Assembly (NCBI GenBank): GCA_964230645.1
Contig: CAXRHT010000001.1
Span: forward strand, 800,001 to 864,000
Length of the DNA: 64,000 nucleotides
DNA from: Bdellovibrionales bacterium
Lineage (GTDB): Bacteria; Bdellovibrionota; Bdellovibrionia; Bdellovibrionales; JAGQZY01
Direction of reading: 5' to 3'
Shown: in pieces, positions 1 to 64,000 of the stretch
Numbering within the stretch: position 1 is the first letter of the stretch
Layout of the letters: each line of letters starts with the position of its first letter
Translations under genes and position numbers: made by a program
The notes under the pieces: model-generated
The model's input: the letters and a program-made list of their open reading frames with translations, nothing else
The model's database searches: none
What the model was told of the DNA's origin: nothing

Positions 1-735
1 AACAGAAGCCATTGCGCGAGAGGAATTTTTACTCCTTTCAGCATCTTCACCTGCAGAAGGACCGCCAGCACTATTTTGTCGGTTGAGCATAACGGCTGAC
101 TGACCACTAGCCAGGGATTGAGATTTTACCGTATCGGGATTGCTACCGTTCTTAAAATTGGCGCCACCTGAAGCCCCACTGTCCTCACTCGCATAGAGCA
201 AGCCACCTTTGACCATCGTTTGACCACCGGGGTTGCTACCGCCTCCAAGACCCGTAATCCCCGACCCAGCGTCATCCGCGTAGGGATCCTGAGCCTGCGC
301 CTGTTGTCTTGCCGACTGATCAAAAGCAGTGTCTTCATCATCACTAGCTCCCGGAGGATTGCCATTTGTGCCTCCAGCGCCATTGCCAACTCCAGAAACA
401 CTTGAATTGTTAAAATTATGGACTTGTTCGGCAGACGCACCTCTTCTGGATTCTGGATCTCTATCAGGACGCGCACCTGAAAGCTGAAAATTTCTTCTAT
501 TTCCCTGAAATTCCAATGCTCCTGTTTCAGGTTCCACCTCAATTCCAGTTTCTGATCTTAAGTCCTCCCAGCCCGAGCTGTGAGGACCAGCCGCAGTCCG
601 ACTTCCGATACATCCTTGGGGCTGGAAAACAGCGTCGCAGGCTAATACAGCCTCAACATCGACCATCTCTCCAGCCTTAGAATTATAGCCAAAGAGTGAT
701 ATAGAGATGCAAATTAAAACTACAACAACTTTCAC
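1..735 (-). CDS. Secreted Gly/Ser-rich hypothetical protein, partial (runs off the left edge; missing from the ORF track)
   Basis: Manual translation from GTG at 735 (MKVVVVLICISISLFGYNSKAGEMVDVEAVLACDAVFQPQGC...) stays open to base 1. It has a signal-peptide-like N-terminus and starts 5 nt after the stop of 741..1625. Confidence 0.75.
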   Translation of the reverse strand, partial: MKVVVVLICISISLFGYNSKAGEMVDVEAVLACDAVFQPQGCIGSRTAAGPHSSGWEDLRSETGIEVEPETGALEFQGNRRNFQLSGARPDRDPESRRGASAEQVHNFNNSSVSGVGNGAGGTNGNPPGASDDEDTAFDQSARQQAQAQDPYADDAGSGITGLGGGSNPGGQTMVKGGLLYASEDSGASGGANFKNGSNPDTVKSQSLASGQSAVMLNRQNSAGGPSAGEDAERSKNSSRAMASV

Positions 736-740
736 TGATA

Positions 741-1625
741 CTATTCCGGTCTAGGTTCAGGTCTCACGGCACTCATTTCAACAAAACGGTTCAAATCCTG
801 TAAAGACTGTAAGATTGATATTGCTTTTCTACGATTAATTTTATGCCTGTTCGCATTCAGATGGATTACTGAGGCCGCCCCTCCATCCCCCATCATATAG
901 TTACTAAATTCGGTCAGTAGATTATCAATCCCGGCTTCGGTACAGGAAGCGAGGAGATGCTCCTTACCTTCTTGGTTATAGTCACCAATAATCTGTTTAA
1001 AAGTATCTTTACAATTGGGCGCTTGAGCTTGAGCTAGTGCCTGTGCACAAGATTGATTGGCTGTAACCATCTTCTTTAAATGATCATTTAGAGCGTTAGT
1101 CGTTCGAATGGCTGTCGATCTCCAATCAACCGAAGAAGATGTATCACTCGCTAGACCTCTTGCACTTTGTAATGCCTCCGTTAGCTCTGAATTTTCAGGA
1201 TCTGCGATAACTGAAGAGGCATTAGGATTTTGTTGGGATGGAGAAGAGGGGCCAAAAGTAGCTCCCTCTGGAATAGATCCTTCACACTGCCACCTGATAT
1301 TATTTAAACTACAATTATTATCGAAAAGATTGGCGAGATAACCTCTCATCTCCTCAACCAAACAAACATTTTGCCTCATCTGCTGCTTGGCCATGATTTC
1401 ATTGGCGACACCCTCTAAACGTTCCACGACGGCGGGATCATTAGTCATCATCATTTCGTTATTCAAACGACGCAAGTTTGCCTGTTCAGCACTTATCCTT
1501 AATCTTAACTCTTCTTTTAGCGGTTCTATATATTTAGATCGAACAATTTGCTCATCATACCCAAACTGAGCAAATGCTGGAATTGAAAACAGTAATGACA
1601 TCAATATGATAAAAATTTGTTTCAT
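741..1625 (-). CDS. Secreted hypothetical protein
   Basis: 294-aa ORF with Sec signal (MKQIFIILMSLLFSIPAFA), GGGG-type RBS, several Cys. Confidence 0.75.
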   Translation of the reverse strand: MKQIFIILMSLLFSIPAFAQFGYDEQIVRSKYIEPLKEELRLRISAEQANLRRLNNEMMMTNDPAVVERLEGVANEIMAKQQMRQNVCLVEEMRGYLANLFDNNCSLNNIRWQCEGSIPEGATFGPSSPSQQNPNASSVIADPENSELTEALQSARGLASDTSSSVDWRSTAIRTTNALNDHLKKMVTANQSCAQALAQAQAPNCKDTFKQIIGDYNQEGKEHLLASCTEAGIDNLLTEFSNYMMGDGGAASVIHLNANRHKINRRKAISILQSLQDLNRFVEMSAVRPEPRPE

Positions 1626-1906
1626 TTTCCCCTACCCATATCAGTCCATTATATAAGGTGAAGGCAAATTAGAACAGTTCTACTCTATTTTACGAGTCAA
1701 AATGAGACAGGATTGGAGCTTACCAAATCATTTGCTGTGACACTTTATGTTTCTAATCTGTAAATAATGTATACACTCTTGAAAAATTACCAGAGGGTAT
1801 GGCAATTATTAATAATCTCAATATGATAAACCCCTTACAATGATTGAAGAATTATCAATTGGTATGGAACTTGATATTAATAAGTACAAAAGGCTGGGAG
1901 GCTTAG

Positions 1907-2536
1907 ATGTTGAAAAAAATGTTAATCACCACAATAACAATAATGATGTTTCCTCTAATCGGTCACACAGAAAATGTGAGATCGGAAGATACTCTGGCTC
2001 GTTACACTTGTTTTCGAACAGACCAATCTGGAAACAACGCCTCTGGTAAAGTCGTTATCTTTCAACAACGTCACAATGACAATATTAACGGGGAAGATTT
2101 CAACTCTGGTCAACATTCCACAATTGCTGAGTTCTCTGTTCACGTTTTCAAAGGCGTTAACGAGGTAAGAGGTCTAAATTCATTCGAACAACTTCAGGAT
2201 TTAGATACTTTAGAACTCTCTGAAAACCTACTTTCTCAAGTGGGCACTACCTATCATGAAAAGCGTGACAATTACCTAGAGTATAATGATGGCGTTGCAC
2301 AAAGAAGAGGGGCCTTCTTAGGATTCAGCTGGAACGACCGAGATGGTAGCCTTGCACTGAATAGCGGCTTCACAACATCTGGAATTTTTAGTAACCGCAG
2401 AGAAAACTTTGAGGACACAGACCAAGGCTCTATGGTTTGTAATTTTCCCGATTTTATTTCTGAAAGGACAGAACTTGTCCTAAACGAGGAGACTCTTCAG
2501 AACGAAAACAACACAGTGAATTCAGTATTAAGATAG
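1907..2536 (+). CDS. Secreted hypothetical protein (distant paralog of 2711..3265)
   Basis: GGAGG RBS, signal peptide, followed by a terminator hairpin. Confidence 0.75.
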   Translation: MLKKMLITTITIMMFPLIGHTENVRSEDTLARYTCFRTDQSGNNASGKVVIFQQRHNDNINGEDFNSGQHSTIAEFSVHVFKGVNEVRGLNSFEQLQDLDTLELSENLLSQVGTTYHEKRDNYLEYNDGVAQRRGAFLGFSWNDRDGSLALNSGFTTSGIFSNRRENFEDTDQGSMVCNFPDFISERTELVLNEETLQNENNTVNSVLR

Positions 2537-2545
2537 TCTTTAGCC

Positions 2546-2574
2546 AAGCCACCTTCCTCCCAGGGTGGCTTTTG
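2546..2574 (+). terminator. Rho-independent terminator
   Basis: AAGCCACC...GGTGGCTT stem followed by T-rich tract, just after the stop at 2536. Confidence 0.65.
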
Positions 2575-2710
2575 TTGTCTAGAAAATTTCCAACCCTGTA
2601 AATTTCACAGTTCAAGTTCTAAAAGCAACTCTTCTCTTATATAATATTTCTTTATTTCGCGGAACTATCAACCAGTTTTAGATCTTGAATTCATTGCTGC
2701 AAGCAAGGTA

Positions 2711-3265
2711 TTGACTATGAAATTTTTAACGACTTTTATACTTATTATTACTGGAGCGAGCTTTTCTCTGGCTACGGCCAGTGCAGACGAAAATTTAGCG
2801 CAACTTATATGCTTCACACATACCACAGGTGAAAATGCTTCATCGCAAGGTGATGTGTTTATCTTCACGCAAGAGCCTGGAAGTGGTGTCAGCGGCAAAG
2901 CAATTGCCGAAGTTGAGACGGATGAATACCAAAATACCATCGTCACTCCCGACCTTAAATTCCGTATGCAGCACTATCAAGAAGATGGGAATTCGGTTGA
3001 TGAATTAGTTAAACTCAACGCTCCTTTAGCTAGTCAGGGATCCGCTATATTGACCCTCTCTGAAGATCTCACACAAAATTCCATTAATATAGCCCCCACT
3101 CATTCTGTGCTTCTTCAAAGACAAATGGATGGAGTCGGTATCGGAAACTTCAATGACTCCCTTGGTGACGGGCTTCAATTTAAGACTGACGATATGAAAG
3201 GAAGTCTTACATACGAGGGTACGAGCCTACCCGTTTCCTGCTACAGTCATATAATTTCCCAGTAA
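2711..3265 (+). CDS. Secreted hypothetical protein (probable start ATG 2717)
   Basis: Signal peptide MKFLTTFILIITGASFSLATASA; LAxxxCF...GxVxIFxQ motif shared with 1907..2536. Confidence 0.75.
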   Translation: MTMKFLTTFILIITGASFSLATASADENLAQLICFTHTTGENASSQGDVFIFTQEPGSGVSGKAIAEVETDEYQNTIVTPDLKFRMQHYQEDGNSVDELVKLNAPLASQGSAILTLSEDLTQNSINIAPTHSVLLQRQMDGVGIGNFNDSLGDGLQFKTDDMKGSLTYEGTSLPVSCYSHIISQ

Positions 3266-3275
3266 CTTTTTTCAA

Positions 3276-4079
3276 TTACATCATGAGGCAAGCCATTTTC
3301 TCAAGACTTTGAGAAAGGGCTCGGCCCACGTCACTAAATGAGGATGCGGGCGTGAGATAGTTGGGATGAGTGACAACATGATCCCTGTAGAAGTCTCTTG
3401 TAATATAAAGATCTTCAGGCATATCGTTGGGGTCTCTTGGTTCAACCGTTTCACCGAGCATTTCCATGAGCTCATCCGCTCTACCTCTTCCTGTATCTTC
3501 ATATACGACAATGGGAAGACCATGAACTTGAATGCCTTCATAGCGAAAGAGATTTTTTAAGTTTAAAAATTCTTCGGCGGTATATTCATTGGGTGGACCG
3601 TCTCCTGAAATAAGGACCACTCTTCGAAAGGCTTGGTTGCCATCTCTTTTGAGGACTTCGAGTGACTTCTCAAGAGCTCCTCGCACATTGGTTACGTATC
3701 CGGTTCCATAAAGCTTAGCCAGTGGTGTTGGTGAGTTGATTTGGTTTCCAAAAAGAAGGGCTAAAGAAAAAAGGTCTTCCTCGGACCGAATACGCTTAGG
3801 TTCAAAAACAACGGACTGAGATTCACTCCAAAAAATCACACTTACTTCGGTACACCCACAACCTAAAAAAGGCCCCCAGAGATTCTCATTCATAAAGGCC
3901 TGCTGATAACCCTGCATCTGTAGGTTCATCTCCTGAGTATTAACCGAATGAGAAATATCTACAGCTATGACCACAGACTGATCAACTACGGACTGAGCGT
4001 CGCCACAGGCAGCCAAAGAGTATATTGAGATTAAGAAAATCTTTGAAAACACTAATATGATTCTGACAACTTGTAACAT
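3276..4079 (-). CDS. DUF1194-like VWA-fold secreted protein
   Basis: MIDAS-like AVDISHSV, QMQGYQQAF, VIFWS and RRVVLISGDGPPN motifs typical of DUF1194; N-terminal signal. Confidence 0.75.
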   Translation of the reverse strand: MLQVVRIILVFSKIFLISIYSLAACGDAQSVVDQSVVIAVDISHSVNTQEMNLQMQGYQQAFMNENLWGPFLGCGCTEVSVIFWSESQSVVFEPKRIRSEEDLFSLALLFGNQINSPTPLAKLYGTGYVTNVRGALEKSLEVLKRDGNQAFRRVVLISGDGPPNEYTAEEFLNLKNLFRYEGIQVHGLPIVVYEDTGRGRADELMEMLGETVEPRDPNDMPEDLYITRDFYRDHVVTHPNYLTPASSFSDVGRALSQSLEKMACLMM

Positions 4080-4238
4080 CGTGTGCTTCTAACATCGATT
4101 TTAACTGCTCCGAAGAAATCACTGCAAATTGTAACTTTTCCATACATTCTGGGTTGGACAACAAAAATTATAATATTTGTTTATATGATTGACCAGGATC
4201 AACCAATAGCTTAGGGTCGCAAAATCAAGAGGTGACCT

Positions 4239-4577
4239 ATGTCCAAAAAATTATTTTTTCTTGTTTCTTTTATTTCTAGCTGTTTCGCTAGTGCAAGAGC
4301 TTCAGTTGACGTTACCGGTAGTGATTTCATGGAAAATGGAAATTCTAGACATGAATTCGTCGGGCAAGAAGAAATGCTTTTACATTTCTCAAATAGTGAT
4401 AAAATAGACCAATTCTTCAAGGATAACTCTTGTGCTTATGGAGTGGGAAATGAAATACAAAGTGAAGACGACGTTGTGGTTGATCTCACTAATTGTGACG
4501 TTATTATCGTTCCTCCTGATGTGGAAATTCTTGCCGCAGGAAATGTTTGGGAAGAAGGAGGTCGAAACTTCCTTTAA
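4239..4577 (+). CDS. Small secreted acidic protein; candidate peptide/RiPP precursor
   Basis: GAGGTG RBS at 4229-4234; Sec signal ending ASARA; acidic mature part with 2 Cys; C-terminus ILAAGNVWEEGGRNFL; first gene of the SBP-YcaO-kinase cassette. Confidence 0.65.
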   Translation: MSKKLFFLVSFISSCFASARASVDVTGSDFMENGNSRHEFVGQEEMLLHFSNSDKIDQFFKDNSCAYGVGNEIQSEDDVVVDLTNCDVIIVPPDVEILAAGNVWEEGGRNFL

Positions 4578-6018
4578 GGAAGTCGACCTGACCTTTTTTC
4601 TTCACCAGAAAAATCCATTTTCTACTAGTATTTATAAAAGTGATTATTTCAGAAACAACGCCCTGATGGTTAATCTGATCGGTTCACTTGTAAAAACTGA
4701 CAACGCAGGAAAATACAACCTGTATCTTGCAAAAAAATTGCAAACTACACTTGATAAGAAAACTTGGATCTTTACCCTCAGAGACAATCTATCTTGTGAA
4801 AATGGTGAAAAGATCACCGCAGCCTCCTACGCGAAAAACCTCACTCAGTCCTTGAAACGGTACAGCCGGATGGGGCAACTGCTTGAATTTAAGAAGCTCT
4901 CTGGAGCTAACGAGCTCGATAAATGGGATACCACACAAATTCCTGGAATAACCTACGAAGCAAACAACCTAATCTTGAAATTTGACCAAAGGCCAGAACA
5001 ATTGTTTGAGCGCTTGGCTGATAGATATTTCGGATACATTTGTTCAGGGAATTTTGAGGAGGATAATTACACTTGGAAAGACGAAAGTAAAATTATTTCA
5101 AGTGGTCCTTATAGAATCCATGAAGTAACGTCAGAATGGGACTTTACCTTAATTTATAGAAAAAAAGGGTCGGTTCCAAGGGAAACAGAGTTCAAAAAAG
5201 TAAGGTATAAAATTGTGAGTGATCCAAATGACATTCACAGCTCAACTTTTGTTGCTCAGCTCAACGAAATAATTCCCAAGAAGAAAAATGTTAATCTTGT
5301 CGGGGGAGTTCCAACATTTACAGTCAATCTGTCACTTCCGATCTGGGAAAAGTCTATCTTTCAAAATATTAAATCACGAAAATATTTTTTCTTTGAGCTC
5401 TACAATATAAAACAGAAAACACGATACAATGACACTTCAACTGTTTCTGCAAACAGTTTCTTCCCCCTTGACCAAAGAGACTATTTTTCCGAATACTACA
5501 AAAATAATAAAGTAAGACCTTGGATGTTTGAACAGAAAAGAACGGCTGTGGTTTCTTTGTCTACCGGTTTACCTCAAGATTATCAGAAATTGATTATCGA
5601 TAATTTAAAAACTATCGGACAAAAAATGAATTTCGAAATAGAACTTTACGATCCCCGAAAACACCAAGCTAAGACTCCAGAAAACATTAAGCCCTTTGAT
5701 ATCCGAATCACCTCAGTTGATATGGATGCCATTCCTTATTTTTCTCTTCTAGACATGATATTCTGTTCGGAATTGGGAGTGAGATATTCGGACAACGGAG
5801 GTAGAGTTTGCAAGTTCATAAACCAGCATATTAACACTCATAACGGACCTTTAGATACAGCTCAACGAGAGCAGTTACATAAACTCATTCTTGATAATGG
5901 ATTGGTCATGCCCTTGGCGCACAGGTCTCTAACATATATGTACTCAGACAACATCGATCTCAGTACTGTTTCAGCTTCTGGCCTTCACCCAGTGCCGAAT
6001 TTACTGAAGAAAAAATGA
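4450..6018 (+). CDS. Family-5 (OppA/DppA-like) extracellular solute-binding protein with N-terminal membrane anchor
   Basis: LVKTD..G...LA, KTWIFTLRDNL..ENGEKITA and SSGPYRI motifs of SBP_bac_5. Preferred start is ATG 4450 with GGAG at 4440-4443, giving MKYKVKTTLWLISLIVTLLSFLLMW (the ORF track starts at 4432). Confidence 0.8.
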   Translation: MKYKVKTTLWLISLIVTLLSFLLMWKFLPQEMFGKKEVETSFKEVDLTFFLHQKNPFSTSIYKSDYFRNNALMVNLIGSLVKTDNAGKYNLYLAKKLQTTLDKKTWIFTLRDNLSCENGEKITAASYAKNLTQSLKRYSRMGQLLEFKKLSGANELDKWDTTQIPGITYEANNLILKFDQRPEQLFERLADRYFGYICSGNFEEDNYTWKDESKIISSGPYRIHEVTSEWDFTLIYRKKGSVPRETEFKKVRYKIVSDPNDIHSSTFVAQLNEIIPKKKNVNLVGGVPTFTVNLSLPIWEKSIFQNIKSRKYFFFELYNIKQKTRYNDTSTVSANSFFPLDQRDYFSEYYKNNKVRPWMFEQKRTAVVSLSTGLPQDYQKLIIDNLKTIGQKMNFEIELYDPRKHQAKTPENIKPFDIRITSVDMDAIPYFSLLDMIFCSELGVRYSDNGGRVCKFINQHINTHNGPLDTAQREQLHKLILDNGLVMPLAHRSLTYMYSDNIDLSTVSASGLHPVPNLLKKK

Positions 6019-6860
6019 GAAAGTTAAGTATTTTCGAAAAGGCGCCTGAGAAACCTATTGTATATATGCAGAAACAGCAAGGCTTTGAAGATAATCAATC
6101 ATTTTATCATGTTACCCTACATTTTCCATCTACAAACATACTAGCCTCTGGAAGCGACCGAAGCAAGAGGATCGCTACCAACAAAGCTTGCTGTGAAGCT
6201 GTTGAAAGATTATTTTACCATAGGCACCAAGGCACAGATGTCATGAAATTCCGAGAACTTAATTCAACCACATGTATGGCTGCAGGTTTTGATTTAAGAA
6301 AAACTATTCAACGTTCGAACAACGAATGTGTAGAAAGGTATATTAAGTTACTTATTAATCAAAAAAAGTTCACACCAAAAAAGTCTCAAATTGCTAAATC
6401 AGATTATCGTTACCTTGCAGGATGTTTCGATCGTATAGAGAGGTTTACCGTGCAAGTTTCGTTTTTAGACTATAATGGTATTTCACAGGTTCGCTGGTTT
6501 ACGCTTTGTCTTTGTTGGCAAAAAGGTCGCTTTGTAACAGGTTCTTCTGTGAATAATTCTGCTGAAATGGCTACGGAACACTCTCTTGTCGAAGCTAAAA
6601 GAAACTTAACTATACTAAACAAACTGGATTCGCCACCCTATAATCAGTTTAAAAATTCGTTTTATTCAAAAGTAAAAAAAATGTCGAAATCAGGAGTAAA
6701 AGCCCTAAACTACTTGGAGAATATTAACATCGAAAAAGACCAAGTCATGCTTCCAAAAATCTACTGGCAGGAGTACTCTAATTTTCTCGGCACACACGTC
6801 TGTCGATCTTTTCTACAAGGGTACCTCTTAGACCTACCAAACCAGAAGGATCTTTTTTGA
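6015..6860 (+). CDS. Compact YcaO-like family protein
   Basis: YcaO-type motifs in order: SGSD...A..KACCEAVER, NSTTCMAAG......RSNNECVER, GSS.....A...SLVEA; ATGA-coupled to the upstream gene. Confidence 0.7.
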   Translation: MRKLSIFEKAPEKPIVYMQKQQGFEDNQSFYHVTLHFPSTNILASGSDRSKRIATNKACCEAVERLFYHRHQGTDVMKFRELNSTTCMAAGFDLRKTIQRSNNECVERYIKLLINQKKFTPKKSQIAKSDYRYLAGCFDRIERFTVQVSFLDYNGISQVRWFTLCLCWQKGRFVTGSSVNNSAEMATEHSLVEAKRNLTILNKLDSPPYNQFKNSFYSKVKKMSKSGVKALNYLENINIEKDQVMLPKIYWQEYSNFLGTHVCRSFLQGYLLDLPNQKDLF

Positions 6861-8020
6861 AGCCCAAAAAATCAGTTTTCCAGGAAAAACGCTTATACAC
6901 TCTTCTATTTTTAACCACACTGGCAGGATTATCCCTGGTTCAAATTATTTTCTATATTTTGATGCTTTCAAACAGTACAGTAATTACGAAGACTCTAAGA
7001 GAAAGTTTTGATATTGGTCTCTACGAGTCTGATTTTGACAATGCTTCTATTCTTATGCGAAATCTCGAAAAAGCAGACATTTTAGATTGTGTTTCACTCA
7101 AGATTAAGACAATCGATCAGCTTTTCGTTGTCTACTCCTCTGCTGTCCAGGAAACTTGTAATCCCTCAAGCTTTTTACTCAATGGTGTCAGGGTTGAAGG
7201 TTCTCTTGCTGGCAACACTGGAAACTCATGGATTTATTCCTTTGTAGTTCGAATGGACCAGAATCACGTTCTATTGTTATGGTTTTGCCGTCTTCTGTCT
7301 TGCATTGTTTCATTCGCTTTAACTTATTTTTTTGTTCAGAACAATCTGCATATTAAACAAAAGGAAGATGAAATTTCACTAAACATGAGAGCTATAGCTC
7401 ACGACCTAACATCGCCTATTGGACTCCTTAGAATGCTTTCTAGTCAGCAAAAGTCATTGAATAATGACAAAACCCTTGGCTACATGAAAAATGCTACCGA
7501 AAGGCTTTCAGATATCTCACAAACTATTCTAGATGGAACCCTTGATATTTACTCTTCTTCTAGAGAAACTTTTAATATCAAGAAAATAACTGAAAAGATC
7601 GTTGAAGAGAAGATTAACTTCTTTGGTGATTCGATCAGTGTTGATATCGAAACCTCCGTTGCAAACCACAACTTAAATGTTATCGGGAACAGTCAGAAAT
7701 TTGAAAGAATCTTATCAAATATGATTAACAATTCTTTTGAGGCTCTCTCAGAGAAAGTATCAGTGCTTCAGATGAAAATCGTTTTGAAGTCTGAAAATTC
7801 TAAAATAACTGTTCAAATATCTGATAATGGTTCGGGCATAAGTGATAGCCTTTTGAATCATTTAGGTGAAAAAGTCGTAAAATCAACAAAAAAAGGGGGG
7901 AGTGGCCTTGGGCTCTATCTCGCCAAAAAGGATATCGGCGAATGGGGAGGAGAGTTTAAAATTAAAACTACAAGTCCCACCGGCACAACCTTTGAAATCT
8001 CTCTTCCTAGAAGCGTTTAA
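6857..8020 (+). CDS. Membrane sensor histidine kinase (no adjacent response regulator)
   Basis: Two TM segments; H-box IAHDLTSP; N-box LSNMINNS; G1 DNGSG; G2 GSGLGL; TTGA-coupled start. Confidence 0.9.
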   Translation: MKPKKSVFQEKRLYTLLFLTTLAGLSLVQIIFYILMLSNSTVITKTLRESFDIGLYESDFDNASILMRNLEKADILDCVSLKIKTIDQLFVVYSSAVQETCNPSSFLLNGVRVEGSLAGNTGNSWIYSFVVRMDQNHVLLLWFCRLLSCIVSFALTYFFVQNNLHIKQKEDEISLNMRAIAHDLTSPIGLLRMLSSQQKSLNNDKTLGYMKNATERLSDISQTILDGTLDIYSSSRETFNIKKITEKIVEEKINFFGDSISVDIETSVANHNLNVIGNSQKFERILSNMINNSFEALSEKVSVLQMKIVLKSENSKITVQISDNGSGISDSLLNHLGEKVVKSTKKGGSGLGLYLAKKDIGEWGGEFKIKTTSPTGTTFEISLPRSV

Positions 8021-8043
8021 AGAACACATTTACATTTAGGTCG

Positions 8044-8958
8044 CTAGATTGACTTATTCTGTATCTGCTGCAAAAGCGCTCGATAGAAGACGTCGAACAC
8101 GCGGGCTTGATCCGGGGCGCAGTCTTTTTTGGAATAAAATTGCACGTTCATTGGGTATTGGAAATCCACTATAGGTACTGCCGACATTCTTCCCGTGCGC
8201 ACATGCTTTCTAATACTGTGTGCAGGTAGAAAGCCCCAGCCTAGACCTGATTCGATCACACGTTTTATGGTTCCAACATTTGTGGTTTCAAAAACGGGGG
8301 TCGGAGCTTTTTCCCCGTCCATATGTTTAGTCAGTGAGTTTTGAAAGCTAGGGAATTTTTCTGACAAACGCACCACAGGATTTTGGTTAATGTCTTTAAG
8401 CTGAATCTCCGTTGGAACACTAGCGTCTTTACTCGTTCCAACAAGCCACATCTCATCTTTCATCAAAAGTTTTTTGTCGGCATTCTCCAAGGGAACCTGG
8501 TACTCAGCCTGAGCATCGGGAATGATGATCACATCCAATTGATTGTTTTTAAATTGTTCAATCAATGTAACACCATCTTCGTAATTCAACTTAATATTAA
8601 GTTTGGAATTGTGCTTTAAAAATAATCCCACCACCGGACTTATAATATAAAGTCCTAATGAGTTTAGGGTTCCAATTCTTAGGGTCCCTTGAATGGCTTC
8701 ACCGATGGTTTGAATGGCCACCTGCGCTTGCTGATTAAGAGCAATAATCCTTTTCGCATAGTCGTACAGAATTTGGCCTTGAGCTGTCGCTTTGGCCTGC
8801 CTTGAACCTCTGACCAAGAGCTCAACGTTGAGTTCTTCTTCTAAATTTCTGATCTGTTGGCTGACGGCGGGCTGAGTTAAGAATAGTTTTTCAGCAGCGG
8901 CCGTCATGCTGCCCTCACTAAGAACGGTACAAAAAGTGGTCAATTGTTGAAAATTCAT
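8044..8958 (-). CDS. LysR-family transcriptional regulator
   Basis: HTH SMTAAAEKLFLTQPAVSQQIRNLEEEL plus substrate-binding domain. Confidence 0.95.
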   Translation of the reverse strand: MNFQQLTTFCTVLSEGSMTAAAEKLFLTQPAVSQQIRNLEEELNVELLVRGSRQAKATAQGQILYDYAKRIIALNQQAQVAIQTIGEAIQGTLRIGTLNSLGLYIISPVVGLFLKHNSKLNIKLNYEDGVTLIEQFKNNQLDVIIIPDAQAEYQVPLENADKKLLMKDEMWLVGTSKDASVPTEIQLKDINQNPVVRLSEKFPSFQNSLTKHMDGEKAPTPVFETTNVGTIKRVIESGLGWGFLPAHSIRKHVRTGRMSAVPIVDFQYPMNVQFYSKKDCAPDQARVFDVFYRALLQQIQNKSI

Positions 8959-8996
8959 GCTTCACTCTACCAATATTTTCAAAGACTTACAACATT

Positions 8997-9011
8997 ATAA
9001 GTTTTCCTTAT
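8997..9011. promoter_or_regulatory. Putative LysR binding box (T-N11-A)
   Basis: ATAAG-N5-CTTAT palindrome between the divergent LysR and S8 protease genes. Confidence 0.55.
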
Positions 9012-9108
9012 GTGAGCCCATAAAAAAGAACACTTGCCTCTTGTCCTAGACCATGGTCTTGTAAGCCTGTCTTTGGGGAGAAAGACAATTAATTCCGGGG
9101 GGGATATC

Positions 9109-10836
9109 TTGAAAGCGTTCTTACTTTCTGCTGTTTTATTCGTTGTTTACCTATCAACTACGGCTTGCTCGCCGTCTCAACAAACTTTCCAAGCACCACA
9201 CAACCAAGAAGAAGCCAGTAAAAATTTCATCGTCAAAGGGGATGCGGCTGATGTGGAAGCCGTGAAAGCAGCTAGTACCCATTTTCGAGTATTAAGTCAA
9301 AAACATGGCCTTTACGAAGTATCAGGACTTGATTACGAAACTATTAAAAACATCGCTCCTGCAGTGAACGCCACTCAAAATGAGTATTTTAATTCACTCA
9401 TTGGACCCAAAAAAGAAGAGGATGCTCTTAAAGTTCTCAAGGCGCAAGGGGCCCCTCTTCCACCGGGGCTTCAGCAAGTGCCACCAGTTCTTCGTGGCTG
9501 CATGATGCAAGATCCTCGTAAACCCACACCACAACTTGAGCTTCTTACTGAAGGCCTTTTTGCCAATGGATCACCCACCATGGATCTTGGCGGAAGCATT
9601 GCTCTTTCTGCCGCTGGAAGTCTTCCTTTTAATCGCGAAAGTGGAGAGCTTGAGCTTCGTTGGGACATTGTGACTCCAGCCAGTTCCCTTTTTAATGAGA
9701 CTTTTCAAGTGGGCGAAGAAGTGGAACTCACACCCGACTCTCTAGGTCTTTACGAAATCTATATGGTGGCTAAAGAGGGATCGGCTTGTGCTGCCACGGT
9801 GGTAAGATTTCTTGTCACTGACAATCCAGAAGTGGAGCTGGCTCGCGAAACCGATCCACGTCCCGAACTTGATCTTGAGCCTTTTATGCACCTAGAGCGT
9901 GTCAAAGCCAGCGAGTCATGGACGAAAGCAACAGGGATGGGAAAAGTCATCGCGGTTCTTGATACTGGTCTTAACTACAATCACCCGGCTATAAAATTCA
10001 ACTTAGCCATTAACTCTGATGAGCTCGAAGCTGACCGTGTCGGTGATGACGATGAAAACGGTTTTGATGATGATCTTGTGGGCTGGGATTTTGTGAATGG
10101 CGACAACAAACCTTTCGATGACGAAGGGCACGGCTCTCACGTGGCTGGCCTTGCTGCTTCTCATATTATTGGACTAGCAAAAGATGCCAAAATTCTTCCA
10201 ATTAAAGTTCTCAATGGTGCTGGTGGCGGTGATACGGGTAGTATCATTGCTGGAATCTACTACGCTGTTGATAATGGAGCTGATGTCATTAACGCTTCCC
10301 TTCAAAGACTCAACACCCAAATTCCTGAATTGAGAGAAGCGATCCGCTACGCTCACGATAACAATGTTGTTTTTGTAAGTTCTGCTGGAAACGACAATCT
10401 CGACCTTAGCCTTCCAGAAAATAGTATTTTTCCAGGCGAGCTCGATATTCCAAACGTAATCAACGTCGCAGCTGTTGGTGCCACAAGTGGCCTCGCTAGC
10501 TATTCAAACTACGGAGTTATGGAAACTGATGTTGCAGCCCCTGGTGGTGACCGCGGGCGTCCCATCTACTCTCTAGCTCCCTTTAATCCAAGAGGCCAAG
10601 AGTTCGTTGGAAGTGGTGGAACCTCTATGGCAGCCCCTATTGTAGCTGGAATTGTGGCTCAAGTGCTTGAAGTGAATCCAAATTTAACTCCTGTGGAAAT
10701 TAAAGTTCTTCTTATGGAAAGCGGTGAAGAAAAGCCCGCTCTTCAAGACTTCGTAGGCTCCGGAAAACTACTCAACGCTCTCGACGCGGTCGAAAGAGCG
10801 GAGTCGTTCAGCCTGCAACTTGTCAACAATATGTAA
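9109..10836 (+). CDS. Subtilisin-like (S8) serine protease, probable lipoprotein
   Basis: Catalytic VLDTG, HGSHVAG, SAGN, GTSMAAP; lipobox-like TTAC; start TTG 9109 after a G7 RBS (the ORF track starts at 9034). Confidence 0.92.
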   Translation: MKAFLLSAVLFVVYLSTTACSPSQQTFQAPHNQEEASKNFIVKGDAADVEAVKAASTHFRVLSQKHGLYEVSGLDYETIKNIAPAVNATQNEYFNSLIGPKKEEDALKVLKAQGAPLPPGLQQVPPVLRGCMMQDPRKPTPQLELLTEGLFANGSPTMDLGGSIALSAAGSLPFNRESGELELRWDIVTPASSLFNETFQVGEEVELTPDSLGLYEIYMVAKEGSACAATVVRFLVTDNPEVELARETDPRPELDLEPFMHLERVKASESWTKATGMGKVIAVLDTGLNYNHPAIKFNLAINSDELEADRVGDDDENGFDDDLVGWDFVNGDNKPFDDEGHGSHVAGLAASHIIGLAKDAKILPIKVLNGAGGGDTGSIIAGIYYAVDNGADVINASLQRLNTQIPELREAIRYAHDNNVVFVSSAGNDNLDLSLPENSIFPGELDIPNVINVAAVGATSGLASYSNYGVMETDVAAPGGDRGRPIYSLAPFNPRGQEFVGSGGTSMAAPIVAGIVAQVLEVNPNLTPVEIKVLLMESGEEKPALQDFVGSGKLLNALDAVERAESFSLQLVNNM

Positions 10837-11030
10837 TGGTTATTGGGGGGGAGATGCGAGAACCAAGGAGGGACCTCGCTCTCATTTTGAAACCTAACTA
10901 AAGAAAGCCGACATAAGACGAGTTTGCTTTTTTATCTCAATAAGGCTTATTAAAAATAAGCGACCTTCCTTCCTAGACCTTCTACCTATTAATGATTACC
11001 TCCAAATGGGAACTTTGATAGTCTTACTAT

Positions 11031-11828
11031 ATGTTTAGACAACTTAGAGTACCCACCCTTTATTTCGCCATTTTTATTAGTTTTTTAACTTTTGCTCCCA
11101 TGGATTTTGCCCATGCAAAAAAGTTTCGGAATTCCTATGTCAGCTTTGAACTTCCCAACCGCTGGGACTGTTATTTAGAAAATACGGCCTGGATTTGTCG
11201 ATATGCGATTTCCAAGGCTTGTCTCGGAGCTGGTGCGAAGAAAAAAGAATGTGCGGTACAAAGAAAGAAAACAAAAGAGGCCATTATTATTCTGGCGGCA
11301 AAAGAGGTAGGCCCCAAAGACTCCTTTAAAGAGTACTACACTCACTTAAAAACTCCCCGTCCAATTATCACTAAAGGCGGAAAGCGAAGTGCCTCAAAAA
11401 TTATTCACGTTAAGCCTATCAGTATTGAAAAACATCGTTGGATTGATGGAATGCATTTGGGAAGTGAGATTCCCCACTACTACACAAGGTACCTGGCCAC
11501 ACTCAAGGGTAATATCGCGGTCCTTGTCACCTTCAGTGCCCATAAACTTTTTTACTCAAAATACAGCTCCGAGTTTTTTAGAGCCATCAAGTCTTTAAGA
11601 GTACTTGCTACAAAAGCGAAAACAGTCGACCGAAGGGAACTCACCAAAGGAACTGGCATCCTAGGGGACAACAATATTGGAAGCTACTTAAATGATGCCA
11701 TCGATAATGCCAACGAGGGCTTTGATGGTGACGCCACCTCCGGTATGGGTCTTGACGTTTATTTAATGATTGGAGCTCTTTTATTAGCACTTGCTGGAAT
11801 TGTCGTGTGGCTTAAAGGACGTCGTTAA
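11031..11828 (+). CDS. Secreted, C-terminally membrane-anchored protein (tandem paralog 1)
   Basis: Signal peptide; FRNSYVSFELPNRWDC; PHYYTRYL..KGNIAVLVTF; C-terminal TM plus KGRR. Confidence 0.8.
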   Translation: MFRQLRVPTLYFAIFISFLTFAPMDFAHAKKFRNSYVSFELPNRWDCYLENTAWICRYAISKACLGAGAKKKECAVQRKKTKEAIIILAAKEVGPKDSFKEYYTHLKTPRPIITKGGKRSASKIIHVKPISIEKHRWIDGMHLGSEIPHYYTRYLATLKGNIAVLVTFSAHKLFYSKYSSEFFRAIKSLRVLATKAKTVDRRELTKGTGILGDNNIGSYLNDAIDNANEGFDGDATSGMGLDVYLMIGALLLALAGIVVWLKGRR

Positions 11829-11831
11829 TAA

Positions 11832-12587
11832 ATGACTAAAAAAGCTCCTCTTATCTTTGCTCTTTTCTTTTGTCTTTATGCTGAAAGCAGCTACGGGCGA
11901 ATGTTTAAGAACTCCTACATTCAGTTTCACCTCCCCGATCGGTGGGACTGTGAAATGCAGGGTAAGGGTTATCTTTGTCGACACAAGATTTCAGCCTCCT
12001 GCCAAGGCAATCCTGAGAGTAAAGTCTGTAAAGAGGAAGTAAAGAAATCAAGGGAAGCCGTCATCGTCTTTACAGCCAAGGAAAAAAGTGAGGTGGATAG
12101 TTTTGAAAATTATTTGAACCACTTCAAAACACCTAAAAAAGTCCAGATAAAACCGGGATCGAGCACCCAGTCTAAACTTATTCACGGCAAAATTGTTGGA
12201 ATCCGAAACTACAAATGGGTCGATACCATGCATCTCAGTAGTGAGCTTCCACACTACTACACTCGTTACTTATCAACCATCAAAGGCAACATCGCCGTCC
12301 TTGTCACTTTCACATCTCATAAGCTTTTTTACACTCAGTACTCCAACACTTTTTTTAAATCGATTAAAAGCCTGAGTGTGACAGCTTCGAATTTAAATAG
12401 CGTGGATAAAAATGAAGTGGGTAACAAAATACTTTCACAACCCATCGACATACCCGATGAATTTTTTACACAGACCGGCCCACAAGAATCCGGAGGCGAT
12501 GGTCTCTCCCCTATCTTATTTGCACTCGCTATGCTGCTTGCCGGTACGGGTGTTTATTTGTGGATAAAGAAACGTAAAAAGTCTTGA
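11832..12587 (+). CDS. Secreted, C-terminally membrane-anchored protein (tandem paralog 2)
   Basis: Clear similarity to 11031..11828; SGGDG plus TM plus KKRKKS tail. Confidence 0.8.
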   Translation: MTKKAPLIFALFFCLYAESSYGRMFKNSYIQFHLPDRWDCEMQGKGYLCRHKISASCQGNPESKVCKEEVKKSREAVIVFTAKEKSEVDSFENYLNHFKTPKKVQIKPGSSTQSKLIHGKIVGIRNYKWVDTMHLSSELPHYYTRYLSTIKGNIAVLVTFTSHKLFYTQYSNTFFKSIKSLSVTASNLNSVDKNEVGNKILSQPIDIPDEFFTQTGPQESGGDGLSPILFALAMLLAGTGVYLWIKKRKKS

Positions 12588-12635
12588 ACAAAATCGATAT
12601 TCTTGGGAAGTAAGTGATGTCCCGGGGGGGAGTCC

Positions 12636-13592
12636 ATGAATCGATTAACGTTCATTTTTATATTTCTATTCACATTGCAATCTTTTGCGGCCGTCTACGG
12701 CCCTGACCAAAGAAAAGATATTTCCAAGGTACCAAAGCGCTGGAGACAAGCCGCTTCTGCCGTTGCCGTGGCCTTGCCGACCTTTTACTTTGAAGATCTC
12801 GATAAAGACCACTTCATCCATTCAGAGCATGATCAAAGACCCTATGGGGAAACTGTAGGCCTATGTAAGGGGGAAAAATTCTTTGATCAAAAAAGTTTTG
12901 GTCACTGCACAGCCTTTTTAATTCATCCAAAAATTCTAGTCTCCGCTGGGCACTGTTTTCTACCCACTGGAGAGGTGAAGGACTTTAAACATAGCTACTG
13001 TGAGAACTTTTCTTTTTGGCTTGGCTACAATGATAGTAAAAACCCACTAGACAGCCTTGGATCGAAAGTTCCTAAAAAAGATCTCGTTCATTGCAAAAAG
13101 GTGATCTACGCTACCAACAACGAGCAGACAGAGCCTGAAGATAATCCTGTCGACTTTGCTATTTATGAGCTTGAAAAACCAGTGACTCATATCAAGCCCT
13201 TAAAACTTGCTAAACAAACAGTGAGGCCTGGCACACTTGTGACCACTATAGGTCACCCCCACGGCCTTCCTGCAAAACAGTCAGGATTAGCTCCTGTGCG
13301 CGGTGTATTTGATACCACCATTTCAGCCAATATGGACACTTTGGCTGGAAACTCAGGAGGTCCAGCCTTTAACCATCGCGGGGAAGTGGTTGGAATACTT
13401 ATTAGTGGTCATCAGCACGATACCTATGAACCCAAAGGCCAAAGATGTGACCGAATCAATCGCTGCAATCAAAATGGTTCGCAGTGTAACAGAGGAAGTG
13501 AACTTGAAAATTCGAACCTCCTATTAAGAAGTGAAGTTTGGCTTCCCTATGTTGAGAAATTTTTGAGTCAATCAGGTGAGACTCTACCTTAA
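12636..13592 (+). CDS. Secreted trypsin-like (S1) serine protease
   Basis: SAGHC, DFA, GNSGGP triad motifs; signal peptide. Confidence 0.9.
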   Translation: MNRLTFIFIFLFTLQSFAAVYGPDQRKDISKVPKRWRQAASAVAVALPTFYFEDLDKDHFIHSEHDQRPYGETVGLCKGEKFFDQKSFGHCTAFLIHPKILVSAGHCFLPTGEVKDFKHSYCENFSFWLGYNDSKNPLDSLGSKVPKKDLVHCKKVIYATNNEQTEPEDNPVDFAIYELEKPVTHIKPLKLAKQTVRPGTLVTTIGHPHGLPAKQSGLAPVRGVFDTTISANMDTLAGNSGGPAFNHRGEVVGILISGHQHDTYEPKGQRCDRINRCNQNGSQCNRGSELENSNLLLRSEVWLPYVEKFLSQSGETLP

Positions 13593-13661
13593 GTACTAAC
13601 AGAAATTTTTTACCTAAAATTTATTTCAGGCACCAAAAAGTTTTAGGTATTTGATTGAAAT

Positions 13662-14183
13662 TTATTGCAAAACAAATCTTGAGAAATAAACGTCTTTAAT
13701 AAAACTTCGATTGAGCTGCTTGTTTAACGCCACTGTGATCTCATCTTTTAAGAAAAGTTTCCCTTGAATGGTCTGAAGCTCTGGGAAACGTTTTCCATTG
13801 AGGATATGAACAATGGTATCACGAGCCTGTGCTCCCATAGAAACCACTTCCTCAAAGCCGTTCTCATCAAGCATTTCTAATGTAACCTTAACTTGTACAA
13901 TTCGGTTGTCGCTTTGGTCAGCGAGGTTCACAGTAAAAGGTTCTAGGGAGTAGATTACGGGCTTATCTTCAAAAATCTCTTCATTAAAAAGATTCTCTCT
14001 AGCCTTCATTTCACGTATTTTTTCAGGAGTGAGACCAATAGTTCCCATGTAGGCAAGATAACCTCCAAGAGCCATCCCGCCAAAGTTTAGAATTAGGAGT
14101 AACTTCGGTAAAAGTGCTTTAATTGCACCTAAAGAAAATTTCTTCTTTTGTTTTTCTGGGGCTTTCTCATCTTTTTCAGCCAC
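13662..14183 (-). CDS. fliL: Flagellar basal body-associated protein FliL
   Basis: Single TM; LEPFTVNL, RD.I..IL, L.T.QGK..LK.EI, DVYFSRFVLQ. Confidence 0.92.
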   Translation of the reverse strand: MAEKDEKAPEKQKKKFSLGAIKALLPKLLLILNFGGMALGGYLAYMGTIGLTPEKIREMKARENLFNEEIFEDKPVIYSLEPFTVNLADQSDNRIVQVKVTLEMLDENGFEEVVSMGAQARDTIVHILNGKRFPELQTIQGKLFLKDEITVALNKQLNRSFIKDVYFSRFVLQ

Positions 14184-14222
14184 ACTCGACTCCTCAATTA
14201 ATAAACCATTATCCTTAGTATT

Positions 14223-14249
14223 TTATCGGACTTAGGCACTAAGACTTAA
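14223..14249 (-). promoter_or_regulatory. Sigma-28 (FliA)-type promoter for fliL
   Basis: Minus strand TTAAGTCT-N11-TCCGATAA versus consensus TAAAGTTT-N11-GCCGATAA. Confidence 0.6.
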
Positions 14250-14344
14250 GGTAAACCCATTTCTTCGTTTTAAATCGATACACTCTAAAGCTCTAAATTT
14301 ACTATTATAGCAATTTGCTAAATAAATTGACGATTTAACACAAC

Positions 14345-17300
14345 TCACTGAAAACCTTTAATCCAGGAAACATACACATCAGAGCCTATACGTTGAAAAG
14401 TATAGACTGTGCGAGTACCACTTTCTCTTGGGCCGTTCGCCGGCGAGAAAAAGAATGTTAAGCCCGTTTGCGAGAAATCACATTGGCTCGTACCGGTTTC
14501 TGAGACAGCCAGAATATAGGTACCACCATCAAGCATATTGCTAAAAGTTGTGGTGTCACAGTCTACATTCATAGTCTGAGCATTACCATTATCCCAATCC
14601 ACTGTAGCTGTTGTATTGACCTCAGAGGATCCGCTGGAATTGACACTACGAACTTGTCCTGCGACATCGAGTTTACCCACAGGGCTTGTTGTTCCTATTC
14701 CCACTTCACCAGTTGAATTTATAGAGAATGGAATTTGAGGCGCTCCATTATCGTAATTCACAATCGAGACCGCACTATCAATTGAGCCAGCCGTGGCATC
14801 AGTCATTACGAACCTAAAATTTCCTAAAGATTCAACAACCCCTTCTGTGGCTGTTTCGGCTGCAAATTGAAGTTGGTTGCCTGATCCATTGGCTCCCACA
14901 CCACTTGGATTTGTAGTACGAAGTTGTAGGACATTGCTTCCAGCACCGGCTCTTTCGGCAATTACTGCGACCTCTCCATCGGCGTAGACATGTAATTTTT
15001 TATCCGGCGCTGAAGTTCCTATTCCTAAGCGCCCTTGATTATCAAGCCGCATTTGTTCTTCGACCGCAGAATCGTTGGTATACCAACTAAAGTAACCATC
15101 ACCACCCGAGTGGTAAAATTGAAATTCGTTATCTTCACTAGCATTAAGATAACCTAGTTTGACCGTTTCGTTACCATCAGAGCCACGACTGAAATAAGCG
15201 ATTCCCGCATCGCCTCCTGCCGAATCACCAATAGTTAGTTTACCATGAACATCTAAGGCTTCTCTCGGTGCTGTTGTACCAATTCCGACCCGTCCTGAAG
15301 AATCAATTTGTAAGCGTCCTACACCACCTGTCGCTAAGCCCACTGTATCTGCCGCTGACATATAAAGCCCGGTGTCGGTATCAGTTCTGATCGTATATAG
15401 AGGAGTAGAAGCGGAGCTACTACCGTTATATCTTAGATAGGCTCCAGTAACATTTGCTGAATAAAAATCACTTGAGGAAAAGACCCAACGCTGAGTTCCA
15501 TTTGAAGAGTATCGAATAACTCCATCAGCTGAATTGAAAAAACCCGTATCCTCATCTCCATCAAATGTAAGACCTGGAGCACCTGCAGAACCACCTACAG
15601 CCTGTAGAGCTCCTGTCATTGGCACAGATCCATCAGCAAGAAAATCGCCACCACTAGCCCAACCTGTTGATATATCCTTACAGTTAGCGCCAGTTTCATC
15701 GCACAATTGTTGAGCTCTTATATTGCCTGCGACATCAAGTATATCACCGGGGGAAGTGGTACCAATTCCAACATTTCCGGAACCATCAATGACCATTCGT
15801 TGAGTGTTATCATTCCAGAAGGCGATCTCACCGGTACCACTGGCCTCAATATACATTTGACCTGTTTGACTAGGGGCAGAGGCATTTCCATACCCCACCC
15901 AACCGGCATGAGCATTATTGCTCGCCATAAAGTCTATACTAGACCAACCAAAGTTATTGGTGGATTGAATGGTCATAAGATCTGTAGAGTTTGATGTCAC
16001 AATTTCAAAGGCAGACCCTGGAGCACTGGTTCCAATTCCAACATTACCTGAGGTGTAGGAAATATCACCGGCATTATCTGTCCAAAGACTTCCACCTGAA
16101 ATACCATCGGACAGATCAATACAGTTACTATTGTCTTCATCACAAATCTCAGCAGCGTTGATTCTACCTGTGTGAACGTCAAGTTCAACAACGGGGGCAC
16201 TTGTACCAATTCCAACTGCTCCACTGCCACCTCTTATTCTAAAGTATTCTGTGAGAGCTCCTCCCGTACCATCGGCACCACCAGAGATCGTAAAATCACC
16301 ACCTCCACTGGCCGCTAGTTCCACGTCAAAGTTTGCTCCACTTCTGTCAAATCTAAACGTAGGATTGACATCGGATATTGTTAACAGTTGATCAGGATTC
16401 GTTGTGCCTATTCCCACATTACCATTGCTTGTGACCCGCATTCGTTCAGTGTTGTTTGTTGTGAAGCGGACATCTGCTGTGTTGTTCGTTCTAAGTTCAA
16501 CATAGTCATTTGCGGAGAACAGGGTCGCACCGCCAACACCAGAAGAGTTCCCCATACGCAGATAGTTTCCAGAATTTGATCCGTAGAGGAAATCATACAA
16601 GTAGGCGTTACCTTCAAAGTTAATGTTCTGAGTCGAATCAATGTTTATGGCCGTCGTGTTATTAGTTTCAAGATTCAAATCTTGAGCATCGTTGGTTCCC
16701 ACTGTTACCGGAGCACTCAGGGAGTTCCCTCCATTGAGAATATCTCCTCCACCACCGCTGCCACCAGCCTCTACCCAACTTGAGCCGTCGTAATATTTTA
16801 ATTTATTAAAATCAGCACTATCAATAGCTAGATCACCAGCAGCCCCAGTTCCAGGGAGAGCTGCAGGCGTAATTCTCATAGCACCGTCGACGTGAAGCAG
16901 TCGCTCCGGTGCTGTAGTACCAATCCCTAAATACCCAGAGCTCGCTATACGCATTTTCTCACTGGTCGATCCTGCTGATCTTGTAACAAATCTCATGGCG
17001 GTATTGGATGCAGAGCCTTCATTGGCGACGGCAATTTGACCCATTGTATTTCCACTGTATTCAAATTGTAGGAAACGAAAAGAGGACCCTCCTCCACTGG
17101 TATTGTCTATCGTAATTCCATAACCGCCACCGCTCTGCCCTCTAAATTCAGCATTATTTGAGTTGCTGAAATTAAGTCCGTAAGTGGTACTACCTGTTCC
17201 ATTTATATATTGATTCGCTAAATTTATATCACCAGTCATTTGGCCACCGGCTAGAGGTAAAAAGTCTGTACCTCCACTAGCCTCAATCCAGGTCGAACCA

Positions 17301-20300
17301 TCATAAAATTTTAATTTATTAGAATCCGAAGTATCCACAGCTAAAACTCCGGCATCAGGAGTTCCTGGTAAAGTGGAGGGTTGAATTCGCATCGCACCAG
17401 CGACTTCTAGCCGTTGAGTTGGTGTGGTCGTTCCAATACCAATATTCCCTGTTTCATCCATGAGAAGCCTTACTTCCCCCGCCGTTCCATCAAAAAGAGT
17501 AAATTTACCGGCTCCGACCGAATTTCCAGAGCCCGAGGAGAAGAGCTCGTAGTCTCTTCCCCCTGTGTCTGTGGAGAGTAAATGCAGGCCAACACCATTA
17601 GCTCCATAACTTTCTAAAAATGCATCAGTACCATTACCTGAAAGATGAAACTCGCCAGAGGGAACTGTCGTACCTATTCCAACATTTCCATTATTCAGGA
17701 TGGTCATTGCAGTCGAGTTGTTGGTTTCAAAGTTTAAGGCAAAAGAATCATTGGTACCTATGGTGACCGCAGCAGCTTCTGTATTACCACCATCCATTAT
17801 ATAGCCGCTTGAAGACAGTAAAGAGTTGATCTCACTGGCTGAGCGCACGAAATTATCTCGAGTCATTTTTCTTAAGCCACCAGCTGAGGTGTCAAAAATC
17901 AATAATTCGTCCCCTGGCGCCACCGTGGATTCTGCTGTTTCATTAGTAATATCGACATTCACACCCGTACCATCGACGGTAATGGCATCACCACCAACAA
18001 CTTCAATATCGTCGGCATTAACGTTAATTCCATTTCCTGCTCCTACAGCAAGTGTGCGATCAGAGGTCAGATCACCTCCACCCGTCAGACCAGCCCCAGA
18101 GGCGATAGATCTTGTTGTTGATACCTTAGCAGCTTCAAGCTCGACAAGAGCGGCTTGTAAAGTTGTGGCCGTTAGAGGAGTGGTTCCGACCGGAATAGCT
18201 GTTGGATCAAAAGCACTCTCATCAATTGTTAATGTGACATTATCGGTATCTGATGAAACAGCGATCTTACCATTAGCAGAACCAATGGATTTAAACTCTA
18301 AATTGAGTCCGTTCTTCGCTTTAAAGACACCTTCACCTGTACCAACATTAGCACCATCATTGACCTCTCCACCGGCGGCTGTTCCGAAAGCTTCCCAACT
18401 TGCACCATCACAATAGGAAACACTTGAGCCACTATACTTTAGAGTACCAGCCTTTGTTCCATCACAAAGGGCAAGGTCATCACCAATCTGAACTCCTCCT
18501 GCAACCTGTAGCTGCGATGTTGGAGTGGTGGTACCGATACCGACACTACCTGAGGTTCGGCCTACAGTAAGAGCCGTTCCAAAAGTGTCTGTCGCTAAAT
18601 TTAAATCACCTGAAATCGATGTCAGGGTTGTATCGGTCAGATTTAATTTGTCAGAGGCCGAGTCACTTTTACGGAAGTTTATTCCGCCTGGCCCGCCTCC
18701 AATAATCTCTCCACTTTGTACACGAACATCCCCATCGACATCTAATTTAAAAAGTGGACTAGAACTTCCGATTCCAACATTTCCTCCAAAAGCCGCCAGG
18801 TAACTGTCACTTTTACCTAAAAGGTGATTCACGTCATTAGAGCCATTGGCCCTATAGATCATAAAATTGGCACTACCTGAAGTATTCGAGTCTCGAAATA
18901 TACCCACATTGTGTAATGAACCTCCACCGCCTGTTGGACTTATATTTATTGTTGCGGTGGTGCCAGTTGAATTAGAAATAGTTGAGACGGTACTATCATG
19001 GCTAATTCTAAATCTTCGATTAAGATCTGTATCAGTTAAAGTAAAAACCGGAAAAGCAGATGCTATATCTAGTAAGCTTGAGGGAGCTGTAGTTCCGACC
19101 CCGACATTCCCATTGTCATCTACAATAAAGCTGGTTGTTCCGTTGTCTTGGACTTGGAAATTATTAGTACCTGTCAGATTCCAAACAACATCTGTAGAAT
19201 CAACCGTGACACTTGAACCATTGTCGTAAGCGTCATCTAAACTTTGAGTTTCTGCGGTTAAATATCCAGCCGCCGAGTGGTCTCCCCAACTAAAGGCGGT
19301 ATCCCAATCGGTGGAATTGTTGGTCACAGTCGTATAGGTATTCGCACCCGTTCTAACTAAAAGACCGTTTGTTGAAAACACATTATCGAGCTCTGTGCCT
19401 GTGATATTTTGTAAAAACCCTTCATTGGAGGCGAAGGTACCGACTTCACTTTGACTCAGTACAAAATTTGACCTTGTGATTTCTTTTAAATTTCCAGCGT
19501 CTTCACTGTCTCTTATTAAAAGACTATCGGCAGCAACGGCAGAAGTTAATTTGTCAGCCGTTCCGGCGACATCAACATTAACACCTGTGCCATCAACACT
19601 GATTCCGGTTCCAGCTCTGACTTCAATGTCATCAGCATTCACTGTAATACCGTTGCCAGCTCCTATGTCAAAAGTACGATCGAAGCTTAAGTCACCACCA
19701 CCGGTTAGACCTTGTCCCGCTGTTACACTTCTTGATTCTGCTGCGACGCTGGTCCAAGAAAGGACTCCGGCGCCATTTGTTTGTAGCACTTGTCCTGCTC
19801 CTCCGTCATCATCCGGAAGAGTCCACACAAAGGAAGACACGGCATTCACAGTGTTCGGCGCTTGAAATCCAACATACTTTGTTCCCGTATCCTGGAATCT
19901 TAATTCTGTAGTCACCCCTCCATTGAGATCCATCACCAGGTTTCCTGTCATGGAGTCACCACTTTTAGCGAGCTTTTCAGTGCTTAATTCTTCAATCGCT
20001 CCCTGCACTTCTGTGGCTGTATCCACATCACCACCATAGGTGTTATCAAAAGTGATTAAGTCGGCATCATAGTCACCCGCTGTCGCAACGACATTTCCTG
20101 TCCGTCCAAAAACTTGGGTCACTCCCGCGTTAACATCTTGCCAGGAGAGCACTCCACTTCCATCGGTTTGTAAGTATTGTCCAGGGTCACCATCGTTATC
20201 CGGTAGAATTAAATTAACCGTTGTCGCAAGGGCTGCTGGTGAGTGTAATGAGACATAATCAGAACCGTTTCCAGTGGCCTCAGCTAACTGCAGTTCACTT

Positions 20301-21382
20301 TCGTTTTCTAAGTTAATATTACCAGCGGAATTAATCCCGTTGGTAACACCAATCCCACCCGAGACGGTAAGGTTGTTACCTATACTAGCATCTTGGCCCG
20401 CACTTAAATTATTGGTGGCAGAAATATTGTTGTTAGCTGAAATATCATTAGTATTTGAAATGTCTTGATTTCCCATGTTGATGGAACCAGTCATGGTTCC
20501 ACCTCCCAATGGGAGTTTATTCACATCGTTTATCACTTGCGAGTTCCACTGCGTGCCATCCCAGGTCAGGACTTCGCCATTCTGACCGGCACCAAGAGCA
20601 CCAAGATCCGCGGTATCGACCTGTTGTCCACCGATGTAGCTACGAGCATAGCCGACGTTCACAGCGTCGGAATCTGTAGCTGGGTTGGGATCCGCGAGAT
20701 TGACTATTTTTTGGTTGTTGTTGTCCACGTCTGCTGTTGGAGCGCCCGCTGTAAAACTCGTGCTTGTTCCATCAAGAAGAGCTTGTAGCTCTGTCCAATT
20801 GCTGTCGTTAAAAACAATCTCCATATTAGTTTGGCTAAGATTGAATCCAGGCCCGCTATTGACCTGAATAAAGTCACCGACTCCAAGGCCACTGATCGAA
20901 CTGGCATTGGTAGCGTAGGGAACGCTGACGATGTTGTGATCTTGAGCTAATGTCACAGGACCTGAGCCATCATTAAAAGTTATTCGTAACCGTCTTCCAT
21001 CATTGGGACTTGGAGCATAACTCCCACCCATGACACAAAGATCAGGGTTCACAGTGCCTGTGGAATTACTAAGCGCTGTCGCTAAGTTTGTCGTATCCTG
21101 ATATTGCGCCCCGGACTGCGTCCCTAAGCCTACTTCGATGGCAAAAATACCATTGGAGTTTGACATATTGAGGGTATGCTCCTCACGGTAGAGAATACAT
21201 TCCTCAGCCCCTGGTGAAATCAGCTCGATACGAAAATCAACATTAGAAGCCTCAAGCGCTTGTCCGTTGGGCTTTATAATCTGACCTTGATAAGTAAAGT
21301 TCTCTGGGCCAGAAAAGGCCAAAGAGGGAAGAAATAAGACAGAGCTTATTAGGAAAATAAAGATTCGGTCAGTAACGTGCAC
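14345..21382 (-). CDS. Large mosaic trimeric fibre adhesin (Bdellovibrio MAT / phage tail-fibre-like), 2345 aa
   Basis: Signal peptide; N-terminal YQGQIIKPNG..LE...CILYREE; about 13 GxVGIGTxxP repeats; GLTGGGDL and LPxxDG..GQxLQTxGxGVLSW fibre modules; no C-terminal S74 chaperone motif recognised. Confidence 0.85.
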   Translation of the reverse strand: MHVTDRIFIFLISSVLFLPSLAFSGPENFTYQGQIIKPNGQALEASNVDFRIELISPGAEECILYREEHTLNMSNSNGIFAIEVGLGTQSGAQYQDTTNLATALSNSTGTVNPDLCVMGGSYAPSPNDGRRLRITFNDGSGPVTLAQDHNIVSVPYATNASSISGLGVGDFIQVNSGPGFNLSQTNMEIVFNDSNWTELQALLDGTSTSFTAGAPTADVDNNNQKIVNLADPNPATDSDAVNVGYARSYIGGQQVDTADLGALGAGQNGEVLTWDGTQWNSQVINDVNKLPLGGGTMTGSINMGNQDISNTNDISANNNISATNNLSAGQDASIGNNLTVSGGIGVTNGINSAGNINLENESELQLAEATGNGSDYVSLHSPAALATTVNLILPDNDGDPGQYLQTDGSGVLSWQDVNAGVTQVFGRTGNVVATAGDYDADLITFDNTYGGDVDTATEVQGAIEELSTEKLAKSGDSMTGNLVMDLNGGVTTELRFQDTGTKYVGFQAPNTVNAVSSFVWTLPDDDGGAGQVLQTNGAGVLSWTSVAAESRSVTAGQGLTGGGDLSFDRTFDIGAGNGITVNADDIEVRAGTGISVDGTGVNVDVAGTADKLTSAVAADSLLIRDSEDAGNLKEITRSNFVLSQSEVGTFASNEGFLQNITGTELDNVFSTNGLLVRTGANTYTTVTNNSTDWDTAFSWGDHSAAGYLTAETQSLDDAYDNGSSVTVDSTDVVWNLTGTNNFQVQDNGTTSFIVDDNGNVGVGTTAPSSLLDIASAFPVFTLTDTDLNRRFRISHDSTVSTISNSTGTTATINISPTGGGGSLHNVGIFRDSNTSGSANFMIYRANGSNDVNHLLGKSDSYLAAFGGNVGIGSSSPLFKLDVDGDVRVQSGEIIGGGPGGINFRKSDSASDKLNLTDTTLTSISGDLNLATDTFGTALTVGRTSGSVGIGTTTPTSQLQVAGGVQIGDDLALCDGTKAGTLKYSGSSVSYCDGASWEAFGTAAGGEVNDGANVGTGEGVFKAKNGLNLEFKSIGSANGKIAVSSDTDNVTLTIDESAFDPTAIPVGTTPLTATTLQAALVELEAAKVSTTRSIASGAGLTGGGDLTSDRTLAVGAGNGINVNADDIEVVGGDAITVDGTGVNVDITNETAESTVAPGDELLIFDTSAGGLRKMTRDNFVRSASEINSLLSSSGYIMDGGNTEAAAVTIGTNDSFALNFETNNSTAMTILNNGNVGIGTTVPSGEFHLSGNGTDAFLESYGANGVGLHLLSTDTGGRDYELFSSGSGNSVGAGKFTLFDGTAGEVRLLMDETGNIGIGTTTPTQRLEVAGAMRIQPSTLPGTPDAGVLAVDTSDSNKLKFYDGSTWIEASGGTDFLPLAGGQMTGDINLANQYINGTGSTTYGLNFSNSNNAEFRGQSGGGYGITIDNTSGGGSSFRFLQFEYSGNTMGQIAVANEGSASNTAMRFVTRSAGSTSEKMRIASSGYLGIGTTAPERLLHVDGAMRITPAALPGTGAAGDLAIDSADFNKLKYYDGSSWVEAGGSGGGGDILNGGNSLSAPVTVGTNDAQDLNLETNNTTAINIDSTQNINFEGNAYLYDFLYGSNSGNYLRMGNSSGVGGATLFSANDYVELRTNNTADVRFTTNNTERMRVTSNGNVGIGTTNPDQLLTISDVNPTFRFDRSGANFDVELAASGGGDFTISGGADGTGGALTEYFRIRGGSGAVGIGTSAPVVELDVHTGRINAAEICDEDNSNCIDLSDGISGGSLWTDNAGDISYTSGNVGIGTSAPGSAFEIVTSNSTDLMTIQSTNNFGWSSIDFMASNNAHAGWVGYGNASAPSQTGQMYIEASGTGEIAFWNDNTQRMVIDGSGNVGIGTTSPGDILDVAGNIRAQQLCDETGANCKDISTGWASGGDFLADGSVPMTGALQAVGGSAGAPGLTFDGDEDTGFFNSADGVIRYSSNGTQRWVFSSSDFYSANVTGAYLRYNGSSSASTPLYTIRTDTDTGLYMSAADTVGLATGGVGRLQIDSSGRVGIGTTAPREALDVHGKLTIGDSAGGDAGIAYFSRGSDGNETVKLGYLNASEDNEFQFYHSGGDGYFSWYTNDSAVEEQMRLDNQGRLGIGTSAPDKKLHVYADGEVAVIAERAGAGSNVLQLRTTNPSGVGANGSGNQLQFAAETATEGVVESLGNFRFVMTDATAGSIDSAVSIVNYDNGAPQIPFSINSTGEVGIGTTSPVGKLDVAGQVRSVNSSGSSEVNTTATVDWDNGNAQTMNVDCDTTTFSNMLDGGTYILAVSETGTSQCDFSQTGLTFFFSPANGPRESGTRTVYTFQRIGSDVYVSWIKGFQ

Positions 21383-21577
21383 AATGACCTATCGGAGCAT
21401 TGAAATAGACATAAAGGGAATTGAGCTAATTTATTGAAAAAACACGGTTGTTCGAAAATTAGTGTTCAACGATGATACACTCTGTTTTTAAATGAAAGCT
21501 ATTGAATGTAAACTGCAGGGAGAATATTAATTCTCCCTATCGACATTCCCAATATGAAACATCTTTATAAAGACGGA

Positions 21578-23254
21578 TCACTCACCCTCACAGATCGGTA
21601 AGCTAAGAGTTTCTATTCGAGGAAAAGTTTCTAGGGCTTGTTCGTTCTCCATTTCCATCAGACGATCAGAGTGTCTTTGTTGAAACATTCTAAAAGCACT
21701 TTCTGCTCTGCGGGCTCGGAAACATTCCATACTTGAGGTGTTTGACCTTACAAGCAACGCCAAACATTGATCCATACTCGAAAACTTTTCATCACGAACT
21801 TCTCTGTAACGTGTCACCAAAGACTCAGGCAGTCTCTGCATTCGACCGATGTATCTACCCTCTTCTAAATTGTATTCAAAATTGTATATGAGACTTTTTA
21901 ATTCTCCAGGAACTTGCAGACGCCCCCGCTCGTCAATTTCAAAGTTTGAACGATCACTGGTTATGATGGGAATTTCAAGGGAAAATTCGGTATCGCTTGT
22001 CTCTCGCGGGTGGACACACCTCGGGAAAAAAGGAAAAGCTTGTTTTAACATTTCACCATCGCCATAACGAGCGTAGCGCAGAACTAAATCTCTTGTCTCG
22101 ACTGGCAATTCACCAAGATCTTCTTCAAAAGACTCACGCCCATACTGATCAAGGAAATTGTTCGAATTGGGAACAGACCATCTCACCGAGGGCTGCTCGA
22201 TCGTTTTATTTTCCACAAGAGCCATGGTCTCCTCGGAGGTCTCAACCGAATTAATAAACACTGTCACTAAATAAAGGAGGAGATTGGTAAACTGATCTCT
22301 AGTTTCAAAGTCACAAAAAGGACCTGGATCAGAGTTAAATTCGCTAAGACATGAGAGGCTTGTTCCTCCGGCCCATTTGTTCTCAACAAGGGCTGATGAA
22401 TTTCCGAAGGCCAAATGTTTTAATGAGTCTTTTTGAGCGTAGCTAATAACTCCTGAAAGCTTACCGTCGTCTTTGTATATGCCCGAGCCGGAATTCCCGC
22501 CGATCACTTCATGGTCACAAGTTCCTCCAAAGATATTGGATTGGGGATGAAAGTAACCAATGATCATGGCGTGGCTCATGCTGGTCTCGCAATTTACCTT
22601 TTTAATAATTCCCTCACCGATATCATAGTCTCGATTGTTTAAAAAAACTGAAGATTGGGTGTAGTAAGTGGGATAAATATTGAAAGACGTTTTATTGGGA
22701 AGTCCCGAAATATCTTTTTCCGGGAAAGGACGGTTCACTGAACTTTCTAATTCAATAATCGCCCAGTCCGGGTGAGAGACCTCATCATCCGGATAGCGCG
22801 CCGATAAAGACAGAACTTTTTGACAGCGCACATCCTGAGCCCCATGAAAGTTTGTTTCTGGAAACTTGATCATAATTTTTGCAGAGCAATCAGCACCTTC
22901 GTAAGCAATACTACTCGGTATACAATGTCTATTGGTCAGCACTTTATTGTTTGCAATGAGTTGGGTGGAGCAAAAACCAATATTATAGTTGGTCGTCGAT
23001 CCAAAAAAGTAACCTTGATTTTCGCTTTCATCAGCCATGACTAAACTGGCAATATGGGCTGGGCACTGGCTTTTATCTTCACATTGAACCGTGGTGTGCT
23101 TATAGGCCACTTCCGCCTCGGACTTCTCATCAAATGTCATATTGTTTATATAGGGCGAATGACTACCATCTTTTTGGCAAGAGACGATAACGCTGAAAAA
23201 CGCAAGAAGACACAACGGAACGAATGACTTTTTTAGCATAGATGACAACTCCAA
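21578..23254 (-). CDS. Lipoprotein trypsin-like serine protease with C-terminal extension
   Basis: Lipobox IVSC; TNRHC, PDWAI, GNSGSG. Confidence 0.82.
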   Translation of the reverse strand: MELSSMLKKSFVPLCLLAFFSVIVSCQKDGSHSPYINNMTFDEKSEAEVAYKHTTVQCEDKSQCPAHIASLVMADESENQGYFFGSTTNYNIGFCSTQLIANNKVLTNRHCIPSSIAYEGADCSAKIMIKFPETNFHGAQDVRCQKVLSLSARYPDDEVSHPDWAIIELESSVNRPFPEKDISGLPNKTSFNIYPTYYTQSSVFLNNRDYDIGEGIIKKVNCETSMSHAMIIGYFHPQSNIFGGTCDHEVIGGNSGSGIYKDDGKLSGVISYAQKDSLKHLAFGNSSALVENKWAGGTSLSCLSEFNSDPGPFCDFETRDQFTNLLLYLVTVFINSVETSEETMALVENKTIEQPSVRWSVPNSNNFLDQYGRESFEEDLGELPVETRDLVLRYARYGDGEMLKQAFPFFPRCVHPRETSDTEFSLEIPIITSDRSNFEIDERGRLQVPGELKSLIYNFEYNLEEGRYIGRMQRLPESLVTRYREVRDEKFSSMDQCLALLVRSNTSSMECFRARRAESAFRMFQQRHSDRLMEMENEQALETFPRIETLSLPICEGE

Positions 23255-23467
23255 TATTTTATCCCTTACAGTTTCAAATATCGTTCCAATTTTTTAAGAA
23301 ATTATGACCCTATTTCAGGGACTTACTGGGTATTGGGGCTGTCGATAAAAGAAGAATGACATTTTTGGCAGACCACTGTGGATACTATGGTCACCCTCAA
23401 ATTTCTTTAGGCTTTTTTACTAAAGTTCCGTTCGAGCCACGATCCCCATGTTTCAATTTATAATAAT

Positions 23468-23645
23468 TCTCGTAAGGGCTCTTGTGAGCGTGACGCGTTT
23501 TCGCCCGAAGGGCGAAACACAAGCAAGGCATGGATGCCGGCCCTGTCGAGATTTATTATAAATGGAAGCATGGGGAGCCGAGGACTTCGAACGAAGCTCG
23601 ATAGGTCCTTCGGCTTCGCCTCAGGACGGCAAACAGAGCTCAGAA
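23468..23645. repeat. Composite intergenic palindromic element
   Basis: Nested hairpins (TTTCGCCC-GAA-GGGCGAAA; GGCAT-GG-ATGCC; GTCCT..GGC-TTC-GCC..AGGAC); shares AGGWCTTCGAACGAAGCTCG with 38381-38400. Confidence 0.65.
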
Positions 23646-23679
23646 CGACAAATGAAGCTCAGGCCTGCATTTCTGAAAT

Positions 23680-23714
23680 AAAAAAAGACCTCACTTTTAA
23701 GTCAGGCCTTTTTT
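23680..23714 (-). terminator. Rho-independent terminator after the HIT-mce-rhomboid-hypothetical block
   Basis: Minus strand GGCCT GAC..GTG AGGTC followed by T7. Confidence 0.55.
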
Positions 23715-23737
23715 AATATCTGTTTGTTTAACTTAAT

Positions 23738-24013
23738 TTAAAATCCCGAACCAAAGGGGTCGGTGTTTGGTGGCGTGCCAGTTGAGGCCTGTTCTTCGTT
23801 GGTGGAGGCTGGGTGTGATTCACCATTCATGGATTCATTGGATGAGTCAGACTCTTCCACTAACTCAATTTTCTCAGCATTGTTTTCAAGGTCAGAAAGC
23901 TGACTCAGGTATTGATTGTATTGGTCTTGGGTTAAAGAGCCGTTTTTCATATTGATCTCTAGAAGTCGTTTATCAAATCTCAATAAGTCCATCTGCTTCT
24001 GTAGATACGACAT
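23738..24013 (-). CDS. Small conserved-looking hypothetical protein
   Basis: GAGGAG RBS; FDKRLLE.N...G.......QYL..L.D.E motif; operonic position. Confidence 0.75.
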   Translation of the reverse strand: MSYLQKQMDLLRFDKRLLEINMKNGSLTQDQYNQYLSQLSDLENNAEKIELVEESDSSNESMNGESHPASTNEEQASTGTPPNTDPFGSGF

Positions 24014-24027
24014 AATTTACTCCTCTT

Positions 24028-24807
24028 TCAGTTCCAGTATTTAGGACCCTCTGAATCGTCCTCTTTCTTGTCATTGTTTACCACTAATCTCAGATTCCGT
24101 CTAGTTCTGGACTTTTTCGCCCCTCTCCAGCGTTTTTGCTGAAAACGGGTCCATCCAACCAAATAGATATAACCCGTCACTAGGCCCCCTATATGGGCCA
24201 TATTGGCCACTCCAGAGCCTCCCATACCATCACTTACGAGGGTAACCACCTCAATTCCGGCTATGACGAGAATAAATATTTTAGCTTTCATGGGGAATAC
24301 ACCCATCAAATAGATGACTCGGTCACCAAAAAGAATGCCGTAAGCTAGTAAGATTCCAAAAACAGCCCCGGAGGCCCCAAGCACCGGTATTCGGTAAACA
24401 AGTGGCTCCTCGCCTTGGATCAAGCCCCAGGCCACAACGGTCACAAAATAAATGGCTGCAGCCCCCACTCCACAAATAAAGTAATAGGATAGAAAGCTTT
24501 TAGCCCCCCAACGGTACTCTAGCTCTGAGCCAAAAAACCACAGGGAAACCATATTGAGTAGCACATGGAAGATGTTCACCGAGTGCAAAAACATATAGGT
24601 GACCGGCTGCCAAACAAAAAAGTTTTCAAGAAAGTATTTGGGGGTGAAGCTTAGAAACTGAGTGATATAGGCCTCTGAGAAAACAAGCCTCTCGAGGATC
24701 AACTGCAGGAAAAACCAAATTCCCACATTCACTATAATCAGTCTCTTTACCCAAGGGCTGATCGGTATGGGTTGCAATTGAACAGGTCCTCCCCCTGGTC
24801 CTCTCAT
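24028..24807 (-). CDS. Rhomboid family intramembrane serine protease
   Basis: WQPVTYMFLH, GASG, AHIGG motifs; multiple TMs. Confidence 0.93.
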   Translation of the reverse strand: MRGPGGGPVQLQPIPISPWVKRLIIVNVGIWFFLQLILERLVFSEAYITQFLSFTPKYFLENFFVWQPVTYMFLHSVNIFHVLLNMVSLWFFGSELEYRWGAKSFLSYYFICGVGAAAIYFVTVVAWGLIQGEEPLVYRIPVLGASGAVFGILLAYGILFGDRVIYLMGVFPMKAKIFILVIAGIEVVTLVSDGMGGSGVANMAHIGGLVTGYIYLVGWTRFQQKRWRGAKKSRTRRNLRLVVNNDKKEDDSEGPKYWN

Positions 24808-25214
24808 GATGAAGCCTTTTCACTGAGTTCAACAAGAACACCACCAGTGCTCTTTGGGTGAATAAAAACAACTCGGCAATTATGAGCCCCAGGTCTTGGT
24901 TCCTCGTTGATTAAGCGAATCCCTTTTTCCTTAAGGGTAGCAACTAATGCATCAATGCCTTCCACACGGAAGCAAATGTGATGAATTCCAGGCCCGCGCT
25001 TATCAAGAAATTTTGCAATGGGGCTTTCGTCACTTGTAGGCTCTAAGAGTTCCACCGTGGCTTCATTATCCGTTTTAAAAAAACCAACTTTCACTTTTTC
25101 GGTGGGAACTTCCTCCACTCCTCCATCGGGAAGACCAAGAAGTTTAAAGAAATTCGCTTCATCCAAAGAAGGAGTGGCGACTCCGATATGATCTAATTTG
25201 ATTTTAAACGACAC
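24804..25214 (-). CDS. mce: Methylmalonyl-CoA epimerase
   Basis: DHIGVA, ELLEP, KRGPGIHHIC, FIHPKSTGGVLVEL. Confidence 0.92.
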   Translation of the reverse strand: MSFKIKLDHIGVATPSLDEANFFKLLGLPDGGVEEVPTEKVKVGFFKTDNEATVELLEPTSDESPIAKFLDKRGPGIHHICFRVEGIDALVATLKEKGIRLINEEPRPGAHNCRVVFIHPKSTGGVLVELSEKASS

Positions 25215-25767
25215 CTTTTTTCTCCAGTTTTTCGAAATGAGGTTTCAGTTGATTGTAACTGTGCTCGGTGGTCTCAACAACCAGTTTTGTCTGAGCGATC
25301 AGAGGGAAAAAGTTGGTATCTCCTCCCCACCGAGGGATAATATGCTGATGAATATGATCAGGAATCCCCGCTCCGGCAACCCGGCCAAGGTTCATCCCAA
25401 GGTTGAATCCATGAGGATTATAAACCTTCTTCAAAATCTTGATCGAGTGCTTAGTAAGAAGCTGTAATTTCTCAAGCTCCTTATCAGTGAGCTTATCATA
25501 ATCCGCAATATGGCGTTTAGGCACAATTAATAAGTGCCCATTGTTATAGGGGTATTTATTGAGAATAATACTATGGCTGCGACTTTTAAAAAGAACAAGG
25601 CTTTCGGGATCGGAAGCTCTTTTCATAGCCTCACAAAAAACACACCCCTTAGGCTTAATCACTTTACGAACGTACTGAAGCCTATGAGGGCTCTCAATAA
25701 CATCACGCTCATCAGGCCAAATATCCGACTGCAATTTTCGAATGGACTTCTTCTTCTTTTTAGCCAT
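25204..25767 (-). CDS. HIT family hydrolase
   Basis: CVFC, NKYPYNNGH, GAGIPDHIHQHIIPRW. Confidence 0.92.
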   Translation of the reverse strand: MAKKKKKSIRKLQSDIWPDERDVIESPHRLQYVRKVIKPKGCVFCEAMKRASDPESLVLFKSRSHSIILNKYPYNNGHLLIVPKRHIADYDKLTDKELEKLQLLTKHSIKILKKVYNPHGFNLGMNLGRVAGAGIPDHIHQHIIPRWGGDTNFFPLIAQTKLVVETTEHSYNQLKPHFEKLEKKGVV

Positions 25768-25800
25768 AACACTCCGCTGCTGTTCGTTGGACTTCCTAGC

Positions 25801-25853
25801 GTCATCCTGAGTGCAACGAAGGATCTTAGGTCTTTCGCTTCGCTCAAGACGAC
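25801..25853. repeat. REP-like short palindromic element
   Basis: GTCATCCTGAGTGCAACGAAGGATCT-TAGGTCTTTCGCTTCGCTCAAGACGAC imperfect inverted repeat. Confidence 0.65.
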
Positions 25854-25977
25854 ATGTTTTAAACCCGAGACGGAAAACCCACCGGACAGCATGAAAACTT
25901 CCACAGTTTTCCCAACCATTCTAGAGGTTTAAACAAATATAAGCAACCCTGGGTTGTTTGGTAAAAGCGAATGAGAA

Positions 25978-26147
25978 CCCTTTGGTCGCTTGGATTTGAG
26001 GGGAAAGATCTTAAAAACCAAGCTCGAGCCGCGAGCGCTGCGTATCTCGGGCTGCGACATGAAATGGCGCAGTCCGGGAGACGAAGTGCACCCGTCGGCA
26101 TGCTTGGGTTTTAAGATCTTTCCCCTCAAATCCAAGCGACCAAAGGG
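25978..26147 (+). repeat. Long palindromic element, copy A (46-bp arms around a 78-nt core)
   Basis: Arms 25978-26023 and 26102-26147 complementary at 45/46; core matches 56965-57042 at 67/78. Confidence 0.9.
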
Positions 26148-26169
26148 CCCCCAATCTTCAATCAGGCAC

Positions 26170-26202
26170 AAAAAAACCCAGGCACTTACGGACCTGGGTT
26201 TT
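26170..26202 (-). terminator. rpsA terminator
   Basis: Minus strand AAAACCCAGG...CCTGGG TTTTTTT. Confidence 0.75.
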
Positions 26203-26228
26203 GTATTCTCCAAATGAGAGAGGACAAC

Positions 26229-28010
26229 TTAGTTTTGGTTGTCTCCACTTTGTTGAAGATCTTTAAGTTGGTCGGCAAACAAGTCACCGATTGTGGCGTT
26301 AGGTTTCGCCGTTTTCTTTTGGTACTCAGAAACGTCCGCGTTTTGCTCACGAAGAGTGGCCAAACGAGCACTGAGTCCGACTTTACGAGCATCTTGGTCG
26401 ATACTGATAACTTCGGCTTTGATCGTGTCACCCACTTTGCAAACTTCCTCAGGAGAATTGATTCTCTTAGTGGAAAGCTCACTAATGTGAACAAGGCCTT
26501 CGATGTCTTCAGCCAGCTCTACGAACACACCAAAGTCAGCGATCTTAGTGACCTTAACTTCATGCATAGTTCCGATCTGGAATTTCTGATCAACAACAGA
26601 CCAAGGATCCGCATCGAGTTGTTTGATACCAAGACTGAATCTCTCGTTTTCAATATCAACACCGAGAACAACCGCACGAACATTGTCGCCTTTAGTGAAC
26701 ATCTCTGAAGGATGATTCACGCGCTTTGTCCAAGAGAAGTCAGAAATGTGAACCATTCCATCGATCCCTTCTTCGATTCCGATAAAGACACCAAAGTCAG
26801 TGATTGATTTAACTTCACCCTCAATGATTGTTCCTGGAGGATAAGCCTCTTTAAGCTCATTCCAAGGATTGGGTTGAAGTTGCTTCATACCCAGACTGAT
26901 TCTTCTGTTTTCTTCGTCAAGAGCAAGAACTTGCACTTCCACTTCGTCGCCAACATTGACGAGTTGTGAAGGATGCTTCACTCGTTTTGTCCAGCTCATT
27001 TCACTGACGTGAATAAGTCCTTCAACACCTTCACCAACGTCGATAAATGCACCGTACTCAGTGAGGCTCACAACTTTACCAGTGATCTGAGAACCAACAG
27101 GGAATTTTTCCGCTGTGTCTTCCCAAGGATCTTCTGTGAGCTGCTTAAGACCAAGGCTGACACGCTCTTTTTCTGTGTCATACTTAAGAACCATGACTTC
27201 GATCTCATCACCCACTTCAATCACTTCAGAAGGATGTTTGATACGAGCCCAGCTCATATCGGTGATGTGAAGAAGACCGTCGATTCCACCAAGATCGATA
27301 AAGGCTCCGTAATCGGTCACGTTTTTCACGATACCAGTTACAGTGCTTCCCTCTTTCATTTGATCTTTTGTTTGAGATCTGAGGTTTTCTCTTTCTTCTT
27401 CAAGAAGAGCACGTCTTGAAAGAACGATGTTTCCACGTTTCTTGTTAAACTTAATCACTTTGAATTTTAATTTCTTACCAATGTAGGCATCCATATTGCG
27501 CACAGGGCGAAGATCAATTTGGCTTCCTGGCAAGAAGGCTTTCACACCGATATCAACACTGAGTCCACCTTTAACCTTTGAGATTACGGTTCCTTCAATG
27601 TGTTCTTCATTTTCTGCGGCTCTAGAAATATCTGTCCAAGCGCGCATCATATCGGCTTTTTCTTTTGATAAAACAATCATTCCATTGTCGTTTTCAATTT
27701 TATCAACGTAGACTTCGACCTCGTCGCCCGGCTGGATGGCATCTGTGCCCTCAACAACGCGGAACTCACTCATAGGAATAAGGCCTTCAGATTTATAGTT
27801 AATATCAACGAGAACATAGTCTGGCTGAACTTCTACGATACTCCCCTTAACGATATCTCCGGGGCGTACTTCGTTCTCTTTCACTTCATCTTCAAAAAGT
27901 TGAGCGAACTCACCGGACTTTTTAGGGTCATCAGCTTCCTCTTCATTGAAGAGTCGAAGAATTTCTAATTCTTCCTTTTGTTTTTTGGTTAGATTGTCTT
28001 GTTTATTCAT
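26229..28010 (-). CDS. rpsA: 30S ribosomal protein S1
   Basis: Six S1 repeats (AFLPGSQID, DYGAFIDLGGIDGLLHITDMSW, EGLIHVSEMSW). Confidence 0.98.
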   Translation of the reverse strand: MNKQDNLTKKQKEELEILRLFNEEEADDPKKSGEFAQLFEDEVKENEVRPGDIVKGSIVEVQPDYVLVDINYKSEGLIPMSEFRVVEGTDAIQPGDEVEVYVDKIENDNGMIVLSKEKADMMRAWTDISRAAENEEHIEGTVISKVKGGLSVDIGVKAFLPGSQIDLRPVRNMDAYIGKKLKFKVIKFNKKRGNIVLSRRALLEEERENLRSQTKDQMKEGSTVTGIVKNVTDYGAFIDLGGIDGLLHITDMSWARIKHPSEVIEVGDEIEVMVLKYDTEKERVSLGLKQLTEDPWEDTAEKFPVGSQITGKVVSLTEYGAFIDVGEGVEGLIHVSEMSWTKRVKHPSQLVNVGDEVEVQVLALDEENRRISLGMKQLQPNPWNELKEAYPPGTIIEGEVKSITDFGVFIGIEEGIDGMVHISDFSWTKRVNHPSEMFTKGDNVRAVVLGVDIENERFSLGIKQLDADPWSVVDQKFQIGTMHEVKVTKIADFGVFVELAEDIEGLVHISELSTKRINSPEEVCKVGDTIKAEVISIDQDARKVGLSARLATLREQNADVSEYQKKTAKPNATIGDLFADQLKDLQQSGDNQN

Positions 28011-28172
28011 TGAAAATAGTTACCTCCTTGGCGGCAATAAAACTGAAGAAAGTCTCACTACCTAGATTTCACCTTTTATTATCCGTGCTGTCTAAAGGGG
28101 GAAAATGGCAGGGTTCATTCCCGGCGGACATGTCCCTTTATTACCACTTCAAAAAACCAAGGTGAACGTTCA

Positions 28173-28200
28173 CTTATAGAGGTTAAACGCTCAAAGTCAA
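28173..28200 (-). promoter_or_regulatory. Sigma-70-type promoter of rpsA
   Basis: TTGACT-N16-TATAAG on the minus strand, about 160 nt upstream of rpsA. Confidence 0.45.
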
Positions 28201-28217
28201 AGGATTTTCTGGATTTC

Positions 28218-28880
28218 CTAGCCCCTGGAGGAGACCTGAGAATTGTAGAATTTCACCACCTCTTCGACCACCTCATCAAGGCTTAAATAAGTGGAATCGA
28301 TATGAAGGGCGCCATCGGCTTTTTTTAAGGGAGCCACCTTGCGCCGACTGTCCTGCTCGTCCCGCTTTTTTTGCATCTCAAGAGTCTCCGTCTCGGAATG
28401 ACTATCCTCTTCTGAGCGTCTCTGTGCTCGAAGCGCTGGGCTTGCAGTCAGATAGATTTTTGCAGTGGCTCCCGGAAAAACCACGGTGCCGCAATCACGG
28501 CCCTCGGCCACAAGTCCCTGATTTTGCTGGTAACAGTTTCTTTGCCTTTCAAGGAGTGCCTCGCGAACCCTGGGGATCTGACTAATCTGACTGGCCATGG
28601 CCCCCACTTTTTCTCCGGAGATCTCGGCGGTGCGGTTGCTGCTTTCAAAAAACACCTCGGTGTCCTGAGGGTTCATTTTGACTTCCCACTCCGGAGATTT
28701 TGAGAGCTCAAGAAGACTTTGCTCATCCTCTGGAGCCACCGCTTTTTCCAAAGCCACAAGTGCAAGACCGCGATAAAAGGCTCCGGTAGACACCCATTTC
28801 CACCCCAACTTTTGAGCCACAAGACGGCTAACAGAAGACTTCCCAGAGGCTGATGGCCCATCGATCGTAATTAGCTTCAT
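28218..28880 (-). CDS. cmk: Cytidylate kinase
   Basis: ITIDGPSASGKS, TGAFYR, EGRDCGTVVFP; directly upstream of rpsA. Confidence 0.96.
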   Translation of the reverse strand: MKLITIDGPSASGKSSVSRLVAQKLGWKWVSTGAFYRGLALVALEKAVAPEDEQSLLELSKSPEWEVKMNPQDTEVFFESSNRTAEISGEKVGAMASQISQIPRVREALLERQRNCYQQNQGLVAEGRDCGTVVFPGATAKIYLTASPALRAQRRSEEDSHSETETLEMQKKRDEQDSRRKVAPLKKADGALHIDSTYLSLDEVVEEVVKFYNSQVSSRG

Positions 28881-29995
28881 AATGGCGCCACCTCATCAAA
28901 ACTTTTCTTAAGAATTTCGATGGCTTTTTTATTCTCTTCTTCCGTTCCCACACTCAATCGAATATGGCGAGGCAACCCGTAACCGGCCAGCGGGCGCACA
29001 AGAAGGCCCTTTTTCATATTGTGATTAAAAAAGTTTTGGCCGTCTCGAAGGCTATCAAAAAGAAGAAAGTTGGCCTGTGAGCGTATAAAAGGAATTTTTT
29101 CCTGCTCAAAGAAAGCGTAAAAACTATCAAGACCTTTCCAGACCACCTCTTGAGACCGCGTCAGATAGTCACTGTCACCAAAGGCAGCGATGGCGGCCTC
29201 TTGCGCGAGAGTGTTGACATTAAATGGGTTTCTCACTCGGTTCACCCACTGCAGGTGCTTTTGACTCCCCACTAGGGCTCCCACGCGAAGCCCTGCTAAA
29301 CCATAGACTTTACTAAAGGTCCGCATGACCAAAACATTTTCATATTTTTTAAAGTAATCAAGGCTTTCTACATAGTCATCGGCGCGAACAAATTCGTTGT
29401 AGGCTTCATCAAGAACAATCAAAAGGTCTTTGCGGCCACCCAAGCTTTCAAGAATTTTATCAATTTTTTCTTTTCCGAGATAGGTTCCCGTTGGATTATT
29501 GGGATTGGCAAGAAACAGTATTTTTTCACGGGAAGAATGATTTTTCTCAAAGTCCTCTAGGAAGGCATCAGCATCCCACTCAAAGTCGCGATTAATGGGA
29601 ATCACTTTTTTTCCAACTCTTGCGGCCTGAGCACAAATTCCGTAAGCAATGAATGATTTATCAGGAAAGATGATTTTATCCCCTGGCTCACAAAAGGTGC
29701 GGATCAAAAGATCGATGAGTTCATTGGAACCGTTTCCAATAACAATATCATCACTGCGCACCTGCCACTTTTGAGAAAGAGCCTCTCTTAAACGAAAGCA
29801 AGATGGGTCTGGATAACGCGAGAGATTCTCAGCGTGATTTTTAATCGCTTCAACCGCTTTGGGGCTTGGACCCAAAGGGTTTTCGTTACTGGCTAATTTA
29901 ATGACCTCAGATAAACCTAACTCTCTTTTTGTCTCTTCAATCGGTTTTCCAGGCTTGTAAGGTACGAGGGATTCAATCTCTGGTGACACTTGCAT
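28877..29995 (-). CDS. hisC: Histidinol-phosphate aminotransferase
   Basis: KLASNENPLG, NPNNPTG, DEAY, RTFSKVYGLAGLRVG. Confidence 0.93.
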   Translation of the reverse strand: MQVSPEIESLVPYKPGKPIEETKRELGLSEVIKLASNENPLGPSPKAVEAIKNHAENLSRYPDPSCFRLREALSQKWQVRSDDIVIGNGSNELIDLLIRTFCEPGDKIIFPDKSFIAYGICAQAARVGKKVIPINRDFEWDADAFLEDFEKNHSSREKILFLANPNNPTGTYLGKEKIDKILESLGGRKDLLIVLDEAYNEFVRADDYVESLDYFKKYENVLVMRTFSKVYGLAGLRVGALVGSQKHLQWVNRVRNPFNVNTLAQEAAIAAFGDSDYLTRSQEVVWKGLDSFYAFFEQEKIPFIRSQANFLLFDSLRDGQNFFNHNMKKGLLVRPLAGYGLPRHIRLSVGTEEENKKAIEILKKSFDEVAPL

Positions 29996-29998
29996 ACA

Positions 29999-31213
29999 TT
30001 ACCTCTCGAGCATTCTTATATTGCGCTTTCTAATTCTTTCCTTAATTTGGTCAATGTGGTCAAAGCTCATTACTTCCAGTAAAAAATCAATGCGAGTTTG
30101 ACGAAGAGAGAGTTCAGGACTCACTCGGTCGTGCAGAACTTCAAGCACATTGGCTCTCATATCGGCGAAGTCATTGGTCAGAGCGGCTAGCTCTCCTGGG
30201 CGATCACCAACGATCACTGATATACGGGCCAATCTTCCCGCTTTTCTAAGACCGGTATCGATCACAGTGCTCATGGTATTGAGGTCAATATTGCCGCCAC
30301 AAAACACAATACAGCTAGGCTCTGCTAACTTCAGTTTATCATTTAGAACGGCCGCTAAGCCGGCGGCTCCAGACCCCTCAAGGATGGTTTTCTCTACTTC
30401 CATCCCATACACGATAGCTTGTGAGATTTCCTCATCGTTCACTGATACGATTTCATCGACATATTTCGAAATGTAATTTTCATACATCGCAGGACTTGGG
30501 TTTTTTACAGCAATCCCATCAGCAATTGTTGAAATAAAGGCCGGATTATTTTGTGGCTTGCCTTGCTTCATCTGCATCATTCCAGGAGCCTGATCAGAAA
30601 CCACGCCGTAAACTTTGCAATCAGGCTTTAAACTTTTAATCACAAAAGCAATTCCGCTTATAAGGCCCCCACCACCAATGGGGACGATGACCGACTTTAT
30701 GTCGGGTAAAGAATCTAATATCTCAGCCCCAATCGTCCCTTGCCCAGCAATAACTGACTTATCCTGATAAGGGTGAACAAAAACACGTCCTTCTTCTTCT
30801 GCAAGCTCTTGAGCTTTTTTAAAGGCTTCATCAAAATAGGAACCATGAAGAACCACTTCAGCGCCATATCCACGAGTAGCCTCAACTTTGATTAGAGGAG
30901 CCCCTTGAGGCATGACGATTTTACTACTGACATTAAACATGGTGGCACTCATCGCCACACCTTGCGCGTGATTTCCAGCCGAAGCGGCAATCACGCCTCT
31001 ATTTCTTTCTGCTTCAGTGAGATTGGAAATTTTATTTAAAGAACCCCGAATCTTAAAGCTGCCGGTGGTTTGCAGATTCTCCATTTTAATGTGAACGTTT
31101 TTTTCTCGAAGCTTTTTACCAAGAGCCAAATTCACAGGGGTTCTTCTCGCCACCTTCGCAATGTTTTTCTGGGCCTGCCAAACTTGCTCTAAATCAATTT
31201 GTAAATCGTTCAT
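29999..31213 (-). CDS. ilvA: Threonine ammonia-lyase with C-terminal ACT domain
   Basis: KMENLQTTGSFKIRG, ASAGNHAQG, GGGGL; DRPGEL ACT domain. Confidence 0.92.
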   Translation of the reverse strand: MNDLQIDLEQVWQAQKNIAKVARRTPVNLALGKKLREKNVHIKMENLQTTGSFKIRGSLNKISNLTEAERNRGVIAASAGNHAQGVAMSATMFNVSSKIVMPQGAPLIKVEATRGYGAEVVLHGSYFDEAFKKAQELAEEEGRVFVHPYQDKSVIAGQGTIGAEILDSLPDIKSVIVPIGGGGLISGIAFVIKSLKPDCKVYGVVSDQAPGMMQMKQGKPQNNPAFISTIADGIAVKNPSPAMYENYISKYVDEIVSVNDEEISQAIVYGMEVEKTILEGSGAAGLAAVLNDKLKLAEPSCIVFCGGNIDLNTMSTVIDTGLRKAGRLARISVIVGDRPGELAALTNDFADMRANVLEVLHDRVSPELSLRQTRIDFLLEVMSFDHIDQIKERIRKRNIRMLER

Positions 31214-32844
31214 AGAGGTGATCCTCCCCGCTTTTTAAAGCTCTTTAAACCAAAAAAGAGGAGAACAATCAAAAACAAAGCCACTGGAAACGAAATTCCA
31301 ATGGAAAATCCCATGGTTGCTGGCCAGTAGCCGACACAAAGGGCTAGAACTCCCACGATCAGGGAATAGGGTAGCTGGGTTTTAACATGGTTCAGCAAAT
31401 TACAATCCGTTGAGATGGAACTCATTATAGTTGTGTCAGAGATGGGTGAGCAGTGATCTCCCATAATCGCGCCATCTAAAATCGCGGCAAGGCTGAGGGA
31501 AACGAAAATTCCGTACTCGCCGCCGGCTAACTCCACTGCCAAAGGGGTCACTGTTGGAATGAGAATGGCCATTGTGCCCCAGCTTGTTCCCGTAGAAAAA
31601 GCGGTGAGCGCGGAAACAATAAATACCAAAATGGGGAGGTAGGTCTTCGGTATGGTCTCCCCCAGAAGCGAAACTATATATTCTCCCGCCTTTAGGTCAT
31701 CACACACCTCTTTGAGCGACCAAGCCAGAACCAAAATCACAATGGGAATCCAGGCACTTTTTATCCCAGCCACCACAGTTTCCTTGTACTCGCGCCACTT
31801 CAAGTGGGTGGAAACAAAGCCAGAGATTACTGCCATAAGGTAACAAACCATAGAAGAAACAAACAAAATAGAGATACCATTCTGAGAGGCCGTTAAAACT
31901 TTTCTCCAACTTTTCAAACTAAAAGGAGAATTCTCTGGAGACCATCCTCCTCCATCCCACCATAACGCCGCAAAAACTAAAATAAGAAGACTAATTAAGG
32001 GAAGAAGAGCATTGAGAACATGTCCTTTAACCTCTTCTACTTCTTCCTCGGTTTTAACAGGACTTTTTTCAAAACTTTTCATTGGGCCAAAATCGAAGCC
32101 AAACAAGATATTAACAAAAACAAAGGCCAGCATAAAAAAACAATAGAATCGAAATTCAATGGCGTTTAAAAAAATAGCGTAACCATCAAGGGTCCAATCG
32201 AACTTTTTCGCCATCTCTGAAAACAAGCCCACCTCGTAGCCAATCCAGGTACTGACAAGAGCAATTCCAGCAATAGGTGCACTGGTGGCATCCACTAAAA
32301 AGGCCAACTTCTCTCGACTGATATTGTAGCGATCTGTGACCTTTTTCATGGCCGAGCCGACAATCATGGTGTTGGCGTAATCATCGATAAAAATAAAACA
32401 ACCAAGAAGGGCTGTCACAAATTGAGCGGAGCGCGGACCGACGATCCAGCGCTGAAGCTTAAAAACCATGGCGTGAAGACCACCGGACATTGTCATCACA
32501 TGCACCATTGAAAGAATAAAAAAGACAAAGCCTAGTATTTGTAGGTTTGTGGTATCAGCCAAAGCTGAATAAAAATACTGTCCTGATTGGACACCCGCTC
32601 CCAATAAAGATGGCAAAACCTCTTGAGACCGACCATAGCTGGAAATAAAACTTCCGACCAATATAGCGGAAAGAAGACTCACATGCAGGCTTCCAGTAAT
32701 AAAAGAGATGAAAATGGCAATGGCTGGTGGCAAAAGGCTCCAAGCCGTACTAACACCAGAAGCCTTAAGGAAAAAACAACCGGCTAAAAAAGACAGGAAG
32801 ACAAGAAAATAACCCTTGCGGGATTTTTTTCTCTGGTCCTCCAT
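31210..32844 (-). CDS. NhaC-family Na+/H+ antiporter or amino-acid transporter
   Basis: FIDDYAN, SREKLAF.VDATSAP, AFSTGTSWGT, GDHCSPISDTT. Confidence 0.9.
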   Translation of the reverse strand: MEDQRKKSRKGYFLVFLSFLAGCFFLKASGVSTAWSLLPPAIAIFISFITGSLHVSLLSAILVGSFISSYGRSQEVLPSLLGAGVQSGQYFYSALADTTNLQILGFVFFILSMVHVMTMSGGLHAMVFKLQRWIVGPRSAQFVTALLGCFIFIDDYANTMIVGSAMKKVTDRYNISREKLAFLVDATSAPIAGIALVSTWIGYEVGLFSEMAKKFDWTLDGYAIFLNAIEFRFYCFFMLAFVFVNILFGFDFGPMKSFEKSPVKTEEEVEEVKGHVLNALLPLISLLILVFAALWWDGGGWSPENSPFSLKSWRKVLTASQNGISILFVSSMVCYLMAVISGFVSTHLKWREYKETVVAGIKSAWIPIVILVLAWSLKEVCDDLKAGEYIVSLLGETIPKTYLPILVFIVSALTAFSTGTSWGTMAILIPTVTPLAVELAGGEYGIFVSLSLAAILDGAIMGDHCSPISDTTIMSSISTDCNLLNHVKTQLPYSLIVGVLALCVGYWPATMGFSIGISFPVALFLIVLLFFGLKSFKKRGGSPL

Positions 32845-32847
32845 CTC

Positions 32848-33588
32848 CTACCTAATGGCCTTGATGATAGCGCTGAAGCTATCCACTTTTAACGAGGCCC
32901 CACCAACAAGAAAGCCACCCACTTCGTCAGCTTCAGAGAGTTCGCCAGCGTTTTCAGGCTTAACCGAACCACCGTAGAGAATTTTGATGTTTGCTTGAGT
33001 CTCTGGAAATTTTTCTTTCAAAAATTTGCGAATAAACTGATGAGCTTCACTCACCTGCTCGGTCGTTGCAACTTCACCAGTACCAATAGCCCAGACCGGT
33101 TCGTAAGCGATATGAAGTCCTTTGTTGGGCTTGTAATTGGAAAGAGCTGAAACCAATTGACGATTGAGAACATCAAGAGTGGAACCCTCATTTCTTTCTT
33201 CTAAGCTCTCCCCCACACAAAGCACGGGGATCAAACCAAACTCATTGGCACTATGCAGTTTCACATTGGTCTGCTCGTCACTTTCAAAAAAGAGCTTTCT
33301 TCTCTCACTGTGACCGATCAGAACATACTGCGCTCCAAGGTCGGCCATGACTTTCGGGGAGGTTTCCCCTGTAAAGGCGCCCGATGCGGCTGGGAAAATG
33401 TTCTGAGGCCCCCAGCCATAAGCGGAGTCTTTCAAAGACTCGCTGGCGGAAACAGCGTTAACAGCAGAAACAAAAAAGAAACACTGAACATTTTCTGGAG
33501 CCGAAAACTTATTAAATTCCTCAAAAAACTCTTTTGTCTCCTGAGGGTTTTTATTCATTTTCCAATTTCCTGAAACAATAAAACTCAT
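32848..33588 (-). CDS. tpiA: Triosephosphate isomerase
   Basis: GNWKMN, GHSERR, AYEPVWAIGTG, VGGASL. Confidence 0.98.
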   Translation of the reverse strand: MSFIVSGNWKMNKNPQETKEFFEEFNKFSAPENVQCFFFVSAVNAVSASESLKDSAYGWGPQNIFPAASGAFTGETSPKVMADLGAQYVLIGHSERRKLFFESDEQTNVKLHSANEFGLIPVLCVGESLEERNEGSTLDVLNRQLVSALSNYKPNKGLHIAYEPVWAIGTGEVATTEQVSEAHQFIRKFLKEKFPETQANIKILYGGSVKPENAGELSEADEVGGFLVGGASLKVDSFSAIIKAIR

Positions 33589-34784
33589 TCGGGCTTCCTT
33601 ACTTTGACTGATTCTAATCCTGGCAATGTTTTTCCTTGAATGTACTCAAGGCTGGCACCACCACCGGTTGAGATATGATCCATTTTATCGGCATAACCAG
33701 AATCAATGGCTGCCGCGGCCGAGTCCCCTCCACCAATAACAGTGAAGGCTGAGGTTTCACTCAGCGCCTTTGCCATGGCAATTGAGCCTTCATCAAAAGG
33801 TTTTTGCTCATAGACCCCCATGGGTCCATTCCAAAAAACAGAACCGGCCTTTTGCAAAGCTTCCGCATAAAGCTCTCTTGTCTCAGGGCCTATGTCTACA
33901 GCTAACTTTCCTTCAGGGATTGCACTGGTTCCGACAGTTTCAAAATCTGAGTCACCAAACGAGTTCACTACAATATGATCCACTGGAAGTAGGACTCTTT
34001 TATCAGCCCCTCGCATGCGAGCAAGGAAACTTTTCGCAACACCAAGAGCCTCCTTCTCCACTCGGGATTTACCCACAGGCACACCATCGGCTTTCATAAA
34101 AGTGTAAGCCATAGCTCCGCCAATGATGACCGTATCCACTTTGTCAGCAAAAGACTCTAATAGAGGAATTTTATCACTCACCTTGCTACCACCTGTAAGA
34201 ATGGTGAAAGGTTTAGCGGGCTGATTGCGAATTTTATCGAGAGCTTCTCTTTCTTTTTCGACAAGAAAACCAAGGGCTCTTTGTGGAATCATTTTTGGTA
34301 GCGCGTCTGTACTGGCATGAGCTCTATGACTGGCCCCAAAAGCATCGTTAATATAAATATCCGTGTACCGCGCCCATTTTGCGGCAAGCTCTGTGGAGTT
34401 TTTCGTTTCCCCCTCAGCAAAGCGCAAATTTTCAAGCATGATGATTTGTTTACCACTGAGACCTTTAGTGAGTTCGTAGGGGGCTTCGGAATCGGGTGTC
34501 TCCATTAATAGAACTTCAAAGCCGCTTTCATTAAAAAATTCAGCCACTGGTTCGAGGGAGAGCTTCTTTTTATCTTCTTCTGTTTTAGGACGTCCCAAAT
34601 GACTAGTGACAATCACCTTTGCACCACTCTCCACTAAAAAGTTGAGAGTGGGAAGGGCGGCTTTGATTCGGTTGTCGTCCAGAATTTTTCCATCTTTTAA
34701 TGGCACATTAAGATCAAGACGCAAGAAAACACGCTTCCCCTTAAAGTCCATTTCATTAATATCAAGGTAACCTACTACTGCCAT
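33585..34784 (-). CDS. pgk: Phosphoglycerate kinase
   Basis: DLNVP, SHLGRP, LENLRF, WNGPMG, STGGGASLE. Confidence 0.98.
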   Translation of the reverse strand: MAVVGYLDINEMDFKGKRVFLRLDLNVPLKDGKILDDNRIKAALPTLNFLVESGAKVIVTSHLGRPKTEEDKKKLSLEPVAEFFNESGFEVLLMETPDSEAPYELTKGLSGKQIIMLENLRFAEGETKNSTELAAKWARYTDIYINDAFGASHRAHASTDALPKMIPQRALGFLVEKEREALDKIRNQPAKPFTILTGGSKVSDKIPLLESFADKVDTVIIGGAMAYTFMKADGVPVGKSRVEKEALGVAKSFLARMRGADKRVLLPVDHIVVNSFGDSDFETVGTSAIPEGKLAVDIGPETRELYAEALQKAGSVFWNGPMGVYEQKPFDEGSIAMAKALSETSAFTVIGGGDSAAAAIDSGYADKMDHISTGGGASLEYIQGKTLPGLESVKVRKPE

Positions 34785-35797
34785 TACAGACCTTTACTGG
34801 CCATGAATTGAGCGAGGTCAAGCATACGACAAGAAAAGCCCACTTCATTATCGTACCAAGAGAGGACTTTAACCATCTTGTCACCAACCACAGCTGTGTT
34901 CTCAAGATCGATCAATGAACTCTCACGCAATCCCATCATATCGACACTGACAACAGGATCATTGGTCACAGCCAAGACTCCTTTAAGAGATCCTTCCGAA
35001 GCTTTTGTTAAGGCTTGATTCACATCTTCAGCAGTTACTTTTTTACCAAGGTTAGCCACTAAGTCGACAAGGCTTACATTCGGAGTAGGGACACGCACGG
35101 CCATTCCATGAATTTTTCCTGATAACTCGGGAAGAACCATTCCAACGGCAGCGGCCGCTCCAGTAGAAGTAGGAATCATGGAAACAGCAGCAGCGCGAGC
35201 TCGCCTTAAATCTTTGTGGCTTGAGTCTAATACATTTTGATCGTTGGTGTAGGAGTGAACCGTCGTCATCAAAGCTGACTCAATACCAAACTCGTCATTT
35301 AAAACTTTAGCAACCGGAGCCAAACAGTTCGTTGTACAAGAAGCGTTACTTACGACCTCATGTTTTGATGGGTCGTAGTCTTCATGATTAATACCGTAAA
35401 CAAAAGTCGCATCCACTTTAGCTGGTGCAGAAACGATCACTCTTTTTGCTCCCGCTTTTAAGTGAGCTTTGTTGGCCTCTTTATCTTTAAAAACACCTGT
35501 ACACTCGAAAACAATATCAGCGCCCCAATCTTTCCAGGAGATTTTTGAGGGATCTTTTTCAAAGGACATGGGAATCTTTTTGCCATCGACAATAAGGTTT
35601 TCCCCATCGTGATCCACCTTGTGAGCAAAGCGCCCATGGGCACTGTCATATTTCAGAAAGTGAGCCTGTGATTCAACTGTCCCTCGTCCATTATTGATTC
35701 CTACAAACTCAAACTGATCACTAGCAAAACCGGACCGGAAAAGAATTCGACCGATTCGGCCAAAGCCATTGATTCCCACGCGCAGCTTCTGGGACAT
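34784..35797 (-). CDS. gap: Glyceraldehyde-3-phosphate dehydrogenase, type I
   Basis: GINGFGRIGR, SNASCTTNCLAP, WYDNE. Confidence 0.98.
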   Translation of the reverse strand: MSQKLRVGINGFGRIGRILFRSGFASDQFEFVGINNGRGTVESQAHFLKYDSAHGRFAHKVDHDGENLIVDGKKIPMSFEKDPSKISWKDWGADIVFECTGVFKDKEANKAHLKAGAKRVIVSAPAKVDATFVYGINHEDYDPSKHEVVSNASCTTNCLAPVAKVLNDEFGIESALMTTVHSYTNDQNVLDSSHKDLRRARAAAVSMIPTSTGAAAAVGMVLPELSGKIHGMAVRVPTPNVSLVDLVANLGKKVTAEDVNQALTKASEGSLKGVLAVTNDPVVSVDMMGLRESSLIDLENTAVVGDKMVKVLSWYDNEVGFSCRMLDLAQFMASKGL

Positions 35798-35941
35798 ACT
35801 TCCTCCTTCAATATGAAAATCAGGCCAGTCTTATCGACTGCCTCGCTGAGTGTCAATTGAATACCGTCTTGTCGCCCCTATCGTCGCACTACCAAGTCTG
35901 AGCTAGGCTTTCCACTCACGGCTGTTTGCGTACCTCAGGAT

Positions 35942-36754
35942 TTAGTTGAGCTTTGAAAACAGAGACTCTGCATTGCTCTTCATTTGTGCACAAAAATCAG
36001 CCAGCTCTACTGATTTAAGATCGGCGACAAATTGGGCGGTCCACAACATGAACTCGGGCCTGTTTTTCTTGCCTCGCATGGGAACGGGAGCCAAAAAAGG
36101 AGCGTCGGTTTCTACATGCATGCGATCAAGAGGAGTGTTCAAACAGACATCTCTCAAGTCCCCTGCGGACTTGAAGGTCACAATTCCTGAAAATGAAATA
36201 TTGTAACCACAATCTAGGGCTGCAGTGGCCAATTTCTGTGTGCCAGTAAAACAGTGGATCACACCTCGCACTCGGCCTTTAAATTTATTTAAGATTTCAA
36301 TGGTGTCCTCTTCCGCATCGCGAGTATGGATTTCTACGGGAAGTGAGAACTTTTCAGCTAACTCCATTTGACGCTCAAAGGCTTCAATCTGCTCTTCTCT
36401 AGGAGAATTATCGTAGTAGTAATCAAGACCAATCTCGCCAACTGCCACCACACGGGGATGCACGAGATTTTTTAACAGATAGGCTTCCACCTTGTCGTCG
36501 TAAACCTTACCCTCGTGCGGATGAATTCCTAGGGTACAAAAAACCTGGGGATTGAATTTTTCCGCAAGCTCCAACACCACCGGCAGATCATCAGGTTCTG
36601 TGCCGATCGTTATAAAACGATTCACTCCAAGATTGGAAGCTTCCTTAACCGCTTCCTCTGGGCTCACCTCAAGGAAGTTAAGATGAGTGTGAATATCGGT
36701 CCATCCCAAATTTTTAATTTCGTCTGATTCGAATTTACTGGACAGCTCTTTCAT
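35942..36754 (-). CDS. tatD: TatD family nuclease
   Basis: DIHTHL, GIHPH, GEIGLDY, HTRDA, HCFTG, ETDAPFL. Confidence 0.95.
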   Translation of the reverse strand: MKELSSKFESDEIKNLGWTDIHTHLNFLEVSPEEAVKEASNLGVNRFITIGTEPDDLPVVLELAEKFNPQVFCTLGIHPHEGKVYDDKVEAYLLKNLVHPRVVAVGEIGLDYYYDNSPREEQIEAFERQMELAEKFSLPVEIHTRDAEEDTIEILNKFKGRVRGVIHCFTGTQKLATAALDCGYNISFSGIVTFKSAGDLRDVCLNTPLDRMHVETDAPFLAPVPMRGKKNRPEFMLWTAQFVADLKSVELADFCAQMKSNAESLFSKLN

Positions 36755-37667
36755 TCAATCCTCTTCTTAGTTTGTACTGAAAATTTTCAATCGAGAGGAG
36801 TTTGTCGACATTAGCCTCCATCTCCCCTTTTAACATCTCTAGTTCCTCATAGAAAAACGTGATGGCCTGAGGTTCCTCGGGCATCCAATCCAGTTGAGCG
36901 GGCTCCTTGTAGAGTCTTTTTGAAAGGGCTTGTTTCCAGATGTTTAAACAAAACTCCCTTTTGTCTCGATCGTTGAAAAACCACGGGGCTAACTTTTTCC
37001 AGTCCCCTCCCTGCTCGTAGAGAAGATCATAGAGAAACTTGAGGCTAGCGTTAAGGTGATTGACGTTTTCCTCCTCTTTCAAATCAAGGGCCATCTCAAG
37101 ACGCCCATCTGACCACAAAAGAGGAAGCTTTCCGAACTCGTCGTAAGACTTTAAGTCTTCTTCACTGAGTTTATTAAAATGAAAAATATGAGACCGAGAA
37201 CGAATGGTTGGAAGCAGTCTTCTCAACTGGTCCGTGATTAAAATAAAATAGGTGTTAGGAGGAGGCTCTTCGAGAACTTTAAGTAGTGCGTTCGATGCCC
37301 CTGGCGACATTTGGTCGGCCGGATCGATGATTACAAAACGACCCTTATGCAAAGATTTTAATGAGAACGAGGCTTGCATTTCTCTGACCTGATCCACGCT
37401 GATCATGGTTTTTTTTTCAAGTTCCACATGATAGACGAGCTCGTTTTTCTCTTCGAAAATACGTTGGCAATTGGAGCACTCGCCACAAGCCTTATCAGAT
37501 TTTGTACAGTTGATGACCTGTAAGAGTGCATGGGCCAATGTTTTCTTGCCCACCCCGGCTGGTCCTTGGAAAATCATGGCCGAGGGAAGCTGCTCGGATT
37601 TTAGCAACTCGAAAAGAGTTTTCTTCTGATTGTCGTGTCCAACGATTTGATCAATCAATCCAGCCAT
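36735..37667 (-). CDS. holB: DNA polymerase III subunit delta'
   Basis: GPAGVGK, C..C..C Zn motif, NALLKVLEEPP, LPTIRSR; tmk-holB-tatD synteny. Confidence 0.92.
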   Translation of the reverse strand: MAGLIDQIVGHDNQKKTLFELLKSEQLPSAMIFQGPAGVGKKTLAHALLQVINCTKSDKACGECSNCQRIFEEKNELVYHVELEKKTMISVDQVREMQASFSLKSLHKGRFVIIDPADQMSPGASNALLKVLEEPPPNTYFILITDQLRRLLPTIRSRSHIFHFNKLSEEDLKSYDEFGKLPLLWSDGRLEMALDLKEEENVNHLNASLKFLYDLLYEQGGDWKKLAPWFFNDRDKREFCLNIWKQALSKRLYKEPAQLDWMPEEPQAITFFYEELEMLKGEMEANVDKLLSIENFQYKLRRGLNERAVQ

Positions 37668-38290
37668 TGTCTTCTCTTAAACTCCTCTAAGGTTTGCTCA
37701 TGCAGTGATTCAGGCGTGTCCGTGCCATCAAGCACCAACCAACGCTGCGGGTTTTTCTTGGCCTGATAAAGATAGCCCTCTCGCACTTTTTGCTGGAACT
37801 GCTGATTTTCTTTTTCCATACGATCTTGATCCACACCGGTTTCCTGGGATCTTTTGCCTTTTCTTTTTTGACTCTCGTCCACACTGATATCAAGGAAAAC
37901 AAAAAGATCAGGTTCGCAGTCATGGGCCACAAATCGGTTGAGATTTTCCACATCTTCTAACTTCAAAGAACGTGCGAAAGCTTGAAAGGCCACTGTACTT
38001 GAGTAAAACCGATCACATAAAATCCATTGATTGTCTTTGAGAGCTGGCTGAATTCTTTTTTCCACCATTTGCACGCGCGCGGCCTGGTAGAGCAAAATCT
38101 CAGCTCTTGGAACAGGGGCTTCTATGTCCGTGGCAAGGATCAAGTCTCTTAATTTTTCTCCAAGCTCGGTGGCCCCTGGGTCCCTTAACAAAAGTGATTT
38201 CAGGCTCTTGGAATCAAGGGAGGACTTTACTTTTTCTATCAGAGTGGATTTACCGCTGGCATCGAGGCCTTCAAAAACAACAAAAGACAT
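37655..38290 (-). CDS. tmk: Thymidylate kinase
   Basis: FEGLDASGKST, CDRFYSST.AFQ, DRMEKE. Confidence 0.96.
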   Translation of the reverse strand: MSFVVFEGLDASGKSTLIEKVKSSLDSKSLKSLLLRDPGATELGEKLRDLILATDIEAPVPRAEILLYQAARVQMVEKRIQPALKDNQWILCDRFYSSTVAFQAFARSLKLEDVENLNRFVAHDCEPDLFVFLDISVDESQKRKGKRSQETGVDQDRMEKENQQFQQKVREGYLYQAKKNPQRWLVLDGTDTPESLHEQTLEEFKRRQWLD

Positions 38291-38403
38291 GCTTTAGGTT
38301 TTGCGCTCCTTGCTCGAAGAGTCACGGAAAAACCCGGCCTTAAACAAAGCGTTAGCCGCAATTGGGCGGCCTGGTGGCTCAGGTCTTCGAACGAAGCTCG
38401 GGG

Positions 38404-38560
38404 CGCCTTCTCGTATTGGAAATGCGAAAGCTCAGAGAGCGTCTCCGACGAGGCCCAGCTCCTGCTTAGCTGGCATCGCCCTTTGGGCGAGCGCGTCCCG
38501 CTTGCCAGAGCCTCGCCGGAGACGCTCTCTGAGCTTTCGCATTTCCAACACGAGAAGGCG
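38404..38560 (-). repeat. Long palindromic element, copy C (51-bp arms around a 55-nt core)
   Basis: Arms 38404-38454 and 38510-38560 complementary at 49/51; both mismatches become G-T pairs on the minus strand. Confidence 0.9.
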
Positions 38561-38641
38561 GTGGATTTGATATTTCTTTAGATAAAATGTTTCATTTTGA
38601 GATTAACTCAATATTTCTAGATACTTCTCCGATAAAACTCT

Positions 38642-39580
38642 ATGGACCAGCGAAACAATCGAGTTCTTATTGCTGATGGGGATAACAATCTTGCTAATCG
38701 CATGAGTGCGTATCTTAAGGAAAGTGGGTTTGCGCCTAAGGTGATCAGTAATAGTTATCTTTTGCAAAAGACTTTGCTTGAGTGGAGGCCTAAGTTTTTG
38801 TTTATTGATTTGCTGTTTCCTGGGGCCTATGCGCAGCAGATTTTGAAATTTTTAGGTGAGCGTCAAATGCTTGGGGAAGATGGTTGTCATGTGATTGTGA
38901 TGTCTAAGCACAATGCCGAGCTTAATGTGCGCAACTGCTTAGAATCTGGGGCTGAGGATTTTGTTGTTAAGCCTTTTAAAATGATCGATATTCTTGAGCG
39001 GTTGGCCCTTCTCAGTCAGGTGAAGCGTTATAATTTTAATGGATTGACTAATAACAACGAACGGCAGATTAAAAACTATTTTGAGATGATTCGACTTCTT
39101 GTTGAAGCCACCAATCAAGATAAAGACATCAGTCCCATGCGTTTTGAGATTTCAAAGATGATATCCATTGCTTTAAAAGCTGTAAGAACCTCTATTATTG
39201 CGACTAATCACGCTCGTGATGAGATCGAGGTGATTCGCTCAAGTGACGATGAATCTCTCACTAAACTACCGCTGGATCTTAAAAAATATCCGGAAGTGCA
39301 GTATGTGCTCAGAACAGAGAAGTCTCTTTTTATCGAAAGCCTGGAAAAAGATCTGACCATGGCTTTTGTTAAGCATGAGGTCAAAACTATCAATTTTGAC
39401 TCAATGATGGTGCTTCCCTTGATTCAGGGAGGGATTCTGCGGGGCTGTATGTCTATTAGAATGCCTAAGGATTGTAAGAAATTGACTTACTACGATATAA
39501 AAATGGCGGAAATCGCCGCTCAGTTGCTCTCCTCCACCTGGAAGTTTCAAGAAGTTGAGGCTCTAAAAAAAGCTGGATAA
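38642..39580 (+). CDS. Response regulator: receiver domain plus GAF-like domain
   Basis: VLIADGD, FIDLLFP (phospho-Asp), VKPF; C-terminal KYPEV..V....LFIE...SMMVLPL GAF-like segment. Confidence 0.8.
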   Translation: MDQRNNRVLIADGDNNLANRMSAYLKESGFAPKVISNSYLLQKTLLEWRPKFLFIDLLFPGAYAQQILKFLGERQMLGEDGCHVIVMSKHNAELNVRNCLESGAEDFVVKPFKMIDILERLALLSQVKRYNFNGLTNNNERQIKNYFEMIRLLVEATNQDKDISPMRFEISKMISIALKAVRTSIIATNHARDEIEVIRSSDDESLTKLPLDLKKYPEVQYVLRTEKSLFIESLEKDLTMAFVKHEVKTINFDSMMVLPLIQGGILRGCMSIRMPKDCKKLTYYDIKMAEIAAQLLSSTWKFQEVEALKKAG

Positions 39581-39625
39581 GCCCCTATTTTGTCCTCCTG
39601 CAAAGGGAGCCCCCCCTATTAAATA

Positions 39626-39654
39626 TTGACGCACTCCCAGGGCCCCCTTATATT
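39626..39654 (+). promoter_or_regulatory. Sigma-70 promoter of secG
   Basis: TTGACG-N17-TATATT, 24 nt upstream of the ATG. Confidence 0.65.
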
Positions 39655-39678
39655 GAGAGTCTTTACAAGGAGCGGCAC

Positions 39679-40032
39679 ATGGTCTCAATTTTGGCCTTCG
39701 TACATATCATTCTTTCGATTTTTCTTGTTGTTCTCGTTCTCATTCAGGACCCCAAAGGTGGTGCCGCTGGTGGAATGTTTGGCGGTGGCGGATCCAACTC
39801 TTTATTTGGAGCCACAGGAGCCCCCTCTTTTCTTTCCCGTCTGACTCGCTGGGTAGCAGCCCTTTTTGCAGCCTCTTGTATTTTAATGACCATTTCCATC
39901 AAACCCGGTGGCGACAGTGTTCTTGATAGTGTCGACGTGCCAGCGCAAACTCAGCCCACTGTGGAAGAAAAAATGGATGCGGCTCCAGAGCTTGAGCCCA
40001 CTGGTGAAGAGCCTCAAACGGAAACCGAGTAA
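39679..40032 (+). CDS. secG: Preprotein translocase subunit SecG
   Basis: LVLIQDPKGG..G.FGGGGS..LFGA.G...FLSRLT. Confidence 0.93.
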   Translation: MVSILAFVHIILSIFLVVLVLIQDPKGGAAGGMFGGGGSNSLFGATGAPSFLSRLTRWVAALFAASCILMTISIKPGGDSVLDSVDVPAQTQPTVEEKMDAAPELEPTGEEPQTETE

Positions 40033-40044
40033 AAAGGTTTTTCG

Positions 40045-40821
40045 ATGAAGGTCCTTGCAAGCCTAATCTTGTTGGTATTGCTGGGACTTTTCTTTTTCAC
40101 TGACGATCTCAATTTCTTTTCTGAACACACCCCGAAAATAGTTGGCAATACCTTGGAGACTCAAGGTGTGGTCATGCAAAAAAAATCAGAAGACGACTAT
40201 TTTAAAAACCTGGAATCTTCTTCACCCATCACAACACCGACAAAAATTATGACGGGCTTTGATAGTTCCCTTCGCTTTGAAGTGGGAGCCCCCTTCCAAC
40301 TTCTAGAAGAAAGCCAGATTGAGATTTTGCAGAAAGCTTCGAAGACTGAAATTCATGTGTTATCAGGAACTTTAAAAAAGTTGGCACCGGAATCAGAGCG
40401 AGTCGAAGTTTTTGTTGATGATGTTTTACAAAAACAACCTCTTATTGAAGTGCTCCGACCAGAAAGAGCCAGAAGCCCCTCTCCCCAAAATTTATCGAAC
40501 TCTTCGAAAGACGCCAAGGAACAATCAGAGTTTCAAGCTCAATTAAAAAATACTTTTCGTCTTCATCAACGTTTTTTAGAGCGCTGTTTTATCAAATACT
40601 ACGAGCGAAAAAAGGGGAAAATCAAAAAGGGTCAGATTGTTTTAAAATTCTTTGTCAATGCCCAAGGCTTTGTCAAAAATGTTGAGATCATAAAATCAAA
40701 AATTGACGACGAAAAATACCAATCCTGTGTGAAAGAAGTGGCTTCAAGGGTTCGCATTAAATACTTTGATAAAAATCCACGCTTTGTCGAATTCCCAATT
40801 GAGACTTCACTTCCGCTATAG
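40045..40821 (+). CDS. Membrane-anchored protein with AgmX/PglI (TonB-C-like) C-terminal domain
   Basis: N-terminal TM; FecR-like middle; RCF..YYE...GQIVLKF.VNAQG.V..VEI..S......SCV. Confidence 0.75.
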   Translation: MKVLASLILLVLLGLFFFTDDLNFFSEHTPKIVGNTLETQGVVMQKKSEDDYFKNLESSSPITTPTKIMTGFDSSLRFEVGAPFQLLEESQIEILQKASKTEIHVLSGTLKKLAPESERVEVFVDDVLQKQPLIEVLRPERARSPSPQNLSNSSKDAKEQSEFQAQLKNTFRLHQRFLERCFIKYYERKKGKIKKGQIVLKFFVNAQGFVKNVEIIKSKIDDEKYQSCVKEVASRVRIKYFDKNPRFVEFPIETSLPL

Positions 40822-40829
40822 CTGAGTTT

Positions 40830-41420
40830 TTATCGGACTCCATCTTGGCAGACTTCTATATTTTTCATATGATCCATGCCGATTCGGTCTGTTCTTGAAG
40901 AGTAAAGATTTATCACTCCTCCAACCCGAGCCGAAAAAGCATTGTCCGTTGTTGGCCCAAGTGGCGCCAAAGATCCACAATTCACAGCCACTGTTGTAGG
41001 CCCTAGCTGAACCTCCGGTGTTCCCATTGGTTTTTCGGTCCAAGTTTTGAAGCTAGGACAGGGAGCGCTTCCGCCCCCCGCACAATCGCAATTAGACCAG
41101 GTCGCAATGCAGTCATCATCGAAGATACGAATTCCCGCTCTAAAGCCAGGGTTGTCGTTGGTTCGAAAGCGATAATTAATGAGCCCCTGAGGGGCGTAGC
41201 CTGTGGCCACCATGTTGCCGGGAAAAACCCCATATTCAGCACGGGCACTATGTGAAGCTGTATAATAAGCCGAAAGCATATTCATACCTTCCGCCCTACG
41301 AGCCCTAGCCTGATAACTTTTGTACCTGGGAATCGCTATAAAAGAGAGAATAGCAATGATAGCGACCACCACTAGTAATTCGACCATCGAAAAACCAGCA
41401 TTTCTTTTTAAGATTTGCAT
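40830..41420 (-). CDS. Type IV pilin-like protein
   Basis: Class III signal AG|FSMVELLVVVAIIAIL..IAIP.Y; Cys-rich C-terminal half. Confidence 0.92.
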   Translation of the reverse strand: MQILKRNAGFSMVELLVVVAIIAILSFIAIPRYKSYQARARRAEGMNMLSAYYTASHSARAEYGVFPGNMVATGYAPQGLINYRFRTNDNPGFRAGIRIFDDDCIATWSNCDCAGGGSAPCPSFKTWTEKPMGTPEVQLGPTTVAVNCGSLAPLGPTTDNAFSARVGGVINLYSSRTDRIGMDHMKNIEVCQDGVR

Positions 41421-41519
41421 ATCTTAAATTTTATCAAAAACCCGGATAAATTGACAGTCTAGCCCAACCCAATGTCATGTATAGAAACACCTGTGTTTTT
41501 TGGGATTGCGATATTTGGC

Positions 41520-42218
41520 TTAGCCCTGTTCTCTACCACTGCACTGATTAAGAGGGACGGATTCTTTGATTTTCTTGGGAGGATCTAAATTGAGATTTTT
41601 CATAATTTCCACGAATTCATCCAGACTCTTCTCTAGCTTCAAACGGGGATTGAAATTCTTCTCTTCTTCAATCGTCGAGTTGGTGCGTCCTTTATAGTCG
41701 TGTCCGGGATAGACCAGAGTGGAATCAGGAAGTGCGAATAAAATATCTCTCACAGATTTAAACAGAGTTTCACTATCGCCTCCTTGAAAATCTGTGCGAC
41801 CGCAACCTCGGATGAGCAGAGTGTCTCCGGTAAATAAATAAGGATAAAGATAATAGCTCGTGCAGCCCTCGGTATGGCCGGGAGTGAGTAATGCTTCAAT
41901 TTTATATTCCCCAAAACTTATGGTTTGGCGATGACCGAGAGTCACATCAGCCGACTCAACATCGGCTGTGTTCCCAACAACCAACTGACAGTGAAAATGA
42001 TCTTTCATTTTCTGGGCTGCAGTCACATGATCGGCATGAATATGGGTTTCTAAGGCAAATTTTAATTTGAGTTTCATTTCATTGATAATTTGTACGTCTC
42101 TGTCGAAATTCTCCCTGACTGGATCTATGACTATGGCTTCCCTGGTGTAATCATCGCCGAGGATATAAGTAAACGTTGAGGATTCTTTGTCTATCAATTG
42201 TCTAAACATAATTCCCAT
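41520..42218 (-). CDS. MBL-fold persulfide dioxygenase (ETHE1-like)
   Basis: ETHIHADH, TPGHT.GC, TGDTLLIRGCGRTDFQ, YPGHDY. Confidence 0.9.
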   Translation of the reverse strand: MGIMFRQLIDKESSTFTYILGDDYTREAIVIDPVRENFDRDVQIINEMKLKLKFALETHIHADHVTAAQKMKDHFHCQLVVGNTADVESADVTLGHRQTISFGEYKIEALLTPGHTEGCTSYYLYPYLFTGDTLLIRGCGRTDFQGGDSETLFKSVRDILFALPDSTLVYPGHDYKGRTNSTIEEEKNFNPRLKLEKSLDEFVEIMKNLNLDPPKKIKESVPLNQCSGREQG

Positions 42219-42228
42219 ATATCCACCT

Positions 42229-43161
42229 TCAGTAAATTTTTAAAACGACCATGACGACCAGAACGAGAGGAAAGTTGAGCTTCAAGAGCACGCATCCAAG
42301 AATAGTCAATAATAGAGGTGCTGTCCACCCACTCAATAAGCTCAAAGATAGGCCCAATAGAGCGGCTAAAACTAACTTTAAAAAGCCCTTTTGATGGAAA
42401 ATGAGACTGTAACTAATTAACAAAATATTAAGTCCTGTGATTCTAGCGTTATCCCTTAATTTGTCGAAGTGAGAAACCCTCTCCTCACTTCTGGGATAGT
42501 AAACATCAATAGCCACCTCTTTAACAGGAAATCCTCTCCACAAATAACGAACTAAAACTTCAATTTCAAAGTCGTATCTCTTCGTAAAAAATGAAATTTT
42601 CGATAATTCCTTTAAGGGATAGACTCGGAAGCCACTTTGAGAATCAGAAACCTTTGTGGAAGCCTGATACCACACCCAAAAATTTGAAAATTTTCGTCCA
42701 AACTTTGAAAGACCAGGAACATTTTTACCAAAACGTCTGGCTCCAATAATGATAGCCTCGGGCTCTTCCCTTGCTGCCTGCAACAGTGGAGCGATATCTT
42801 TAGCTAAATGTTGTCCATCAGCATCAATCGTAATGATGTGAGTGTACTGTTGAGCAAGGTTTCCAAGCGCCCAACTGAGGGCCGCCCCTTTTCCTTGGTT
42901 CTTTTCAAAACGCTTCACCTGTACTCTCTTCTCCGCTGACCCAGGTGTTGTTACACCGGATGGGGATTGGGAGAAAGCCTCCTGGCTCGGTTTCAAATCG
43001 TGTTTCTCTACAATCCCTCTGATAGTTTCACCATCGACTTTCGGATCGGAGCCGTCGTCGATCACCCAAATAGGAAAGTCCTGATGCTTTAAAACATCCT
43101 CAACCACATCATAAACTTTGCCTTGGCTATTGTAGGCTGGAATTACCACGCAAGGATTCAT
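42229..43161 (-). CDS. GT2 glycosyltransferase (APE/flexirubin-cluster type)
   Basis: IPAYN, DDGS, NQGKGAAL, DADGQH, DSQSGFRVYP, RVSHF. Confidence 0.88.
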   Translation of the reverse strand: MNPCVVIPAYNSQGKVYDVVEDVLKHQDFPIWVIDDGSDPKVDGETIRGIVEKHDLKPSQEAFSQSPSGVTTPGSAEKRVQVKRFEKNQGKGAALSWALGNLAQQYTHIITIDADGQHLAKDIAPLLQAAREEPEAIIIGARRFGKNVPGLSKFGRKFSNFWVWYQASTKVSDSQSGFRVYPLKELSKISFFTKRYDFEIEVLVRYLWRGFPVKEVAIDVYYPRSEERVSHFDKLRDNARITGLNILLISYSLIFHQKGFLKLVLAALLGLSLSLLSGWTAPLLLTILGCVLLKLNFPLVLVVMVVLKIY

Positions 43162-43163
43162 TC

Positions 43164-43949
43164 TTAAAAACTCTCATAGGAATGGGACTGACTCAATTGC
43201 AGAATTCTTTTTTGAATCTGATCGCTTACAGATTGACTGAGCTTCTCAGCCGAAGAAAATTGAGCAGAATCCACCGCAGGCAGTGACTCGATAATCAATG
43301 GAGCCTTTTTAGCGATCGCTAATTCCTCTTTTGGCCAAAGGTAATCACTCCCCCAGATCACAACGGGGATAACCGGAGAGCGGGTCTGTATGGCTTTTTG
43401 GAACGGACCCAGAGTGAAGCGAGAAAGTTTAGTCTCTCCAAAAGCAGACCGAGTCATCTCGGGGAAAACAAGAATTCGATCCTTCATTTCTAGACCTTTT
43501 CTAATATCTTCCATGGCCTTCCAATAGGATTCACTCCGGCCACGCTTAATGTAAACCATCCGCAGAAGCCAGGCGGCTTGCCCGAGTCCCGGAATCCAAA
43601 AAATCAAATTTTTAGTGAGCACCCGAACCCCTGGAATAAGCTCCAGCAATAAAAACACATCCAAGTGGGAGCGGTGATTGGCAACAAACAAAGCGCCTGT
43701 TTCATATTGCGCAATCTCTTTAGGCAAAGTGATTTTAAACTCCCCCACCCACCAAGGCTGAAAAAACTTTAACCATTTCACTCCCATGACCGTGATTCGC
43801 CCGGAAAGTTTTCTGGCGGAGAGACTGAAACGGGCGAGGAGGCTCACCGGCAAATTGAGAATAAAAATAGAAATGAGGCCAAGAGGAGCAATACAAAAAG
43901 CCAACCACAGCAGCGGAGATTTATACCTCTTGATTTTGACATTATTCAT
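43164..43949 (-). CDS. Lysophospholipid acyltransferase (PlsC-like)
   Basis: NHRSHLD (HX4D), FPEMTRS. Confidence 0.88.
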   Translation of the reverse strand: MNNVKIKRYKSPLLWLAFCIAPLGLISIFILNLPVSLLARFSLSARKLSGRITVMGVKWLKFFQPWWVGEFKITLPKEIAQYETGALFVANHRSHLDVFLLLELIPGVRVLTKNLIFWIPGLGQAAWLLRMVYIKRGRSESYWKAMEDIRKGLEMKDRILVFPEMTRSAFGETKLSRFTLGPFQKAIQTRSPVIPVVIWGSDYLWPKEELAIAKKAPLIIESLPAVDSAQFSSAEKLSQSVSDQIQKRILQLSQSHSYESF

Positions 43950-43978
43950 TACTATTTAAATAGTCGTAAACAGCAGAT

Positions 43979-45535
43979 TTGTCTACGATCAACAGGGATT
44001 TCATGGACGCTCAAAAAACCGATATTCTGATCATTGGAAGTGGTATGTCCGCTTTAACCTCCGCGATCTTACTTTTAAGGAAAGGCTATAGTGTCAGAAT
44101 CTTAGAGGCCCACTACAAAGCGGGTGGCTATATGCATTCCTTTGAAAAAATGGGACACACTTATGACAGTGGTGCCCACTATGTTGGGGCTCTTGCTCCC
44201 CATGAACCTTTCTGGGCCCTACTCAATTATCTTGATGTTTATGATGAGTCCCTCTTCACTCCATTAGATGAGGAGGCCTTTGACTCTTTTTATTTCAAAA
44301 ACCAGCAAATAAAAGAGATTCAGTATGGAAAAGGCTATGATCGAGTGATTGAGCACTTTTGTGAAAAATTCCCTCAAGAAAGCGCTGGAATAAAGACTTT
44401 TTTTAAAACAATCCAAAACACGGCTCGTAATTTCCCCACTTACCATTTTTTGGTTAACTACGATCAATCTAAACTTCTCAAATCTCTTGAGACCAGTTTG
44501 CTTGAGGAAGCAAGAAAACACACTCAAAACCCAGAACTCCTCAATGCTTTCTTCGGCTACTGTGGACTGCACGGAGTCATGCCCGCTGATGTATCCTTTG
44601 GCCTGCACTCTATAATTGTTGATTCGCTGATCCGTAGTGGAGGTTATGGTTTTCGCGGGTCCGGGGACGCCCTGGTAAAAAAACTTGTAGAGAAAATTGA
44701 GACCCTGGGCGGTGAAATCCTACTGAAACAAAAAGTTACTTCTTTTGAGATTAAAGATAAAAAAGTGCAGAGCCTAGTTACCCAGAGAGGAACGGTTTTT
44801 GAAGCTGATCATTTTATCTTTAGCGGTCATCCAAAAGATATGATTGAAATGGCCGGTCCTGAGCACTTCAGAAAACTCTACACCAAACGGATCGGCAAAA
44901 CTCCAGACTCTATTGGAATCATGGGCATTTATGGGGTGGCAAAACCGGGAACTTTTGAAAACATCAAACGAAACTACTACCAGGTCACTACCCCTCTTCC
45001 CGAACATTTTGACCCTGATGAAAAACGTCCCCTCAGCAAAGACCCCATCATTAGTTTTGTCACATTCCCTGACCGGGAACTAAACCCTAAAACAGAGGAA
45101 GTCCCATTCAGCATCCATGCCCCTCAATTGTATTCTTGGGTTGAAGACTGGAAGAGCAAAAAAGCTTACAGCCGAGACAAAGACTATTTGAATTTTAAAG
45201 AAAAATTAACAGATTCCATTTTTGATTTCGTTGAGACAAGTGGTTTGAAAATAAAAGAAAACACACTCAAGTTCGAATCATCAACCAGCCTCACCAATAG
45301 ACGCTTTAATCTATCTCCTCTGGGCTCGGCTTACGGAATTTATCATTCCATGGATTATACCGGTGTCAGGGCTCTCAGTGGTAAGACCAGTATTGAAAAT
45401 CTTTTTATCACCGGTCAAAATACGCTTTTTCCAGGAATTATGGCCGCCTCCATCGCTGGCATTCGAACCACTGGTTTTTTAATTGGTATTAAAGAGACCA
45501 TCGCTGACATTAGAAAGGTGATGGACGGACAATAA
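43979..45535 (+). CDS. Phytoene-desaturase-like FAD oxidoreductase (probable start ATG 44003)
   Basis: IIGSGMSAL Rossmann motif, GGYMHSF, YDSGAHY, GSAYG, NLFITGQ. Confidence 0.85.
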   Translation: MSTINRDFMDAQKTDILIIGSGMSALTSAILLLRKGYSVRILEAHYKAGGYMHSFEKMGHTYDSGAHYVGALAPHEPFWALLNYLDVYDESLFTPLDEEAFDSFYFKNQQIKEIQYGKGYDRVIEHFCEKFPQESAGIKTFFKTIQNTARNFPTYHFLVNYDQSKLLKSLETSLLEEARKHTQNPELLNAFFGYCGLHGVMPADVSFGLHSIIVDSLIRSGGYGFRGSGDALVKKLVEKIETLGGEILLKQKVTSFEIKDKKVQSLVTQRGTVFEADHFIFSGHPKDMIEMAGPEHFRKLYTKRIGKTPDSIGIMGIYGVAKPGTFENIKRNYYQVTTPLPEHFDPDEKRPLSKDPIISFVTFPDRELNPKTEEVPFSIHAPQLYSWVEDWKSKKAYSRDKDYLNFKEKLTDSIFDFVETSGLKIKENTLKFESSTSLTNRRFNLSPLGSAYGIYHSMDYTGVRALSGKTSIENLFITGQNTLFPGIMAASIAGIRTTGFLIGIKETIADIRKVMDGQ

Positions 45536-45563
45536 AAAAAGCGCACCTAGTGGATGCGCTTTT
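45534..45563. terminator. Bidirectional terminator between convergent genes
   Basis: A7-GCGCA..TGCGC-T4. Confidence 0.7.
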
Positions 45564-45587
45564 AAATTAAATTTACAAACTAAAATA

Positions 45588-46064
45588 TTACTGACCAACA
45601 ACAAGCTCAGAAACTAGAGCGTCCATTTCTTCTTGATTGTTAGGTAGAGGATACATATTTGCACCCAGTTTCGTGGCTTTAAAAGCATCGCCCTCAACCG
45701 CAGTACTCATGAAAAGTGGAGTGAGAATAAAAGGCCAAATTAAAAAATAACCCCAACCTTTTTTACAACGAGGCTCAGAGGAATCACTGGCGTGCCAGCG
45801 AATATTTCCAATGGCGTTAGCACCTTTGGCTTTAGCATTATAAATGAGCTCTTGCACTGACCCACGGGCTTTTTCGGTGCAGTTATCCCAAATCGCTCCG
45901 CCATCTTCTCCTTCAACCATACCTAGATTTTCACCTTCGAATTCGCCAGCCTTAAGAGCCACTCCTTCTTCGCTAAAATCATTGTAATCGATTCTAGCCC
46001 TGTGGGTAGAACATGCACTGGCAAAAAATGCCACAACCAACAAATAGGAAAGTGTCTTTTTCAT
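45588..46064 (-). CDS. Lipoprotein, possibly YbjQ/dodecin-like
   Basis: GGAGG RBS; lipobox ASAC; AKAKGANAIGNIR...VEGDA pattern. Confidence 0.65.
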   Translation of the reverse strand: MKKTLSYLLVVAFFASACSTHRARIDYNDFSEEGVALKAGEFEGENLGMVEGEDGGAIWDNCTEKARGSVQELIYNAKAKGANAIGNIRWHASDSSEPRCKKGWGYFLIWPFILTPLFMSTAVEGDAFKATKLGANMYPLPNNQEEMDALVSELVVGQ

Positions 46065-46232
46065 GAATTCCTCCTTAACTTTTCCAATAACAAATTTTTG
46101 CTATCTTCGAATGAAAAGTCAATCACACTCCAGTTGAAGATCAAGACCACCCACCCTGGCCTGTTCTTTTTAAGTCACACAGTGCGTGTGTTTTTTTACT
46201 CTTTGCTAGGGATCGAATTTTATTTAGAAAGA

Positions 46233-46691
46233 CTATTCAAAGTAGACTTGAATTTCAGTTTCGGCCAGCAGAGTCTCGTCCCCGGGCACTCGCACTTCCC
46301 CACGAACGTAAGTCACAGGTAAAAGCTCTCGGATCACGCGAAGACTGACTTCCAGTTGACTGACTTTATCAAGATCAACACTTTCGAAGTTGGCCCGGCA
46401 AAATCGCACACCTGTGAGGTAGGTTTGGCTAGGAGGATCACTGAATTTATGAATCACTTGATAGGCCGCCTTAAGATAGCCAAAGCCTTGTGCGGTAAAC
46501 TCAATGGCCGAGGATGCCCGCAACTCATGACCGTCATTCACATACAAAGAGTCCTTTTTAATATCCACAACACATACGCCAGCCAAACCCTTATAGTCTT
46601 TTCCCACTTCGGCCACACGATTGACCCAGACCATAGGAGGTCTATGGGGAAGATAAGGAATTAAGTCTTTTATGAGCATATCTTCAGACAT
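46233..46691 (-). CDS. Hotdog-fold dehydratase (ApeP/FabZ-like)
   Basis: LPHRPPMVWV, IEFTAQ. Confidence 0.8.
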   Translation of the reverse strand: MSEDMLIKDLIPYLPHRPPMVWVNRVAEVGKDYKGLAGVCVVDIKKDSLYVNDGHELRASSAIEFTAQGFGYLKAAYQVIHKFSDPPSQTYLTGVRFCRANFESVDLDKVSQLEVSLRVIRELLPVTYVRGEVRVPGDETLLAETEIQVYFE

Positions 46692-47295
46692 TGCTAATTC
46701 TCTCTTTGGTTATGGCCGAGAAAGTAAATCCCTTCTCTGAGCCTCGCGCCAGAAACTGTTCTAAGCCTTTTAAAAATCCTTTTTGGAAGGCCGTCTTTTG
46801 ACGGTCATGAAGAAGAACAATATCACCGGATTGAAAATTGTAAAATGATTGCGTCCAAGAAAATGGCAAATTCGTATCAAAAAAACGTTTGTTCCAGTGC
46901 ACCCACGGTAAAGACAACTCACTCATGACGCGCATCAATGGAGGTGTAACAACCCCAGCCGGTGAGCGAAAGGCTACAGGAGACTCTCCTAATAAGTGAG
47001 TTAAGGTCTTATTTCCCTCAAGGATCCACTCTTTGAGGCGATCTTGCGACCTAAAAAAATGGGAATATTGATGATTCAGAGAGTGATCTCCAATGGAATG
47101 TCCCTTTTCTCGTATCCGCTCTAGCTCGCTAGGATTTTGCTTTGCTTTCTCGGCAATCACAAAAAAGGTGGCTTTTGCATCAAAGGCAGAAAGGCAGTCC
47201 AATACCTTTGGGGTAAAATCGGAGTCGGGACCATCGTCGAAACTCAGAAAAATTTCAGTTTCTTTTGTTGGAATGTGAGAGAGTGGGCGCTTCAT
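46684..47295 (-). CDS. Polysaccharide deacetylase (CE4/NodB)
   Basis: SFDDGP, GDHSLNH, FRSPAG, LLHD. Confidence 0.9.
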   Translation of the reverse strand: MKRPLSHIPTKETEIFLSFDDGPDSDFTPKVLDCLSAFDAKATFFVIAEKAKQNPSELERIREKGHSIGDHSLNHQYSHFFRSQDRLKEWILEGNKTLTHLLGESPVAFRSPAGVVTPPLMRVMSELSLPWVHWNKRFFDTNLPFSWTQSFYNFQSGDIVLLHDRQKTAFQKGFLKGLEQFLARGSEKGFTFSAITKERISNV

Positions 47296-47296
47296 T

Positions 47297-47923
47297 TTAG
47301 TTCACTCGAAAACCAATTTCCATATGCTGGAAATTTATTTTGAAACTCTGCTTACTATTGATAGCAGAGTAGAGTTCTTCAAAATGACCGACTCCCTTAA
47401 GTTCACTAGTCTCAGAAATTATCTCTAGAGTGCTCAGAGATTCTTCCGTCAGATAAAGAAATTCTCCTTCTGTTTTAACAGAATAATCAGAGACTTCTCC
47501 CAGTTCTTCCGGGAAGCTATCCGCATGAATCATCAAAACTGGGTTTCTATTAGCAACTGCTTGTACAAGGGCCGCGGCCATCACTTCCTTTTGGGGCTCA
47601 TCGATCGCACAAAGAGAGTAGGTGGGCCCAAGAATTTGTAACTGCTGACTGATAAAACCAGTGGTCGAATGGTGTAGACTGTTTTGAAAAAGGAAGGGAC
47701 GCCCCACGCCGTTTTGAGCCAGTCCTTTTAAGTAATTAAAAGTGGGCTCGATTTCGCCGTGCAGGGATCCGAGAAATACTTCCGTTTTGTTCGGCAGATC
47801 TTGGGGAAGAGTTTTTTCTAACCCCCCAATAAGAATGCGCATTAAAGTCGTGGCTTTGCGAAACCGGGGATCAAATGCCGCTTCTTGCTTGGGATCGTAT
47901 TTCCAGAAGAGATTGGCACTCAC
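47297..47923 (-). CDS. Ketosynthase chain-length-factor-like protein
   Basis: RFRKAT...R, S.HGE, PFLFQNSLH; no catalytic Cys-His-His set; downstream of a KS. Confidence 0.75.
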   Translation of the reverse strand: MSANLFWKYDPKQEAAFDPRFRKATTLMRILIGGLEKTLPQDLPNKTEVFLGSLHGEIEPTFNYLKGLAQNGVGRPFLFQNSLHHSTTGFISQQLQILGPTYSLCAIDEPQKEVMAAALVQAVANRNPVLMIHADSFPEELGEVSDYSVKTEGEFLYLTEESLSTLEIISETSELKGVGHFEELYSAINSKQSFKINFQHMEIGFRVN

Positions 47924-47924
47924 T

Positions 47925-49091
47925 TCACGCCTCCCGCCCCAAGATTAGACTGGCGTTAATCCCACCAAAGCCTAAAGTATTTTTTAAGATATAGGATACT
48001 TTTGAGTTCTGGTTATCTCTAGCCATATTGATGGTGAAATGTTTTGGCTCGGAAAAAGCACTCCCTAAAATTTTTTGCCTTTTTAAAGCTTCACAACAAA
48101 GGAGGGTCTCCCATACTCCAGAGGCGGCCAAGCTATGACCGTGAATACCTTTTGTGGAAGAAACCGGAGCTTTTATCTCTAGCTGCTTTATAGCAGCCGC
48201 TTCCGCCCGATCATTTTGAAGAGAGCCAGTGCCGTGGGCGTGAACCCAATCAATATCTTCCGAAGTGAGTGCAGCATCTTCAAGGGCTTGCGAGATTGAA
48301 TGTAGTGGACCACTGCCATCAGGCTTTGGGGCTGTCATCGAATATCCATCACTCGCACAGCCATAACCAACAATTTTCACCGAGTGCTCCCGACGTTTTT
48401 GCCTTTCAAGAACAAAAGCTCCGACCGCCTCGCTCAGGCAAATTCCACTCCTGGTCTCGTTAAAGGGAAGGCAGTCCTCTCCATTAACCAATGATAAAGA
48501 AGAAAACCCAGTCCGAGTTAAATCACATATTTGCTCAGCTCCCAAAATCACACAGCGGTCTACCAAACCAAGGTTCAACCAGTTTCGCCCTAAACCGATG
48601 GCTTGTGTTCCTGCCGCACAGGCTGATGAAACAATTTGGATGGGACCTTGATGCTCCAATTGGTGGCGAATCTCCTGAGCAAAGCCTCCAATGGGCTGAT
48701 ACAAAATACCGTTAGTTTTTTCCCCTTGAAAATGATTGATTAATTCACTTTCCCACACTCGAGTGAGTCCTGTGGTCGTAGCGATGATAAGGCCATCGCG
48801 AGGGCCCCATTTTAATTGACTTTTTTCCTCAAGGCTCCTGAGACAAAAAAGAGACCAAGCCAGTAACTTATTCTCTGCAACCTCGTTTAGAAGAGTTTTT
48901 CTGGAAAAAAGATTTTCAGTTCCAAGGCAGTGCTTTGAATGTTCTTCAGGGATATAAAGCAGTCCGTTTTCGAAGTGTCTTTTTTTTTCTTCGCAGGCTT
49001 CCCACAAGCTCTCGATCCCTACACCATAAGGATGAATACTCGCGTGTTCGTTGATAAAAACAGGAGCTATATTTTTAATGGCTCGTTCCAC
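47925..49091 (-). CDS. Beta-ketoacyl-ACP synthase
   Basis: SSACAAG, HAHGTGS, GHSLAA, GFGG. Confidence 0.92.
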   Translation of the reverse strand: MERAIKNIAPVFINEHASIHPYGVGIESLWEACEEKKRHFENGLLYIPEEHSKHCLGTENLFSRKTLLNEVAENKLLAWSLFCLRSLEEKSQLKWGPRDGLIIATTTGLTRVWESELINHFQGEKTNGILYQPIGGFAQEIRHQLEHQGPIQIVSSACAAGTQAIGLGRNWLNLGLVDRCVILGAEQICDLTRTGFSSLSLVNGEDCLPFNETRSGICLSEAVGAFVLERQKRREHSVKIVGYGCASDGYSMTAPKPDGSGPLHSISQALEDAALTSEDIDWVHAHGTGSLQNDRAEAAAIKQLEIKAPVSSTKGIHGHSLAASGVWETLLCCEALKRQKILGSAFSEPKHFTINMARDNQNSKVSYILKNTLGFGGINASLILGREA

Positions 49092-49359
49092 TTTTTTCGT
49101 TCATTACAAAGTCAACGATTGTCGAGATCGACTGAAAAGCCTCTTTGCCCTTTTCAGCATTAGGAACCTTAACATCGTATTTGTTTTCGATGGCCACAAT
49201 AATTTCTAGGATATCCACAGAATCAAGACCGAGTCCATCTTGGTAGAGAGAGGCATCATCCTTAATGGAGTCCACAGTAAGGTGTTGCAAATTGACAGCT
49301 TCAATAATTAAGCTTTTCACGTCTTCTGACAATTTTTCTCTATCCATAACAAACTCCAT
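49075..49359 (-). CDS. Acyl carrier protein
   Basis: GLGLDSVDILE phosphopantetheine site. Confidence 0.92.
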   Translation of the reverse strand: MEFVMDREKLSEDVKSLIIEAVNLQHLTVDSIKDDASLYQDGLGLDSVDILEIIVAIENKYDVKVPNAEKGKEAFQSISTIVDFVMNEKSGTSH

Positions 49360-49397
49360 TCGACCTCAAAGAGCAGTCGTGATATTTACCTTGAAAT

Positions 49398-50096
49398 ATG
49401 AGACTCGTCAGCACTGGGCCCCTAATGCAGCACATTAAGCAGAGGCAATCAGGCCTATTTCCATGGAGGATAGGCTTTCAAGGTTCTATCAATTTACAAT
49501 CTCAGCTTATCAATTGCCGAACCAACAGTTTCATCCTCTCATCACTTATCTTACTGATTCAGGCTTTCAGTTTCTCGGGACATTGCGAAATAAGCCAAGC
49601 GGCCAGAGACTCCTTAAAACCCCTTCAAAATATCAATCGCCTCAAAGCTAATTTTACCCAAACTCGCCATGTCAGTAAATGGCAGACAGACGTGAAGACA
49701 AGCGGAAAATTTCAATTTAGTAGAATGCCCCATAAATCGGTTCTGTGGGAAATTCTCGATCCCAGTTATATGGCTGTGCGGATGGATGACAATGGGCTTT
49801 TCCTTAAATCCGGTAAAAACTCGACCTGGAAATCCATTAAAAGTGAGCGCATGGCAGAACAGATGAGAAACATTTTCTCTTGGCTCTCCTTTGACCTTGC
49901 TGCCATGGAAAAATCTTTTCACATAAAAAACCATAAAAACAATGAGTTTATCCTTTCTCCCAAACAAGATGACTCTCATTTTGAGCACATGCATCTTTTT
50001 CTCAATCCCGACAACCTTGTCGAAAAAATTAGACTGAACGAGAAAAACGGCGATTACATCTTGATTGAATTTAGCACCTCTCAGGTCCAGAGATGA
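49398..50096 (+). CDS. LolA-like outer-membrane lipoprotein carrier (start uncertain)
   Basis: LKANFTQTR...SGKF...WEI..P, LNEKNGD...IEF; typical APE-cluster component. Confidence 0.75.
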   Translation: MRLVSTGPLMQHIKQRQSGLFPWRIGFQGSINLQSQLINCRTNSFILSSLILLIQAFSFSGHCEISQAARDSLKPLQNINRLKANFTQTRHVSKWQTDVKTSGKFQFSRMPHKSVLWEILDPSYMAVRMDDNGLFLKSGKNSTWKSIKSERMAEQMRNIFSWLSFDLAAMEKSFHIKNHKNNEFILSPKQDDSHFEHMHLFLNPDNLVEKIRLNEKNGDYILIEFSTSQVQR

Positions 50097-52246
50097 AAGA
50101 CCTCCGCTCACAATTTGAATTCTCAAGGTTCAACTGCGCACGCAGACTTTTCCCTAGACTATTTGTTTTGACCTTTCTTTTTCTCATCTTTTCACCGGCA
50201 AATGCGAAGGTAACAAGCTCCAATAAGATTTTTTTCCCTGCAAAAGAGGGACGTCCTCTTTTAGAGCTACAGAAAACTCCAGTGACCTGGTGGAACTTTC
50301 TTTTTTACGATTCATCAAAGATTCAGCGCTCTAAAGTGTGTGACCTTTTATCTGGCCTAGATAAAGAGTCCATTCTTTTCAACCCCTGCGGAAACTTACC
50401 CGTTAATCAGCAGTGGTTAAATAGATGGTCAAAAGAAAATCTCCTTCACTCCCCTCCTCCTCAAAGTCTTAGGGATGTTGAAAAAAAATTAAATCATGCC
50501 CTAGTTCAGCTGAGTCTCCCTCTTCCCACCGGGCAGCTTGAAATTTTACGCACAAATCCTTTGGCTGATTTTTCAAAATTAGAAGCTGTTTTTTCGCGTT
50601 TTTTTGAAACCTCGGAACCTTCTACTGACAAATGGAAGGCGATTCCGATCCTTTTTCACTTCCCTCCGTCAAAAGTGAGCAAAACGGAGAACCTGCTTAA
50701 ATCTTTTCCCACCGACTCTTCTCATTTTCATTGGGTCGGTCCCCATATTGGAACCTATGAGAATCAGCAAACTATCATTAAAGATGTAAAAAAAGTTTTA
50801 ACGACCGGGACTCTCCTTTTAGGACTCTTATTTCTCTTTTTAATTTTACGAGGTCGGGTCGCCTATTTACTACTAATCCCTATTCTTGGTATCTCCTGTC
50901 TTTTTGCCTACCTAGTTGTGCACTGGGCTTGGGGCTCAATTCATGGGCTCACTTTGGCTTTTGGAAGTGGACTGATAGGCATCTCCATGGACTACGCTTT
51001 TCATGGCTGGAAAACTAATCATGATCACTTTCTATGGAAGACTAATAGTATCGGTTTTACGACAACCTTTGGTGCCTTTTTGCTATTAACCTTTTTTTCC
51101 ATACCATTAATTAGGCAGATTAGTTTTTTTACCTCTACAGGTCTTGCCTGTGCCTTTATTCTCAGTTTTTCTCTGTCTCGCCTCATGAGCACACGATGGA
51201 AAATTGCTCCCCTTAATGTGCCCCGCTTTAATATCTCAAAAACAATTCGGTTGAGCCTTCTCGGCTTATTCCTACTTTTAGCTGTCTTTAAAATCCCTGG
51301 TTTTCACTATGACTTTGCATTGAAAAAAATGGATCACTCAATATCTCTAAGGCCAGAAGGGGTCAGCGATGAGGATCTCTTTAATGACTCCTCCAGGCTC
51401 GGCTTTCTCCCTGTCCAAGCCAACAGGCAAGAGGAGATCATTTCTTGGGGGCGAAATGAGAATCTATCCCTGCTTGGCTCTCATTCACTCTTTACAACAA
51501 GACACTCTGAAGATAGCTTACAAAAGTGGATTCAGTGGAGTTGCCCACCGGGCCAGGGAATCAAGGCACTTGATAATCCCACCTTCCAAAAGATTTTTCG
51601 TGAGTTTTATTCTTTTCTATCTTGCGAAAATCTTCAGACCTACCGTTTGAACGATTGGAAATCTTCTCTCAATCTATTTAAAAACCAAAATCAAGAACTT
51701 CTCATAGTAAAAGCCAACAACAAAAATCAGTATGACAAAATAAAAGATCGCTGGCCACAAAGCTTCTTCGTTTCGGATTTCACAAAAAACTTTTCTAAAA
51801 GTATGGAAAAAGACACGATTCAATATTTGATTATCATTTTTCTTTTTGTCTCATCGCTGCTCCTAATTGTTTTTCAAAAAAGATTCCCACTTGTTATCTT
51901 ACCAACTTTGGGAGCCGTCTTAGGTCTTATTCTTCTGGTAGGCTTCTCTGGCCGCCCTGCCACTTTTATGACCTTTATGGGCTTATTAATATTACTAGGA
52001 CTAACTCTTGATTACGGCATTTTTTGTACCGCTTTTTTAAAAAGACGAAAACCACTCGATGATGTTTTTGGTGCTGTCAGCCTCTCGGCACTCACCTCGA
52101 TATGTGGCTTTGCGCCTCTGGCCTTCTGCACCCATCCTGTTTTACGCGACCTAGGAGGATCAATTATCTTTGGACTTATGGGAGCCTGTTTTGTTACATT
52201 CATAGCCTACCCTCTGTTTGAAGTCTCTGGGGGTAAAAAGTCATGA
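50093..52246 (+). CDS. MMPL/RND-family exporter
   Basis: Two TM bundles with GISMDYAFH and GLTLDYGIF; HPVLRDLG. Confidence 0.85.
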   Translation: MKDLRSQFEFSRFNCARRLFPRLFVLTFLFLIFSPANAKVTSSNKIFFPAKEGRPLLELQKTPVTWWNFLFYDSSKIQRSKVCDLLSGLDKESILFNPCGNLPVNQQWLNRWSKENLLHSPPPQSLRDVEKKLNHALVQLSLPLPTGQLEILRTNPLADFSKLEAVFSRFFETSEPSTDKWKAIPILFHFPPSKVSKTENLLKSFPTDSSHFHWVGPHIGTYENQQTIIKDVKKVLTTGTLLLGLLFLFLILRGRVAYLLLIPILGISCLFAYLVVHWAWGSIHGLTLAFGSGLIGISMDYAFHGWKTNHDHFLWKTNSIGFTTTFGAFLLLTFFSIPLIRQISFFTSTGLACAFILSFSLSRLMSTRWKIAPLNVPRFNISKTIRLSLLGLFLLLAVFKIPGFHYDFALKKMDHSISLRPEGVSDEDLFNDSSRLGFLPVQANRQEEIISWGRNENLSLLGSHSLFTTRHSEDSLQKWIQWSCPPGQGIKALDNPTFQKIFREFYSFLSCENLQTYRLNDWKSSLNLFKNQNQELLIVKANNKNQYDKIKDRWPQSFFVSDFTKNFSKSMEKDTIQYLIIIFLFVSSLLLIVFQKRFPLVILPTLGAVLGLILLVGFSGRPATFMTFMGLLILLGLTLDYGIFCTAFLKRRKPLDDVFGAVSLSALTSICGFAPLAFCTHPVLRDLGGSIIFGLMGACFVTFIAYPLFEVSGGKKS

Positions 52247-53835
52247 TGAAAAAACTTTTTCTTTTTTCTTTTGCGTTCCTAGTCTCAGTTTTTTTTCTTT
52301 TAATCTATATTGGCAATGTCACCCCTCCCAATATTAAGGAAAAACCTCTCACCATTGAGGAGATCAAAAAGACATCTCAGTTCTTTCCTAAAAAAGACTG
52401 GCAAGTGCATAATGTTTTTTTGACAGGCAACGCTTTTGAGCGAGGGCAACAGTATGCCTATTGGACCCAAGACCTTTTATTCAAACAAGAAAGATCCCTT
52501 TTAAAAAAATTAGACGAGATCTTTCCTTGGACTCCCACTCAGTACGGTATCGCATTTTTCTCAATGGCGTGGTTTCAAGGACTCGAAAACTATTTGAAAG
52601 CCAATTGGCTCGAAGAGATGTATGGCGTTTCTCTTTTCGGTTCAAAAGAGAGAATCTTCTTTGCCACTCCTTTCACTAGACAGATTGCCTACCATGGAAT
52701 TCACGATATGGGACAAATGATGATCGATCAGGGTTTTGTCTTAGGGGCATGTAGCCAGATTGCTATTCCTCAAGACGAAGGGTGGCTTATTGGTCGCAAT
52801 TTCGATTTCGAAGCAGGGCGAGTTTTCGATGAAGATAAAGTGATGAAATGGGTTTTTCCCGATAAAGGTGAGGCCTTTGTTTCGGTGGTTTTCTCAGGAA
52901 TGGTTGGAGTAATCACAGGTATCAATCAAAAAGGGGTCTATGTAGCCATAAACGCCGCTGGAAGCAGTGACTTCACTCGAGTGGGAACACCAACAACCCT
53001 CATTGCACTTGATGCTTTACAGAACGCCCAGTCCGCTACTGAGGCCGTCGAAATTATTAAAAAAGCTCACTCATTGATCACTGAAATCTTTGTGGTGGCT
53101 GACAAAAAATCGATGGTTTACATTGTCGAAAAAACTCCGGAGAGAGTCAGAGTTCTTAAAAAGCAAACAGCTCAGGCCATCACTAACCACTTACAGCATC
53201 CCGACTTCAAAGAGGATGAAATCAATCAGCGTCGCATGAAAAATAACACCACCCTTGTTCGACAAGAGCAAATCTGGAGTGAAATAGACTCTATAAAAGA
53301 TGAGTTTTCTATGGCTCAAGCTCTTAGAACAAAGTTTAGGCTAGAAGGAGAGGAAGTCTTGGGCCACAGGAGCAGTGTTGATGCACTTATAGCCAGTCAC
53401 TCTGTGGTTTATAATTCTAAAAGGCAAAGGCTTTACGTTTCTGAAGGACCTTCCCTAAAAAACCGTTTCATTGGCTTTGATTTAAAAGAATCCTTTCAAC
53501 AAAAGAGTCCGGTACTTATCGATCCCCTCCCCCAGGATCCAGACTTAATGGGTTTTAATTATTACCAGCTTCGAGGACAAATAAGTGACCTCAACGAAAT
53601 TAGAGATGTCGCTCAAAGCGGAGACTGTGAGACCGCCGGGGATTTATTTGCTGAAATCAATCCCACTTTGTTTGCTAACCACTACTCATTTTACTGGAGC
53701 CGAGCCGAGATAGAACTCTGCCGCAAAGACAAAGCCCGAGCCCTTAGGTACTTTTTAAAGGCTAGAAAACTTGAACCCGCCTACCTGCATGAAAAGGAGC
53801 ATATCAATGAGAACATCGCAAACCTTAAGGATTAG
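52243..53835 (+). CDS. C45-family autoproteolytic acyltransferase/hydrolase with TPR-like tail
   Basis: HDMG, GACS (Ntn Cys nucleophile), GRNFDF, TNH. Confidence 0.85.
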   Translation: MMKKLFLFSFAFLVSVFFLLIYIGNVTPPNIKEKPLTIEEIKKTSQFFPKKDWQVHNVFLTGNAFERGQQYAYWTQDLLFKQERSLLKKLDEIFPWTPTQYGIAFFSMAWFQGLENYLKANWLEEMYGVSLFGSKERIFFATPFTRQIAYHGIHDMGQMMIDQGFVLGACSQIAIPQDEGWLIGRNFDFEAGRVFDEDKVMKWVFPDKGEAFVSVVFSGMVGVITGINQKGVYVAINAAGSSDFTRVGTPTTLIALDALQNAQSATEAVEIIKKAHSLITEIFVVADKKSMVYIVEKTPERVRVLKKQTAQAITNHLQHPDFKEDEINQRRMKNNTTLVRQEQIWSEIDSIKDEFSMAQALRTKFRLEGEEVLGHRSSVDALIASHSVVYNSKRQRLYVSEGPSLKNRFIGFDLKESFQQKSPVLIDPLPQDPDLMGFNYYQLRGQISDLNEIRDVAQSGDCETAGDLFAEINPTLFANHYSFYWSRAEIELCRKDKARALRYFLKARKLEPAYLHEKEHINENIANLKD

Positions 53836-54394
53836 TAGGCTCATTCTTACTATCGCTACTATGGTTGTATTAGCCAACTGTGTGAGCAAAACAAAAGCCC
53901 CAAAACCCGACAGTCATCGATTGTTCCCCAATGGTATTTATTCACAAAGTGTTTACCTGAACATTGAAAAAAGCAATGGCGAGTTGATTAACTTTCCCTT
54001 TAGAAGCCTCTCAAAAATTGAACACAAACAATTTGAAATTATAGGACTGACCCCCTTTGGAACAAAAGCTTTTGAGGCTAAAGGAGACCTTGATCAACCT
54101 GAAGCCATCACAATCGAATTTTTTATAAAAAAACCAAAATTTCTAAAGGATCAATTGATTAAAAATACTCTGACCACAATTCAAGCCATTCAAAATTTAA
54201 ACCGAAAAGAGCTTGTGAGAAATGGCCCGGCCGACCAATTTGACGGAAACGACTTTCTCTTAGAGATTTTTGACTACTCGCAAGGAGATATTCCCCAAAC
54301 CCTTCGATTAACGACCAACACCTGGAAAGCGGATATCAAACTCTTGTCCTATAAAAAATTAGAATCTGGGACGTCTGAAGACGATATTCAGTAA
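53771..54394 (+). CDS. Lipoprotein (DUF3261-like; true start probably downstream)
   Basis: Lipobox LANC; GLTPFGTKAF motif; position in the BGC operon. Confidence 0.55.
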   Translation: MNPPTCMKRSISMRTSQTLRISRLILTIATMVVLANCVSKTKAPKPDSHRLFPNGIYSQSVYLNIEKSNGELINFPFRSLSKIEHKQFEIIGLTPFGTKAFEAKGDLDQPEAITIEFFIKKPKFLKDQLIKNTLTTIQAIQNLNRKELVRNGPADQFDGNDFLLEIFDYSQGDIPQTLRLTTNTWKADIKLLSYKKLESGTSEDDIQ

Positions 54395-54667
54395 AAAAAT
54401 CAAAAAAATACGAAACTTCGCGTAACCGTCACCCACGTACACCAAAGCCCATGACGTTTTGATGACGCTCTTTCCACATCTTTTGAGAACCACGAAGGCT
54501 AAGAGCTTATTAAATTGAATCTCAACCTTCACCAACCCCTTTATGACGCCAGCAATGAAAGAATGAATTCCACACACAGGGATCTTAGGTGGTCCTTGGA
54601 TCAAAAATTATTTAGGTTCCCTCTCAAGCGTAAACAACAAACAAACATCTAAAACGGAGGGTTTTAA

Positions 54668-55105
54668 ATGAAAACATTAATCTTTTTAGCAACAATCTTT
54701 GCTTCTACAATCGTAATGGCTGGAAATTATGAAGTTTATGGAAGAATTCACTTTCAAAAAGCTTCAACTTGGGTTCCTGCTAACAAAGTATGCCAACAAG
54801 GCGGATACCTTTACCACAAAACTAAAGACTATGTGACTAACTACTGCACCGAGCGCGATAAAGCAGAAGGCTGTGAAGCCAATCCTGTGGCACTTGTTCA
54901 ACCAATGATGAGCTCTAAAACAGTTTGTGTTGAGAGCAACAGATCCACTTGCACGAAGTCAGCTGTACGTCCTTACAACCAAGGAACTGTCACTGTAAAA
55001 GTTTTTGCTAGCCAAGCGGCTTGGGAAAACGACCAGTATCCAGTTGATACTTACAAGTACACAGTAGATTCTTGTGGATCTGCTCCTGGTGTACCTGCCA
55101 ACTAA
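54668..55105 (+). CDS. Secreted Cys-rich hypothetical protein
   Basis: GGAGG RBS, signal peptide, 6 Cys, own terminator. Confidence 0.8.
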   Translation: MKTLIFLATIFASTIVMAGNYEVYGRIHFQKASTWVPANKVCQQGGYLYHKTKDYVTNYCTERDKAEGCEANPVALVQPMMSSKTVCVESNRSTCTKSAVRPYNQGTVTVKVFASQAAWENDQYPVDTYKYTVDSCGSAPGVPAN

Positions 55106-55161
55106 TATTGACCTTAAGACCATATGGAAAAAATTATCTTCCTAACTGGTATTGTTTTGCT

Positions 55162-55193
55162 AGCCACAGTCTCCTTGAGACTGTGGTTTTTTT
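55162..55193 (+). terminator. Rho-independent terminator
   Basis: AGCCACAGTCTC-CTT-GAGACTGTGG followed by T7. Confidence 0.8.
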
Positions 55194-55306
55194 ACGTTGA
55201 GTACTAAAAAAAGGTGATTTCGAGGTGTAAACACTTCAAAACAGGGCGAATTCGTTGAGATTCTGCAAGGGAAATCCTAGAAATTAAACCTCTCAAAGGG
55301 ACAAAC

Positions 55307-56080
55307 ATGTGGGCACTTTTTCTCATTTTAAACATTATTAATCCGGCATGGGCTTTTCCTAAAAATATTGAAGTCGTAGAAAACGTTGTTATTGGTCGTG
55401 AGATCAGTGTTCCTGGAGACCGCTTATGTCACGATGGCGTCCATATTTATTTCCGCTCACAAGAAGACTGCCAAAAAACCAATATTGAGCATAGCTGTCG
55501 GAGCCAATTCATCGCACCTATCAGGCAAGCCGAAGTGATCTCCATTGATGAGAACAAAAAGATTTATCGATTTTTCGATGTGCCGAAAAGTTACGAAGTG
55601 AGAACCTATAACCCTGACGAGCGCGGTTATTTTGATCTCGTAGCACGGCAGACCCACTCCATTCCTTTTTGCTCAGGTGCTGAGCCCCGCGAACCAGTGA
55701 TCGTCTTTGAGCAAAGAGAAGGAACTCCAGAGGAACTGCCTTTTCTACAGAGACTTTTCAACTTTGGTGTGACTGTCATCAATACGGGCTTTGGGCCATT
55801 AAAAAGTCTTCATATGTTAAATCAAGAGAGTCACGAACTGGATTTTATCGACTATCGCTATCACACCAATATTCGTAGTCCTCTTTGTGTCGACGACCCC
55901 ATTCATGAAAATTTGATCCAACAAATTTCCGGAGAGTACAGTGGCGGAGGCGTTCGCTTTTTCAATATCAATCTACTTCAAAATATCTCTGGAGAGATCA
56001 TTCTCCCTACAAATCAAGATGTTTTAGAAACAAATCCTGAAGACTACCTTCTCGATTGCCTACCCTCGGTGAGCCTATGA
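55307..56080 (+). CDS. Secreted hypothetical protein; N-terminal domain resembles 54668..55105
   Basis: Signal peptide ending AWA; VPGDRLCHDG..IY...C...C...C pattern. Confidence 0.75.
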   Translation: MWALFLILNIINPAWAFPKNIEVVENVVIGREISVPGDRLCHDGVHIYFRSQEDCQKTNIEHSCRSQFIAPIRQAEVISIDENKKIYRFFDVPKSYEVRTYNPDERGYFDLVARQTHSIPFCSGAEPREPVIVFEQREGTPEELPFLQRLFNFGVTVINTGFGPLKSLHMLNQESHELDFIDYRYHTNIRSPLCVDDPIHENLIQQISGEYSGGGVRFFNINLLQNISGEIILPTNQDVLETNPEDYLLDCLPSVSL

Positions 56081-56889
56081 TAGACACTCAACGGGCAGGT
56101 AAAAAAATATGTGAAAACTCAGCTTTTGACTCTGTGGTTGAACATCTAAAGTTTGTCATTTCGACCTATCTGGAAGAAAAACCTCATATGAGCCTTGGAG
56201 CCATTAGCAAAAAATGCTCTGTTAGCGAGCCCACTTTGCGCAGGATCATGAAGGGACAAATAAAAACTTTCCCAACAGTCACAACAGTGCTCGACATACT
56301 CACTTATGTAACCAATGAAAAGAAAACCTCAAAAATAATCTCTCTCTACCCAGGCCCCATCGCAGATTTTCTCAAAGAGATGGCCCCTTACGTGGAAGAC
56401 ACTCAAACCGATTACAGTGTTGAAATTAACCAAGAACTCAAACAACCCGTTAAATATTTAATTTACAAACTGGCTTCAAACTCAGCGGGTGTGACCAGAC
56501 AAAAAGTCAGCGACCTTTTCGGTGCCCACGGTTTAAAAAGTTTGGATTCACTCCAAGATAAGGCTTATATCGAAGAACGCGCCGGTAAGTACTTTAGTAC
56601 CTCAAAAAGCTTCACTTCCAGTCACGAAAACTTTGTGGAAAATTTCAAAACAGTCTCAGAGTTTCTAAAACCCGACAAACTCTCCCCAAGAAGCCGCCTC
56701 AATCCCCTCTTCAGAAACTTCTCAAACTCAGTCTCCCCGGAAGCCTTCGAAGAAATCCTAAAACTCCAAAAAAAGACCATGGCCCGTATAGCCCAAATCA
56801 TGACCAACGAAGAAAACCAAGGCGAAATCCCCCTCTTCCTACTACTAGCCATAGACACCCTAGACACAAAACCCCCCTCAGAATTCTAA
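56077..56889 (+). CDS. HTH protein, TIGR02147/DUF4423-like (Bdellovibrio-expanded regulator family)
   Basis: KPHMSLGAISKKCSVSEPTLRRIMKG HTH; C-terminal VSPEAFEEI..L segment; ATG 56077 overlaps the upstream TGA. Confidence 0.65.
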   Translation: MIDTQRAGKKICENSAFDSVVEHLKFVISTYLEEKPHMSLGAISKKCSVSEPTLRRIMKGQIKTFPTVTTVLDILTYVTNEKKTSKIISLYPGPIADFLKEMAPYVEDTQTDYSVEINQELKQPVKYLIYKLASNSAGVTRQKVSDLFGAHGLKSLDSLQDKAYIEERAGKYFSTSKSFTSSHENFVENFKTVSEFLKPDKLSPRSRLNPLFRNFSNSVSPEAFEEILKLQKKTMARIAQIMTNEENQGEIPLFLLLAIDTLDTKPPSEF

Positions 56890-56921
56890 ATAAAGAGCTC
56901 TTCCCACTACAAATGTAGTCT

Positions 56922-57085
56922 CCATTGCCTGGCTTGCGAGAGCCGAGGGGCTTGTCCCAAAGGCTCGAGCCGCGAGCGTTGCGTATCTTGGGTTGCGCCC
57001 AGAAGTGGGGCAATCCCGGAGACGAAATGCACCCGTCGGCATGCCTTGGGGACAAGCCCCTCGGCTCTCGCAAGCCAGGCAATGG
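56922..57085 (+). repeat. Long palindromic element, copy B (43-bp arms around a 78-nt core)
   Basis: Arms 56922-56964 and 57043-57085 complementary at 42/43; core homologous to copy A. Confidence 0.9.
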
Positions 57086-57091
57086 CCCGAT

Positions 57092-59065
57092 CTACATACT
57101 ATAACGATTGGGTAAACAGAGCGAACCATCAGGCCGCGTCGGCCGACGCGAAAAAAAGTTATAATGATTGAACCACTGCTTAGGATGTTGCTCGATTGTT
57201 TTCTCAACAAAATGAATATACTCCATCATAGCCTCGTAAACACTCAAGGTTCTCATATCCAGAGTTTTGGCAGCCAGTCCGTAGTTTTGCCCCTCTTCTT
57301 TAAAACCAAGAACGAAACTTAGTTGTACTTTATAAGTCTTTGCCAAACGAAAGGGCGTGGAAGGAAAAGGAGCGAGCTTTCCCATAAAAGGAAGAAGTTC
57401 AAAGTTATTGTCAAAGGGGCGATCTCCCATCAGAGCCATGTCATGGCTGTTAGAGAGGATGTCATGAATACCCATATAAATAGGCTCACCGGGCTCGAAA
57501 TAAAGAGTTTTTAAATTTTCTGAGGGACTTTCTTTTACCACCGATTCCGTTGATATTTTACTTGAGCGGTAGCGTACTAGATAAATCGTGCGATCAAAGC
57601 CTTTGCGACTGAAGCCTTGAGCGGTTAGCCCCCAACCTCCAAAATGAGAGAAAATAAGAATTTGAGAACTATTTTCCACAATTTTTTTAAGAGGCTCTCC
57701 TTCTCTGTAAGTGAGATCAAATTTTAATTCTTTGAACATGGCTTGATAAACTTGATCGACTAAGACTTGAGCAAATCGATAAAGATGCTGAATAATGCGA
57801 ACCTGAAGGCGTGTCCATCCAATGCCCGGTTCAATGATTCGATAGTATTCCGAAAGTCCGCGACGGGCTTTGGGTGCAAAAAGATAAAAATAAGGCACGA
57901 TCATATACAAAAAGAAATAGGCCATAGGAAGTCCACCGAATTTAATAATTCGTCCCATGGTCCAATGAGCCCACTTCGAGCCTCTCATATTTCCTGACCA
58001 GTTAATTTTTGATTTTTTCTCGGTCATTTGAACTTTGTACCAAAATCCACCTAGGAGAATAGCAAGCCCTCCCCCTACAATAAGGGAGCCAAGTAACCAG
58101 GAGGTGAAATGATTTTGAGCCACCTCCATCCATTTTCCTTCAAAATTAAATTTATGCCCCGTGATTTTAAAACCCACAAAAAGCTGCAATGGGACTAGTA
58201 ATGTATAAATGGGGGGAAGAGAAACTTGTGATCCTAAAAACGCAATAGGAAAACTCAACCGAAAGATAAACGCACAAGTAATAATTAAAAATGTCTGCAA
58301 ACCATAAAAAGGGGTGCAGGCAATAAAAACACCCATCGCAAGTGACAATGACGAGTGCAGGGGCCTTGTGCTGTTATGTAAACTTGTAAGGGCTATCAAC
58401 CACCAATCATAAAATGATTTTTTCCAACCCAGAAGTTCATTTTTCGTGCGAGTCTGCTCAGGATAGTCCACCGGGAGACTGACCTCTTCACACTCACCAC
58501 TAAGGCAGTGGATAAGAAGTTTTTCATGCAAATAATGATCGTTTTTTTTAAATTTTTTATCTTGAATATAGAAAATAGGATAAATCACAATTTCTGAATT
58601 GAGGTTGCGATAATCTTTTTCTCCAAGGTCCAAGAGCCGCTGCATAAAAGCGTTGTTGCGATGAGTTTGTCTTTTCCGAGGGACTAGCGCGATACGAGCC
58701 CAGGGGTTTGCGAGAATCAATTCTTTGCTTCTTTTAAGCTCACTGATAATAGGTCCCGAGAATCGATTCACATGAATAAGATGAGTCCAACCTTTCTTGC
58801 CACAGGTTTCGACACAATGTGAAAAAGCCGAGGTCTCATGCTCTGTTTCATCGGAGATAATTTGCACTTGGTCAGGGGCAAACACCTGCAGAATCGCCTG
58901 AGGATCCTGGCAAAGTTGGAGTTCGTGAGCATCGATGAGGACTGGTATTTTTAGCTCTGAAAGGGCTTTTAACGCCTCCAGGTCTTCAAGATGCCACTCA
59001 GTAATGAAGAGTACGGGTCTCAAATCCACGGTCTTACTAATATCCTTGCGTGCGCATTGAGTCAT
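57092..59065 (-). CDS. Fusion: degenerate GT2-like domain, DUF2062, LpxL-like acyltransferase
   Basis: SLAMGVFIACTPFYGLQT (DUF2062); SHFGGW, MGDR, PKQWFNHYNFF (lipid A acyltransferase-like). Confidence 0.8.
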   Translation of the reverse strand: MTQCARKDISKTVDLRPVLFITEWHLEDLEALKALSELKIPVLIDAHELQLCQDPQAILQVFAPDQVQIISDETEHETSAFSHCVETCGKKGWTHLIHVNRFSGPIISELKRSKELILANPWARIALVPRKRQTHRNNAFMQRLLDLGEKDYRNLNSEIVIYPIFYIQDKKFKKNDHYLHEKLLIHCLSGECEEVSLPVDYPEQTRTKNELLGWKKSFYDWWLIALTSLHNSTRPLHSSLSLAMGVFIACTPFYGLQTFLIITCAFIFRLSFPIAFLGSQVSLPPIYTLLVPLQLFVGFKITGHKFNFEGKWMEVAQNHFTSWLLGSLIVGGGLAILLGGFWYKVQMTEKKSKINWSGNMRGSKWAHWTMGRIIKFGGLPMAYFFLYMIVPYFYLFAPKARRGLSEYYRIIEPGIGWTRLQVRIIQHLYRFAQVLVDQVYQAMFKELKFDLTYREGEPLKKIVENSSQILIFSHFGGWGLTAQGFSRKGFDRTIYLVRYRSSKISTESVVKESPSENLKTLYFEPGEPIYMGIHDILSNSHDMALMGDRPFDNNFELLPFMGKLAPFPSTPFRLAKTYKVQLSFVLGFKEEGQNYGLAAKTLDMRTLSVYEAMMEYIHFVEKTIEQHPKQWFNHYNFFSRRPTRPDGSLCLPNRYSM

Positions 59066-59225
59066 TCATTCTATATGATTGTCACCGGGTTGTCTCATGA
59101 TATTTTTACGGACTTCACTCTGATGCGGAAATTTTTCTGTTCAAAAAGTCGGCTGTTTTTTTGAATGGCCCTTTTTTATTCGGCAGGTTATTGCCAAATC
59201 AGAGGTAAAAAAGGATCAGAATGTA

Positions 59226-59963
59226 ATGTCTCAAAAATGGGTTTTAGTGACCGGGGCTTCAGGGGGAATTGGAAAAGCCATAGCCAAGCGCTTAGCCAGC
59301 GACGGTTTTTCATTGTTACTTCACTACAACTCAAATGAAGAGGCGGCCCAAAACGTTCTTGAAGAAATAAAAAATCAAGGCGGCCGTGGGCAATTGATCC
59401 AGTTTAATGTCTCCGACTCTTCACAAGTTGAAAAATCTCTCGACGCTTTTTTTCAAAACTTAGAAGGTGAGTTTTACGGGCTCGTCAATAATGCTGGAAT
59501 TCACATTGATACCATGGCTGGTCTGATGAGTGATGAAGACTTTGATAAAGTCATTCAAACAAATCTCTACGGCGCCTTTTATATTTTAAGATATGGTCTT
59601 AAAAAACTCATGCGCAATCGTAAGGGCTCAATTGTCAATATGGCCTCTCTTTCTGGACAAGTGGGAAATGCCGGACAGCTTAATTATGCCGCCAGTAAAG
59701 CCGGACTCGTTGCCATGACAAAAACCTTAAGTGCTGAGTTAGCGAAACGAAACATCCGCGTCAATGCCGTCTCCCCTGGCCTTATTGAAACCGACATGGT
59801 CACTGATATTCCAGGCCTAGAAAATATGGTGAAACAAATCCCTCTACAAAGAATGGGACAGCCTGAAGAAGTCGCTGGTGCCGTCTCATTTTTATTTTCT
59901 GAGGACAGCACCTATATCACTGGTCAAACGATTAGTGTAAACGGAGGACTGTTTCCGGCATGA
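59226..59963 (+). CDS. fabG: 3-oxoacyl-ACP reductase
   Basis: [21 protein letters not shown]. Confidence 0.93.
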
Positions 59964-61198
59964 ATCAAAGAGTTTTTATCACAGGCACAGGCATAATCTC
60001 TTCACTCGGAAATGATGTGGAAACGGTTTTCAAAAACCTTGTCTCGGGACAATCCGGTGTTAAAGCCATGCCCGACTGGAAGCAATACAATGGTTTAAAA
60101 TCTCACCTCATGGCTCCCGCCTGGAAATATGACATCGCAAGCATCCCACGCAAAAAACGACGAAGCATGTCCCCTATGGCGGAAATGGGAGCTCTTGCGA
60201 CTTTTCAGGCCATGAAACAAGCAGGCCTTCCCGATGAAAACCCTTGGGAATCCATCGAAGCCTTGCGCTCTTTATTTATTATGGGTTCCACCTCAGGAAG
60301 TCCAGCCACTCTCGAGGCTCACTTTCAGAAACTTTTCGAAAAAGGGGGACCTGAAGGACAAACTTCCACCGCTTTTTTCAAGATCATGAATCATTCGGTC
60401 CCAGCCAATGTCGCCCTAGCAACAGACTTCAGAGGTCCTCTTCTCTCAACCGGCTCCGCCTGTAGCACAAGTTCACAAGCAATGATCCAGGCTTGGGAAA
60501 TGATCCAATCAGGACTTTATGACTTTGCCATCGTCGGTGGCGCTGATGAAGCCTTTTACACCAGTGCGGCAATCTTTGATACCGTTCAAGCCGCTTCCAC
60601 AGGATACAATGATCGGCCCGATGAATCCCCTCGCCCATTTGATAAGGCTCGCGACGGTTTGGTTATTTCTGAAGGCGCTGGAATGATGATTTTAGAATCG
60701 GAAAAATCAATAGAAAAACGTGGAGTGAAACCACTGGCCGAATTTCTCGGTGGTGCTTACTACTGCGACGGGCAACACATGAGTCAACCGAGCCCGGAAT
60801 CCATGGTGAGTACAATGAACTGGGCTCTTGAGCGCGCAAAATTAAAACCGGAAGGCATTGATTATATAAATGCTCACGCCACCTCTACAGTGCTTGGTGA
60901 CCTCCAAGAAGCGCAGGCTATTTCTGAGGTCTTTGGCGCTGAAACTCCGGTGAGTAGTTTAAAAGGCCACTTTGGTCACTCACTAGCGGCTTGTGGAACC
61001 ATTGAGGCCATTTGTAGTATCGAAATGATGAAAGCCGGCCTTGTCATTAAAAATAGAAATCTTACCGAGACCGATCCGGCCTTAGCTCCTATCAATGCCT
61101 TGTCTAAAAACCAAGAAGGCCGTTACAATAGAATACTGAGTAATAATTTTGCTTTTGGCGGGATGAACACAAGTTTCATCATCGAAAATTGTGAGTGA
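59960..61198 (+). CDS. Beta-ketoacyl-ACP synthase (FabF-like, APE type)
   Basis: [28 protein letters not shown]. Confidence 0.93.
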
Positions 61199-61463
61199 AT
61201 TTATGGAAAAACAAGAATTAATAACCAGAGTGAATGAAGTCATGGTAGAGGGTTTCGAGCTTGATCCTCAGGATCTGAAACCAGAGGCCAAGATTGTTGA
61301 CGACCTTGAACTCGATAGCCTCGATGCCATCGATATGCTTGTGTACTTAGAGGAAAAAATTAACATCAAAGTAGATCCTGAGCGCTTTCGCCAAGTTCGA
61401 ACTCTGAGTGATGTATACGATGTGGTGGAAGAGGTTCTTCAGGAGTCAGGCAAAACCAAATGA
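61191..61463 (+). CDS. Acyl carrier protein
   Basis: DDLELDSLDAID. Confidence 0.92.
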   Translation: MSEFMEKQELITRVNEVMVEGFELDPQDLKPEAKIVDDLELDSLDAIDMLVYLEEKINIKVDPERFRQVRTLSDVYDVVEEVLQESGKTK

Positions 61464-61873
61464 AGTTGAGCGAGTTTTTCCTGGTTACTAACACCTGTCC
61501 AAAGGAGTTTCCAGTCCTTGCCATTATCGGTTGATGCGTTGACCTCGACCGTATGATTGGGTTGAACCAAAGAAATAAACTTCGATCTTTTCATCTCAAT
61601 TTTATTGTAGGTAATACTTGGACAAATATTTTCGAGGAGATAGAAACTGATATCAATAATACTAACCGCCGGTAAAATTGGATTTCCTGGAAAATGGCCT
61701 TCGAAAGAAGGGAGATTCTCACTCACCTCAAAGTTTGCAACCAGATGGGATTCTGATTTTTCTTTGATTTCAAATTTTACTAAATCACGAATTCTTTTAT
61801 CCACCTCTATGTTTGTGCCAAGCCACACTCTTGCGGTCAAGGCATTGCTTCGTGACTCTCTCTTTTCTCTCAC
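61439..61873 (-). CDS. Hotdog-fold dehydratase (ApeI/FabA-like; start uncertain)
   Basis: FEGHFPGNPILPAV, KF...VQP. Confidence 0.82.
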   Translation of the reverse strand: MREKRESRSNALTARVWLGTNIEVDKRIRDLVKFEIKEKSESHLVANFEVSENLPSFEGHFPGNPILPAVSIIDISFYLLENICPSITYNKIEMKRSKFISLVQPNHTVEVNASTDNGKDWKLLWTGVSNQEKLAQLHLVLPDS

Positions 61874-61889
61874 TCAGAGGAGAGACTAA

Positions 61890-62963
61890 ATGAGCTATAT
61901 CCAAGACTTTTCTTGCGCCACATGTCACGGCCTGGGCTCTGAAAGTCTTTGGGAAAGCCTTATGAATGGCGTAATTCAGCCCTCCAAGCAAGAGGGAAAC
62001 TTTCAGCTTTTAAGTCCTAATCGCGAGCCCAACACCTCTTATCGTGAAAACTTTAAAAAAATACTGAGCCACTTAGTTAGAGATTGGAGTTTTGATCAAG
62101 AGAAAAAATTAGGCCTTATTTTTGGCTCAACAAAAGCATTAGTGGAAGACTTTGTGTGGGAGGAAAATTTTCAAGAAGACTGTGATCCTTTCAGCCCTAT
62201 TTTAGATGATCTAGAAGATGGACTTGGAGTTGTCTTTTCTCAAAGAGCCATCATCAGCAATGCTTGCACCTCAAGCCACGGCGCCCTTGAACTGGCGCAG
62301 AGGTGGCTAAAACGTGAAATTTGTGATGAAGTTCTTGTGGTGGCTGGTGATTTGATTGGGCCCTTTACCCTTGAGGGATTTAAAACATTGAGAGCCTTGA
62401 GTCCCAGTGGGATTGCCCGTCCTTTTGATATCAATCGCGACGGTTTAATTCTTGGGGATGGGATGGGGGCTGTCCGCTTGAGCCGTGAAAAACATGACTC
62501 CCTCTTCAAACTTCAATCTGTTTACAGTCTCTGTGAGGGGGTCTCAGCCACAAGACCTGATACAAGCGGTAAAAATTTGGCCACTTGTTACAAAAAAGTT
62601 TTGAGTAAAACACCTGAGCTAGTCATCACCCATGGCACAGGCACCCAATACAATGACCAAACCGAAGCTCAGGCCCTCTGCCAAACAATGAAAAAAGAAA
62701 AGTTTCCTAAAATCACCGGCAGCAAGTGGAGTGTTGGTCACAGCTTAGGAGCCAGTGGCTTGATTGATCTTTGCTTAGCTCTTGAGTGCCTTAAAAGACA
62801 ATCCACACCTGGAATTAATAGCCTCGAACGCTGCGACCTTGAAATTGCGCCCTTTCTTCTTAATAAAACTCAAGAGATGACTATTGAGTCTGTCCTCATC
62901 TCTTCTTTAGGTTTTGGAGGAATGTGCTCAGCCCTTGAATTGGTAAGGGAAACCGGACGATGA
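61890..62963 (+). CDS. Beta-ketoacyl-ACP synthase
   Basis: SNACTSS, THGTGT.YND, GHSLGASG, GFGG. Confidence 0.9.
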   Translation: MSYIQDFSCATCHGLGSESLWESLMNGVIQPSKQEGNFQLLSPNREPNTSYRENFKKILSHLVRDWSFDQEKKLGLIFGSTKALVEDFVWEENFQEDCDPFSPILDDLEDGLGVVFSQRAIISNACTSSHGALELAQRWLKREICDEVLVVAGDLIGPFTLEGFKTLRALSPSGIARPFDINRDGLILGDGMGAVRLSREKHDSLFKLQSVYSLCEGVSATRPDTSGKNLATCYKKVLSKTPELVITHGTGTQYNDQTEAQALCQTMKKEKFPKITGSKWSVGHSLGASGLIDLCLALECLKRQSTPGINSLERCDLEIAPFLLNKTQEMTIESVLISSLGFGGMCSALELVRETGR

Positions 62964-63409
62964 GAATTTCATTTCACAAATCACAATTTAAAATGAGTCA
63001 GCCTCTTGAGGAGCCAGCCTGGAGCTCACAGGTCAATCGCTGGTATCAGCTTGATGGCCCTGCTCTTGCCCTTTGCCAACTTTTTTTCGAGCACGATTTG
63101 GATTTTGACCATCTGGTTCTAGCCTCTCCGGAGGGCTCCAATGAGACCGACCGAGACTTTGCGCAAACAGGGGCTCAGAGGGCTCAAAAGTTCGTTCACA
63201 CTCTACCCAATATTCGAGCCTCTATGGCTCTTCAGCTACGAGAGGAGCCCTGCCCCTTTATTTGCTTTATGGAAGGTGCAAAAACCCTGGAAAAAGCCCT
63301 CAAGGAGTTTTATGCTCTAGCCCTTGAGAATCAAAGACCGGCCCTGGTGAGTGTCTACAAGCTTGGCCCGAACGAATATGAGGCTTGGGCGGCCATCGCC
63401 CGGAATTAG
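62960..63409 (+). CDS. Short non-catalytic KS partner (chain-length-factor-like)
   Basis: TDRDF...KFVHTLPNI motif resembling the short KS-like proteins of flexirubin-type clusters; coupled to the KS. Confidence 0.6.
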   Translation: MRISFHKSQFKMSQPLEEPAWSSQVNRWYQLDGPALALCQLFFEHDLDFDHLVLASPEGSNETDRDFAQTGAQRAQKFVHTLPNIRASMALQLREEPCPFICFMEGAKTLEKALKEFYALALENQRPALVSVYKLGPNEYEAWAAIARN

Positions 63410-63427
63410 AATTGGAGTGAGTGCGGA

Positions 63428-64000
63428 ATGGAAAAAATGGTCCCTGTAAATTTAAATGGAGAAGGATTGGATTTTTCCCAATTAACGCCCCTGATCTTTG
63501 ATTCCAAATTCAAGGCTCAGGTGAGTCTTCCAGACTCAAAAAAAATTAATGCAAACCACAAAAAGTTACTTGAGGCGATTGATCGCAATGAAACCATTTA
63601 CGGCGTTACCACAGGATTTGGTGACAGCTCCAGACGTGTGCTCACTCCCGCCAAAGCAGAGGATTTGCAAGCTCATCTCATTACCTATCTTACCTGTGGA
63701 GTGGGCTCTCTTTTGCCAGAGCCGGTATGCCGAGCCGTTACGATTTTTAGACTTCACTCTCTTTCCCAAGGAATTTCGGCGGTCAGCTTTGAGCTGCTTG
63801 AAAGAATGAAATGGCTGGTTGAAGAAGATATTGTTCCTCAAATTCCTTCGCAAGGATCTCTGGGTGCTAGTGGTGACCTTGTTCCTCTGGCCTATCTTGC
63901 GCAAGTGGTGCAAGGAAAGGGGCGTATTTGGCACAAGGGTGTCAGTAAAGACATGGCTTCTCTATGTAGGGAAATGCACGTTCCTGAGTACAAGCTAAAA
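63428..64000 (+). CDS. Aromatic amino-acid ammonia-lyase (HAL/PAL/TAL family), partial (missing from the ORF track)
   Basis: Manual translation from ATG 63428 is open to the edge: IYGVTTGFG, LQAHLITYLTCGVG, GSLGASGDLVPLAY (MIO-forming ASG). Confidence 0.92.
   Translation, partial: MEKMVPVNLNGEGLDFSQLTPLIFDSKFKAQVSLPDSKKINANHKKLLEAIDRNETIYGVTTGFGDSSRRVLTPAKAEDLQAHLITYLTCGVGSLLPEPVCRAVTIFRLHSLSQGISAVSFELLERMKWLVEEDIVPQIPSQGSLGASGDLVPLAYLAQVVQGKGRIWHKGVSKDMASLCREMHVPEYKLK

Follow-up and report, generated by a model that had tools for sequence, protein, structure and literature searches.

A four-gene YcaO, binding-protein and kinase unit in Bdellovibrionales as a candidate peptide-signalling system

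Results

We analysed a window of 64,000 nucleotides, the whole stretch of DNA under study, and identified four co-directional genes encoding a small secreted-type protein, a family-5 solute-binding protein (SBP), a stand-alone YcaO and a sensor histidine kinase, which are inherited together as one unit. The small protein is likely both the substrate of the YcaO and the ligand of the SBP. The YcaO probably modifies it at Asn102, after which the product would be exported by Sec and bound by the SBP, which would signal to the kinase.

All four genes lie on the forward strand: the small ORF (4239..4577, 112 aa, C-terminal end ILAAGNVWEEGGRNFL), the SBP gene (4450..6018, 522 aa, ATG start at 4450), the YcaO gene (6015..6860, 281 aa) and the kinase gene (6857..8020, 387 aa, TTG start). 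The first-pass annotation had reported coupled genes in an AT-rich block, and both observations held. The frames were intact, ATGA was present at 6015 and TTGA at 6857, and the GC content was 0.369 compared to 0.429 ± 0.018, a value equally low in 2 of 997 equal-sized genome windows. The domain assignments were recovered by HMM search for the SBP_bac_5-type protein (PF00496, 43.6 bits; cut-off 32.4), the YcaO (PF02624, 29.1 bits; cut-off 25.7) and the kinase ATPase domain (HATPase_c, 68.5 bits). Contigs from four public DNA runs of one study, two of them possibly the source of this DNA, were identical in their letters, with no indels. Searches of the region found neither an Rfam match nor tandem or terminal repeats, and promoter and terminator scans gave results near chance. 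The module had also been called self-contained, which was overstated, since it encodes neither a regulator nor a protease nor an outer-membrane exit. No protease, dehydrogenase or outer-membrane exporter gene occurs within the four-gene unit, and neither the operon nor the DNA flanking it has a gene for an E1-like/RRE partner or a dehydrogenase.

A profile of the cassette YcaO had matches in 192 of the 384 genomes of the order. About half of the order's genomes have short YcaOs of this type, and many of these carry more than one copy, the cores differing between copies. Among short YcaOs with full flanks, an SBP gene was adjacent in 89/89 and a kinase gene in 88/89, so the gene set does co-occur in other genomes. 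A single-protein locus scan of genomes gave no hits. We then compared trees of the YcaO, SBP and kinase from 94 loci. The YcaO and SBP distances were correlated at 0.805 (shuffle maximum 0.10), and 37 of 43 supported YcaO splits recurred in the SBP tree. The kinase tree agreed less, with a correlation of 0.47 to the YcaO tree and 25 of the 43 splits. The loci with an Asn core (Asn clade) were monophyletic in both the YcaO and SBP trees (support 0.914 and 1.0). Because the switch to Asn occurred about once on the tree, the 28 Asn-clade loci are not independent events.

Core type covaried with YcaO clade, other clades pairing a Pro-tailed YcaO with Cys cores. Cys occurred in the last 20 residues of the small protein at 53/69 other loci compared to 4/28 Asn-clade loci, and Pro in the last six YcaO residues at 57/69 compared to 1/28. 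Within the PS[CS] core of one clade, Cys and Ser were swapped. Such a Pro-rich YcaO tail with a Cys/Ser core is a known azoline signature (PMC12338566; PMC7136475). A single genome or genus can hold several cassette clades, and a VirB4-like gene lies beside the unit at 26 of the 69 non-Asn loci; none was found in the source genome.

The small protein has signal-like residues 1-21, Cys65 and Cys86, and a core around Asn102 (codon 4542..4544, forward strand). Signal peptide and SBP anchor were called by eye and with a hydrophobicity rule. Across the family, 81/97 small proteins had a signal-like N-terminus compared to 3/97 YcaOs. The mature part, of about 91 aa, is acidic (pI 4.05) and contains a conserved hairpin and a pair of Cys. 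Its AlphaFold model reached a pLDDT of only 60, and it matched no Atlas entry and no Pfam or NCBIfam family. The small ORF is under purifying selection, and the alignment of the 28 Asn-clade small proteins, which had been suggested as a way to find a conserved core, showed Asn102 as the sole invariant column. The flanking residues vary freely, leaving one conserved site per precursor in this clade. The azoline chemistry proposed at first does not fit this copy: its final 26 residues, beyond Cys86, lack Cys, Ser and Thr alike, and conservation falls on Asn102.

The position of this Asn was further assessed with all Asn masked and distance counted from the hairpin anchor. A preset window of +17 to +20 captured 14/28 loci; the window of +18 to +22 was then picked from that outcome and applied to 13 held-out loci. 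The results showed Asn at +18 to +22 in 28/28 clade loci and 11/13 held-out loci (background means 7.4 and 3.7), which speaks against an alignment artefact as the source of the conservation. Locus L170 carries His in place of Asn, and locus L090 gave no small ORF.

The last 128 nt of the small ORF also code for the start of the SBP, a feature that the earlier description had not included. In this dual-coding stretch (4450..4577, forward strand) one frame encodes the small-protein core and the +1 frame the membrane anchor at the SBP N-terminus; possible alternative in-frame SBP starts lie upstream at 4432 and 4438. The overlap recurred in L050 and L058 and used the same +1 frame in 28/28 Asn-clade loci, and this, with the absence of indels in the four DNA runs, rules out a frameshift artefact. 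Selection in the overlap acts on the small gene. In the SBP frame, base 1 of the Asn codon is a wobble base that could change synonymously in 28/28 loci, yet it was A in all 28 compared to 40% A in the SBP body; the codons were AAT in 17 and AAC in 11, while the overlapping SBP residue varied among T, I and M. This wobble-position analysis of the 28 loci rules out coding demands of the SBP as the cause of the Asn.

The 281-aa protein was confirmed as a YcaO by its PF02624 score, predicted fold and seven Mg-ATP ligands. PF02624 was matched by 32/46 clade members at E ≤ 0.01. The model (pLDDT 91.2) had the M. kandleri YcaO as its best Foldseek match (E 6.6e-8), and its alignment to McbD (6gos; VIA) gave Z 20.9 and rmsd 3.1 over 254 residues, reaching both C-termini. 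In a profile alignment, E61/E64/R65/E104/E107/R108/E193 corresponded to E75/E78/R79/E199/E202/R203/E290 of E. coli YcaO, whose roles as Mg-ATP ligands we take to be those of Dunbar 2014; the seven were kept in 95-97 of 97 loci. His189 occupies the position of E. coli Arg286. It was found in 27/28 Asn-clade loci and in 7/69 Cys-type loci, and is therefore ruled out as an exclusive marker of the Asn clade. The protein has no signal peptide and ends in NQKDLF, with no PxP motif. Its residue 87 is Cys instead of the Gly present in 94/97 loci, and the RFxY tail seen in 25/28 Asn-clade YcaOs is missing, so this copy is possibly altered or weakened. No TfuA (PF07812) match was found in the 99.6% complete source genome. 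TfuA-independent thioamidation exists (PMC13063428), and thioamide chemistry is therefore possible despite this.

The SBP is an OppA-like family-5 protein that begins with a hydrophobic helix and lacks a lipobox. It had been called an orphan, and no permease gene adjoins it; as evidence this is weak by itself, since only 2 of the 9 family-5 SBPs in the source genome adjoin PF00528 permease genes, the other seven having none adjacent, and this SBP may work with a distant permease. Across the family, an ABC ATPase motif lay within 4 kb of the SBP at 4/97 loci. The SBP profile matched PrgZ in the PDB (E 2.3e-10), OppA proteins scoring higher, and also NikA-type proteins.

The kinase has two TM segments, a periplasmic domain of about 100 aa with Cys78 and Cys101, and the phospho-acceptor His182. 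Within the Asn clade this periplasmic domain is conserved, with two invariant Cys; it had no Pfam sensor match, and its Atlas features against sCache/CHASE-like clusters were 0.85-0.88, under the 0.9 line. The kinase had been described as lacking a response regulator, which stands for the sigma-54 type, the only type profiled, with no match within 4.5 kb of the YcaO. Nearby sigma-54-type regulators occurred at 1/28 Asn-clade loci compared to 40/69 other loci. We infer that the kinase pairs with a regulator encoded elsewhere.

Discussion

The reading we favour is make-export-sense, which fits the anatomy of the predicted proteins. Of the four conditions named at first as refuting it, three were checked (YcaO identity, co-occurrence of the genes and conservation of the small ORF), and none spoke against it. 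The cytoplasmic mini-YcaO would use ATP to activate the backbone amide at Asn102, and the modified small protein would then be exported by Sec; the anchored SBP would bind the product, either as the whole mature protein or as a clipped tail, and report it to the adjacent kinase. That the YcaO is active with the small protein as its substrate appears quite likely, with Asn102 as the putative reacting residue. The most likely chemistry, which we put forward tentatively, is a dehydrative cyclisation in which the Asn side-chain amide and the carbonyl before it form a six-membered ring. An amidine or thioamide next to Asn is a somewhat doubtful option, and ATP-dependent cleavage at Asn an unlikely one. 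The output may be quorum or kin signalling.

A broader and speculative extension is that Bdellovibrionota carry a family of exchangeable signal channels built on a stand-alone 281-aa YcaO that would mark an exported protein. In the Asn clade the chemistry would have shifted away from Cys/Ser rings, either to a ring derived from Asn or to cleavage directed by Asn, via the enzyme His and without a partner, and double-membraned predators might in this way sense kin or density through a modified peptide. As the signal core shares its bases with the receptor anchor, recombination could not separate signal and receptor in such channels.

No paper describing this four-gene set was found in the literature searched, and the unit would represent an as yet undescribed form of peptide signalling based on unusual chemistry. 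Stand-alone YcaOs (McbD 6gos, M. kandleri, M. jannaschii, E. coli YcaO, MusD, bottromycin YcaOs and ItfB) share its fold (Z 15-21), Mg-ATP ligands and lack of a fused partner. The smallest solved ones have 360-400 aa, however, and the cassette differs in the His for Arg286, the missing Pro-rich tail and TfuA, a candidate substrate with a signal peptide, and the linked SBP and kinase. Azoline-forming YcaOs of linear azol(in)e peptides have a C-terminal PxP, a Cys/Ser/Thr core, and an E1-like or RRE partner with a dehydrogenase, none of which the cassette has. In the Spy pathway to peptide-nucleobase hybrids, attributed to Pei et al. 2025, a YcaO reportedly converts one Asn, with His assistance, into a pyrimidone ring; it is said to require a complex with an RRE and a dehydrogenase, as well as a follower peptidase. 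The cassette has in common with it a conserved core Asn, but differs in having its conserved His on the enzyme and in lacking an RRE, dehydrogenase and peptidase. In ComQXPA and agr of Firmicutes, precursor, modifying enzyme and kinase are inherited together with divergent cores. The cassette shares this set, but its enzyme and receptor domain are unrelated, an SBP intervenes, the host is diderm, and a regulator is mostly missing in the Asn clade.

The pairing of an SBP with a sensor kinase is also seen in CBP-ChiS (Vibrio cholerae), LuxP-LuxQ, TorT-TorS and AioX-AioS; in CBP-ChiS a family-5 SBP stimulates the kinase, and genes for kinase-stimulating SBPs lie beside signalling genes (PMC8050422). 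Their ligands are sugars, AI-2, TMAO and arsenite, whereas the candidate here is a modified protein encoded in the same operon, and the cassette SBP, unlike theirs, appears membrane-anchored. Precedent for RiPP precursors with Sec signals that need modification before export, as proposed here, comes from bufferins and oxazolins in the excerpted text of PMC12452194; these are made by MNIO enzymes acting on Cys and bind copper, unlike the cassette, and the term histidine kinase does not occur in that excerpt. If the favoured reading is true, no smaller working YcaO would be known, peptide engineering would gain a useful way to modify the backbone at Asn without a partner protein, and diderm predators would have a peptide-signal circuit, of which no other was found in the literature searched.

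It is fairly unlikely that the unit is instead a cell-autonomous sensor, in which the small protein would serve the SBP-kinase complex as a subunit in the periplasm or as a self-made plug and YcaO modification would set its state, reporting ATP, export or periplasmic proteolysis within one cell rather than neighbours. Such a sensor would suit Sec export that stops at the periplasm, with no outer-membrane exit or protease encoded, as well as the length, hairpin and Cys pair of the mature protein, and the clade-wide dual-coding overlap would couple synthesis of the small protein and the SBP. However, the cores differ by clade, with several clades per genome or genus, which fits distinct channels, and many non-Asn units lie beside a VirB4-like gene. 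Cell-to-cell signalling is common around VirB4-type settings.

PrgZ of Enterococcus hands pheromone to Opp permeases, and the cassette SBP could by analogy pass a modified peptide to chromosomal Opp permeases while the kinase senses another cue or only regulates the operon. The PrgZ match, the seven SBPs without an adjacent permease, and the two permease pairs beside other family-5 SBPs of the genome agree with such import. We consider it improbable, since a kinase adjoins all but one locus, its periplasmic domain is conserved with invariant Cys, and inspection of loci by eye showed no recurring gene for a cytoplasmic receptor.

Asn is a poor metal ligand, and the Asn core therefore argues against a metal-binding product. 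A single conserved site per precursor with freely varying flanks, and the lack of a dehydrogenase or exporter, also speak against an autoregulated RiPP used as weapon or chelator, with the SBP for immunity or recovery and the kinase sensing the product. The chance of this is slight, even though YcaO RiPPs are often antibacterial (PMC7136475), Sec-exported bufferins bind copper (PMC12452194), and NikA-type proteins are among the SBP matches.

It is very improbable that the mini-YcaO only binds nucleotide as a partner and has no catalytic role, or that its target is a different protein, for instance the kinase, with Asn102 as an SBP-binding determinant only. In favour of this, the mini-YcaO has about 100 residues fewer than other solved YcaOs, no leader-binding partner and, in this copy, the Gly87Cys change, and YcaOs can modify folded proteins such as uL16 (PMC13063428). 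On the other side, all seven Glu/Arg ligands are kept, and the Pro-rich tails paired with Cys or Ser cores in other clades, the azoline signature, point to the small protein as substrate family-wide.

Gene organization and inheritance of the cassette

The cassette comprises a small ORF encoding a 112-aa putative YcaO substrate (4239-4577), a family-5 (OppA-like) solute-binding protein gene (SBP; 4450-6018), a YcaO gene (6015-6860) and a histidine kinase gene (6857-8020), all on the forward strand. The four ORFs, their coupled junctions and the low GC of the block were all as stated in the first-pass annotation. The SBP most likely starts at the ATG at 4450, preceded by GGAG, and the small ORF contains the first 128 bases of the SBP gene, including its hydrophobic anchor, in the +1 frame. 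Contigs from four public marine DNA runs of one study, two of which may be the window's own source, showed no indel and no differing letter across 4100-8100.

A profile built from 33 short YcaOs matched short YcaOs in 192 of the 384 genomes of the order (371 matches), and an Asn-clade-specific YcaO profile matched 37/301 genomes drawn from the phylum. The loci compared were 28 from one search and 80 selected by hand, on score and contig size, from 150 matches listed of the 371; 221 others were left out. Neighbours were counted in 89 rows with at least 2.5 kb on each side, three long YcaOs without SBP or kinase being excluded. The proposed co-occurrence was borne out, with an SBP near the YcaO in 89/89 and a kinase in 88/89, using neighbour profiles seeded from the same loci, of which the samples submitted to Pfam were confirmed. 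A sigma-54-type regulator was near the YcaO in 39/89 and a VirB4-like gene in 25/89, and three kinds of gene order were seen. Among 94 loci, the correlation between YcaO and SBP distances was 0.805, and of the 43 YcaO splits with support, 37 recurred in the SBP tree; the kinase agreed less with the YcaO (correlation 0.47; 25/43 splits). This agreement shows joint inheritance, not strict co-evolution. Different cassette clades occupy different sites in genomes of one genus.

Identity of the YcaO protein

The 281-aa protein matched the YcaO family in Pfam only just above the cut-off, so its identity was tested further, and structure comparison and ligand residues upheld it. An AlphaFold model based on 24 relatives reached a pLDDT of 91.2, and Foldseek placed YcaO structures on top (M. 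kandleri, E 6.6e-8). The VIA comparison superposed 254 residues of the model on McbD with Z 20.9 and an rmsd of 3.1; YcaOs filled the first 14 places, and the next fold scored 8.8. By profile alignment, E61, E64, R65, E104, E107, R108 and E193 correspond to E. coli YcaO E75, E78, R79, E199, E202, R203 and E290, and each is conserved in 95 to 97 of 97 loci. These E. coli residues reportedly bind Mg-ATP, from the work of Dunbar in 2014. In the same alignment, His189 occupies the position of E. coli Arg286. The window's YcaO and two close relatives carry Cys where the other 94 have Gly. The N-terminal 70 residues of the model (6015-6230) resemble double-stranded-RNA-binding domains (Z 8-9; weak PF00035), probably through a shared fold only.

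The small protein and its conserved Asn

Traits were counted in 97 loci after six automatic picks were corrected by hand; the 13 loci dropped were four with a long YcaO, six truncated where their contig ends, the broken L100 and L108, and L090, in which the small ORF was not found. A signal-like N-terminus was present in 81/97 small proteins. Identity among the three closest copies was 69% over the overlapped codons 76-104, versus 27% at residues 22-70. Changes in the overlap by codon position were 25/6/36 in the small-ORF frame, equal to 6/36/25 in the SBP frame, and the SBP body showed the reverse of the latter (459/300/860; Fisher p 1.6e-7 for the contrast, the pairs being non-independent). 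This pattern shows that the tail is under selection as small-protein sequence. With a pI of 4.05 the mature part is acidic, whereas the window's YcaO is basic (9.47); given a clade median of 7.0, the contrast counts for little as a hint.

The window's cassette falls in a 28-locus clade (the Asn clade), single in both the YcaO and SBP trees, whose named members are almost entirely Bdellovibrionota. Many of the named loci have identical counterparts among this order's genomes, and the host is accordingly a Bdellovibrio-like bacterium. When its small ORFs were aligned in search of a conserved core, as had been suggested, Asn102 was the sole invariant column, at 16% mean identity. With all Asn masked, Asn lay at +18 to +22 from a hairpin anchor in 28/28, this range having been set after a first guess caught 14 of 28; among loci fetched afterwards it did so in 11/13, the misses being L173 (Asn near the end, poor alignment) and L170 (His). 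Its flanks vary freely, and in 15/39 the three residues on either side include no Cys, Ser or Thr. The Asn codon lies inside the SBP reading frame at +1 in 28/28, and its first base is constantly A despite being an SBP wobble position, which rules out that the Asn is a shadow of the SBP frame. Since the switch to Asn occurred about once, its conservation represents a single evolutionary event with strong conservation. The clade's YcaOs carry Gly91, His189 (27/28) and mostly an RFxY tail (25/28).

Outside the Asn clade, the small protein has a Cys within its last 20 residues in 53/69 and the YcaO a Pro within its last six in 57/69; PMC12338566 and PMC7136475 give a Cys core with a Pro-tailed YcaO as the signature of azoline formation. 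Exceptions mostly have Ser or Thr motifs. In four same-genus loci (L032, L035, L039, L040), an HPLP/HILP-tailed YcaO accompanies a Cys-free W-[ST]-E-L core, likely a (methyl)oxazoline type. A further clade (L175-L184, L163, L168), mostly with a sigma-54 regulator, has YcaOs ending R-x-C-L or similar and small proteins in which an [ST]-Q-[DE] motif is conserved close to the C-terminus (AGQIW in one case), and may be an oxazoline or Gln-directed type.

Proposed mechanism

Because the YcaO has no signal peptide and requires ATP, it would have to act before export, modifying the small protein. The Asn102 side-chain amide would close on the Gly101 carbonyl with loss of 18 Da. This ring closure is our first choice among predicted chemistries, since Asn is the only conserved residue and since Spy chemistry, reportedly described by Pei in 2025, offers a model for it. 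Thioamide, amidine or cleavage at Asn may be alternatives. Thioamide formation at Asn has been described in the presence of TfuA (PMC13174530), and ItfB makes an ammonia-derived amidine (PMC11002830); TfuA had no match in the window's 99.6% complete genome (3.78 Mb, one YcaO). YcaO chemistry consists of nucleophilic attack on a backbone carbonyl, then phosphorylation and elimination; the family also performs peptide cleavage and forms nucleobase-like rings (PMC13063428). Bufferins show that Sec-signal precursors can be modified ahead of export (PMC12452194).

The SBP is nearest to OppA proteins. As claimed earlier, no permease is adjacent, but this is no distinctive sign: seven of the nine family-5 SBPs in the genome lack one, so a missing permease is ordinary here. 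The kinase retains its His and ATP boxes; its sensor domain, Cache-like as a lead only, is conserved across the clade and includes two invariant Cys. CBP-ChiS is a precedent for a kinase driven by a family-5 SBP (PMC8050422). The cassette probably operates in the manner of a modified-peptide pheromone system, with signalling predicted. Alternatively, the whole circuit may be confined to a single cell, because the cassette encodes no regulator, protease or outer-membrane route.

Full-text searches of mostly non-subscription papers for YcaO in Bdellovibrio or Bdellovibrionota returned, among the matches listed, papers unrelated by title and start of abstract. The one full-text match that combined YcaO with a kinase, a binding protein, a signal peptide and a precursor dealt with phazolicin uptake, YcaO with pyrimidone gave nothing in mostly non-subscription full text without supplements, and no title among matches listed in the wider literature concerned this gene set. 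The Asn-type unit is real and widespread, and apparently undescribed; the cassette belongs to no described family.

Genomic setting

The cassette forms the right end of a lineage-specific stretch of ~12.6 kb (795430-808043 on contig C1 of the window's genome, G000; up to 8043 in the window), missing from 6/12 same-genus genomes, where a PDRP-like gene and a LysR gene abut. Other genes in the stretch are a DUF1194 vWA gene (3276-4079) and those for secreted proteins without known family. Elsewhere in the window, a 2345-aa ORF (14345-21382, reverse strand) with many repeated GNVGIGT-like motifs likely encodes a fibre or adhesin-type protein.

In two same-genus loci, L042 and L050, Cys and Asn cassette types occupy one site in opposite orientations, adjoining lptC-lptB-rpoN-like genes (named by eye). 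A VirB4/TraG-like ATPase lay within 6 kb of 26/69 non-Asn cassettes (e.g. L030, L033, L036, L044) versus 0/28 in the Asn clade, and the signal of the former may control conjugative-element transfer. Cassettes at L108, L188, L100 and L149 appear broken (YcaO split or truncated, small ORF split) through decay or assembly error. At L038, an evenly spaced repeat-spacer array (9911-11913), CRISPR-like by eye, lies just upstream of a cassette.

Follow-up and report, generated by a model that had tools for sequence, protein, structure and literature searches.

The window analysed here is a 64,000-nucleotide stretch of the genome of a Bdellovibrionales bacterium. Its forward strand carries a run of four genes encoding a small protein, a family-5 (OppA/NikA-like) binding protein (SBP), a short YcaO-family enzyme and a membrane sensor histidine kinase (Table 1). 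The run has a G+C content of 0.35–0.40, compared with 0.43 for the genome, and its YcaO is the only YcaO match in that genome. The best PDB relatives of the SBP are OppA proteins (E 2e-17), which bind oligopeptides. Unlike in an Opp/Dpp ABC importer operon, no permease or ATPase gene lies beside the SBP, the next genes being those of YcaO and the kinase. The cassette of the window also has no response regulator, and no protease or exporter gene was found in it. Further along the window, two tandem paralogous predicted exported proteins of 265 and 251 aa with C-terminal hydrophobic anchors are encoded at 11031–12587 (+), and a 2345-aa ORF with many GNVGIGTT-like repeats lies at 14345–21382 (−); we take the latter to resemble the fibre/adhesin proteins of Bdellovibrio-type bacteria.

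Table 1. Features of the four-gene run, in window coordinates
Feature	Position	Strand	Description or basis
Shine-Dalgarno-like GAGGTG of the small ORF	4229..4234	+	Sequence; duplex energy −10.9 kcal/mol
Small ORF and small protein	4239..4577	+	112 aa; residues 1–21 signal-peptide-like, then a small alpha/beta domain (predicted) and a C-terminal tail carrying the family-invariant Asn
GGAG ribosome-binding site of the SBP, within the small ORF	4440..4443	+	Sequence; −6.9 kcal/mol for ATG 4450
Dual-coding overlap, 128 bases, +1 phase	4450..4577	+	ORF calls, contigs, homologue comparison
Family-5 (OppA/NikA-like) SBP	4450..6018	+	522 aa; PF00496 43.6 bits (cut-off 32.4)
Predicted N-terminal membrane anchor LWLISLIVTLLSFLLMW	4474..4524	+	Three Lys ahead; hydropathy 2.63 over 15 residues
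Codon of invariant Asn102, candidate modification site	4542..4544	+	Asn in 32/33 loci
Second in-frame SBP ATG, past the anchor	4543..4545	+	Family Met enrichment; no Shine-Dalgarno site here (+1.3)
Short YcaO-family enzyme	6015..6860	+	281 aa; PF02624 29.1 bits (cut-off 25.7); invariant ExxER motifs
Membrane sensor histidine kinase	6857..8020	+	387 aa; HATPase_c E 8e-19; NCBIfam kinase models below cut-offs

The overlap had been proposed in an earlier note on this DNA, with the SBP starting at ATG 4450 in the +1 frame of the small ORF (4239–4577). These boundaries were recovered, with the SBP ORF ending at 6018, both translations quoted there match the sequence exactly, and the GGAG placed 6 nt ahead of ATG 4450 is present at 4440–4443. 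The basic-then-hydrophobic anchor described for the SBP was also found by prediction, as three lysines followed by a run with a hydropathy of 2.63; 3′ of the small ORF stop the best value in the window is just 0.97, with no run comparable to the anchor. Two points had been overlooked: GTG 4462 is in the SBP frame and would also preserve the anchor, and ATG 4543 (EMF) sits in a zone where second methionines are enriched throughout the family.

An indel in the reads could create an overlap of this kind artificially. Logan contigs of the runs X1, X2 and X3 cross the whole overlap with 0 differing letters and 0 gaps, and a contig of run X4 covering 4459–4741 likewise has 0 differing letters and 0 gaps; the four runs come from one marine study, two of them perhaps being the source of the assembly, and do not represent independent biology. 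The gap-free contigs argue against an assembly slip, and the overlap in the window is confirmed as real. A stop-free +1 frame with a Met and a hydrophobic run over the last 43 codons is found in 10 of 2423 long ORFs of this genome. When the small ORF of the window was synonymously recoded, the +1 frame of its final 90 nt was open and just as hydrophobic in 0.18% of 5000 trials.

At the level of RNA, a strong hairpin with a T run at its end lies at 4550–4600 of the window, centred on the TAA of the small ORF (−28.8 kcal/mol, z −3.5). A conserved structure, attenuator or terminator at the small ORF stop was rejected, with a mean z of about 0 at every offset across 33 loci. No conserved RNA structure was found at the SBP start in 33 loci, and a promoter and terminator scan gave hits at chance level.

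Comparison with homologous cassettes, which had been put forward as a check, showed that the overlap is retained. A profile search of 384 genomes of the window's order found SBP homologues in 45, and 7 of 201 genomes of a second order also matched. The order search produced 53 match rows, with G142:C418 and G096:C15 left out; L022 and L023, both identical to L014, were removed, as was the 58-codon ORF of L050, which is unrelated, and L020 and L021 were below the profile threshold. The 50 core SBP loci consist of 40 at 200 bits or more, four new loci and six new loci from the second order. In 36 of the 50, a homologous small ORF overlaps the SBP in the same +1 phase; measured from the best start the overlaps are 89–176 nt long, mostly 92–140 nt. 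SBP identity to the window falls from 56% down to 26–27%, and the overlap is present in five families of the window's order as well as in genomes labelled Bacteriovoracaceae and Oligoflexia. Labelled relatives are mostly Bdellovibrionota (Bdellovibrionales, Bacteriovoracaceae, Oligoflexia), with one contig labelled Bacillota. For the second order, used as a hold-out, the overlap was seen in three of the five loci with a small gene, the genes being separated in the other two.

The 14 core loci that do not overlap are of several kinds. One is cut at a contig end, and eight have neither the small gene nor the anchor. L031 (upstream of 2051) has two stops in the small ORF with the SBP and YcaO frames intact, and is possibly a signal-negative receiver. 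Two more (L044, L073) have a decayed small frame and have kept the hydrophobic stretch. In the remaining two, the genes are separated. The gap in L080 (1195–1452 on) is 45 nt and the SBP has a lipoprotein-type signal; this locus has two tandem SBPs, the first with that signal and the second with none, followed by YcaO and a kinase-like ORF. The gap in L084 (1166–1543 on) is 14 nt and the SBP has a new anchor. The old +1 frame of L084 still reads Met-Lys-Lys-hydrophobic for 62 codons before reaching a stop, and no longer enters the SBP, so such a reading can persist unconnected. Both separated loci keep the small tail with its Asn plus an SBP export signal; each part is therefore needed on its own.

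In a quick tree of 52 SBPs (L019, L022, L023, L057 and L058 excluded), 42 core rows were split from 10 distant rows at a support of 100. In the distant clade the cassettes are of this kind too, with short overlaps or none. The overlap label must change at least seven times on this tree; given a root outside the core, this would fit an overlap that was ancestral and was lost repeatedly. By these comparisons, the overlap is common to one SBP clade.

That both frames look functional, as had been claimed, is supported by the stop codons and third bases of the overlapped DNA. In 30 small ORFs, the SBP frame of the final 90 nt has 0 stops in 900 codons, compared with 123 in 1694 further upstream, and T occupies 46% of third positions in the overlap compared with 33% upstream. 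Synonymous recoding would be expected to leave 8.7 loci open, compared with the observed 30 of 30; as loci were chosen partly by an overlapping ORF of at least 40 nt, there is some circularity in the 'open' counts up to 40 nt (the observed minimum being 98). With the small-protein residues fixed, an open and equally hydrophobic +1 frame had a P below 0.05 on recoding in 27 of 30 loci. The loci in all of these statistics are related and not independent. The boundary of the constrained region is seen by aligning the loci on the Asn: 27 stops in the +1 frame fall at codons −31 to −34 (32 loci) and none from −29 onward, and third-position T reaches 56–75% at codons −18 to −9.

Reduced synonymous variation had been proposed as a further check, and third bases are indeed constrained. 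Identity between loci at four-fold sites is 0.445 in the overlap and 0.303 upstream; the corresponding signal in the SBP frame is small (0.33–0.34 versus 0.28). On the SBP side, the start ahead of the hydrophobic run is ATG in 30 of 33 loci (18.3 expected) and GTG in the other three, the N-terminal piece carries a net positive charge in 30 of 33, and all 33 loci scored read as a start followed by a hydrophobic run, mostly with basic residues in between. On the side of the small protein, 32 of 33 loci have the Asn, whose spacing from an E-G/E motif is nearly constant, and its codons have A at both first positions in 32/32, the first of these being the wobble base for the SBP. We regard dual coding of the overlap DNA as highly probable.

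The small protein belongs to a family of about 100 clusters at 50% identity. The window protein has no Pfam or NCBIfam family above cut-off, a search with both collections over 30 small proteins gave at most 2/30 per family with none convincing, and a single-protein homologue search returned the query protein itself as its sole match. Among 97 family representatives shorter than 200 aa, 92 have an Asn within the last 22 residues and 78 have an NK motif. The tail of L038 is an exception, its small ORF stopping ahead of the Asn position. In the overlapped region of L036, L039, L042, L045, L046, L053, L054, L055 and L081–L083 there is a CxxC (e.g. DLSCFNC). The structural model of the window protein is poor (pLDDT 60), and that of a relative, P0004, has a small alpha/beta domain with a pLDDT of about 74–87 over residues 21–90 and a looser tail. 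Fold searches with P0004 turned up nothing clear (the best Z was 4.1, and Foldseek had no match at E 0.001), and an Atlas feature search gave no usable match. Most of the small proteins have a signal-like N-terminus, as judged by eye; several of 78–84 aa do not (L028, L033, L034; P0011, P0012, P0017, P0018), and export may be different in this subgroup.

The YcaO enzyme retains the residues E61, E64, R65, E104, E107, R108, E193 and R196, which are invariant in the 20 members aligned, 16 of which match PF02624 at E ≤0.01. The ExxER motifs of YcaO proteins have a role with ATP and Mg. Its best PDB matches are MJ1094 and the E. coli YcaO, tied at E 3e-4, and kinship to the TfuA-independent archaeal YcaOs is at most weakly indicated by these matches. 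A search for TfuA was negative in all five near-complete genomes (0/5), with the positive control matched in Methanosarcina. YcaOs that form azolines (LAP/cyanobactin type) act on a conserved Cys/Ser/Thr core and have an E1-like or RRE partner gene; neither azoline-type feature was seen here, the Asn being the only invariant residue of the tail and the cassette having no partner gene. In the window and in G007, a Cys replaces the near-invariant Gly87 of YcaO, the C-terminal RF(L/V)Y is missing, and the small protein has NV/NL in place of NK; the YcaO and small protein of these two genomes are a long-branch subtype.

YcaO follows the SBP in all 32 overlap loci that have downstream sequence, and a kinase-like ORF follows YcaO in 22 of 28. 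Where the small gene is absent, YcaO is mostly absent or truncated, the exceptions being L037 and L031; L044 has kept the SBP and kinase with neither YcaO nor small gene. With five loci lacking a full downstream YcaO skipped, the distances of SBP, YcaO and kinase covary with a rho of 0.71–0.80 (SBP–YcaO 0.71, SBP–kinase 0.77), and those of the small-protein core and SBP with a rho of 0.64. The whole cassette therefore travels together. In the distant cassettes L021 (G033:C16), L019 (G030:C109) and L061, an unassigned 309-aa gene or a 566-aa gene replaces YcaO, or YcaO lies upstream, which suggests that the modifying enzyme is swappable.

Our preferred reading, to which we give a probability of about 0.6, is that the 128 bases encode both the tail of the small protein and the predicted SBP anchor, and that they open a four-gene cassette likely to make and sense a modified exported protein. 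The sequence comparison shows that it is the compatibility of the two codes that makes the overlap workable. Codon positions 1 and 2 are set by the E-G/E, D, F, V, P and invariant N residues of the small protein, T at its third positions makes the +1 reading hydrophobic, and the +1 ATG often comes from an Asp/Asn/His-Glu pair. Ribosomes would initiate de novo at the internal start, giving a periplasmic SBP anchored N-in, C-out. An internal start on a translated ORF may also keep the level of the receptor below that of the precursor.

According to the same reading, the cytoplasmic YcaO would use ATP to alter the backbone at or beside the invariant Asn, with a thioamide or hydrolysis as the best guesses, and the small protein would leave by Sec. 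The SBP would bind the modified protein and relay to the adjacent kinase. The parts of this scheme differ in strength. That the small protein is the YcaO substrate is probable, the small protein as ligand of the SBP is plausible, and the odds for the full make-and-sense circuit are somewhat better than even.

The earlier note went further, and took the overlap to be a genetic lock that makes signal and receptor a single specificity unit. Under such a lock, signal-negative cheaters could not delete the core without also forfeiting the receptor anchor. Selection of the overlap for this purpose is unlikely in our view. It would account for the retention of the overlap in 36/50 core loci over long branches and for the joint loss of small gene and anchor in eight loci, and core distance follows the SBP more than it follows YcaO (partial correlations of 0.41 and 0.20), a weak hint of core–SBP co-variation among pairs that are not independent. 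However, all of the cassette genes co-vary. The shared DNA encodes an anchor and linker, with the binding pocket outside it, which means that receptors could still be exchanged by crossing over within the linker. The two parts have also come apart in nature: L080 and L084 are un-overlapped, in L031 the small ORF is broken and the SBP and YcaO are intact, the hydrophobic stretches of L044 and L073 have outlived their small frames, and the distant SBP clade has cassettes of the same kind with short or absent overlaps. The overlap has more likely persisted because un-overlapping requires a new export signal than through a signalling need. Translational coupling by termination–reinitiation, also proposed, is doubtful as well; the SBP starts 89–176 nt before the small stop, often behind its own Shine-Dalgarno-like site, and a start 128 nt ahead of the stop, as in the window, makes reinitiation after termination unlikely. 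A different role for the small protein, as a periplasmic accessory subunit or a modified effector (e.g. metal- or prey-related) with the SBP and kinase sensing something else, has a low probability too. The conserved part of the protein is a predicted folded domain (P0004) rather than a short core behind a leader, there is a CxxC in some members, the cassette is without a protease or exporter gene, and L044 retains the SBP and kinase with YcaO and the small gene gone. Against this, the small gene and YcaO are mostly present or absent jointly, the tail around the Asn varies between loci as a specificity element would, and the nearest solved relatives of the SBP bind oligopeptides.

The remaining alternatives concern how the SBP is translated. 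If it started at the Met just ahead of its folded domain, the hydrophobic +1 reading would be a by-product of the small-protein sequence and there would be no true long overlap. Of 45 anchored loci, with and without the overlap, 34 do have a Met 30–58 residues ahead of the anchor-column Gly, compared with 105 of 348 control proteins, which were scored in a slightly shorter 25-residue window. Anchorless SBPs have a Met at the same place in 8/8 scored, an ATG lies near the small ORF stop in 22 of 33 overlap loci (10.5 expected), and other internal ATGs have slightly more structure in their context than the second Met does (p 0.009). The disconnected hydrophobic frame of L084 is also consistent with a by-product, and in the published survey as available none of 715 co-directional overlaps >60 bp was real (Palleja, Harrington and Bork 2008, PMC2478687). 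We nevertheless consider a late start very unlikely. Recoding rarely yields an open, equally hydrophobic +1 frame, the boundary of stop codons lies sharply and directly before the +1 start, and the non-overlapping distant clade also has both anchor and second Met. The second Met itself has no stronger Shine-Dalgarno site than other internal ATGs (−1.8 versus −1.6) and is missing in 11 of the 45 anchored loci. A programmed +1 frameshift of the prfB kind, fusing the signal peptide and domain of the small protein to the SBP, is more improbable still. The small ORF of the window does end in CTT TAA G, and P0070 (463 aa) is an in-frame fusion of small protein and SBP that switches at the Asn position. 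CTT precedes the stop in 1 of 33 loci, and prfB-type slippage was rejected on this absence of a conserved slippery codon; a late shift would have no need of the separate start and anchor that the +1 frame possesses. P0070 is a singleton from one ENA contig; its match to the SBP model stops at position 361 of 525, its C-terminus departing from the model in the way expected of indel errors, and the fusion is likely an indel artefact. No fusion scored among the longer proteins searched, which carries little weight.

The second Met may have a function alongside the anchored start, and is a possible start for a soluble SBP isoform, at ATG 4543 in the window. Taken furthest, one stretch of DNA would give three products: an exported signal modified at the Asn (likely thioamidated), an anchored periplasmic receptor, and a soluble cytoplasmic receptor or chaperone. 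We put this forward tentatively, and think it on balance improbable.

Dual coding as such is already known. ComS, for example, is encoded inside srfA. XrpA is encoded inside comX of Streptococcus mutans (PMC6563777). Both are likewise small signalling-related proteins read from a second frame within a gene that belongs to their own circuit, but they are nested and act as cytoplasmic regulators, whereas we observe a partial overlap of a likely exported modified protein with a receptor anchor. The survey of co-directional overlaps cited above gave 56 bp as the longest real case and proposed flagging those >60 bp as errors. The overlaps that it describes, holD-rimI among them, are likewise conserved on the same strand, with the 3′ end of one gene over the 5′ end of the next; the overlaps reported here differ in being 89–176 nt long, in spanning several families and in encoding a conserved tail and a predicted anchor.

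Individual parts of the cassette also have counterparts. In the YcaO-TfuA RiPP of the std cluster, the Asn carbonyl of an SNK motif is reported to be thioamidated (bioRxiv 10.64898/2026.05.01.722236). In that cluster, as far as its available description goes, the neighbour of YcaO is likewise a precursor whose C-terminus has a conserved Asn-Lys. The present cassette differs from it: TfuA was not found (0/5 genomes), neither an MNIO nor a peptidase is encoded in the cassette, its YcaO is much shorter, and the small protein begins with a signal-like segment. Bufferins are Sec-exported folded RiPP precursors of 80–120 aa (bioRxiv 10.1101/2024.03.18.585515); these are likewise folded, carry a Sec signal and are modified and then exported, but the chemistry is that of an MNIO on Cys with copper binding, and the available text describes no SBP/kinase overlap. 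Control of a membrane histidine kinase by a periplasmic binding protein is known from CBP–ChiS of Vibrio cholerae (bioRxiv 10.1101/2020.01.10.902320). There and in LuxPQ, as far as described, the binding protein likewise acts on a kinase, with sugars or AI-2 as ligands; the present SBP differs in having a predicted anchor and in sharing coding DNA with its likely ligand. No description of the cassette or of the overlap was found in open-access papers and bioRxiv main texts, and the available part of PMC8939145 does not mention Bdellovibrio. What appears to be new is that a likely precursor of a modified protein and a receptor anchor overlap by 100–140 nt, and that different families have retained this arrangement.

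The un-overlapped, broken and anchorless variants provide natural, built-in controls for studying how dual coding originates and persists, and, for a four-gene YcaO cassette, the comparisons single out the invariant Asn as the residue that is likely modified. If the three-product reading were true, the overlap would set the ratio of the products and would rank with the longest and oldest overlaps known between co-directional chromosomal genes of bacteria, and the cassette would constitute a previously undescribed Gram-negative system of signalling by modified peptides. The cassette is of relevance to possible cell-to-cell signalling in predatory bacteria.
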